NCBI GenBank assembly: GCA_021162125.1
Contig: JAGGZG010000348.1
Span: 1-41,388, forward strand
Direction of reading: 5' to 3'
Length of the DNA stretch: 41,388 nt
Source of the DNA: Anaerolineae bacterium
Lineage (GTDB): Bacteria > Chloroflexota > Anaerolineae > JACIWR01
A model generated the notes under the pieces. The model saw nothing but the letters and a program-made list of their open reading frames with translations, was not told the origin of the DNA and made no database searches. Made by a program: the position numbers and the translations under genes. This document shows, piece after piece, positions 1 through 41,388 of this stretch (within the stretch, counting starts at the first letter, position 1; every line of letters begins with the position of its first letter).

Positions 1-1373
1 CTTTTATCATGCTGGCGAACCTACGCGGGGTGCGCGAATCCGGCACACTGTTCTCCGTTCCGACTTACCTGTTCATTTTCAGTTTCTACCTCCTGATCGT
101 CGTCGGCCTCGTGCGCTACTTCGCCGGGGGCGTGCCCGTGGCCCGGGCAAAGGCGGTGGCCATCCCTACCGTCCAGCCGGTGACGGTGTTCTTCATCCTG
201 CGCGCATTTGCCTCCGGTTGTACCGCGCTGACCGGCATCGAGGCCATCAGCGACGGTGTTCCGGCTTTCAAACCACCAGAAGCAGTGAATGCCAGCAAGA
301 CGCTCCTCTGGATGGGGGGCATCCTGACCTCTTTGTTTCTGGGTATTACCATGCTTGCGTATCTGTACGGCGTTGTGCCGAGCAAAGGTGAGACAGTGGT
401 ATCAGAGCTGGCGCGGATTGTATTCGGCAACGGCCCTCTGTACTATCTGATCCAGTTGGCCACGGTGCTGGGCCTGACGCTGGCGGCGAACACGAGTTTT
501 GCAGATTTTCCACGGCTCTCCTGGTTCCTGGCCCGCGACCGTTTTCTCCCCCGCCAACTGATGAACCTGGGCGACCGGCTGGTGTTTTCCAATGGGATCA
601 TCCTGCTGAGCGTGCTGTCCTCGCTGTTGGTGATTGTCTTCCATGGGAACACACACGCGCTAATCCCACTGTACGCTGTAGGAGTGTTTATATCTTTCAC
701 ACTCTCGCAGACGGGGATGGTGCGCCGTTGGCTTACCCGCCGTGAGAGTAAGCGCTGGTGGCTGTCGGCAGCGATCAACGGTCTGGGGGCGTTGACCACT
801 GGCATGGTGATGGTCATCGTGGCCGTGACCAGGTTTGCACAAGGAGCCTGGATCGTGGTCCTGCTCCAGCCGATCATCATCGCCATGTTTCTGGAGATCA
901 ACCACCATTACCGCGCCGTGGCTGCCCAACTCTCATTGGAAGGGGTGCAGGAACTGCCCTCGCTATCGGCCAGTAAAGTCATCGTTCCCGTGGCTGGTGT
1001 GCATCGGGGAGTGCTGCACGCGCTGCAATACGCCCGCTCGATTTCCACTGACATCACGGCGGTGTGTGTGGACGTGGACCCGGCGGTGACGGAAAAGGTG
1101 CGAGAAAAATGGCCTCAGTGGGTGAGCGACATCCCGCTGGTGACTCTGCCCTCGCCTTACCGCTCCACCCTGGAACCGCTGATGGACTACATCGAGCAGG
1201 TGGAGCAAAATAATGGACCGGATGATGTGATCACCGTGCTCTTGCCCGAATTCGTGCCGGCTCGCTGGTGGCATCACCTGCTGCACAATCAAACGGCGCT
1301 GTTGATCAGGATGGTACTGCACTACCGTCGCAACACGGTGGTCATTAACGTACCCTACCACCTGGAGAAATAG
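1..1373 (+). CDS. APC-superfamily amino acid/polyamine permease, C-terminal part (5' end outside the window)
   Basis: The frame is open to the window edge. The product is a series of hydrophobic helices (NLRGVRESG, FASGCTALTGIEAISDG motifs typical of APC permeases) followed by a ~150-aa soluble C-terminal domain. Stop TAG at 1371-1373. Confidence 0.75.
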   Translation, partial: FIMLANLRGVRESGTLFSVPTYLFIFSFYLLIVVGLVRYFAGGVPVARAKAVAIPTVQPVTVFFILRAFASGCTALTGIEAISDGVPAFKPPEAVNASKTLLWMGGILTSLFLGITMLAYLYGVVPSKGETVVSELARIVFGNGPLYYLIQLATVLGLTLAANTSFADFPRLSWFLARDRFLPRQLMNLGDRLVFSNGIILLSVLSSLLVIVFHGNTHALIPLYAVGVFISFTLSQTGMVRRWLTRRESKRWWLSAAINGLGALTTGMVMVIVAVTRFAQGAWIVVLLQPIIIAMFLEINHHYRAVAAQLSLEGVQELPSLSASKVIVPVAGVHRGVLHALQYARSISTDITAVCVDVDPAVTEKVREKWPQWVSDIPLVTLPSPYRSTLEPLMDYIEQVEQNNGPDDVITVLLPEFVPARWWHHLLHNQTALLIRMVLHYRRNTVVINVPYHLEK

Positions 1374-1384
1374 GGGGCTTAATT

Positions 1385-2611
1385 GTGACTCCCGGCCGTC
1401 GCACTTTGGTCTCGCCTTTCCTCTGGCTCTGTCTGATGGGGGGCTTTGCCATCTTCAGCTCAACCATGAGCAAAAACCCGGCGCTCCCCCTGTTCATCAA
1501 GAGCCTGGGGGTGGACGAAGGCACGCTGGGATTCATCGCTGCTGCCAGCACGGTAGTGGGCATCGTGGTCAGCCTGCCCGCTGGCGCGCTCTCGGACGTG
1601 TGGGGACGGCGGCGGGTGATCCTGTTGAGCATGGTTGTGTTCGCCACCGCACCCTTCCTGTACCTGCTGGTGAGTGCGCCCTGGCATCTGGTGTTGGTGC
1701 GCGTCTACCACGGCCTGGCGACGGCAATCCTGGGACCGGTGGCCATGGCTGCCGTGGCTGACACTTTCCAGCAAGGGCGTGGTGAGCGCATGGCCTGGTA
1801 CTCCTCGGCGACGATGGTGGGCCGCTTCCTGGCCCCGCTGGTGGGCGGGCTGCTGATCGTGGGAGATGATTTCCGTTGGGTGTACCTGGGCTGCGGGGTG
1901 GCGGGCACGCTGGCCCTGCTGACGGCGCTGCAAGTGTCCAGGACAATGGCCGTGCCGGAGCGGGCGACCGACCCCATCACCCGTCGAGGACTGCACGGCG
2001 GTTGGCGCGAGATGCGTGATGAGTTGCGCATCGTGCTCACCCATAGGGGCATCCTGCTCACTAGCACAGTGGAGGCGGCGCAGTACTTCGCCTTCGGCGC
2101 GGTGGAGACCTTTCTGCCACTGTACCTCAGAGGGCTGGGCTGGGAAGCGCGGGCCATCGGCCCGCTGTTCACGGTTCAGGTAATGGTGACCACGCTGACC
2201 AAGCCGCTGATGGGCCGTTTGAGCGACCGTTGGGGGCGCGAGAGGCCAATTGTGGTGGGGTTGCTGGCGGGGGCGGCGGCGGTAGTGGCCATGCCGTACC
2301 AGGCTGACTATTGGTCGCTGGCGGCACTTACTGCCCTGTTCGGACTGGGAGTGGCGACGGTGACAGCCTCGACCTCGGCGCTGGTGTCGGATCTAAGCCG
2401 GGCGGCGAGCGGCGCGTCGCTGGGGGTACTCTCGAGTGTGATGGACGTGGGGCACTCCGCCGGGCCGATGGTGACGGGACTGCTGGTCAGCACCTGGGGC
2501 TACAGCGGGGCGTTCGGCGTGGTGGCCGGAGTGTTGGGAGTGCTCGCAGTAGCCTTCTACGTGGGGATGCGTGGCCCGGAGGGCCGGGGGCGTGCGACGA
2601 GAGCAAGATGA
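1385..2611 (+). CDS. MFS transporter
   Basis: 408-aa ORF with GTG start 6 nt after an AGGGGG Shine-Dalgarno. About 12 hydrophobic segments and an MFS-like loop motif GALSDVWGRRRV between TM2 and TM3. Confidence 0.8.
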   Translation: MTPGRRTLVSPFLWLCLMGGFAIFSSTMSKNPALPLFIKSLGVDEGTLGFIAAASTVVGIVVSLPAGALSDVWGRRRVILLSMVVFATAPFLYLLVSAPWHLVLVRVYHGLATAILGPVAMAAVADTFQQGRGERMAWYSSATMVGRFLAPLVGGLLIVGDDFRWVYLGCGVAGTLALLTALQVSRTMAVPERATDPITRRGLHGGWREMRDELRIVLTHRGILLTSTVEAAQYFAFGAVETFLPLYLRGLGWEARAIGPLFTVQVMVTTLTKPLMGRLSDRWGRERPIVVGLLAGAAAVVAMPYQADYWSLAALTALFGLGVATVTASTSALVSDLSRAASGASLGVLSSVMDVGHSAGPMVTGLLVSTWGYSGAFGVVAGVLGVLAVAFYVGMRGPEGRGRATRAR

Positions 2612-2623
2612 AGATAGATACAA

Positions 2624-2696
2624 ACCACCAAGGCACAAAGGCACAAAGTGACATTAAAGAGCAAGTAACTTCTCTGTTTCTTGGTGCCTTCGTGGT
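2624..2696. terminator. Long-loop hairpin 13 nt after the MFS stop codon (ACCACCAAGGCAC / GTGCCTTCGTGGT), terminator-like REP
   Basis: 13-nt arms pair at 12/13 positions around an AT-rich loop. A TTTT run follows on the plus strand. AAGGCACAA is tandemly duplicated in the left arm. Confidence 0.35.
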
Positions 2697-2764
2697 GAAT
2701 TTTCGGACACCCTCTAAGTGAGCTTGCGCAGTTGGTCGGCTGGTAATGACAAAGGAGGAGACCG

Positions 2765-3199
2765 ATGAAATGGGTAACTCGTTCACACGTGCACGTGGAT
2801 CGCGTGGCGTGTCCGTGGCTGATCAAACGTTTCGTGGATCCGGAGGCCGAGTTTCTCTTCGTTCCCCGCGACGAGGTGATGGCCGTGGCCGCGCGTGAGG
2901 GAGCGATCCCATTCGACGCTAAGGGCCAGGCCGAACTCGACCACCACGAGGGTCGCTGCTCCTTCGAGAGCATCATCCTCAAGTATAATCTGACAGACCC
3001 GGCCCTATTGCGTCTGGCGCAGATCGTGCACAGCGCCGACGTCTCCGCCGACCGGGGCAAGGACCCGCTGGCGGCAGGGCTGGAGGCCATCGCCACTGGC
3101 TTCGGGCTGCTCTACCCGGATGACCACGAGAACCTGGCACACCAGTTCGCCGTATACGATGCGCTGTACGCCTGGTGCCAGACTCAGGTCGCCCGCTGA
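2765..3199 (+). CDS. ChrB-domain (chromate resistance family) protein
   Basis: 144 aa with AAAGGAGGAG SD 5 nt upstream. The N-terminus MKWVTRSHVHVDRVACPWLIKRFVDPEAEFLFVP matches my recollection of the ChrB C-terminal domain family. Confidence 0.7.
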   Translation: MKWVTRSHVHVDRVACPWLIKRFVDPEAEFLFVPRDEVMAVAAREGAIPFDAKGQAELDHHEGRCSFESIILKYNLTDPALLRLAQIVHSADVSADRGKDPLAAGLEAIATGFGLLYPDDHENLAHQFAVYDALYAWCQTQVAR

Positions 3200-3213
3200 A
3201 GCAACTTTCCAGT

Positions 3214-3680
3214 AGTGGCGCGGACTCGAGGTGTGCGTCAGTTTTGGGGCGAGTTTGCGCCCTGTAGGGGCGACCGGCCGGTCGCCCCATGGGTATCAAG
3301 TTAAGGCCGTGGCTTGGGGAAAGCCCTCCCGAAAGCTCGCCGGCCGGCCCCGCCTGGGGCTCAAAGCCCCGGACTGAGCGGCCCCAGGGTGCTAAGCACC
3401 CTCCGCTAGTGCATTGTAGATTGTAGCGTCGGGGCTTGCCCCCGACGCCTGCGTCGCCCGCAAGGGGCGACGCTACTGGCTCAGCCCTGAGCTTTAGCTC
3501 GGGGTGGCCGGGCTGTCTGCTCTCGACGTAAGCCTTAACTTGATGCGTATAGGGCGCAGCACGCTGCGGCCCTGCGGCGGGACTCAGGATAAGCCCTGTC
3601 CGCCGTAGGCCGACACTGCGGTCGGCCGCTACGGGACAAACCTGCCCCCAAACTGAAGCGCAGCGCGGACTCGCCCCCAC
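3214..3680. repeat. About 470-bp composite inverted-repeat, hairpin-rich non-coding element
   Basis: The left arm (3236-3306, GCGTCAGTTTTGGGGCGAGTTTGCGCCCTGTAGGGGCGACCGG...ATCAAGTTAAGGC) resembles the reverse complement of the right arm (3531-3660, GCCTTAACTTGAT...CCGTAGGCCGAC...GCCCCCAAACTGAAGC). It contains the perfect palindrome GGGGCGACCGGCCGGTCGCCCC at 3267-3288 and at least 5 further GC hairpins. No credible ORF. Confidence 0.55.
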
Positions 3681-3709
3681 TTCCGCTTTCGGGGAGATTG
3701 TGGTATAAT
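3681..3709 (+). promoter_or_regulatory. Candidate ftsK promoter with extended -10 (TGgTATAAT)
   Basis: TATAAT at 3704-3709 is preceded by TGG at 3701-3703. Weak -35 TTCCGC lies 17 nt upstream. AGGAG RBS at about 3723 and ATG at 3740. Confidence 0.5.
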
Positions 3710-3739
3710 GTGCATAGCTCCCAGGAGAACATTTGAGCT

Positions 3740-5980
3740 ATGACCAAGCGAAAGCGAGTGACTCGAAAGAAGCGAAGACGAAGACAGAAGCGCCCCGTGC
3801 CGGTGATCCAGCTCAGCCCTGCCCTCCAGGCCGAGATCGCGGGCATTGTCCTGTTGGGATTAGCCGTGCTCACCATCCTCAGCATGCTTCCCTTTGGCCG
3901 GGGGATGCTCACCACGGGCTGGTTAACCCTGCTGCGCGCCATGTTCGGCTGGGGGGCATACGTGTCCTTCATCGGCATGGCAGCGGCGGGTGTGTGGCTG
4001 CTGCGCAAGGGGATGGATCGCGATCTTCCCCTGCGCTGGGAGCGCGTGACGGGCATCGGCCTGCTGTTCATCTTGGTCCTGTCCCTGATCCACTTGTTGG
4101 CCGGCGCCGAAGACCCATTGGCCCTGGCCGATGCGGGCGGCGGCGGGGGTTACCTGGGCTGGATGGTAAGCCAGCTCGTGGTCTCGGCTACGGGGCGCAT
4201 CGGAGGGCTCGTCGTCATCCTGACGATGATGACCGTGACTCTCATCCTGCTATTGGGCGTCTCCCTCAGCGAGGTAGTCCCGGCCCTGCGACAGGGCTGG
4301 CAGCGGTTATTGGCCCTGCGCGATGCTCGCTTCCGGCCGATGACCATCCGCCGGAATGGAGTCACGGAGCAACGCGGCACGCCCTTAGCCTCGCCGCCGT
4401 CACCCACCCCATCCTCGCGCCAACCCACCCGCCAGCCAGAACCGCCGTCCGCGCCGGCTGGACCGCTCCTCCCACCGGTGATCATCGGCGGGCAACAGGA
4501 GTGGCAACTGCCCCCAGTAGACGAGATACTCGAAGAAAGCACCGAGCAGGAGATGAGCCAGGCGGAGATCCGGGCGCGGGCGCGTCTGATCGAGGAGACC
4601 CTGACCAGCCTGGGCGTGCCGGTCCGCGTGGTGGAGGTCAATCAGGGGCCGGTGATTACTCAGTTCGGGGTGGAGCCTGGCTTCGTGGATGGGCGAGGCG
4701 GCCGGCGCACCAGAGTCAAGGTGCGCAAAATCCAGGCCCTGGCCGATGACCTGGCGCTGGCATTGGCCGCCGCGCCGGTACGCATCGAAGCGCCGGTGCC
4801 CGGTCGCTCCATCGTTGGCATCGAGGTGCCTAATGCGGAGATATCCCTGGTCTCCCTGCGCAGCGTGATGGGCACCGAAGTTTTCCAGAAGATGCCCTCC
4901 AAACTCAAGCTGGCCCTGGGGCAGAACGTATCGGGGCAACCGGTGGTGGCCGATCTGGCGACCATGCCCCACCTGCTCATCGCCGGAGCAACGGGCTCGG
5001 GCAAGTCGGTGTGCATCAACTCCATCGTCACCTGCCTGCTGTGCAACAATACCCCCGACGACCTGCGGCTAATCATGGTGGACCCCAAGCGCGTCGAGTT
5101 GACCAACTTCAACGGCATCCCCCACCTGATGGCTCCGGTGGTGGTGGACCTAGAGCGGGTAGTGGGCACGCTGCGCTGGGTCGTTCGTGAGATGGACCAG
5201 CGATACAGGAAGTTCGCCAGCGTTGGGGCGCGCAACATCGAGGATTACAACCAGCGGATGGCGGCCGAGGGCGAGCACATGCCCTGCATCGTGGTCGTCA
5301 TTGACGAGCTGGCCGACCTGATGATGCTGGCCCCGGACGAGGTGGAGCGGGCGGTGTGTCGCATTGCCCAGATGTCCCGTGCCACTGGCATTCACCTGAT
5401 CATCGCCACCCAGCGACCCAGCGTGGACGTGGTCACCGGCCTGATCAAGGCCAACTTCCCGGCACGGATCAGTTTCGCCGTCACCAGCCAGGTGGACTCG
5501 CGGGTGATCCTGGACATGGGTGGCGCGGAACGGCTGTTGGGTCGGGGCGACATGCTGTACATGGCTTCGGACAGGGCCTCGCCCATGCGTCTGCAAGGCT
5601 GCTTCGTCTCTGACCGGGAGCTTAACCGTCTGGTGCGCTACTGGAAAGGCGCACGTACTGCGGAGGTGCCCGATCTGGAATCGGCCCGCCCGGAGGACTT
5701 CGTCCAGCGGCCGCTGTGGGAGGAGATGCGCGAGAAAGCGACACGGGCTCATCGGGAGGACGACCTGCTGGAGCGGGCCATCGAGGTGGTGCGCCAGGCC
5801 AACCGGGCTTCGATTTCGCTGCTGCAACGCAAGCTGCGCATCGGGTACTCCCGCGCCGCGAGGTTGATTGACCTGCTGGAGGAGAAAGGCTACGTGGGGC
5901 CGCCCCAGGGCGGCAGCCGTGCCCGCGAGGTGTTGCTGCCTCCTGAGGACGAGGCAGGCGCTACGCGCCCACACCGATAA
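3740..5980 (+). CDS. ftsK: DNA translocase FtsK/SpoIIIE
   Basis: 746 aa: basic N-terminus, 4 TM helices and a Pro-rich linker. The motor domain has Walker A GATGSGKS and Walker B VVVIDELAD. C-terminal winged-helix gamma domain (ISLLQRKLRIGYSRAARLIDLLEEKGYVG). Confidence 0.95.
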   Translation: MTKRKRVTRKKRRRRQKRPVPVIQLSPALQAEIAGIVLLGLAVLTILSMLPFGRGMLTTGWLTLLRAMFGWGAYVSFIGMAAAGVWLLRKGMDRDLPLRWERVTGIGLLFILVLSLIHLLAGAEDPLALADAGGGGGYLGWMVSQLVVSATGRIGGLVVILTMMTVTLILLLGVSLSEVVPALRQGWQRLLALRDARFRPMTIRRNGVTEQRGTPLASPPSPTPSSRQPTRQPEPPSAPAGPLLPPVIIGGQQEWQLPPVDEILEESTEQEMSQAEIRARARLIEETLTSLGVPVRVVEVNQGPVITQFGVEPGFVDGRGGRRTRVKVRKIQALADDLALALAAAPVRIEAPVPGRSIVGIEVPNAEISLVSLRSVMGTEVFQKMPSKLKLALGQNVSGQPVVADLATMPHLLIAGATGSGKSVCINSIVTCLLCNNTPDDLRLIMVDPKRVELTNFNGIPHLMAPVVVDLERVVGTLRWVVREMDQRYRKFASVGARNIEDYNQRMAAEGEHMPCIVVVIDELADLMMLAPDEVERAVCRIAQMSRATGIHLIIATQRPSVDVVTGLIKANFPARISFAVTSQVDSRVILDMGGAERLLGRGDMLYMASDRASPMRLQGCFVSDRELNRLVRYWKGARTAEVPDLESARPEDFVQRPLWEEMREKATRAHREDDLLERAIEVVRQANRASISLLQRKLRIGYSRAARLIDLLEEKGYVGPPQGGSRAREVLLPPEDEAGATRPHR

Positions 5981-6149
5981 GCGGGCCAATCTCATCACAC
6001 TTCCCACGCTCCCTACCACCCAGCCCACTCAAGCAGACATCGCCTGGCTGACCTATGGTCTCGAACTGGACACGGCTGCCAATCGCTATCGCCTTGTACC
6101 TCGCCAGACAATATACACCCATTCCACCCGGCTCTGGACAAAATTACCT

Positions 6150-6360
6150 AGTGACAGTTCGAGGATGCCATTGCGAAGAGGCGCTCCGCGCTACACTTGG
6201 GACAGTAGTCGTCCTGAGCGGAGTGCGTCCCTGAGCGGCAGCGAGGGGGCGCACGCAGTCGAAGGACGACGAAGGATCGAATCCCGCATCCTTCGTGGCC
6301 GCGAGGCTGTTTCGGGAGCCTCCCCCACCCTGCGCAGCGACACTCGGACAAAACTGTCGG
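6150..6360. repeat. GC-rich nested-hairpin repeat region (GTCGTCCTGAGCGG... class)
   Basis: GACAGTT (6153-6159) and AACTGTC (6352-6358) bracket nested stems GTCGTCC/GGACGAC, GTGCG/CGCAC and GAAGGAT/ATCCTTC. CCTGAGCGG is duplicated. Only implausible ORFs overlap. Confidence 0.35.
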
Positions 6361-6446
6361 GTAGCTAGAAACGAGGTAACAGATAGATTGAAATGAAAAG
6401 TCAGATTGATGACCAAAAGAAAGAAACACAGAAAGGAGATCGCTCA

Positions 6447-7214
6447 ATGCGAACACCAATTATCGCCGGTAACTGGAAGATGCACAAGACCATCGAGGAG
6501 GCTGTGGCCTTCGTCCGCGAGATTCGATTCAAGCTGAACGAGATTAAGGGGGTGGACAAGGTGATCTGCCCGCCCTTCGTCGCCCTGGCCCCCGTGAAGG
6601 AACTCCTGGTGCCCACGGACATCGGCCTGGGGGCACAGAACATGTACTTCGAGGAGCAGGGGGCTTACACCGGGGAAATTTCGCCGCTGATGCTCAAGGG
6701 GCTGTGCCAGTACGTGATCCTGGGGCACTCGGAGCGGCGCGCCTACTTCGGTGAGACGGACGAGGGAGTGAACCGCAAAATCAAGGCGGCCTTCGCCCAC
6801 GGTCTGACGCCTATCGTCTGCGTGGGTGAGAGCCTGGAGCAGCACGAGGCCGGACAGACCGAGGAGTGGGTCAGCGGGCAGGTGCGGGCCGCGCTGGATG
6901 GCCTCACCGCCGATCAGGTCCGTTCGCTGATCATCGCCTACGAGCCCATCTGGGCCATTGGCACGGGCAAGGCGGCCACCGGGGCTGGGGCCAACGCGGT
7001 CATCGGCCTGACCATTCGCGGCACCATCGCCGACCTGTACGACCAGGCCACCGCCCAGGCGGTGCGCGTACAGTACGGCGGCAGCGTGAAACCGAACAAC
7101 ATCGCCGAGTTCATGAGCCAGCCGGACATTGATGGCGCACTCGTCGGCGGGGCCAGTCTCAAACCTGACTTCGTGGAGATCGTGCGCATCAGCGCCGAGG
7201 TGAAGGGCGTGTAG
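6447..7214 (+). CDS. tpiA: Triose-phosphate isomerase
   Basis: [15 protein letters not shown]-terminus with catalytic motifs ([17 protein letters not shown]). Start moved from ORF start 6393 to ATG 6447, which has GAAAGGAG 8 nt upstream. Confidence 0.93.
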
Positions 7215-7220
7215 CGTTTA

Positions 7221-7252
7221 CCCTCCCGCGGGTTCCAAAACCTGCGGGAGGG
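7221..7252. repeat. Copy 1 of the CCCTCCCGC(A/G)GGTT / AACCTGCGGGAGGG hairpin family (terminator-like)
   Basis: 14-bp stem (one G-U pair) with 4-nt loop, 7 nt after the tpiA stop, between convergent tpiA and rpsI. Confidence 0.7.
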
Positions 7253-7261
7253 TGCAAACGC

Positions 7262-7305
7262 AAAAGGCGCAGAGCCCGACGACGTCATGCGGGCTCTGCG
7301 CCTTT
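7262..7305. terminator. Bidirectional intrinsic terminator between tpiA and rpsI
   Basis: 15-bp perfect stem AAAGGCGCAGAGCCC / GGGCTCTGCGCCTTT with 13-nt loop. It is flanked by A-rich sequence on the left and T-rich on the right, giving a U-tract in both orientations. Confidence 0.75.
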
Positions 7306-7336
7306 GTGTGCAATTTGGGGTTGACCGGGAACGGAT

Positions 7337-7732
7337 CTACCGCTTGGTGTAGGTCGGTGCCTTGCGTGCCCGCTTGAGACCCGGCTTCTTGCGCTCTTTC
7401 ATCCGCGCGTCGCGGGTGAGAAATCCGCCGGTCCGCAGCACGGGACGAAGGTCCGGGTTGGCTTTGAGCAGGGCGCGGGCAATGCCCATCCGCACCGCCC
7501 CTGCCTGTCCAGAGATGCCCCCACCCTTCACGTGCACGGTGATGTTGAACGTATCTTTCATACCCACTGCTTCTAACGGAGCCAGCAAGTGAGTCACGTC
7601 ACCCGGACGGCGGAAGTATTCCTCCAGCGGTTTGTCGTTAATGATAATGCTACCCGTGCCGCCGGGGAAAAGTCGCACCCGAGCCGTGGCCGTTTTTCTC
7701 CTGCCCACTCCTTCGTAATAAACGCTCGCCAT
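7337..7732 (-). CDS. rpsI: 30S ribosomal protein S9
   Basis: 131 aa. C-terminal GGFLTRDARMKERKKPGLKRARKAPTYTKR is the S9 signature tail. Confidence 0.97.
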   Translation of the reverse strand: MASVYYEGVGRRKTATARVRLFPGGTGSIIINDKPLEEYFRRPGDVTHLLAPLEAVGMKDTFNITVHVKGGGISGQAGAVRMGIARALLKANPDLRPVLRTGGFLTRDARMKERKKPGLKRARKAPTYTKR

Positions 7733-7748
7733 CTACTCAATCTCCTCT

Positions 7749-8177
7749 CTACAGGACCAACTCTTTGGGCTGCTGCGCCTGGTGGGGATGTTCCTTACCA
7801 GCGTAGATTTTCAACTTCTTGATCATTCGCCGTCCCAACCTGTTCTTAGGCAACATCCCTCGCACGGCCGCCTTCAGCACGCGAGTAGGGTGCCGGGCCA
7901 ACTGGTCCCTGAGGCTGATGCTCTTCAACCCACCCGGATAGCCCGAATGGCGGTAGTAAAACTTCTGATCCAGCTTGCGCCCAGTGACCCGCACCTTCTC
8001 GGCGTTGATCACGATAACGAAATCACCCACGTCCAGGTGGGGACTGTAGATAGGCTTATGCTTGCCTTTGAGAATTTTGGCAATCTCTGAAGCGAGGCGG
8101 CCCAGGGTTTTGCCCTCGGCATCCACCACGAACCACTCTCGCTCAATCTCGCTCGCCCTAACCGCGTACGTTTTCAC
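7749..8177 (-). CDS. rplM: 50S ribosomal protein L13
   Basis: [31 protein letters not shown] is a canonical L13 N-terminus. GTG start at 8177 with AAGGAG 8 nt upstream. The longer ORF to 8246 would overlap truA. Confidence 0.93.
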
Positions 8178-8218
8178 AGCTCCAACTCCTTGAGAATTAC
8201 AATTCCAGATCAGCGGGG

Positions 8219-9010
8219 TCACCCGTAATTCACCCGCATCAAGCATAGACCGTGGGGCGGGGCTGTGGGCCCAGCCAGACTCCGCTCCGCCGCGTGCAGA
8301 ATCTCCGCGAAATCCTGGGGTGAAAGCTTACCGCTGCCCACCTGCAACAGCGTGCCCACTATGCTGCGCACCATCCGTCGCAAAAAGGCGTTGGCCTCGA
8401 TGTCGAGGTAGACAAAAGGTCCTTCTCGACTGCACCAGGCCCGCATCACCCGGCGTACGGTGTTCTCCCCCTGAGGCGGCTGCCCGAACGTGGCGAAGTC
8501 GTGCGTGCCTATCAGCGCCCGCGCTGCTCGATTCATGGCCTCCACGTCCAGTGGATGGGACCAGTGATAAGAGAATCTCCGCGCCAGGGGCGAGCGCAAC
8601 GGCTGATTGAAAACAGTGTACCGATACTCCCGGCTGCGCGCGCTAAATCGGGGATGAAACCCCTCCTCCACCAATGCCAGCTCACGCACCGCCACGTCCT
8701 CCGCCAACAGGGCATTGAGCCCTCGTTCCAGGTCGGTCAACGGATGCCGCCACCCGGTATGGAAGGCGATCACCTGTCCACGCGCGTGGACCCCCGCGTC
8801 GGTACGGCCAGCGGCGGTGATGCGAATCGTCTCCCGGGTCACGGCGGCCAGCGCCCGCTCTAACTCGCCCTGCACGGTCGGCTGATCGTCCTGCCACTGA
8901 AACCCGCAGTAGTCTGTGCCGTCGTACTCGACCGTGGCCCGTACGTAACGGATGCCAGATGCCGGTTGCTGGTCGTCAGCCGCCCGCCCCTGGCGCCCGT
9001 CTCCGAGCAT
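8219..9010 (-). CDS. truA: tRNA pseudouridine(38-40) synthase TruA
   Basis: 263 aa with [12 protein letters not shown] and the catalytic GRTDAGVHA motif. Confidence 0.93.
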
Positions 9011-9014
9011 CCAG

Positions 9015-9395
9015 CTACTCCTCGACCAACTCGATCAGGGCAATGCGTGCCCCATCGCCCTGGCGCCGACCTAGCTTGAGAATGCGGGTATATCCTCCTG
9101 GTCGCTCCTCGTAGCGCGGTGCAATCTCGTCAAAAAGCTTGCGTACCACCTCAGAGCCGTTCAGGCGAGCGGCGGCCAGTCGCCGGGCATGCACCCGACG
9201 AGCTGGTTCGTCCGCGCTGTTGCCCCGCTTGGCAATGGTGATCAGCCGCTCTGCCTGACCGCGAATGGCCTTAGCCTTGGCCTCGGTGGTGGTAATCCGC
9301 CCGTGGAGAAACAACTGGGTGATCATATTTCTATATAGAGCCCGCCGCTGTCCAGTACTGCGGCCCAGCTTGCGGCCGGCTTTCCGGTGTCTCAT
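9015..9395 (-). CDS. rplQ: 50S ribosomal protein L17
   Basis: [25 protein letters not shown]-terminus. 126 aa. Confidence 0.97.
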
Positions 9396-9483
9396 CGTCT
9401 CACTCTCCTGATTCTCCGACTAACCGTCACTACTGCTCTGCCAAACATAACGCGAACCCGCCAATCCCCCACGTCTGCTAATG

Positions 9484-10431
9484 CTAGTCCTGCACATCCG
9501 TCGTTGTGAGGAAACCCTTGGCGGCCAGCTTCTCCCGCAGCTCGACCAGTGACTTAGCGCCGAAGTTGCGGATGGTCAGCATCTCATCATCGCCCTGTGC
9601 CAGCCTCTCCAGCACCTCGCCGACCTTGGTGATGCCCGTCCGCTTCAGACAGTTGTACACCCGCACGCTGAGATCCAGATCCTCGATAGGCGTGTCGTAG
9701 ATTCGCGCCGGGATACCCTCTTCGACCCCTTCTTCTTCCTCTACCAGCGGCATCTCCTCCACGCCGGCCACCAGCGAAAAGTGCTGAACCAGAATCCGCG
9801 ATGCCTCTCGCAAGGCTTCGAGAGGACGGATTGTACCGTCGGTCCAGATCTCTATGGTTAGCTGGTCGTAGTTGGTTATCTGCCCCACGCGAGTCCGCTC
9901 CACCACGTAATTAGCCTTGCGGATGGGACTGAAAATCGCATCTACCGGCAGTTCCCCAATGGGCAATCGGGCTCGCTCCCCTGCTGGGGAGTATCCCCGT
10001 CCCCTCTCCACCTGGAACTCAATCTCCAGGTCCACGTCGTCGGAATCGGCCGTCAGGAGGTGGAGGTCGGGATTGACGATCTCCACAGAGGACGGGGCAT
10101 CGATGTCACCAGCGGTGATATTGCCCTCACCGTGTACCTCCAGGCGCATACGGGCCGGTTCATCGGTATACATTTTCAGGCGCAGCCGCTTGACGTTGAG
10201 GATCAGCGCCATCATGTCCTCTTTAACCCCAGGAATGGGTGAGAACTCATGATACACGTCACTGACGCGGATGGACGTCACCGCCGCCCCTGGCAGCGAG
10301 GCCAGCAGTACCCGCCGTAGAGCGTTACCCAGAGTTATGCCATATCCGCTCTCCAGCGGACTGATGATAAAACGCCCATAATCCTGGGTAACAGCGTCAC
10401 ATTCAATTTTAGGCAAAACTATATTGGACAA
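9484..10431 (-). CDS. rpoA: DNA-directed RNA polymerase subunit alpha
   Basis: 315 aa with an N-terminal dimerisation domain (GYGITLGNALRRVLLSS-like). The C-terminal domain has VRVYNCLKRTGITKVGEV. Apparent TTG start at 10431. Confidence 0.95.
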   Translation of the reverse strand: MSNIVLPKIECDAVTQDYGRFIISPLESGYGITLGNALRRVLLASLPGAAVTSIRVSDVYHEFSPIPGVKEDMMALILNVKRLRLKMYTDEPARMRLEVHGEGNITAGDIDAPSSVEIVNPDLHLLTADSDDVDLEIEFQVERGRGYSPAGERARLPIGELPVDAIFSPIRKANYVVERTRVGQITNYDQLTIEIWTDGTIRPLEALREASRILVQHFSLVAGVEEMPLVEEEEGVEEGIPARIYDTPIEDLDLSVRVYNCLKRTGITKVGEVLERLAQGDDEMLTIRNFGAKSLVELREKLAAKGFLTTTDVQD

Positions 10432-10614
10432 AGGTCACCCTCCCTCCTCTGAGGTCCAGCGGACAGAGATTTAAGGGGAATCGTCCCCGGTGCAGTCTCA
10501 CAAACTCCGAACCCCAGGCATTCGACCGTCCTCTGGCCCTTCACTCCTCCGACAGGCCCAGGGCTTATCAGTAACCGCTCTCCTATTCCTGAGCCCGCCG
10601 AGAGATGTCGAAGG

Positions 10615-11253
10615 CTAGCGGCTATAGTACTCCACGATCAAGTGCTCGTTTATCGAGGGGGCAATCTCCTCCCGTGTGGGCAGATTCAGCACACGCCCGA
10701 GCAGATTGGTGGTGTCGAGGCTCAACCAGTTCGGCACGTCCTTCTCGTCCAACACCTTCGCCAAATCTTTGAAGTACTTGAGCTGTCGGCTCTGCGGCCG
10801 CACCGAGATCTCGTCACCCGGCTTGAGTAGCATGGACGGGATGGTAGCCCGCCGACCGTTAAGGTAAAAATGCCCGTGCTGCACGAGCTGCCGGGCCTGT
10901 GCCCGGGAGCTGGCGAATCCCAGCCGGTAGACCACGTTATCCAGCCGGCTCTCCAGAATGATTAACAGATTCTCCCCGGTCAACCCTTTACGTCGCAGGG
11001 CTTCCTTGTAATAGCGTCGAAATTGTCGTTCCAGCACACCGTATATGCGGCGCACTTTCTGCTTCTCCCGAAGCTGTAGCGAATACTCTGAGGCGCGTCC
11101 ACGCCGAAACTGGCTCTCGCGCCCATGCATTCCGGGGGGATAAGCCCGCCGCTCCAGCGCACACTTCGCGCTCAGGCATCGCTCTCCTTTGAGAAACAGC
11201 TTCTCGCCTTCTCGCCGACACAGTTTACAAACTGGACCCAGATACCTTGCCAT
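10615..11253 (-). CDS. rpsD: 30S ribosomal protein S4 (zinc-finger type)
   Basis: [32 protein letters not shown]-terminus. ATG 11253 has AGGAGG upstream. The ORF extension to 11298 is rejected. Confidence 0.95.
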
Positions 11254-11347
11254 TGCACCTCCTGATTTCAGTGAGGGGGACAGCGCACCATCGGGCACAA
11301 CCCGTGTTAGACACGGCCCGGCCCTGATAATGGCCCAACCCCCCGCA

Positions 11348-11749
11348 CTAGACCCTTCGTTTCTTGGGCGGACGGCACCCGTTGTGAGGAATGGGAGTCA
11401 CGTCGGTGATGGAGCGTATCTTCAGACCCGCCGCCTGCAAAGCACGGATAGCCGCCTCGCGGCCAGGGCCCGGCCCCTTGACAAAGACGTCCACCTCTCG
11501 CATTCCATTATCCATCGCCGTTTTAGCCGCCTGCTGAGCTGCCATGCGCGCCGCGTAAGGAGTGCTCTTGCGTGACCCCTTGAAACCAACCGTCCCGGCG
11601 CTGCCCCAGGTGATCACGTTGCCCTGCGGATCAGTCATCGTGACGATAGTGTTGTTGAACGTCGAATGAATGTGAGCGTGACCATACGGCACATTGCGCT
11701 TCTGTCGTCGGCCCCCCGATCTCCTGCTCCGCCTTGCTGGTCGTCCCAT
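11348..11749 (-). CDS. rpsK: 30S ribosomal protein S11
   Basis: 133 aa with [18 protein letters not shown] and [20 protein letters not shown] signatures. GGAGG RBS. Confidence 0.97.
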
Positions 11750-11860
11750 ACTTTTCCTCCGGTCTCTTTACCAGGCCCTTCCTGAATCTGCCCCTGGGGT
11801 AACTGCTCAGGCTACTTCTGTTAGCGATTGAAATCGCCTCTAGAGGGCCTGCAGCCAAGC

Positions 11861-11898
11861 GTCCACCTGCGTGGACGCGCCTGTCCACGCAGGTGGAC
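11861..11898. repeat. Perfect 16-bp inverted repeat (double palindrome) inside the rpsM-rpsK spacer
   Basis: GTCCACCTGCGTGGAC (11861-11876), then GCGCCT, then GTCCACGCAGGTGGAC (11883-11898). Each arm is itself a GTCCAC/GTGGAC hairpin. Confidence 0.8.
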
Positions 11899-12069
11899 AG
11901 CCAGCTTTAGCTCCTCAGGCGCGGTTTCAACCGCTGGCCTGAGTAGTAACAGCCCGGCACAAGATTTGCACCAGGCGGCACCAAACCTATATCGAAACCC
12001 CGCAGATCTCGAAAGGCGTCCAGTAGTCAATCCTCCAACCACAATCGCTTTTATTGAGCCACAAGCTCA

Positions 12070-12459
12070 CTACTTCTTCTTCATCCCTCGACGCCGGCCA
12101 CGACCAGGCACTGTCTTCTTGGGACCGCGCTTGGTACGCGCATTAGTCCGCGTCCGCTGCCCACGCACCGGCAGGTTCATCCGATGCCGCAGCCCGCGAT
12201 AACAGCCAATCTCCATCAGGCGTTTGATGTTCATCTGCACCTCACGGCGCAGGTCACCCTCTACCCGATAGTTGCGGCTGATGATCTCTCGCAGCCGGCT
12301 GACCTCGGCCTCTGCCAGGTCCTTCACCCGTGTACTGGGATCAACGCCTGCCGTTTTCAGAATCTCCTGGCTGGTAGACCGGCCAATGCCGTAGATGTAC
12401 GTCAGAGCAATATCCACCCGCTTGTTGCGAGGCAAATCCACGCCCGCGATTCGCGCCAT
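12070..12459 (-). CDS. rpsM: 30S ribosomal protein S13
   Basis: [31 protein letters not shown]-terminus. 129 aa. Confidence 0.97.
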
Positions 12460-12514
12460 TTAATCCCTCCTCGCCATCCTTCCACATTTCCATCCCGACC
12501 GCAGCCGGGGGCTA

Positions 12515-12628
12515 TTACCCCTGTCGCTGCTTGTGCTTGGGATTTTCGCAGATGACCCGCACGACGCCACGCCGGCGGATAATCTTACACTTAGGACACC
12601 GTCGCTTAACTGAAGATGAGACCTTCAT
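12515..12628 (-). CDS. rpmJ: 50S ribosomal protein L36 (zinc-binding form)
   Basis: Not in the ORF track because it is under 60 aa. Hand translation of the minus strand gives [45 protein letters not shown] upstream. Confidence 0.93.
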
Positions 12629-12664
12629 CACACAAACCTCCATATGCTACGTATTACGAATTAC

Positions 12665-13411
12665 TTACAGCCGGGTGAGAATCTCCGGCTCGTCATCTGT
12701 GACGGCAATGGTGTGCTCGAAATGCGCCGAGAGTTGGCCATCCAGAGTTACCACTGTCCACCCATTGTCCAACACGCGGGTGCGCCACGTGCCCATGGTC
12801 ACCATAGGCTCCAGGGCAAAGGTCATGCCCGGCCTGAGGAGCGCTCCCCGCCCCGGCTCACCAAAATTAGGAATCTGCGGGTCCTCGTGCATCTTTCGCC
12901 CGATGCCGTGTCCGGTGTACTCACGAACCACGGAAAACCCGCGCGACTCGGCGTAATTCTGAATGGCCGCCGATACATCTCCCATGTGTTGGCCGGCCCG
13001 GCACTGGGCGATTCCTGCCTCCAACGCGCCAGCCGTCACCTCCAGCAGACGGCGAGCCGCCGGGGACACCTCCCCCACTGCCACCGTAATGGCCGCGTCT
13101 CCCTGGAAGCCCTTGTAAATCGTCCCCACGTCCATGCTGACCAGGTCGCCTTCGTTAATCACCCGCGAGCCGGGAATGCCGTGTACCACTTCCTCGTTGA
13201 CGGACACACACAACGCTGCCGGGTAACCCCGATAACCTTTGAACGAAGGCACCGCCCCATGCTTAAGGATCGTCTCCTCGGCCAGGGCGTTCAATTCCTC
13301 AGTAGTCACACCGGGCGCGATTTTCTCCCGCAAAAGAGCCAAAACCACAGCGACGATACGACCAGCCTCGCGCATACGCGCCAGTTCAGACGGTGATTTC
13401 AATGTAATCAT
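12665..13411 (-). CDS. map: Type I methionine aminopeptidase
   Basis: 248 aa with metal ligand context (VHGIP, DVGTIYKGFQGD, GHGIG, EPMV, EHT). Confidence 0.95.
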   Translation of the reverse strand: MITLKSPSELARMREAGRIVAVVLALLREKIAPGVTTEELNALAEETILKHGAVPSFKGYRGYPAALCVSVNEEVVHGIPGSRVINEGDLVSMDVGTIYKGFQGDAAITVAVGEVSPAARRLLEVTAGALEAGIAQCRAGQHMGDVSAAIQNYAESRGFSVVREYTGHGIGRKMHEDPQIPNFGEPGRGALLRPGMTFALEPMVTMGTWRTRVLDNGWTVVTLDGQLSAHFEHTIAVTDDEPEILTRL

Positions 13412-13437
13412 CAGTACCCAATGAACCTTTTCATCAA

Positions 13438-14118
13438 CTAGCAGTCAGCCTGTTGGATGGCCGCCAACAGATCAGCTCGCACCTGCTCAACGGATTGTTC
13501 TCCATCAATCTCCACCAACAGCCCCTGCCTCCGATAGTACTCGATCAACGGCGTGGTCTGTTGGAAGTACACCTCGATGCGACGACGCTGGGTCTCCGGC
13601 GTATCATCCGCCCGCTGGTAAAGTTCGCCGCCACACACGTCGCACCGCCCGGCAACCTTCGGCGGGCTAAACAGTTCGTGATAGATCGCCTCGCACTGGC
13701 GACACGTCCAGCGCCCGGCCAGACGCGCCAGCAGCACTTCGTCCGACACTTTTATGTAGGGCACGATCCCCACTCGCTGTCCTTTCTCGGCCAGGATCGC
13801 CTCCAGGGCCTGCGCTTGAGCGATGGTGCGCGGGAATCCGTCCAGGATGGCCCCACCGGCACAATCGGGTTGCGCCAGCCGCTCCTTGACCATGGCGATG
13901 GTCACCTCATCGGGGACCAGTTCTCCCCTGTCCATGTACGCGCGAGCCAGGCGTCCCAGTTCAGTCTCATTGCGCAAGTTCTCGCGAAAGAGATCCCCGG
14001 AGGATATGTGCGGGATACCCAGCCTCTCCTCTAAGTAAGCTGCCTGCGTTCCCTTGCCCGCACCGGGCGCTCCCAGAAGGACGATGAACTTGGGTTTTGC
14101 CCGCTCCTCGTTTCCCAT
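13438..14118 (-). CDS. adk: Adenylate kinase (zinc-lid form)
   Basis: P-loop LLGAPGAGKGTQ. The lid has CRQC...CDVCGG. Start set at ATG 14118 (MGNEERAKPKFIVLLG). The ORF extension to 14199 overlaps secY. Confidence 0.94.
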   Translation of the reverse strand: MGNEERAKPKFIVLLGAPGAGKGTQAAYLEERLGIPHISSGDLFRENLRNETELGRLARAYMDRGELVPDEVTIAMVKERLAQPDCAGGAILDGFPRTIAQAQALEAILAEKGQRVGIVPYIKVSDEVLLARLAGRWTCRQCEAIYHELFSPPKVAGRCDVCGGELYQRADDTPETQRRRIEVYFQQTTPLIEYYRRQGLLVEIDGEQSVEQVRADLLAAIQQADC

Positions 14119-14152
14119 GCCTGCTCCCCTGTTGGAATGGCTGTGCCGTGGA

Positions 14153-15448
14153 TTACTTGATGAATCCCTCGTAGTGACGCATGACGAGCTGGGCCTCAAG
14201 CTGGCGTAGCGTATCCAACACCACGCCGACCACGATCAGCAGACCCGAACTGGTGATGAGCATAGTTGACGTCTCAGTCACACCCTTTACCAGCCAGGGC
14301 AAGATGGCCACCGCACCCAGGAATACAGCGCCTACCAGGGTGATTCGCCGCAGCACCCCATTGAGATAATCCTCCGTGCGCTTGCCCGGTCGTTTGCCAG
14401 GGATGAACCCTCCCTGCCGCTTCAGGTTCCCGGCCAGGTCCTGCTGCTGGAAGATGACGTCCGTGTAGAAATACGTGAAACCAACGACCATGAAGAAGTA
14501 CATGATCCAGTAGACAGTGCTCTGGGTGTTAAACAAGTTGTAAACAGACGTGGCCGCGGTCTTTATCCAGGGAACCCCGGAAGAGAGAAAGTAAGAGGCG
14601 ATGACGCCGGGAAACATCATAATTGATTGGGCAAAGATCAGCGGGATCATCCCTGCTGAGTTCACCCGCAACGGAATGTGCGTGCTCTGCCCACCGGCGA
14701 TGCGTAACCGATTGCCACGCATGGCCAGCACCCGCTTGCCATACTGCACCGGAATACGGCGCTGTCCCTCCTGCACCACGACGATGACCAGCACCGTTAT
14801 CGCGGTGATGATCAGAAAAACGATCAAACCCCGCAGGTCCGTGGTAATCAACGCCCCCACTCGCTGCGGGATACGGGCCACGATCCCGCCGAGGATGATG
14901 ATCGAGAGTCCCTGACCAATACCCTGCTCCGTGATCAACTCGCCCAACCAGATAGCGAACATCGTGCCCGCTGTCATGGTTATAATCGTCGTCGCCGTGG
15001 GCAGCAATGCTGACCCCGACAGACCGAAGTTGGTAGCCACTCCCTGCGCCTGCATCTGCATACCCAGGCCGAAAGCTGAAAGGGCACACAGAGGAATGGT
15101 CAGGAAATAAGTGTACTGATTGAGCTTGTTCCGTCCGGCCTCTCCCTCTTTGGCCAGATTTTCGAGCGCGGGGATGATTGGCTGCAAAAGCTGCATGACG
15201 ATGGTTGCCGTGATGTAAGGATACACTCCCATGGCCATCACCGAGAAGCTAGACATCGCCCCACCGGAAAACATATCCAACAGGCTAAGCAGTTGGTTTT
15301 TGGCAAACACATCGGCCAGGAGTTCAGTCTTGATATTCGGTAGCGGCACGTGCGCAGCCAGACGGTAAATGATCAGGATCAAGAAAGTGACCAGTATCCT
15401 CCGTCGTAGATCCGGCAATCTGAACGCATTGCGCAACGCTTGTATCAT
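14153..15448 (-). CDS. secY: Preprotein translocase subunit SecY
   Basis: MIQALRNAFRLPDLRRRILVTF N-terminus, 10 TM profile, GGAGGG RBS before ATG 15448. Confidence 0.95.
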   Translation of the reverse strand: MIQALRNAFRLPDLRRRILVTFLILIIYRLAAHVPLPNIKTELLADVFAKNQLLSLLDMFSGGAMSSFSVMAMGVYPYITATIVMQLLQPIIPALENLAKEGEAGRNKLNQYTYFLTIPLCALSAFGLGMQMQAQGVATNFGLSGSALLPTATTIITMTAGTMFAIWLGELITEQGIGQGLSIIILGGIVARIPQRVGALITTDLRGLIVFLIITAITVLVIVVVQEGQRRIPVQYGKRVLAMRGNRLRIAGGQSTHIPLRVNSAGMIPLIFAQSIMMFPGVIASYFLSSGVPWIKTAATSVYNLFNTQSTVYWIMYFFMVVGFTYFYTDVIFQQQDLAGNLKRQGGFIPGKRPGKRTEDYLNGVLRRITLVGAVFLGAVAILPWLVKGVTETSTMLITSSGLLIVVGVVLDTLRQLEAQLVMRHYEGFIK

Positions 15449-15550
15449 CCCCACCCTCCAACTACGAACGAACGATGAACGGGCCGCAGACTGCATGGCA
15501 GACGTCCATGCCCACCCAGGACGTTGGGGCGGCGGACAAGGATATCCAAC

Positions 15551-16033
15551 CTACCCACCTTTTTTCACCCGCACCCATTTTTCCCTGAGAGGCAGATCCT
15601 CAGCCACGCCTCCGGCGGCTTCGATCTTAGCTCGCGCGCTGGCCGAGAAGCGATGGGCCTTAACCGTGAGGGGACGATCCAGCTCACCCTGGCCCAGGAT
15701 GACCACCATCTCGTCGGCGCGTTTGATGATCCCTGCCTCCGCCAAAGTCCTGGGGGAAACCTCCGCCCCAGCCGCGAAACCGTCCAGGCGGTCCAGGTTG
15801 ACGGGTGTGTATACCACTTTCCAGATATTAGTGAACCCACGCTTGTAGGGCAGGCGACGGACCAATGGCAACTGCCCACCTTCGAAGTAAGGACCTTTGC
15901 CGCCACCAGCACGGGCTCCCTGTCCCTTGGTTCCCCGCCCAGCCGTCTTACCCTGGCCGGCCGATATACCACGACCCTTGCGCTTGCGTTTCTTTCTCGC
16001 CCCCTCGGGGGGACGCAATTCGTGCAACTTCAT
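15551..16033 (-). CDS. rplO: 50S ribosomal protein L15
   Basis: [35 protein letters not shown]-terminus. Start ATG 16033. Confidence 0.95.
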
Positions 16034-16105
16034 AGTAATATCCTCTTCACGCCTGTGCAATGTCCAGCGCCGCCTCTTCAGGGCGGCGCAATCCGTCACC
16101 CGGCC

Positions 16106-16321
16106 CTAGGCAACTTCCTCAACCGTAACCAGATGCCGCACTTTATGCACCATCCCACGAATAACCGGCGTATCTGCCTGCTCCACCACGTCGCCCAGGT
16201 GACGCAGGCCCAGAGCGCGGATGGTGGCCTTTTGCCGAGTAGAATATCCGATGCTACTCTTCACGTAAGTGATGCGCAGCTTCTTTTCTGGCTGCCCCCC
16301 TGCGACTTTCGACTCAGACAT
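16106..16321 (-). CDS. rpmD: 50S ribosomal protein L30
   Basis: [30 protein letters not shown] signature. ATG 16321 overlaps the rpsE stop (ATGTCTGA) and has GGAG 8 nt upstream. GTG 16327 is an alternative start. Confidence 0.9.
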
Positions 16322-16838
16322 TGCCACGACTCCAATAAGGACTAACCTCGCGGACGGGCTTACCTCGCAGGCGAGCTTCTTCTTTCACGTCCTTGAGCTG
16401 TTCCAAACCGCGCATCGCGGCCCGCACCATGTTGAGAATGTTGGAACTTCCCAGGGACTTGGTTAGGATGTCTTTAATGCCCGCCGCTTCGATCACAGCC
16501 CGCACTCCACCGCCGGCGATCACTCCAGTACCCGGCGAGGCTGGTTTGAGCAACACTTTGGCTCCGCCAAAGGTAGCCACCACCTCGTGAGGGATGGTGG
16601 TTCCTACCATAGCGATGGGCCGCATGTTTCGTCGGGCGCGCTCGGCACCCTTGCGGATAGCATCCGGCACACTGCGTGCCTTGCCCACACCAACGCCCAC
16701 CTTGCCCTGGTGATCGCCCACCACTACCACAGCGCGGAATCCGAAACGCCGGCCACCCTTGACCACCTTTGCCACACGGGTGATGTGTACCACTCGCTCA
16801 TCCAGTTCCTCGCGTTCTTCGAATTCTCTCCTCGCCAT
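16314..16838 (-). CDS. rpsE: 30S ribosomal protein S5
   Basis: 174 aa with [24 protein letters not shown] and [13 protein letters not shown] motifs. Confidence 0.97.
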
Positions 16839-16995
16839 TCATCCTCCTAAATTGCCTGGTAAGCCTGTAGCTCGTGTCCGACAATCCCAATCCGGGAGCA
16901 AGCCTCGTCGTGGACATTCGGCTGAGCCTATCGAATCATCCAGCCGAGGACTCAGCCAAATAACGTGGCTGCCTGCTCCTCATGGGCTAAACCGG

Positions 16996-17361
16996 CTAAA
17001 ACTCCAACCCGCCCTCACGGGACCCATCGGCCAGAGCTTTCACCCGGCCATGATATAGATACCCACCACGATCGAACACCACCTGCCGGACACCACGAGC
17101 CAGCGCTCGCTGAGCCAACACCTGCCCGACCAACTTGGCCTGCTCTGTCTTGCTCAGGCCTTGAATCCTTTCCCTCAACTCAGGATCTAAGGTAGAAGCA
17201 GAAACCAGAGTGTGACCCTGGCCATCGTCTATAATCTGGGCGTAGATGTGCTTCAGGCTGCGGAATACATTCAACCGTGGACGTTCACTCGTGCCCTTCA
17301 CTTTTTTCCGCACTCGCCGGTGCCGCCGTTGCCGTGCCAGTCTGCTTTTCCCACTCATCAC
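16996..17361 (-). CDS. rplR: 50S ribosomal protein L18
   Basis: 121 aa with [19 protein letters not shown] and [25 protein letters not shown]. Confidence 0.97.
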
Positions 17362-17559
17362 GCTTTCCTTCCCTCAAAACCAGTCTACCAACCACATCAG
17401 CACACCGATGTGGGACTTTGTTTGGTAATTGCTCAAAACGTTGGTGGTAAAGAACTCCGAGGTTTCTTGATCAGATGTTTGGCCCGATCCGGTGTGTGCC
17501 GACCCGTGTGAATATTTTGTGAGAAAGATAACCCTCGGGGTTCTGACGAAGCCCCTCCG

Positions 17560-18108
17560 CTACATGCCGATCTTGCCCGCCTTACCAGGCTTGCGGCGGA
17601 CGTACTCGCCCTGATAGCGTATACCCTTGCCCTTGTATGGCTCCGGGGGGCGAACTCGCCGGATGCGGGCCGCCACCTCACCCACCAGTTCCTTGTCTAT
17701 CCCCTCCACGGTGATGAGCTTGGCGCGCTGTTCCACCTGGAAAGTGATGCCCGCTGGCGGTTCAAACTCCACTGGATGTGAGAAACCCACGTTCAATACC
17801 AGCTTGTTCCCCTGCAACTCCGCGCGGTATCCCACGCCCTCGATCTGCAACACCTTGCGGAAACCCTGGGTCACGCCCGTCACCATGTTCGCCAGAAGCG
17901 CGCGAGTCAATCCGTGGAGAGCACGGTGCTGCCGCTGATCGGTGGGTCGCGTGACCACCAGTTGATCACCTTGCAGAGTCACCGTCATGTCCGGGTGGAA
18001 CGTCCGCGCCAACTCACCCCGTGGACCACGTACTACCACCCGACTGCCCTCAATATTTACCTGCACCCCCTGGGGCACAGGAATAGGCATTCTGCCAATT
18101 CGCGACAC
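17560..18108 (-). CDS. rplF: 50S ribosomal protein L6
   Basis: MSRIGRMPIPVPQGVQVNIEG N-terminus. 182 aa. Confidence 0.97.
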   Translation of the reverse strand: MSRIGRMPIPVPQGVQVNIEGSRVVVRGPRGELARTFHPDMTVTLQGDQLVVTRPTDQRQHRALHGLTRALLANMVTGVTQGFRKVLQIEGVGYRAELQGNKLVLNVGFSHPVEFEPPAGITFQVEQRAKLITVEGIDKELVGEVAARIRRVRPPEPYKGKGIRYQGEYVRRKPGKAGKIGM

Positions 18109-18143
18109 TGGAAACCACCTCCCACCTGATTACTATCTACCGC

Positions 18144-18551
18144 TTACCAGACGTAACACAGCACCTCGCCGCCCACGTTCAGCCGGCGTGCCTTTTGACC
18201 GGTCATCACCCCCTTGGACGTGGACAGGATGGCAATCCCCATACCGCTCAACACCCAGGGGATGTGTTCCTTCTTCACGTAAACCCGACAGCCCGGCTTG
18301 CTAACCCGTTTCAGACCGGTGATCATTGGCCGTTTCTCCCGGCGCTCGCCCACGTATTTGAGCCAGATACGGATCATCGGCTGCGGGCGTTCGCGCGTCA
18401 CCGCGAAATCCTGGATGTAACCCTCGTCCTTCAGGATTTGGGCGATAGCCACTTTCATCTTGGAACTGGGCACGGCCACATAGCCATGTCCCGCCATCGA
18501 GGCGTTCCTTATGCGGGTCAGCATGTCAGCTATTGGATCGGTCATGCTCAT
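18144..18551 (-). CDS. rpsH: 30S ribosomal protein S8
   Basis: [18 protein letters not shown]-terminus. ATG 18551 lies 8 nt after AGGAG. Confidence 0.95.
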
Positions 18552-18648
18552 CAACCACTCTCCTCGTTTGGTTCATCACGGGTCGCCCGTGCGTTCGACC
18601 GAGCACTCACACCGAAGGCTCGCCAACGACGCACTGCGACGCGCGAGC

Positions 18649-18831
18649 CTACCAGCTCGACTTCACAACGCCGGGAATCTGTCCTGCCGAGGCTAACTCG
18701 CGGAAACAGATACGACACAGCTTGAAACGACGGATGTATCCGCGAGGGCGACCACATCGCTGACACCGATTGCGCACTCGCACCTTGTATTTCCGACGCT
18801 GTTCGCGGTACTGCATACACTTTCTAGCCAC
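18649..18831 (-). CDS. rpsZ: 30S ribosomal protein S14 type Z (zinc-binding short form)
   Basis: 60 aa with [20 protein letters not shown] containing two CxxC pairs and a KSSW C-terminus. Confidence 0.95.
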
Positions 18832-18859
18832 GTTTCCTCCTTAAAAACCGTCCATCCCA

Positions 18860-18890
18860 CCCTCCCGCAGATTCGCAACCCGTGGGAGGG
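18860..18890. repeat. Copy 2 (degenerate) of the CCCTCCCGC.../...GGGAGGG hairpin family, inside the spc operon between rplE and rpsZ
   Basis: CCCTCCCGC (18860-18868) pairs with CGTGGGAGG-G (18881-18890), one G-U pair, with an approximately 12-nt loop. Confidence 0.55.
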
Positions 18891-18912
18891 TCATCAGAGT
18901 GCCTACCAACGT

Positions 18913-19455
18913 CTACCTTCTCCAAAACGGCATCCCCAGCAGAGATAACAACTCTCGTCCTTCTTCATCGGTCTTGGCAGTGGTCACAATGGTGATCTCC
19001 ATCCCGCGCACCTTGTCAATGGAGTCATAATCAATCTCTGGCCACACCAACTGCTCATCCAGACCCAGGGTATAGTTCCCCCGGCCGTCGAAGGAATCGG
19101 GCGAGATGCCGCGAAAGTCACGCTTCCGGGGGAGCGCCACGTTGCACAGGCGGTCGAAAAAATCCCACATGCGATTGCCCCGCAAGGTGACCTTTACCCC
19201 GATGGCCCGTCCTTCACGCAGCTTGAAGCCCGCAATGGACTTCCGCGCCCGGGTGACCACTGGCCGCTGACCGGTGATGGTGGCGATGTCCTGCACAGCG
19301 TGGTCCAGTGCTTTGGCATCCTGCAGCGCTTCCCCTAACCCTATATTGATCACAATCTTATCCAGGCGAGGGACTTCCATCACGTTGCGATAACCGAACG
19401 CATCCATCATCGCCGGCACAACCTGTTGTTTATATCGCTCTTTTAACCTCGGCAT
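18913..19455 (-). CDS. rplE: 50S ribosomal protein L5
   Basis: [44 protein letters not shown]-terminus. 180 aa. Confidence 0.97.
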
Positions 19456-19494
19456 CTTCTACTTCCCCTCCAATGGCGGGACGTTGGGCTGACC

Positions 19495-19821
19495 CTAGTC
19501 AATCATCGCCCGGCAACGCTTGCACATCCGACTCCTCGTCCCGCTGCTCGTATCGTACACCACCCGAGTCGGCTTCTTGCAGGTAGGACAGACCAACATC
19601 ACGTTGGAGATATGAATAGGAGCTTCAAATTCGATAACACCACCCTGGGCCTGAGTCCGCCCCCCGGTGGGCATGCGGCGCTGGTGCTTTTTCACCAGGT
19701 TGACGCCCGAGACCAACACCCGGCCCTCCTTGGGGAGGACTCGACGCACCGTGCCCCTTTTTCCCCGGTCGTCACCCGCAATCACTTCTACCGTATCGCC
19801 CTTCTTAATCTTCATTGCCAT
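19495..19821 (-). CDS. rplX: 50S ribosomal protein L24 (with C-terminal zinc ribbon)
   Basis: KIKKGDTVEVIAGDDRGKRG KOW motif. C-terminal CPTCKKPTRV...CKRC resembles Thermus-type L24. The start could be 19815 instead of 19821. Confidence 0.93.
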   Translation of the reverse strand: MAMKIKKGDTVEVIAGDDRGKRGTVRRVLPKEGRVLVSGVNLVKKHQRRMPTGGRTQAQGGVIEFEAPIHISNVMLVCPTCKKPTRVVYDTSSGTRSRMCKRCRAMID

Positions 19822-19870
19822 CTATCTCCTGCTCGTGCTGAGACTGGCACTATGCCTCTCATCACGTTGG

Positions 19871-20242
19871 CTAGAGCACCTCCGGCGCCAGCGAGATGAT
19901 CTTCATGAACCCCTTATCGCGCAACTCGCGGGCCACCGGCCCGAAGATACGTGTGCCTTTGGGATTACGACTAGTGCCATCGAGGATCACCGCTGCGTTG
20001 TCGTCAAATCGAATATAAGACCCGTCGCTGCGACCGTACTCTTTTGCCGTGCGCACGATCACCGCCCGCACGACATCTCCCTTCTTGACCGAACCGGTAG
20101 GTGTGGCCTGCTTAACCGAGGCGACAATGATGTCACCGACATGGCCATAACGTCGTTTAGATCCACCCAACACACGGATGCACAAAATCTCTTTAGCGCC
20201 AGTGTTATCGGCCACCCGTAATCTGGTCTCCTGCTGAATCAT
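19871..20242 (-). CDS. rplN: 50S ribosomal protein L14
   Basis: [29 protein letters not shown]-terminus. 123 aa. Confidence 0.97.
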
Positions 20243-20281
20243 CTTTTCCTCCCACGCTGGTTATCCGGTTGTTGTGAGCTC

Positions 20282-20536
20282 TCACTGCTCCCCGGCTTCC
20301 AGAATCTCCTCGACGACCCAGCGCTTCTCGCGACTTAAGGGGCGCGACTCAACGATACGAACCAAATCACCCACTTGACATTTATTGTGCTCATCGTGGG
20401 CCTTATACTTCTTGCTCTTGCGCACCACTTTTTTATAGATGCGATGCCGCTGCAAACGCTCAACCTTGACCACAACGGTCTTGTCCATCTTATTGCTTAC
20501 CACGCGCCCGGTCAGCCGCCTTCGCCGCTCTCTCAT
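20282..20536 (-). CDS. rpsQ: 30S ribosomal protein S17
   Basis: 84 aa with [27 protein letters not shown] signature. Confidence 0.96.
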
Positions 20537-20754
20537 TCGGCCCTCTCCTCTTCTGCCATCTGCGCCAACTCGCGCTCTCGCAAGACAGTCTTCAGACGAG
20601 CGATGTCTCGCTTCGTGCGCCTCAACAGGTTGTGATCCTTCAGTTGCTTAATATACAACTGAAAGCGGAAGTTCATCAACCGTTCGTAAGACTCATCCAG
20701 CTTGGCGCGGAGTTCCTCTGTCGTCATCTCACGCAACTCTCGAGCCTCCATCAC
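20533..20754 (-). CDS. rpmC: 50S ribosomal protein L29
   Basis: 73 aa with [27 protein letters not shown]. Start and stop overlap rplP and rpsQ (ATGA junctions). Confidence 0.95.
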
Positions 20755-21182
20755 TCCTCACTCCCTGTAAGCAGATCGCGGCGCATCACAAACTGGGTCT
20801 TGATGGGCAATTTGTGCGCAGCCAGGCGCATCGCCTCTCGCGCCGCGCTCTCCTCAACCCCGGAAATCTCGAAGATTATACGGCCCGGCTTGACAACGGC
20901 CACCCAATGATCCACGGCACCCTTGCCCTTGCCCATGCGCGTCTCCGCTGGTTTCTTGGTGACCGGCTTATCCGGGAAGACTCGAATCCAGAGCTTGCCC
21001 CGCCGCTTGACGTGGCGGACAATCGCCCGCCGCGCCGCCTCGATCTGGCGACTGGTCATCCAGCACGGTTCCAGAGCCTGCAATCCATAGTCACCGAAAG
21101 TGACCTCAGCGCCGCGCCGCGCCCGGCCTTTCATCCGGCCTCGTTGCTGTTTTCGATATTTCACCCGCTTGGGCATCAACAT
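20751..21182 (-). CDS. rplP: 50S ribosomal protein L16
   Basis: [20 protein letters not shown]-terminus. ATG 21182 lies 11 nt after GGAGG. The ORF extension to 21200 begins at TTG inside the SD. Confidence 0.94.
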
Positions 21183-21438
21183 CGCAATCATCTCCTCCAA
21201 CCACGGCGGGCCGTTTATCAGTCTGGCATCCCTGCCACCCGGCTGAGCGTTCGACTGGGCTCACACCGCAGCCCGCCACCCCCGGCTCCTGCCGGACAGG
21301 GATGTCCGACCGGCCAAACTCGATCCCGCCGGTCACCTATGAACTGGCTTATAGGGCGAGTATTCCCGCCGCCTGGCTGAGCTCACGCCGGAGGCGCAGG
21401 CCGCAGCCCACCTCCCGCGTCAGACAGGGACGTCCGGC

Positions 21439-22110
21439 CTACGCAACGGCCTCCGAAACAGCCTGCGTCTCCTCAGATTTCTGAGGCAGCACCTCACCCT
21501 TGTAGATCCACACCTTGACGCCGATCCGTCCGTAGGTAGTCAAGGCCTCCGCCATACCGTAATCAATGTCCGCCCGCAGGGTGTGCAGTGGCACCCGCCC
21601 TTCGCGGACCCACTCACAACGGGCCATCTCCGCACCGGTCAACCGCCCCTTGCAGGAGATTTTGATCCCCTTGGCCCCCAGACGCATTGCCTGGCGGACC
21701 GCGCGTTTCATCGCCCGGTTGTGGGAGATGCGGTGTTCGAGCTGAATGGCGATATTCTCCGCCACCAGGTAAGCATCCAGGTCTGGCTGCTCTATCTCGC
21801 TCACGTCCACGCGAATGCGCTTGCCAGTCAACTCCTCCAGGTCCCGACGCAACTGTTTAACCGTCGCCCCGCGCCGGCCAATAATAATCCCCGGCTTGGC
21901 GGTATGGATGACGATGCTTACCTGCTTCGGGAAACGTTCAATCTCGATCCGCGAGATGCCCGCCCGTCCCATCTCCCGTCGGATCAGACGGCGAATAGCC
22001 ATATCCTCATGGAGAAGGTCCGCGTACTCCTCGCCCTCAGCATACCAACGGGCATCCCAATCCCTGATTATTCCTAATCGGAACCCAGTTGGGTGTACCT
22101 TTCGGCCCAA
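21439..22110 (-). CDS. rpsC: 30S ribosomal protein S3
   Basis: [25 protein letters not shown]-terminus with KH and S3-C domains. 223 aa. Confidence 0.97.
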
Positions 22111-22184
22111 TGAATCCCTCCTTTTGGGGTTCAGGTGTCAGATGCGGGTTCGTCCGAGCACAACCACGACCGCTCGCCGATCCC

Positions 22185-22529
22185 CTACTCCTCCACCTCA
22201 CTCAGTACTACGGTAATGTGTGAAGACCGCTTGAGAATCTTCTTGTAACGACCGCGAGCACCCGCACGCCAGCGCTTCATCATCGGGCCCCCGTCCACTG
22301 TCACCTGCGCAATGTACAAGTCCTCGCGGTCCATTCCGATGTTCTCCTCAGCGTTAGCCACTGCTGAACGGATGACCTTGTACATCGGACGCGCCGCTGC
22401 CTGGGGCATGTGTTTCAAAACAGCCAGAGCATCCACCGCTCCCATCCCTCGTACCTGATCGGCGACGAGGCGCACTTTCTGCGGAGACATTCGCACGTAG
22501 CGAGCTACTGCCCTCACTTCAGAAGCCAT
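22185..22529 (-). CDS. rplV: 50S ribosomal protein L22
   Basis: 114 aa with ARYVRMSPQKVRLVADQVRG signature. Confidence 0.96.
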   Translation of the reverse strand: MASEVRAVARYVRMSPQKVRLVADQVRGMGAVDALAVLKHMPQAAARPMYKVIRSAVANAEENIGMDREDLYIAQVTVDGGPMMKRWRAGARGRYKKILKRSSHITVVLSEVEE

Positions 22530-22589
22530 TCTTCTACTCCACTATCCACTGACAGCCAGCCTCATTAACTAACTCATTCCGCCAGCTAC

Positions 22590-22877
22590 TTAAGCCCGCC
22601 TGGCGCGGGTCTTTCTCTCCTTGACTATGTGTCCCCGGTAAGTCCGCGTCGGAGCGAACTCGCCGAGCTTATGACCCACCATATTCTCCGTGATATAGAT
22701 GGGCACATGCCGCCGCCCATCGTGCACGGCTATCGTGTGTCCCACCATCTGCGGGAAGATCGTGGAAGCCCTGGACCAGGTCTTGATCACCTGCTTCTCA
22801 CCCCGCTTGTTCATCTCCTCGATTTTTCTGAGCAGCTTAGGGTCTACGTAAGGCCCTTTCTTCAGCGATCTCGACAC
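22590..22877 (-). CDS. rpsS: 30S ribosomal protein S19
   Basis: [20 protein letters not shown] and [16 protein letters not shown]. 95 aa. Confidence 0.97.
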
Positions 22878-22941
22878 CGTGTACCTCCTGACTCAAATCC
22901 CAACTACCCAACGACCCCCTAACAAATCGGGGTTATGGTCA

Positions 22942-23775
22942 TCACCGCTTCTTACTCCGCCGGCGGACAATCCACTTATCGGTGGACTTATTGCGCCGTG
23001 TCTTCTTGCCCAGTGTGGGCTTGCCCCACGGCGACTTAGGTGAGGGCATGCCGATGGGTGTGCGTCCCTCCCCACCGCCGTGTGGGTGATCGCGTGGGGA
23101 CATCGCCGAGCCACGAACCGCTGGCCGCCAACCCAGATGCCGCTTGCGGCCCGCCTTGCCCAGCTTGATGTGCCCGTGATCGGTATTGCCCACCTGTCCG
23201 ATGGTAGCCATGCACCGCTGATGAATGAGCCGCACCTCCCCACTGGGCAGGCGCACGTGCGCGTAATTCCCTTCCTTGGCCATCAACTGAGCTGACGTGC
23301 CCGCCGAACGGACTAATTGCCCGCCCTTGCCCGGCTGCAATTCAATGTTGTGAATGAGAGTACCTGCCGGAATGTTGGCGAGAGGCAGAGCGTTACCCAC
23401 CCGTATCTCCGCCTCAGGGCCACTCATCACCGTATCACCCACCATCAGGCCCAACGGAGCGATGATGTATCGCTTCTCACCATCGGCATACACCAGCAAA
23501 GCGATGCGCGCCGAGCGATTGGGATCGTACTCAATCGAAGCCACGCGGGCCGGGACGCCCGCCTTATCCCGTTTGAAATCAATGATGCGATAGCGACGCT
23601 TGTGCCCTCCACCCCGATGGCGGACGGTGATCTTGCCTCGCACGTTCCGTCCGGCCTTCTTGCGCAGCGGAGCCAGCAACGAGCGTTCCGGCTCAGTGCT
23701 GGTTATCTCCTCGAACGTGGGGGATGTCATCCCCCGTCGCCCCGGAGACGTGGGCTTGTACACTTTGATACCCAT
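22942..23775 (-). CDS. rplB: 50S ribosomal protein L2
   Basis: [16 protein letters not shown]-terminus. ATG 23775 lies 6 nt after AAGGAG. The ORF extension to 23835 is rejected. Confidence 0.95.
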
Positions 23776-23914
23776 GACTACTCCTTCATCTCGCAAGCTC
23801 CTGGCGTCCAACCATCCCCATCTGGAATGGCCCACGCCAGCGCGGCAGGCGATACCTCGCTCCCATTACCCGCTCAAACGCTTGCGGCTTCGCCACCTGC
23901 CGCCTTAACAAACC

Positions 23915-24205
23915 CTACACACCCTCGAAGACCTCAATCCGCTCCCCCGGCGCCAAGGTGACAATCGCTTTTTTCCAAGCCGGGATTCGTACCACCCGCC
24001 GCCGGCCGTAGCGTCCCATCTTCGCCGGGACGTTGATGATGTTGACCTTGATCACCTCAACGTCGAACGCTTCCTCCACGGCCTTTTTCACTTGATGCTT
24101 GTTGGCCCGGCGATCCACCTCGAAGGTATATTGACCGAGATAATCTGATTGAAAATTGCTCTTCTCCGTAAGAATCGGCCGCTTCAGAATTTCATAAGGA
24201 TGCAT
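23915..24205 (-). CDS. rplW: 50S ribosomal protein L23
   Basis: MHPYEILKRPILTEKS N-terminus. ATG 24205 follows GGGAGGA. The longer ORF would overlap rplD. Confidence 0.94.
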   Translation of the reverse strand: MHPYEILKRPILTEKSNFQSDYLGQYTFEVDRRANKHQVKKAVEEAFDVEVIKVNIINVPAKMGRYGRRRVVRIPAWKKAIVTLAPGERIEVFEGV

Positions 24206-24221
24206 CGTTCGTCCTCCCGCC

Positions 24222-24845
24222 TCAACCCAGGATCCTCTCAACCTCTTCCAACGCCCCCAACGGCATCAACAAATAGTCGTAACTCAAGAGGTCACGGACG
24301 TTCAGATAGCTGGCCCGCAGGGTACGCACGTCGGGAATATTGCGCACCGACTTCTCGACGCCCTCGTTGCGCTCCGGCAACAGGATAAGCACACTGGCAT
24401 CCAGGCCCAGCTTTCCCAGGACGTCAATCATAGCTCGCGTCCTGGGTGTGTCCATCTCCAACCTGTCCACGCAGACGATCTGCCCGTCGGCGGCCTTCAC
24501 CGAGAGAGCGGAGCGCAAGGCCAGTCGTCGCATCTTGCGCGGCATCTTCTGCCGGTAGCTGCGCGGTCGCGGACCGTGAGCGACGCCGCCACCCCGCCAC
24601 AGGTTCACCTTCCGCGAACCGTGGCGCGCACGACCGGTGCCCTTTTGTCGCCAGACCTTGTGCGTCGTACCGCTCACCTCGCCCCGCGACTTGGTCTTGT
24701 GCGTGCCCAGGCGGGCGTTGGCCAACTGCCGCACCAGCGCCTGGTGCATCACCGCCATATTGGGCTCAATGCCGAAAATATCCTCGCGCAGCTCGGCTTC
24801 GCCAACTGCTTCACCATCTGCGTTGTAAACTGCCACTCGCAACAT
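24222..24845 (-). CDS. rplD: 50S ribosomal protein L4
   Basis: 207 aa with GTHKTKSRGEVSGTTHKVWRQKGTGRARHGS signature. Confidence 0.97.
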   Translation of the reverse strand: MLRVAVYNADGEAVGEAELREDIFGIEPNMAVMHQALVRQLANARLGTHKTKSRGEVSGTTHKVWRQKGTGRARHGSRKVNLWRGGGVAHGPRPRSYRQKMPRKMRRLALRSALSVKAADGQIVCVDRLEMDTPRTRAMIDVLGKLGLDASVLILLPERNEGVEKSVRNIPDVRTLRASYLNVRDLLSYDYLLMPLGALEEVERILG

Positions 24846-24981
24846 TTATCACCTCTGGTACTGATAGTGCTTCATCCTCCCAGCCATTATCACCGGCGCT
24901 GATGATGTCGGCACTGTGAGCTATTCCGAAGGCAATGTTCAGGCACTTTGGGATTTGGTCATTGATCCATTGGGATTTGAC

Positions 24982-25614
24982 CTACCCCTGCTTCCTCGCC
25001 TCTTTGATAATCAACAGCCCGTTACGCGCTCCCGGCACCGCCCCTTTAACGGCCAGCAGATTGCGTTCCGGGTCCACCAGCACTATTTGCAGGTTCTGGA
25101 CCGTGACCCGTGCGTTCCCCATGTGGCCGGGCATGCGTTTGCCCTTGTACACCCGCCCTGGCGTGGTCGTGGAACCAGCGGACCCCGGTGCACGCTCACG
25201 GTCGGACTGGCCATGAGTCTTGGGCTGGCGCTTGAACCCGTGGCGCTTGATAGCACCCGCGAAGCCGCGCCCCTTAGAAGTGCCCACCACGTCTACCCGA
25301 TCACCCACATCGAAGACGCTGACCGTGATCTTCTGCCCCTCCTCGTACTCCTCCAGATCAGAGGCGCGAATTTCACGCAGGTAACGCAGGGGGGGCAGGT
25401 TGCTCTTGCGCAGATGACCACGCTGTCCCCCGGTCAGACGCTTGGGTTTGACTTCCTCGAAACCCAGTTGTATCGCCTCGTACCCATCCCGCTCTATTGT
25501 CTTTTTCTGGACGACGAAACAGGGACCGGCCTCGATAACCGTGACCGGGATAACCTCTCCACGCTCGTCGAATATCTGGGTCATACCCACTTTCTTACCT
25601 AAAATACCCTTCAT
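24982..25614 (-). CDS. rplC: 50S ribosomal protein L3
   Basis: MKGILGKKVGMTQIFDERGEVIPVTVIEAGPC N-terminus. The second ATG (25614) is better spaced from GGAGG than 25617. Confidence 0.94.
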   Translation of the reverse strand: MKGILGKKVGMTQIFDERGEVIPVTVIEAGPCFVVQKKTIERDGYEAIQLGFEEVKPKRLTGGQRGHLRKSNLPPLRYLREIRASDLEEYEEGQKITVSVFDVGDRVDVVGTSKGRGFAGAIKRHGFKRQPKTHGQSDRERAPGSAGSTTTPGRVYKGKRMPGHMGNARVTVQNLQIVLVDPERNLLAVKGAVPGARNGLLIIKEARKQG

Positions 25615-25757
25615 CATCCCCTCCCACAGGGCAAGCCCTCCCCAGTTCCACTGAGTTCCCTCGAATCGTCCCGAGTTCCCCCAGCTTTCCCGTGGGCTCT
25701 CGCCGTTCTTTTTTGTCCAGAGAACGCCGTAGGAACAGCCCAGGAGTTTGCCAGGGG

Positions 25758-26066
25758 CTACATTTTGATCTCGATATCCACGCCCGCCGGCAAGTTCAGA
25801 CGCATCAAAGAATCAATGGTCTTGGACCCAGGGTCAACAACATCAATGAGTCGCTTATGAGTGCGGATCTCGAAATGCTCCTGGGAATCTTTGTCCACGA
25901 AAGGAGAGCGCTGCACCGTAAACCGCTCGATCTTGGTGGGCAAGGGAACGGGCCCCACCACCTGTGCTCCCGTACGCTCCGCCGTCTCTACAATGCGTCG
26001 CGCCGATTGGTCTAGAACCCGATGATCGTAAGCTTTCAAGCGAATTCTGATCCTCTGCTTGGCCAT
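25758..26066 (-). CDS. rpsJ: 30S ribosomal protein S10
   Basis: [34 protein letters not shown]. 102 aa. Confidence 0.97.
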
Positions 26067-26139
26067 AGCCCCTCTCTCACCCCGTACTGGGGGCAGGGCG
26101 CGTCATTCACGGCACACCCTGCCCCACCAGGTTCGTCCA

Positions 26140-27357
26140 CTATTCCAGAATCTCGGTGATCACGCCCGCGCCGACGGTAAGGCCACCCTCACGAATGGCG
26201 AACCGCGACCCTGTCTCCAACGCCACCGGCACAATCAACTCTACCTGCAAGTTCACATTGTCCCCAGGCATCACCATCTCTACGCCTTCCGGCAAGGTGA
26301 TCTCCCCGGTCACATCCATCGTCCGAATGTAGAACTGTGGCCGGTACCCAGGGAAGAACGGCTTATGCCGTCCACCCTCGTCTTTGCGCAGGACGTACAC
26401 CTCGCTCATGAACTTGGTGTGCGGCTTGATGCTCCCTGGCTTGGCCAGCACCATTCCACGCTCCACCTCTTTGCGATCAATCCCGCGCAGCAGACAGCCC
26501 ACGTTATCACCAGCTATACCCACATCCAGGGTCTTGTGGAACATTTCCACACCGGTGCACACCGTCTTCCGCACTTCGGGGCGCAGGCCGACGATCTCCA
26601 CTTCCTCGCCCACCTTGATGGTGCCCCGCTCAATGCGGCCGGTGACCACGGTACCTCGGCCCTTGATGCTGAACACGTCCTCGATGGGCATCAGGAATGG
26701 CTTGTCCTCCTCGCGCACCGGCGTCGGGATGTACTCATCCACGGCGTGCATCAGCTCCCAGATGCACTGGTATTCCGGCGCGTCCGGATCGGTGCTGGTG
26801 CTCTGCAATGCCTGGAGTGCACTCCCGCGCACGATGGGGATGTCGTCACCGGGGAACCCGTATTCATCCAGCAGCTCTCGCAGCTCGAGCTCTACCAGCT
26901 CCAATAGTTCCTCATCATCCATCAAGTCACATTTGTTCAGGAACACCACTATGCTCGGCACTTCTACCTGGCGGGCCAGGAGCACGTGCTCGCGCGTCTG
27001 GGGCATCGGCCCATCCGGAGCAGCCACCACCAGGATGGCCCCGTCCATCTGTGCCGCGCCGGTGATCATGTTCTTGATGTAGTCACGGTGTCCAGGGCAG
27101 TCCACGTGGGCGTAGTGACGCTTCTCCGTCTCATACTCCACGTGGGCAATGGCTACCGTCAAGATCTTGGTTGCGTCACGACGGAAGGTCTTGGCATCCG
27201 CCTTGGCCACATCATCGTAACTTTTGTACGATGCTAACCCCTTCAAGGACAACACTTTGGTAATTGCGGCCGTCAGGGTCGTCTTGCCGTGGTCAATGTG
27301 CCCGATAGTTCCCACGTTCACGTGGGGCTTTGTCCGCTCAAACTTCTGCTTCGCCAT
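26140..27357 (-). CDS. tuf: Elongation factor Tu
   Basis: [28 protein letters not shown] with DCPGH and NKCD motifs. ATG 27357 lies 7 nt after AAGGAG. Confidence 0.97.
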
Positions 27358-27518
27358 TGGATTTCTCCTTTCCATCAATTACCAGGATTTCTGGAGAGGC
27401 CCCTTCCCCCCTCGCAGACCGTAGCGGGGAGCAGGCCCAATACCACCCTAGCAACGTCGGGTATTCTTCTACTCTTATCCTTACACCCATTTCCGGGCGC
27501 GGAAGATAGGCCCGTTAT

Positions 27519-29597
27519 CTAACGCCGTCCTCCCATCAAAATCCGTTCCTTCACTTCGGGTGAAACTTCAGCGTAATGATCAAATTCCATCGTAAAGGTA
27601 CCTCGACCCTGCGTCAGCGAGCGCAGAGTGGTCGCGTACCCAAACATCTCGGCCAACGGAGCATGGGCCTGCACGGCCTGCAATCCCCCACCACGCGGTT
27701 CCATGCCCTCGATCCGCGCTCCCCGGGCGCTGAGATCACCGATCACGTCACCGATAGCCCCCTCAGGAGCCACCACTTCGATTTTCATCACCGGTTCCAG
27801 CAGTGTTGGTTCCGCTTGTTGAACCGCGTTTTTGAGGGCCAGCGAGCCCGCTACTCTGAAAGATAACTCCGACGAATCCACCTCGTGGTAGGACCCTCCC
27901 ACCAACGTAGCTTTGATGCCCACCAGGGGATACCCGGCCAGCACCCCGCTCTCCATTGCCTCGCGCACCCCGCGCTCCACAGCAGGGATAAATTCCGAGG
28001 GGATGTCACCGCCGGAGATCTTCGACTCAAAGACGAACCCCTCGTCCTCCTGCAACGGCTCTATCTCCAACACTACATGGCCATACTGACCACGTCCACC
28101 TGTCTGGCGAATAAATCGGCCCTCGGCACGCGCCGGGCGGGTAATCGTCTCACGGTAAGCCACCTGCGGCTGCCCAACCAACGCCCGCACCTTGAACTCG
28201 CGGAGCATGCGATCCACCAGCACTTCCAGGTGTAGCTCACCCATCCCGGAGATTATCGTCTGGCCGGTATTCTCATCCACCCGCACCCTGAAGGTGGGGT
28301 CCTCCTCGGCCAGCCGCCGCAGCGCCTCGGACATTCTATCCTGATCGGCGTCGGTGCGCGGCTCGATGGCTACCGATATCACCGGCTCCGGGAACTTGAT
28401 GGACTCCAGGATGATAGGGTGCCCGGCGTCACACAGCGTCTCCCCGGTGAAAGTATCCTTCAAGCCCAGCGTCGCGCCGATATCCCCGGCGTAAACCTCG
28501 CTTATCTCCTCCCGCCGGTTGGCGTACATGCGCAGCAGCCGCCCAATGCGCTCCTTCTTGCCCTTGTTGGCATTGCGCACCACCTGCCCGGCCCTGATGC
28601 GTCCCGAATAGACTCGGAAATAGGCCAGGCGACCCATGTAAGGATCGAGCACGATCTTGAATACCAAGGCGGCCAGGGGTGCATGCTCATCGGCCCGCCG
28701 CTCCTCCGGCACACCCGTCTTGGGATGAACACCGACGACGGGGCGCACCTCCAAAGGAGAGGGCAGGTAATCTACCACCGCGTCCAGAAGCGGTTGGATG
28801 CCCTTATTGCGCAATGCAGAGCCACACAGCACCGGCACCAATTCTGTCCGCAACGTCGCCCGTCGCAGAGCGGCGCGTAGCTCCTGGGCCGTGACTTCCT
28901 CGCCTTCCAGATACCTGAGCATAAGATCGTCATCGGTCTCGATCACGGCCTCCACCAGCTCTTCGCGGCGTGTTGTGGCCTCCTCCACGATCTCAGCCGG
29001 AATCTCGCCCACCTCCGGACGAGTACCCAGGTCATCCACGTAGATCAACGCCTGCATCTCCAGCAGGTCTACCACCCCACGAAAAGAGCCCTCGACGCCA
29101 ATGGGTATCTGTATCGCCACCGGATTCGCGGCCAGGCGCTCTCTAATCATCTCGACCGTGCGCCAGAAATTGGCCCCCACGCGGTCCATTTTGTTAACGA
29201 AGCAGATGCGCGGCACGCCGTAACGGTCGGCCTGCCGCCACACCGTCTCCGACTGCGGTTCTACTCCGGCTACCGCATCGAAGACTACAATTCCGCCATC
29301 CAGCACGCGAAGGCTGCGTTGCACCTCCGCTGTGAAGTCAATGTGGCCTGGCGTATCAATAATGTTAATCTGGTGCTCTCGCCAAAAGCAGGTGATCGCC
29401 GCTGCCGTGATGGTAATCCCCCGCTCGCGCTCCTGCTCCATCCAGTCAGTGACCGTGGTGCCCTCGTCCACGTTACCCATACGGTGCGTCCGGCCGGTAT
29501 AGAACAACATCCGTTCGGTCGTGGTCGTCTTGCCCGCGTCAATGTGGGCGATTATCCCAATGTTACGCACTTGTTCCAAGGGGCATTCCCGTGGCAT
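27519..29597 (-). CDS. fusA: Elongation factor G
   Basis: 692 aa with [34 protein letters not shown] and NKMD motifs. Confidence 0.97.
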
Positions 29598-29705
29598 TTG
29601 AATGGCTCCACAGCCAGGAAATCGAGTGATTCGGCAGTTAGTCTTAAGGAGCCGGCGCTAACCACCCACCAGACCCAATCACCTGGAAGATGAGGGAGTA
29701 GAGGC

Positions 29706-30176
29706 TTACCAGCGATAGTGAGCGAAAGCCTTGTTAGCTTCAGCCATTTTGTGCGTATCTTCTCGCTTTTTAATCGTCGCGCCAGTACCCTGCGCCGCGT
29801 CTATCAACTCATTGGCCAACTTCTCGGCCATGGACTTGCCTGGGCGGTTTCGTGCAGATTGTGTCAGCCAGCGCATCGCCAGCGACAGTTGCCGATCAGG
29901 TGGCACCTCCACGGGCACCTGATAGGTCGCACCACCCACGCGCCGGGGCTTCACCTCCAGGATCGGAGTCGCGTTCTTGATGGCCTGCTCAAACACGTCC
30001 AAAGGATTGCGGTGCATCCGCGCCTCGATGATGTCGAAAGCATCGTACAGAATCCGGGCGGCCTGGCTTTTCTTACCGCCCTTCATCAGACGATTGATGA
30101 ACTTAGCCACAATCACGCTATTGTATTTGATATCGGGTTCAATCTTCCTCTTGGGAGGACGATAACGTCTTGGCAT
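29706..30176 (-). CDS. rpsG: 30S ribosomal protein S7
   Basis: [20 protein letters not shown] ... KAFAHYRW. 156 aa. Confidence 0.97.
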
Positions 30177-30241
30177 GTCTCGCTCCTGATTCGGACCCCT
30201 GCAACTGAACAGCAGTCAATGGGCCACATGCGCCGCCTGTC

Positions 30242-30670
30242 TTATTCTACCCTCTTCTTAGGTCGCTTCGACCCGTATTTGGACCGCTGCTGCCTGCGAT
30301 CCTCAACACCACCGGCGTCTAGCGCACCTCGGACGATGTGATAGCGCACACCTGGCAAATCCTTCACGCGACCGCCGCGCACCAGCACCACCGAGTGCTC
30401 CTGCAAAGTATGCCCCTCACCAGGAATGTACGCCGTCACTTCAATGCCATTGGTAAGACGCACACGGGCAATCTTGCGCAGCGCCGAGTTAGGCTTCTTG
30501 GGAGTCATCGTCCGCACCTGGGTGCACACCCCCCGCTTCTGGGGCGCTCCCTTGCTTATCCGCCGACGCTGGCCCTTCAGCGCATTGTAAGTGTAAAGCA
30601 ACGCCGGGGCCTTGCTCTTGCTTCGCTTGCGTGAGCGACCTTTTTTAACCAACTGATTGATGGTTGGCAA
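30242..30670 (-). CDS. rpsL: 30S ribosomal protein S12
   Basis: [12 protein letters not shown] ... [19 protein letters not shown] ... [16 protein letters not shown]. 142 aa. Confidence 0.97.
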
Positions 30671-30805
30671 TTCTTTCCTCCCTTGGGATTAACAAACCCC
30701 TCGTCCATTCCACTGAACGAGGCCATCGAAGAGTCGTGATGGCCTCATCAGTCCCTACGTACTCAAAGTAGTTCTAATCCACAACCGCAGTTGGCCGGAA
30801 TGTCT

Positions 30806-30872
30806 GTCATCCTGAGCGCCCGAAGCCTGTTCCTGATAAGCGATTCTTCCTTGCTTCGCTCCTCAGAATGAC
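30806..30872. repeat. Long imperfect hairpin (GTCATCCTGAGCG...CGCTCCTCAGAATGAC) between rpoB and rpsL
   Basis: GTCATCCTGAG / CTCAGAATGAC and CGAAGC / GCTTCG pair around an internal loop and a 26-nt apical loop. It shares the word TCCTGAGCG with the 6150-6360 repeat. Confidence 0.5.
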
Positions 30873-30931
30873 TGGGTGCGATTGTGGTTTTAGGCAACGA
30901 AAAAAAATTTTACTACAGAAACCTGAAAAAG

Positions 30932-33900
30932 TCAAATCCTATCTACGTCCCCTCCAAAGCCCAGCAACCCCAGGCCGGAGCCCAGGCGGGGGAGACTTTC
31001 TTTCTCCTCCTCTTTCCCGAATTCGATCACCTCACCGTTCTCTCCCAGGGCCTCCACAGACAACCCCAAACTTTGCAGCTCTTTGACCAGTACCCGGAAC
31101 GAAGCCGGCACGCCGGGCTCACTCACCTCTTCGCCCTTGACAATGGCCTCGTAGGTCTTCACCCGGCCCGTCACATCGTCCGATTTCACGGTGAGCATTT
31201 CCTGCAGGGTATAGGCCGCACCGTAAGCCTCCAGCGCCCAGACCTCCATCTCACCGAACCGCTGCCCACCGAATTGCGCTTTGCCGCCCAGCGGCTGCTG
31301 AGTGACCAGGGAGTAAGGCCCTGTGGATCGAGCGTGTACCTTGTCCTCGACCAGATGTGCCAATTTCATCATGTGGATCATCCCCACCGTCACCGGTCGG
31401 TCGAAAGGCTCACCGGTCTTGCCGTCATACAGGATGATCTTACCGGTCGTGGGTAAGGGCCAGCCAGTGCGACGGCTCACCTCCTCAGCGTAGGCTCTCA
31501 GTTCTTCACCGGACAGATCAGGTGGAACCTCCTCACCCCGTTCCTCCAGCCATAATCGCAGGCAGGCCTCGACAGCCAGGATACCATCTCTGCGCTGCTC
31601 GACAATGGATCGAGGATCGTCCTCGAAAGCCAGCAGCACCTGGGGATCATACCCGCGCTCTTTCAGCCATTCCCGTAACACCGCCCGCCGGGCATAAACC
31701 TGGTCATAGGCCAACTGCTCTCCGTCGTAGTCACAGCCAATCTCCTCGAACCAGTGCAGGATATATTCCAGACGCGCTTCATCGTCGTTCTCGAGAGATT
31801 CGGTGTCAATGCCCTCTTCCCTGAGCCAATCCCAGGCGCGGCGAGTGGCTTCGGCCCACGCTTTATCTATCATCCACGCCCGTGCCAGTTCGGCTTCGAT
31901 CTCCTCCTCATCCGCTCCATCGAAAACGGGGCTCACCGCGTGGAAGCCCAGCCGATCAGCCGCCCAGCCCAGGTGCGTTTCCAGAATCTGCCCGATGTTC
32001 ATCCGGCCCGGCACGCCCAGCGGGTTGAGGATGATCTCTACCGGTGTGCCGTCTGGCAAGAACGGCATATCCTCGATAGGCACTACCCTGGAGATGACCC
32101 CCTTGTTCCCGTGCCGGCCAGCCATCTTGTCGCCCTCAGTGATCTTCCGTTGCTGCGCCACACTAACGCGCACTAGCTGATTGACGCCCGTCTGCAGATC
32201 ACGGTGCTCCTCGCGATCGAAGATCTTGACGTCCACCACCTTGCCCCTCTCACCGTGCGGCATACGCAGCGACGAGTCTTTGACCTCTCGCGCCTTCTCA
32301 CCGAAAATGGCACGCAACAACTTCTCCTCCGGTGTGAGCTCCTTCTCACCTTTGGGGGTGATCTTGCCGACCAGAATGTCGCTGGGCCCAACCTCGGCCC
32401 CGATGCGCACAATGCCGTTTTCGTCAAGATTCTTGAGTGCATCTTCGCCAACGTTGGGGATGTCGCGGGTGATCTCCTCTGGACCGAGTTTGGTCTCACG
32501 CGCTTGGATCTCGTGCTTCTCGATGTGGATAGAAGTGAACTTGTCCTCGCGCACCAGGCTCTCGCTGATAATGATGGCGTCCTCATAGTTGTTGCCCTCC
32601 CACGACATGAAGGCAACGAACACGTTTTGCCCCAGAGCCAGCGCGCCATGATCGGTGGACGACGAATCCGCCAGCACGTCACCTTTCTTGACCCGCTGTC
32701 CCTTGCTCACAACTGGCCGCTGATCAATGCAGGTGGACTGGTTGGAGCGATTGAACCTGCGCAGCCGATAGGTCCGTAACCCATCTTCATTGGCCACGAC
32801 TATTTGTTGCCCGGTGACGCTGACTACTTCCCCATCCTCCTGAGCCACGACCACCTGCCCAGAATCACGCGCCGCGCTATATTCCATTCCCGTGATCACC
32901 GTGGCCACTTCCGGAGCCAGGAGCGGCACCGCCTGGCGTTGCATATTAGAGCCCATCAAGGCACGGTTGGCATCGTCGTGCTCCAGGAAGGGAATCAGCG
33001 AGGCGGAAATACCAACAACCTGCTTGGGCGATACGTCCATGTAATCGATTTTATCTGGCGATTCGAACAGGAAGCTCTGGCTGCGACGCACAGAGACACG
33101 ATTCCCGACGAAGTGGCCTTTCTCATCCAGTTCAGCGTTGGCCTGGGCAATAGTGAAACGGTCCTCCTTGTCCGCCGTCAGGTAAACGATTTCATTCGTC
33201 ACCACGGGCCGGATTTTGACCTCGTCCACCAGGGGCAGGGCAGCGATCCTCTCAGCCAATTCGGGAGTCACCTCCACGCCGGCCTCGGCCACCACCTCAC
33301 CGCTCTCAGGATCCACGACCTGCTCACGGAGCGTCTGGCCGACCAATTTATCGACCTCATTGGGCACAGTACGCACTACCTTCCGGTACGGTGTCTCAAT
33401 GAAACCGTACTCATTCACCCGAGCATAGCTGGCCAGGCGGCCAATCAGCCCGATGTTCGGCCCCTCCGGGGTCTCGATGGGGCAGATGCGCCCGTAGTGG
33501 GAGTGGTGCACGTCACGCACGTCAAAGCCGGCCCGCTCGCGGCGCAACCCCCCTGGCCCCAGCGCGCTCAGCGTACGTTTGTGGGTAAGCTCCGTCAGGG
33601 GGTTGGTCTGATCCATGAACTGGGACAACTGACTGGAGCCAAAGAACTCGCGGACGGCGGCCACCACCGGCCGGATGTTGATCAGCGCTACGGGAGTAAC
33701 GTCTTCAGCGTCGCGAATGCTCATCCGCTCCCGCACCACCCGCTCCATGCGCCGTAACCCGATGCGCAACTTGTTCTGAATGAGCTCCCCTACCGTTTTC
33801 ACCCGCCGGTTGCCCAGGTGATCAATATCGTCCGGGTCCTCCAGGCCGTTGTTCACACGGATCATCCGCTCCACTACCTTGATCAGATCCAACTTGGTCA

Positions 33901-34861
33901 GCGTGCGATGGTAGGAGGGAATGTCCAATCCCAGGCGCTGGTTGAGCTTGTAACGCCCTACCCGCCCAAGATCGTAACGTCGTTGATCAAAAATCTGCGA
34001 GATCAGGTAATCCCTGGCGTTATCCAACGTGGGCGGATCACCCGGTCGCATGCGCTTGTAGAACTCCAGCAACGCTTCCTGAGCTATCGTGCGCCCACTC
34101 TTGAGCTCCCACGCGGGCTCCTGGCGAATCGTCGCCGCGATGTACCGATGGCTAGGATGGGTATCAGATTCGGCGAAAATCTCCAACAGCTCCCCATCGC
34201 TGCCCTCGGTAAGCACACCGTCCTCCAATCCATCGTCCACCGCGGCGAGAGCCCGCAGCAAGATGGTCACCGGGATGGTGCGCTTACGGTTAAACTTTAG
34301 CGTCAAGTAGTCGCTTTTGCGGGTCTCGAACTCCATCCAGGCCCCCCTATCAGGGATGAGCTTAGCCTGGCTGAGCAGACGCCCGGTGGTACGATCCTCC
34401 TCAGCATCAAAGTAGACGCCGGGGGAACGAATGAGCTGGCTGACCACCACCCGCTCAGTGCCGTTAATGATAAACGTACCATTCTCGGTCATCAGCGGGA
34501 AATCGCCCAGAAAGATTTTGGAGCGGACGTGCTCATCAGTCTCACGGTTGTAAAGGTCAACCTCAACGTACAGGGGAGAGGCGAAAGTCATATCGCGTTC
34601 CAGACATTCTTGCTCCCCGTACTTTGGCTCTTCAAAATAATAGGACAAGCCCAATTGCCGGCTGACCGGATCGCGATGGGACGGGAAGTGCAGCGAGATA
34701 ACCCCATTAAAGCTTACAATGGGAGAGATCTCATCCAGCAGTTCCCGCAGCCCTTCTTTTTTGAACCACTCGAACGAGTTTCGTTGTATCTCGATCAACT
34801 CAGGAAGTGGATGCACGTCCGCGATGCGGGCGTATGACTTATACTTCGCATTCCAAGTCAT
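30932..34861 (-). CDS. rpoB: DNA-directed RNA polymerase subunit beta
   Basis: 1309 aa with rifampicin-cluster region [17 protein letters not shown], plus [59 protein letters not shown] 10 nt before ATG 34861. Confidence 0.97.
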
Positions 34862-35191
34862 TATCTACTCGCTCCTTTATCCACACCACACGATGACACC
34901 AGGACATTTCTGCCAGGGGCATAAATCCCTAGGCGAAGGGGATGTTCTGCATTGTCATCTTTCGGGGGATCTGAAGAAATCTGGGCTGAGCCTTCGATGC
35001 TTCCGTCGGCGACTATATCCCCGGGTTGAACCAGACAAGTCACGTTTCCGCCTGGATTGCCAGGCACGCCGCTGGGCCCGCGCCATTGCAGGGGGGGAAG
35101 TCGGAAGGGGACTCAATTCACACAGCAAAAAACCCAATCCGCAGGCCTATCCGCTACGCAAATTGGGTTGCTAATCTATTTGCATCTGAGT

Positions 35192-35221
35192 ATTATACTA
35201 CTATATATGCAATTGTGTCAA
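35192..35221 (-). promoter_or_regulatory. Near-consensus sigma-70 promoter for rpoB (TTGACA-N18-TATAAT)
   Basis: The minus strand reads TTGACA (35221-35216), an 18-nt spacer, then TATAAT (35197-35192). An A-rich UP-like tract lies upstream. It sits in the only strongly AT-rich block of this region, about 330 nt upstream of the rpoB ATG. Confidence 0.6.
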
Positions 35222-35420
35222 GTACTTTTTAGATTACTCAGTTGTGGCTAGGAAGCATACCACCTGTTGTAGTGCTTACGACGCCCAGCACAACATGCGG
35301 TATGCCAAAACGTGCCTCTAGGGGAATGAATAGCTCTCTACGACCAGATACCAACTTTTCCGCCTATCAACCTTAAAAAATACGGAATAGATGGGAACAT
35401 GGCCTCCACAAGGGCACGCA

Positions 35421-35792
35421 TTACCCGTGAACCGGAGTCCTCGCTCCGGCATTAGCCCGCGCGTATACCACGTAAGCAATGATCCCCGCTACAGATAGCG
35501 CCGAGCCCAGTGCTGCCGCCCCAATCAGCAAGCCGCGCTTGGCCAACAACGAAGCTCCCGACCGCTTGCGTCCGGTCATGGCCAGCAAGCTTCGGCGCAA
35601 ACTTCGCACGAAAGCCGACGAGGGTTCCACCGGCAAAAGAGCCTGTTTCACCCTGGCCGCCACAGTCATCAGAGACTCCAGTTCGTCCTGCTGTCCGGAA
35701 ACCATGGCCAAGTACGTCTGAGGGTCCTCTTCACCTGCATTCAGGTCATTCGCTTGCAGGGCCAGTATTTCCCTTATCATCTTTTCTTCCAT
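35421..35792 (-). CDS. Putative anti-sigma factor (single-pass membrane protein, no zinc-binding HxxxCxxC motif)
   Basis: 123 aa, 50 nt downstream of the ECF sigma gene on the same strand. ATG 35792 lies 8 nt after AAGGAG. About 85-aa cytoplasmic part, one TM (GLLIGAAALGSALSVAGIIAYVVYA) and a ~12-aa external tail. The functional call rests on position only. Confidence 0.45.
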   Translation of the reverse strand: MEEKMIREILALQANDLNAGEEDPQTYLAMVSGQQDELESLMTVAARVKQALLPVEPSSAFVRSLRRSLLAMTGRKRSGASLLAKRGLLIGAAALGSALSVAGIIAYVVYARANAGARTPVHG

Positions 35793-35842
35793 AACCTGCG
35801 CTCCTTGCCTACACGCATGTCCAGCTACTGCCATGTACAGAG

Positions 35843-36412
35843 TCAGATCTTCTCTCCATCCACGTCCATCTCACCAGCAAGTTTCTCCCGCAGGGCCAGC
35901 AACGTGCGATGATACAAAGACTTAATCGCCCCCTCACTGCGTCCCATCACCCGCCCTATTTCCACATTGGACAGTCCAGCGGTAAACTTGAGGATGAGGA
36001 GCTGCTGCCTATCAGAAGGCAATTGCCTGATGGCTTTCAGAAGAGCATTGCGTTCCTCTTCGCTCTCTATAAGGCTTTCTGGCGCAACCTTGCGCTGACT
36101 GGCCACGACCACCTCGTCCAGAGCGATCACCTTGCGGCGGCTGCGATCACGATGCCAGTTGGCTACCTGGTTATGGGCGATGCGGTACAGCCAGGCAGAA
36201 AATGGCACCCCTCGGTTCTGATAGCGATCCAAGTTGCTCAGGGCGTGATAGAAAGTGCGCGCAGTCAGGTCTTCTGCGTCATGATGATTTCCCGTGCGAT
36301 AATAGACGTAGTTGTAGATTTTCTTCACATAGCGTTGGTACAACAGACCAAAAGCGGCGGGGTCCTCTTTGGCCCTCTCCACTAATGCCGCCTCGTTCTC
36401 CTCGATGGACAC
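35843..36412 (-). CDS. ECF-type RNA polymerase sigma-70 family factor
   Basis: Region 2 (FGLLYQRYVKKIYNYVYYRTGNHHDAEDLTARTF...FSAWLYRIAHNQVANWHR) and region 4 (LPSDRQQLLILKFTAGLSNVEIGRVMGRSEGAIKSLYHRTL). GTG start 36412 lies 8 nt after GGAGGAG. The longer ORF to 36529 would run through its own promoter. Confidence 0.88.
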   Translation of the reverse strand: MSIEENEAALVERAKEDPAAFGLLYQRYVKKIYNYVYYRTGNHHDAEDLTARTFYHALSNLDRYQNRGVPFSAWLYRIAHNQVANWHRDRSRRKVIALDEVVVASQRKVAPESLIESEEERNALLKAIRQLPSDRQQLLILKFTAGLSNVEIGRVMGRSEGAIKSLYHRTLLALREKLAGEMDVDGEKI

Positions 36413-36510
36413 TGGACAGACTCCTCCCAACCGCCCCTCCAGTGCTCTATATAAAGAAACACCGGAGACCAATTTTCGTTGCGTGCTCCTCGTTAGCCCG
36501 ATTCCTCCCA

Positions 36511-36539
36511 AGTATAGCAGAGTTGGCAAGGAAGGTCAA
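36511..36539 (-). promoter_or_regulatory. Candidate promoter of the ECF sigma operon (TTGACC-N17-TATACT)
   Basis: The minus strand reads TTGACC (36539-36534), a 17-nt spacer, then TATACT (36516-36511), about 100 nt upstream of the GTG start. Confidence 0.5.
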
Positions 36540-36586
36540 TTGCAGGCGTCACACCACAGGGCATAGCACAGCGATTACCCAGAAGT

Positions 36587-36615
36587 TTGACAACTCCTGA
36601 AAATGCCTGTAGAAT
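36587..36615 (+). promoter_or_regulatory. Candidate divergent promoter (TTGACA-N17-TAGAAT) for the exported jelly-roll protein
   Basis: TTGACA 36587-36592, 17-nt spacer, TAGAAT 36610-36615. It lies back-to-back with the sigma promoter, about 48 bp apart. Confidence 0.55.
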
Positions 36616-36683
36616 ATCGTCCGTGCACCTGCCCGGTCCGCCGGGTGGAATACAAATCACAATGTAACACAGGAGGTAACCCC

Positions 36684-37625
36684 TTGGACCACAAGGCAAA
36701 TTTCATCACGAGATTTCGGCTATTGATCGGGATCACACTTCTTGGGACCACGTTGTTTCTCGCCCTGGGAATTTCGCTCCACGCCCCGTCGCCCAGCGCA
36801 GCTTCGGAACTCATAGAGGGATCAGTGGATCTGCAGGCGTTGGACACCTCTCAGCAACCGGCACAGCAACCACAAGACACCTACCTGTATTACTTCCCCA
36901 TAATTGCCAAAGATTTCTGCCCTGTATGGCCCTGTCTGCAATTCAGCGACGACTTCAGTGATCCAACGAGCGGCTGGCCTCACGAGACTGTGTGGGGGGA
37001 TGAAGAAGATGAGCGTAAATACATCATCGGTTACTATCCCGGCAAATTTAATCTACCGAATAAGTATTTCATGCGCATCGCCCACGCGCGTCGTATAGTG
37101 GCCTCGCCGGGGCTGCACGCGCCCGGTGACTACATCATCGAAGCTGATATGATGTTCTGCGACGATGCGTACCTGGCTTCGGCGGGGCTGGTGTTCGGCG
37201 CCAGTGATAACCTGCACCAGTTCTACATGTTCTCCCTGGCCTACAACAACGATGACCACTGGTGTGCCGTGCGCAAATACGACCTCGATGGTGGCGGTAG
37301 CCCTTACCTGCGGAACCCCGACTGGGGTCCTTGTGGAGCTAATCCCGAGTACGAGGTCAATCATCTGAAAGTGGAGCGTGTTGGGACGAGCATCAAAGTG
37401 TATCTGAACGGCAACTTAATCTGGGCAGGCTCAGAGGGCAGTTACACCGGGGAACGACGGGTGGGGTTCATCCACGACAAGTACGAGATAGGTTACACCG
37501 GCGTGTATTTCGACAACTTCAAGCTCTGGAAAGTCCACCCCGATGACGGTTCTACGACTGCTTATAGCTCGGAAAAAGCAGAGCTAGAGCCTCTGGTAAT
37601 CACCTGGGATGAGGAAGAAAAATAA
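36684..37625 (+). CDS. Membrane-anchored/exported hypothetical protein with a concanavalin-A/LamG-like (DUF1080-like) beta-sandwich domain
   Basis: TTG start 7 nt after AGGAGG. The ATG at 36603 lies inside the promoter spacer and is rejected. N-terminal signal/anchor helix FRLLIGITLLGTTLFLALGI. The domain has FSDDFSDPTSGWP ... GLVFGASD ... HLKVERVGTSIKVYLNG ... VGFIH ... VYFDNFKLWKV. The fold assignment comes from motif resemblance only. Confidence 0.6.
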   Translation: MDHKANFITRFRLLIGITLLGTTLFLALGISLHAPSPSAASELIEGSVDLQALDTSQQPAQQPQDTYLYYFPIIAKDFCPVWPCLQFSDDFSDPTSGWPHETVWGDEEDERKYIIGYYPGKFNLPNKYFMRIAHARRIVASPGLHAPGDYIIEADMMFCDDAYLASAGLVFGASDNLHQFYMFSLAYNNDDHWCAVRKYDLDGGGSPYLRNPDWGPCGANPEYEVNHLKVERVGTSIKVYLNGNLIWAGSEGSYTGERRVGFIHDKYEIGYTGVYFDNFKLWKVHPDDGSTTAYSSEKAELEPLVITWDEEEK

Positions 37626-37732
37626 CCACTCGCCCTCCTGCAGATTAGAAGTCCCCTTGCATATTCCAACCCGGCGAGAGAGTGTTCGCCAACTTGCGGA
37701 AGGGTAGGCGGTAGGATGAGCGGGGGGCCGGC

Positions 37733-38236
37733 ATGAAACTGGGCCGTTCGTTGAATCTCTGCATTGCACTCGCTTCCTTGATTCTGGCCGGATGTCTCAC
37801 CCCGCCACCTTCATTGCCCCCATCGCCAGCGGACTTCACACCGACGCCGGATGCAGCACAAGCCATCGCCGAGTTGATCGCCACACATCGGGCCGCGGTG
37901 GTCGCCGACGACGTTCAAGGCCTACTCGACATCTGGGCGGAGGACGGCGTGATCCGCGATGCCAATCACACACCCGATGATCCCACCGATGACCATGTGT
38001 GGCGTGGGCTGGATGCGGTCCTCTCGTATTACACCACCATTCTCTTTCCGCTCTATCTCAATGAGGTAGGCCCCGTGGATACCGCCCTGACGATCAAAGG
38101 GCCTGAAGCAGTGATGACGGGCACAACGAAGATCGGTGATGAACTCTCACCCCGTGGAGAACAGTGGACTTTCGCTTTCCGAGATGGGAAATGGAAGATC
38201 ACCGGAATGACCTTCAACCTGGAACCCCGTCGCTGA
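37733..38236 (+). CDS. Lipoprotein with NTF2/SnoaL-like (DUF4440-like) domain
   Basis: Signal peptide with lipobox LILAGC. The mature part AIAELIATHRAAVVADDVQGLLDIWAEDGVIRD ... WTFAFRDGKWKITGMTF resembles the NTF2-like fold. Confidence 0.6.
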   Translation: MKLGRSLNLCIALASLILAGCLTPPPSLPPSPADFTPTPDAAQAIAELIATHRAAVVADDVQGLLDIWAEDGVIRDANHTPDDPTDDHVWRGLDAVLSYYTTILFPLYLNEVGPVDTALTIKGPEAVMTGTTKIGDELSPRGEQWTFAFRDGKWKITGMTFNLEPRR

Positions 38237-38299
38237 GAGGGCTGAGGGCAGGGGCGCAATAAGTTGGCGCTATCCCCGGGGGAAAAGGAATACGTCTCC

Positions 38300-38328
38300 T
38301 TGCATCAGACAGCGCTTTGCGATATAAT
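38300..38328 (+). promoter_or_regulatory. Near-consensus promoter TTGCAT-N17-TATAAT (presumed comEA promoter, now separated from comEA by an inserted element)
   Basis: TTGCAT 38300-38305, 17-nt spacer, TATAAT 38323-38328. Confidence 0.6.
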
Positions 38329-38523
38329 CAGTACTTGAGAAAAGTCGGTGCTGCTGCCGCGTCGCCTGGACGTGAACGTCCAGGCTGAGCGGGCGAAGAG
38401 TGCTGAAGCACCCTTTGCCAATGTGGACGGCGGCTCCGAGGCCACCACAGCCTGCTTCAGCAGGCTTCTGCTGCTGAGCCTGGCGCTTCAGCGCCGGGCG
38501 GGGGGCGGATTTCTCAACTACTG
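38329..38523. mobile_element. 195-bp palindromic MITE-like element with 14-bp terminal inverted repeats and a 5-bp ATAAT target-site duplication
   Basis: TIRs are CAGTACTTGAGAAA (38329-38342) and TTTCTCAACTACTG (38510-38523), 13/14 complementary. They are flanked by ATAAT at 38324-38328 and 38524-38528. Four internal hairpins have UGAA/UGAA/UUCA/UUCA loops (38364-38385, 38397-38414, 38449-38466, 38478-38499). No coding capacity. Confidence 0.65.
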
Positions 38524-38578
38524 ATAATGGGCCAAACGCGGGAGACAACGTGCCTCGTCGCTTTCAGGAGGGGGGGAG

Positions 38579-39193
38579 ATGAGCGACTGGCTACAGCGGT
38601 ATCGGGGTTACATTCTGATCACCCTGGTTTACCTGCTCATCAGTGGAGGTATGGTCCTCTTCTTGCGCCGCCCTGCCCCGCCAGCCATCGTCATCACCAC
38701 TCCGACTTCCACGCCTCTCCCGGAACCCACGGTGACTCCCACTCCAGCGCCGCTACGGGTGTACGTCACTGGCGCGGTCGTCCATCCCGATGTGTACCTG
38801 CTAGCGACAGGCAGCATCATCCGTGATGCGCTCGTCGCTGCCGGCGGAGCCACCAGCAACGCCGATCTCAACCGCATCAACTTGGCTCAGCAGGTGTACG
38901 ACCAACAGCAGATTTACGTCCCCCGGCTCGGCGAGGAGAATCCGCCAATCCCTCTGCCAGCCCCCCTGCCGTCAACCACCTCCAGCAGTGTGCAGCCCAC
39001 GGGCAAGGTGAACATCAACACCGCTACCGCCGAAGAACTTGATACCCTGCCGGGCATCGGGCCAGCCATCGCCCAACGGATCATCGAATATCGCCAGGCC
39101 AACGGCCCCTTCCAGTCCATCGAAGAGATCAAAAACGTATCCGGCATCGGGGACAAGCTCTTTGAACGGCTCAAAGACCTGATCACAGTGTGA
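38579..39193 (+). CDS. comEA: Competence protein ComEA (SLBB + helix-hairpin-helix DNA receptor)
   Basis: 204 aa: N-terminal TM anchor, SLBB-like VYVTGAVVHPDVYLLATGSIIRDALVAAGG, C-terminal VNINTATAEELDTLPGIGPAIAQRIIEYRQANGPFQSIEEIKNVSGIG. AGGAGGGGGG RBS. Confidence 0.9.
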   Translation: MSDWLQRYRGYILITLVYLLISGGMVLFLRRPAPPAIVITTPTSTPLPEPTVTPTPAPLRVYVTGAVVHPDVYLLATGSIIRDALVAAGGATSNADLNRINLAQQVYDQQQIYVPRLGEENPPIPLPAPLPSTTSSSVQPTGKVNINTATAEELDTLPGIGPAIAQRIIEYRQANGPFQSIEEIKNVSGIGDKLFERLKDLITV

Positions 39194-39270
39194 CTAGAAG
39201 GCGACTAACCCTCCTGCAGGCTTCTCGTTGTATGGTCACCCACCAGGGGTGACGTTGGGTTGATAGTTCT

Positions 39271-39306
39271 CAATCCCTCCGCAAGTAGGAACCTGCGGGA
39301 GGATTG
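39271..39306. repeat. Copy 3 (imperfect) of the CCCTCC-GCA-GT / ACCTGCGGGAGG hairpin family
   Basis: CAATCCCTCCGCAAGT (39271-39286) and ACCTGCGGGAGGATTG (39291-39306) pair with 3 mismatches, between comEA and the corrinoid protein gene. Confidence 0.5.
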
Positions 39307-39340
39307 ATTCTTTCAGAACGCAGAGGAGAAAACACACACC

Positions 39341-39982
39341 GTGTCCGAGTTGCTCAAGAAGTTGGCCGAAGACCTGTACAACGGTGACGCTGAATCGGTG
39401 GCTGCACTCACCCAGAAAGCTCTGGATAACGGGCTCACCCCGGCCGAAGTGCTCGAAAACGGCCTCATCGCCGGGATGAACGCTGTGGGCAAAGACTTCC
39501 GCGATGGCATTCTCTTCGTGCCCGAGGTGCTCATTGCCGCGCGGGCCATGCACGCCGGGATGAGAGTCCTCAAGCCTCTGCTGGCCGAGAGCGAGATCCC
39601 GGCCACCGGCAGGCTGGTCATCGGCACCGTCAAAGGGGATTTGCACGACATTGGCAAGAACCTGGTGGCTATGATGATGGAGGGCGCTGGGTTCGAGGTC
39701 CACGACCTGGGTGTGGACGTCCCGGCCAAGGAGTTCGTCGCGGCGGTCAAAACCAAGCAGCCGGACGTGGTGGGGCTGTCTGCGCTCCTGACCACCACGA
39801 TGGTGGAGATGAAAGGCGTGATTGAGGCCCTGCGCCAGGCTGGTCTGCGTAACCAGATCAAGGTGATAGTCGGTGGAGCACCGGTGACCCAGAAGTACGC
39901 TGCGGAGATCGGCGCGGACGGATACGCGGCCAATGCCTCCACCGCCGTGGAGAAAGCCAAAGACCTATTGGGAATAGCGTGA
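39341..39982 (+). CDS. Corrinoid (cobalamin-binding) protein, MtbC/MtmC/MetH-B12-domain-like
   Basis: 213 aa with an N-terminal B12-binding-2 helical cap and a Rossmann domain carrying the DxHxxG signature (GDLHDIGKN), SALLTTT and GGA motifs. GTG start. Confidence 0.85.
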   Translation: MSELLKKLAEDLYNGDAESVAALTQKALDNGLTPAEVLENGLIAGMNAVGKDFRDGILFVPEVLIAARAMHAGMRVLKPLLAESEIPATGRLVIGTVKGDLHDIGKNLVAMMMEGAGFEVHDLGVDVPAKEFVAAVKTKQPDVVGLSALLTTTMVEMKGVIEALRQAGLRNQIKVIVGGAPVTQKYAAEIGADGYAANASTAVEKAKDLLGIA

Positions 39983-39998
39983 GCTAAGGAGGAGTAAC

Positions 39999-41255
39999 TT
40001 GAGACTTGCGGAACGCATGTACCAACTCAAGGCCGAGGGTGCTTACGAGATGCTGGCCCGCGCCCAGGCACTGGAATCGCAGGGGCGCGAGATCATTCAC
40101 CTGGAGATTGGACAGCCCGACTTTGACACTGTGCCCAGCGCGGCACTGGCCGGCATCCGCGCCATCGCCACCGGCCTGACCCGTTACAACCCGCCATTGG
40201 GCATCCCCACCCTGCGCGCTGCCGTCGCCACGGAAATCAGCCGCACGCGAGGGGTAGAGGTCGGGCCGCAGAACGTGGTCATCATGCCCGGTGGAAAACC
40301 GGGGATTTTCTTCCCCATGCTAGCTCTGGTCGAACCCGGCGACGAGGTGATTTACCCCGACCCCGGCTTCCCCACCTACGAGTCGGTAACCCGTTTCCTG
40401 GGAGCAGTGCCTCGCCCGGTGCCGTTGCTGGAGGAAAACGACTTCAGCTTCGACATGGTGGCCTTCGAGCAGTCACTCTCGGATCGGACGCGGCTCATCA
40501 TCCTTAACTCACCGTCCAATCCCACCGGCAGCATCATCCCCCGGCAGGACCTGGAGCGCATCGCCGAGGCCGCACGATCCCGCGATGCCTGGGTGCTGAG
40601 CGACGAAATTTACTCGCGGCTGGTATACGACGGCGAGCACGAGAGCATCATCTCGCTGCCGGGCATGCTGGAGCGCACCGTATTGCTAGACGGCTTCAGC
40701 AAGACCTACGCGATGACCGGCTGGCGGCTGGGGTACGGGGTGATGCCCGCCGAAGTTGCCGAGGCCATGGGGCCACTGTTGACCCACTCGGTTGGCTGCA
40801 CGGCGACGTTCACCCAGTACGCGGGGCTGGCAGCTCTCACCGGCCCGCAGGACGCGGTAGACAGGATGATCGCGCAGTTCCGGCTGCGCCGGGATGCTAT
40901 CGTGGAGGGGCTGAACGCCATATCCGGCATCACCTGCCAGAAGCCTCAGGGTGCGTTCTACGCCTTCCCCAACATGAAATCCTTTGGCAAAACCTCGGCG
41001 GAGATGGCAGCCTACCTGCTGGATCAGGCCGGGGTCGCCGTGCTGCCTGGCACGGCTTTTGGGCGGTATGGGGAGGGGTATCTGCGCCTCTCGTACGCCA
41101 ATTCGCTGGAGAACATTGAGCGGGCGCTGGTGAGGATAGGGGACGCACTGGAGAGATTGGGGCAAAAAAAGAGGCGCGCCTGGAGGGACTCGAACCCCCA
41201 GCCTACTGATTCGAAGTCAGCCGCTCTGTCCATTGAGCTACAGGCGCGGGATTAA
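39999..41255 (+). CDS. Class I/II pyridoxal-phosphate aminotransferase (aspartate aminotransferase-like); the 3' end runs antisense through tRNA-Arg
   Basis: NSPSNPTG, the PLP-lysine context FSKTYAMTGWRLGY, and RLSYA. TTG start 6 nt after GGAGG. There is no in-frame stop until TAA 41253-41255, so the last ~27 codons are the antisense of the tRNA (..RDSNPQPTDSK..). Confidence 0.85.
   Translation: MRLAERMYQLKAEGAYEMLARAQALESQGREIIHLEIGQPDFDTVPSAALAGIRAIATGLTRYNPPLGIPTLRAAVATEISRTRGVEVGPQNVVIMPGGKPGIFFPMLALVEPGDEVIYPDPGFPTYESVTRFLGAVPRPVPLLEENDFSFDMVAFEQSLSDRTRLIILNSPSNPTGSIIPRQDLERIAEAARSRDAWVLSDEIYSRLVYDGEHESIISLPGMLERTVLLDGFSKTYAMTGWRLGYGVMPAEVAEAMGPLLTHSVGCTATFTQYAGLAALTGPQDAVDRMIAQFRLRRDAIVEGLNAISGITCQKPQGAFYAFPNMKSFGKTSAEMAAYLLDQAGVAVLPGTAFGRYGEGYLRLSYANSLENIERALVRIGDALERLGQKKRRAWRDSNPQPTDSKSAALSIELQARD
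41175..41247 (-). tRNA. tRNA-Arg (anticodon UCG)
   Basis: Hand-folded cloverleaf: acceptor GCGCCTG/CAGGCGC, D arm GCTC..GAGC, anticodon stem GCTGA/TCAGT with loop CTTCGAA, T arm GGGGG-TTCGAGT-CCCTC, discriminator G. The 3' CCA is not fully encoded (CCT). Confidence 0.88.
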
Positions 41256-41256
41256 A

Positions 41257-41287
41257 CCCTCCCGCAGGTTAGGAACCTGCGGGAGGG
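41257..41287. repeat. Copy 4 (perfect) of the CCCTCCCGCAGGTT / AACCTGCGGGAGGG hairpin family, between the two tRNA genes
   Basis: Perfect 14-bp stem (15 bp with the flanking A-T pair) and 3-nt loop AGG. Confidence 0.8.
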
Positions 41288-41292
41288 TGGGT

Positions 41293-41370
41293 TGGGGTGA
41301 GCGGTGGGATTCGAACCCACGTTCTTCTGGGCCACAACCAGATGCCTTAGACCACTCGGCTACGCTCACC
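41293..41370 (-). tRNA. tRNA-His (anticodon GUG) with encoded G-1 and encoded CCA
   Basis: 8-bp acceptor GGTGAGCG/CGCTCACC including G-1:C73, anticodon loop TTGTGGC, T arm GTGGG-TTCGAAT-CCCAC, followed by CCA. Confidence 0.88.
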
Positions 41371-41388
41371 ACGCGAGTGGTATTGTAC

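Follow-up and report, generated by a model that had tools for sequence, protein, structure and literature searches.

The described systems closest to the element reported here include the Correia elements (CREE/NEMIS) of Neisseria, which are short, non-coding and multi-copy, carry terminal inverted repeats, insert near genes and are co-transcribed as stable hairpins. Correia elements duplicate TA on insertion, can change promoter function and are RNase III substrates. Non-autonomous elements also include RUP of Streptococcus pneumoniae and further MITEs that IS630/Tc1-mariner transposases mobilise, a group defined by a TA-only duplication, and TIMEs, which derive from Tn3 and show a 5-bp target duplication. 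Many IS630/Tc1 ends begin CAGT, while the ends of the Tn3 family are ~38 bp in length and begin GGGG. REPINs/BIMEs consist of an inverted pair of hairpin modules and are intergenic and high in copy number.

We analysed a 41,388-nt stretch of DNA (the window) from an Anaerolineae bacterium (GCA_021162125.1, contig JAGGZG010000348.1, positions 1-41,388, forward strand), which covers a ribosomal-protein, rpoA, secY and rpoB region. We interpret positions 38329-38523, with a probability of about 0.93, as a MITE copy in the -10 box of comEA, that is, as a cut-and-paste DNA transposon derivative of 195 bp that is non-coding and non-autonomous. The features of the locus are as follows.

38300-38305, + strand, -35-like hexamer TTGCAT of the native comEA promoter (read directly)
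38323-38328, + strand, -10 hexamer TATAAT (read directly; a single TATAAT followed by GGGCC in the empty site of L011-L013)
38324-38328, + strand, ATAAT, left copy of the target-site duplication, being the last five bases of the -10 box (read directly)
38329-38523, no strand assigned, MITE body of 195 bp (absent from L011-L019; copies at 42 further loci)
38329-38342, + strand, left terminal inverted repeat CAGTACTTGAGAAA of 14 nt (read directly; repeat search)
38364-38385, no strand assigned, hairpin 1, a 9-bp stem GCCTGGACG/CGTCCAGGC with loop TGAA (predicted fold)
38392-38419, no strand assigned, hairpin 2, GGCGAAGAGTGC-TGAA-GCACCCTTTGCC (predicted fold)
38449-38466, no strand assigned, hairpin 3, AGCCTGC-TTCA-GCAGGCT (predicted fold)
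38478-38499, no strand assigned, hairpin 4, GCCTGGCGC-TTCA-GCGCCGGGC (predicted fold)
38510-38523, - strand, right terminal inverted repeat, TTTCTCAACTACTG on the + strand and CAGTAGTTGAGAAA on the - strand (read directly; repeat search)
38524-38528, + strand, ATAAT, right copy of the target-site duplication (read directly; empty-site comparison)
38529-38578, + strand, native comEA leader (directly after TATAAT in empty sites)
38566-38571, + strand, AGGAGG, ribosome-binding site (read directly)
38579-39193, + strand, comEA coding sequence of 204 aa with ATG at 38579 (Pfam SLBB 5.7e-12, HHH_3 7.5e-26)

An earlier reading made from the letters of the window (the sequence-only reading) had named the downstream gene comEA, and the domain content agrees: the product combines SLBB with a C-terminal helix-hairpin-helix (HHH_3), the architecture of ComEA in Pfam, and the public annotation of 38579-39193 is a ComEA family DNA-binding protein of an Anaerolineae MAG. 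The -35-like TTGCAT was left unflagged by a consensus promoter scanner, since only three of its six positions agree with TTGACA. TTGCAT and its 17-nt spacer are kept at the comEA loci of relatives whose upstream genes differ. The comEA promoter including the spacer (TTGCAT...GCGCTTTGC.GTATAAT) is unusually conserved among L011, L014, L015 and L017, which have 66-96% ComEA identity and different upstream genes, and the spacer might hold an operator.

The empty sites found in relatives carry the main argument. Three contigs of one close relative (L011, L012 and L013; ComEA 96% identical, same gene order) lack the element and display the predicted empty site, TTGCAT-N17-TATAAT followed by GGGCCAAACG. 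Their junction reads ...TTGCATCAGACGGCGCTTTGCAGTATAAT/GGGCCAAACGCGGGAG..., with TTGCATCAGACGGCGCTTTGCAGTATAAT running directly into GGGCCAAACGCGGGAGACAACG..., and equals the window minus 38329-38528, which is the 195-bp element and one ATAAT. The compact locus that the sequence-only reading had obtained by removing the element and one ATAAT is exactly the one present in these contigs. The only difference between the leader at 38529-38578 and the empty sites is a single G in the run of Gs that precedes the ATG. Outgroup comEA loci with 88%, 82% and 66% ComEA identity (L014, L015/16 and L017-19, respectively) are also empty, and they retain TTGCAT-N17-TATAAT although their upstream genes differ. 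The element is therefore a derived 200-bp insertion in the -10 box of a conserved promoter, in agreement with the sequence-only reading. As far as comparison of these loci goes, the insertion into the ATAAT of the comEA -10 box is shown to postdate the split from the relative with 96% identical ComEA. All ten contigs encoding the identical ComEA carry the element; they are up to 69.7 kb long and derive from several samples and assemblers. Among the strain variants of the comEA-locus copy, L007 lacks 88 nt of the interior (window 38432-38519), while L004 and L005 have lost the TGA at ~38522-38524 that spans the element end and the right ATAAT. This 3-nt loss across the right end would probably render the copy in L004 and L005 immobile.

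The ends of the element are complementary at 13 of 14 positions, with a single mismatch, and the ATAAT copies that flank them are 200 bp apart. Allowing up to 2 mismatches, the 14-mer end occurs at only these two places in the 41-kb window, in which 0.09 matches would be expected, and none of 100 shuffles contained two or more matches. The near-perfect inverted ends described by the sequence-only reading are thus confirmed, and no further copy of the element was found elsewhere in the window. The interior comprises four GC-rich hairpins, each with a TGAA or TTCA loop, the left pair being an imperfect inverted copy of the right. Over 55 nt, the internal arms (38363-38417 and 38446-38500) show 71% complementarity. 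The stem of hairpin 2 is a perfect 12 bp in the copies of L021 and L034. The RNA of the + strand is predicted to fold at -115.9 kcal/mol (z = -7.7), in line with the very stable structure proposed earlier, and that of the - strand at -99.2 kcal/mol (z = -5.8); strong folding of both strands is expected of any palindromic DNA. The sole ORF of the element is 58 aa in length, and a 58-aa protein has been annotated within it (window 38348-38524) by gene callers in several public assemblies. Judging from the other copies, this protein is spurious, because they carry 1- and 2-nt indels that would break the frame.

To determine how widely the element is distributed, we searched species-representative genomes and JGI metagenomes with the exact 20-mer of its left end, so that all counts given here are lower bounds. 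Beyond the window copy, 42 real loci were identified in this way in metagenomes and one MAG, with 91-99% identity to it. The species-representative genomes contributed one real copy, from an uncultured MAG, and one chance match, and the JGI metagenomes 43 stretches with the 20-mer, one of them a chance match. L020 and L023 (Aminicenantes, GC 0.34) were rejected as copies, as they match at the 20-mer only and within coding sequence, and are considered chance matches. The copies have ~33 distinct left flanks and lie in both orientations, so that the element is multi-copy and dispersed, as the sequence-only reading had anticipated. Many copies are at contig ends, and copies cut in this way are the usual sign of an assembly-breaking repeat. 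Contigs with a copy have GC contents between 0.51 and 0.64, most of them falling at 0.57-0.64 and one at 0.51, compared with 0.596 for the window. We infer that all copies belong to one genome, solely from their co-occurrence in the same samples and their GC content.

Complete copies have a matching pentamer on both sides that varies by site, supporting the earlier claim that the ATAAT pair of the window is a target-site duplication. These include ACAAT (L036), ATAAT (L034, L046, L058, L060 and the window), AGTAT (L039, L061), ATACT (L049) and ATTAT (L031/32, L033). The target is a symmetric A-N-W-N-T, and the pentamers also occur as reverse complements, except for AGTAT's and ATAAT's own partners. 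The pentamer nearly always starts with A and finishes with T, so the sites agree equally well with a duplication of 3 bp and element ends T-CAG...CTG-A, and one copy (L056, GTTAT...ATTAT) is better suited to a 3-bp than to a 5-bp duplication. Two loci with discordant flanks were set aside as chimeras: L021, with ATAAT...ATTAT, which would have counted against a duplication, has its left flank from L034 and its right flank from L033, and L009, with a different left flank, joins that of L054 to comEA. Flank chimeras of this kind would be expected where a repeat misleads assembly. In L053 (2139-2429), two 195-bp copies are arranged head to tail with one common ATAAT; since the duplication re-creates the target, tandem insertions of this kind are possible. 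No complete copy was found clearly interrupting a long ORF when stop-to-stop ORFs were considered, a comparison confounded by the stop codons that the target itself contains. For mobilisation, a transposase encoded elsewhere would bind the ~14-bp terminal inverted repeats and make a staggered cut at an A-N-W-N-T pentamer, which repair would then duplicate. In the lineage of the window, the pentamer entered was the ATAAT of the comEA -10 box.

The two halves of the element raised the question of selection on structure. The sequence-only reading had matched the left two-hairpin module (38364-38414) to the reverse complement of the right (38449-38499) at ~35 of 51 positions, with compensatory stem differences taken as a sign of selection. 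Our position-by-position comparison gives 36 of 51, and four stem pairs are altered at both partners, the outer hairpins having ACG/CGT against CGC/GCG and the inner ones G-C against C-G, so that this part of the claim stands. The proposal of selection on structure is not supported. When 22 copies were aligned, 98% of cells paired as predicted, a proportion not exceeding that of shuffles; covariation likewise did not rise above the shuffled controls, with one double change only, the copies being too young for a selection test. Invariance of the left repeat among these copies is uninformative, all having been retrieved with a 20-mer that contains it. Loops are flipped between TGAA and TTCA with unchanged stems in hairpins 1 and 3 of L004 (at the comEA locus) and in hairpin 3 of L039:4854-5048, which suggests intrastrand template switching at the palindromes (hairpin-templated mutation). 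Because template switching copies one arm onto the other, compensatory changes arise from it with no need of selection. The two halves have genuine compensatory differences, but these are no proof of selection on RNA or cruciform structure.

Both the -35 and the -10 are retained after insertion. As the upstream TTGCAT-N17-TATAAT is intact, transcription would start inside the left repeat and then read through the element, and the comEA mRNA would gain 200 nt of 5′ UTR, which would fold autonomously as a four-hairpin domain closed by the terminal repeats. When 38335-38600 is folded as a whole, the closed domain predicted for the isolated element is recovered, and the native leader and ribosome-binding site have the same predicted local fold with and without the element. 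A scan of 38150-38700 predicted neither terminator-like sites nor new promoters, and the downstream ATAAT copy (GATAAT) is without a -35 partner, having GGGGGG at that place. Our best guess from these models is that comEA would still be expressed from its old promoter, with mRNA stability or yield modulated at most, rather than silenced. Silencing or attenuation of comEA, which the sequence-only reading had considered, is not supported by these predictions.

On 7 of 50 flank sides of the family's copies the duplication could serve as a -10 core, having a -35-like hexamer 16-18 nt away, compared with 2.6% of all occurrences of the target motif (binomial P ~3e-4), a control not restricted to intergenic sequence. 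Survival bias alone could explain this excess of promoter-splitting insertions. We consider it unlikely that, with an A-T-W-A-T target equivalent to the -10 core, the element repeatedly enters promoters, regenerates the upstream -10 and puts the same structured ~195-nt leader on unrelated genes. If this were true, it would create a MITE-borne, post-transcriptionally co-regulated gene set, for example via RNase III or a UGAA/UUCA-loop-binding protein. The locus is a clean, dated example of a recently inserted MITE separating a conserved promoter from its gene in an uncultured Anaerolineae, and closely related natural populations with and without the insertion form a natural experiment on its effect at a competence gene. 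The repeat family also accounts for assembly breaks and chimeras at ~30 places in the assemblies of this organism.

The position of the segment between promoter and ribosome-binding site, together with its very stable fold, would also suit a dedicated cis-regulatory leader RNA (riboswitch, attenuator or thermosensor) native to the comEA locus. However, the element is missing at every orthologous comEA locus examined (96%, 88%, 82% and 66% identity), occurs at ~33 unrelated sites in both orientations, and shows neither an Rfam match nor covariation. Conservation upstream of comEA in relatives, which the sequence-only reading had named as evidence against a mobile insertion, is absent, the orthologous loci being empty. 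Empty sites and dispersed copies together refute a leader RNA, the probability of which is negligible. A stand-alone small RNA gene (6S-like, for example) with its own promoter, lying merely upstream of comEA, would account for the TTGCAT-N17-TATAAT directly before the element and for the paired ends, which close a rod-like domain of ~190 nt. It is nevertheless highly improbable: the promoter is the native comEA promoter, present in relatives without the element, copies lie in both orientations relative to promoter-like flanks, and no 6S or other family matched even at E<10. At gathering thresholds Rfam identified only two tRNAs in the whole window, and at E<10 only sub-threshold hairpins in 38200-38650 (451 nt), the best being Acido-Lenti-1 with 19 bits against a threshold of 37; 6S RNA, riboswitches and other known RNAs were rejected on these scans.

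Chimeric flanks are known around this repeat (L009, L021), which might make an assembly artefact or chimeric join at the comEA locus seem plausible. The same junctions on both sides are however present in independent assemblies from several samples and pipelines, in contigs of up to 69.7 kb, leaving an artefact with next to no probability. A REP/REPIN-type palindrome, in which two inverted REP modules are mobilised by a RAYT (Y1 transposase) and not by a DDE transposase, would explain the two inverted halves, each made of short GC-rich hairpins, and the related hairpin modules in other elements of the same metagenomes. We regard it as very unlikely, since complete copies have terminal inverted repeats and site-specific flanking duplications, and REP and REPIN elements are not known to make such duplications; nor was a RAYT gene seen in the window or the fetched loci in a non-exhaustive search.

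Further palindromic elements were observed in the same material. A second type of MITE, 91 bp in length (L058:618-708), has the same class of ends (CAGTACTTGGGAAAAGTGAGGAGC.../...GCTCCTCAAATTCTCAGCTACTG) and a different interior, carries ATTAT on both sides and has a predicted fold of -52 kcal/mol (z = -7.4). It lies in tandem with a 195-bp copy (L058:418-612), one ATTAT being common to both. Sequence 84-88% similar to the core of the 91-bp MITE is present at ~12990-13050 in L001-L003, ~200 nt past the end of the window. A diverged relative of the 195-bp interior (~68%) was identified at L039:5164-5302, L012:30-164 and L038:8085-8211, with closer copies of its own at 84% and 75%; these genomes therefore harbour several related elements built of palindromic modules. 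Within the window, the region 3380-3700 upstream of an ftsK-like gene (ATG at 3740) is hairpin-rich, with several GC-rich palindromes, and is overlapped only by a 233-aa ORF without a Pfam match. It includes a 26-nt stretch (3479-3504) with a 96% match to the L039-type element, and may be a decayed relative. The two tRNA genes found by Rfam are on the - strand at 41175-41247 and 41296-41369. Because the former overlaps the 3′ end of a long aminotransferase ORF (418 aa; 382-388 aa in public annotation), this ORF is over-extended.

The absence of a transposase from the window, noted by the sequence-only reading as the mark of a non-autonomous element, is consistent with our Pfam search, in which no ORF of at least 220 aa in the window matched a transposase family. 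The fetched loci contain transposase genes of IS701-like, IS481-like, IS4-like and IS110-type. The IS481-like (TGTAATTCC...) and IS4-like (CTGATTGG...) ends are unlike those of the element, and no matching repeat was found near the IS701-like and IS110-type genes. A distant pair of the element's terminal repeats, as an autonomous partner would have, was not found among the fetched loci. L037, L024 and L040 were rejected as a longer parent element, being a copy truncated at position 132 beside toxin-antitoxin-like genes. BLAST searches of plasmid and phage collections returned no similar DNA, and we found no description of such an element in Chloroflexi in the literature. Duplications of 5 bp are made by IS1634, IS1380, ISH3, the IS2 group and Tn3, and 3-bp TWA-like duplications by IS5 and Harbinger relatives. 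We take the element ends beginning CAGT to recall IS630/Tc1, whose TA-only duplication is not seen here, and we assign the element to no family.

Compared with the known systems, the element is most readily set beside Correia elements, being likewise short, non-coding and multi-copy, with terminal inverted repeats and insertion near genes, and being predicted to be co-transcribed as stable hairpins. It has no sequence similarity to them, however, no promoter is predicted at its junctions, and in place of TA it duplicates ANWNT (or NWN), in some cases without TA (ACAAT, ATTGT). It shares non-autonomy with RUP and the other IS630/Tc1-mariner MITEs but lacks their defining TA-only duplication, the variable duplicated positions co-varying over at least 3 bp. 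TIMEs are similarly non-autonomous with a 5-bp target duplication; their ~38-bp GGGG ends contrast with the 14-bp repeats starting CAGTAC of the window element. REPINs/BIMEs resemble it in being intergenic, high in copy number and built of two inverted hairpin modules, and differ from it in that the window element has terminal inverted repeats and flanking duplications. The element belongs to a MITE family that none of the libraries searched contains, and biologically it is of a familiar kind.
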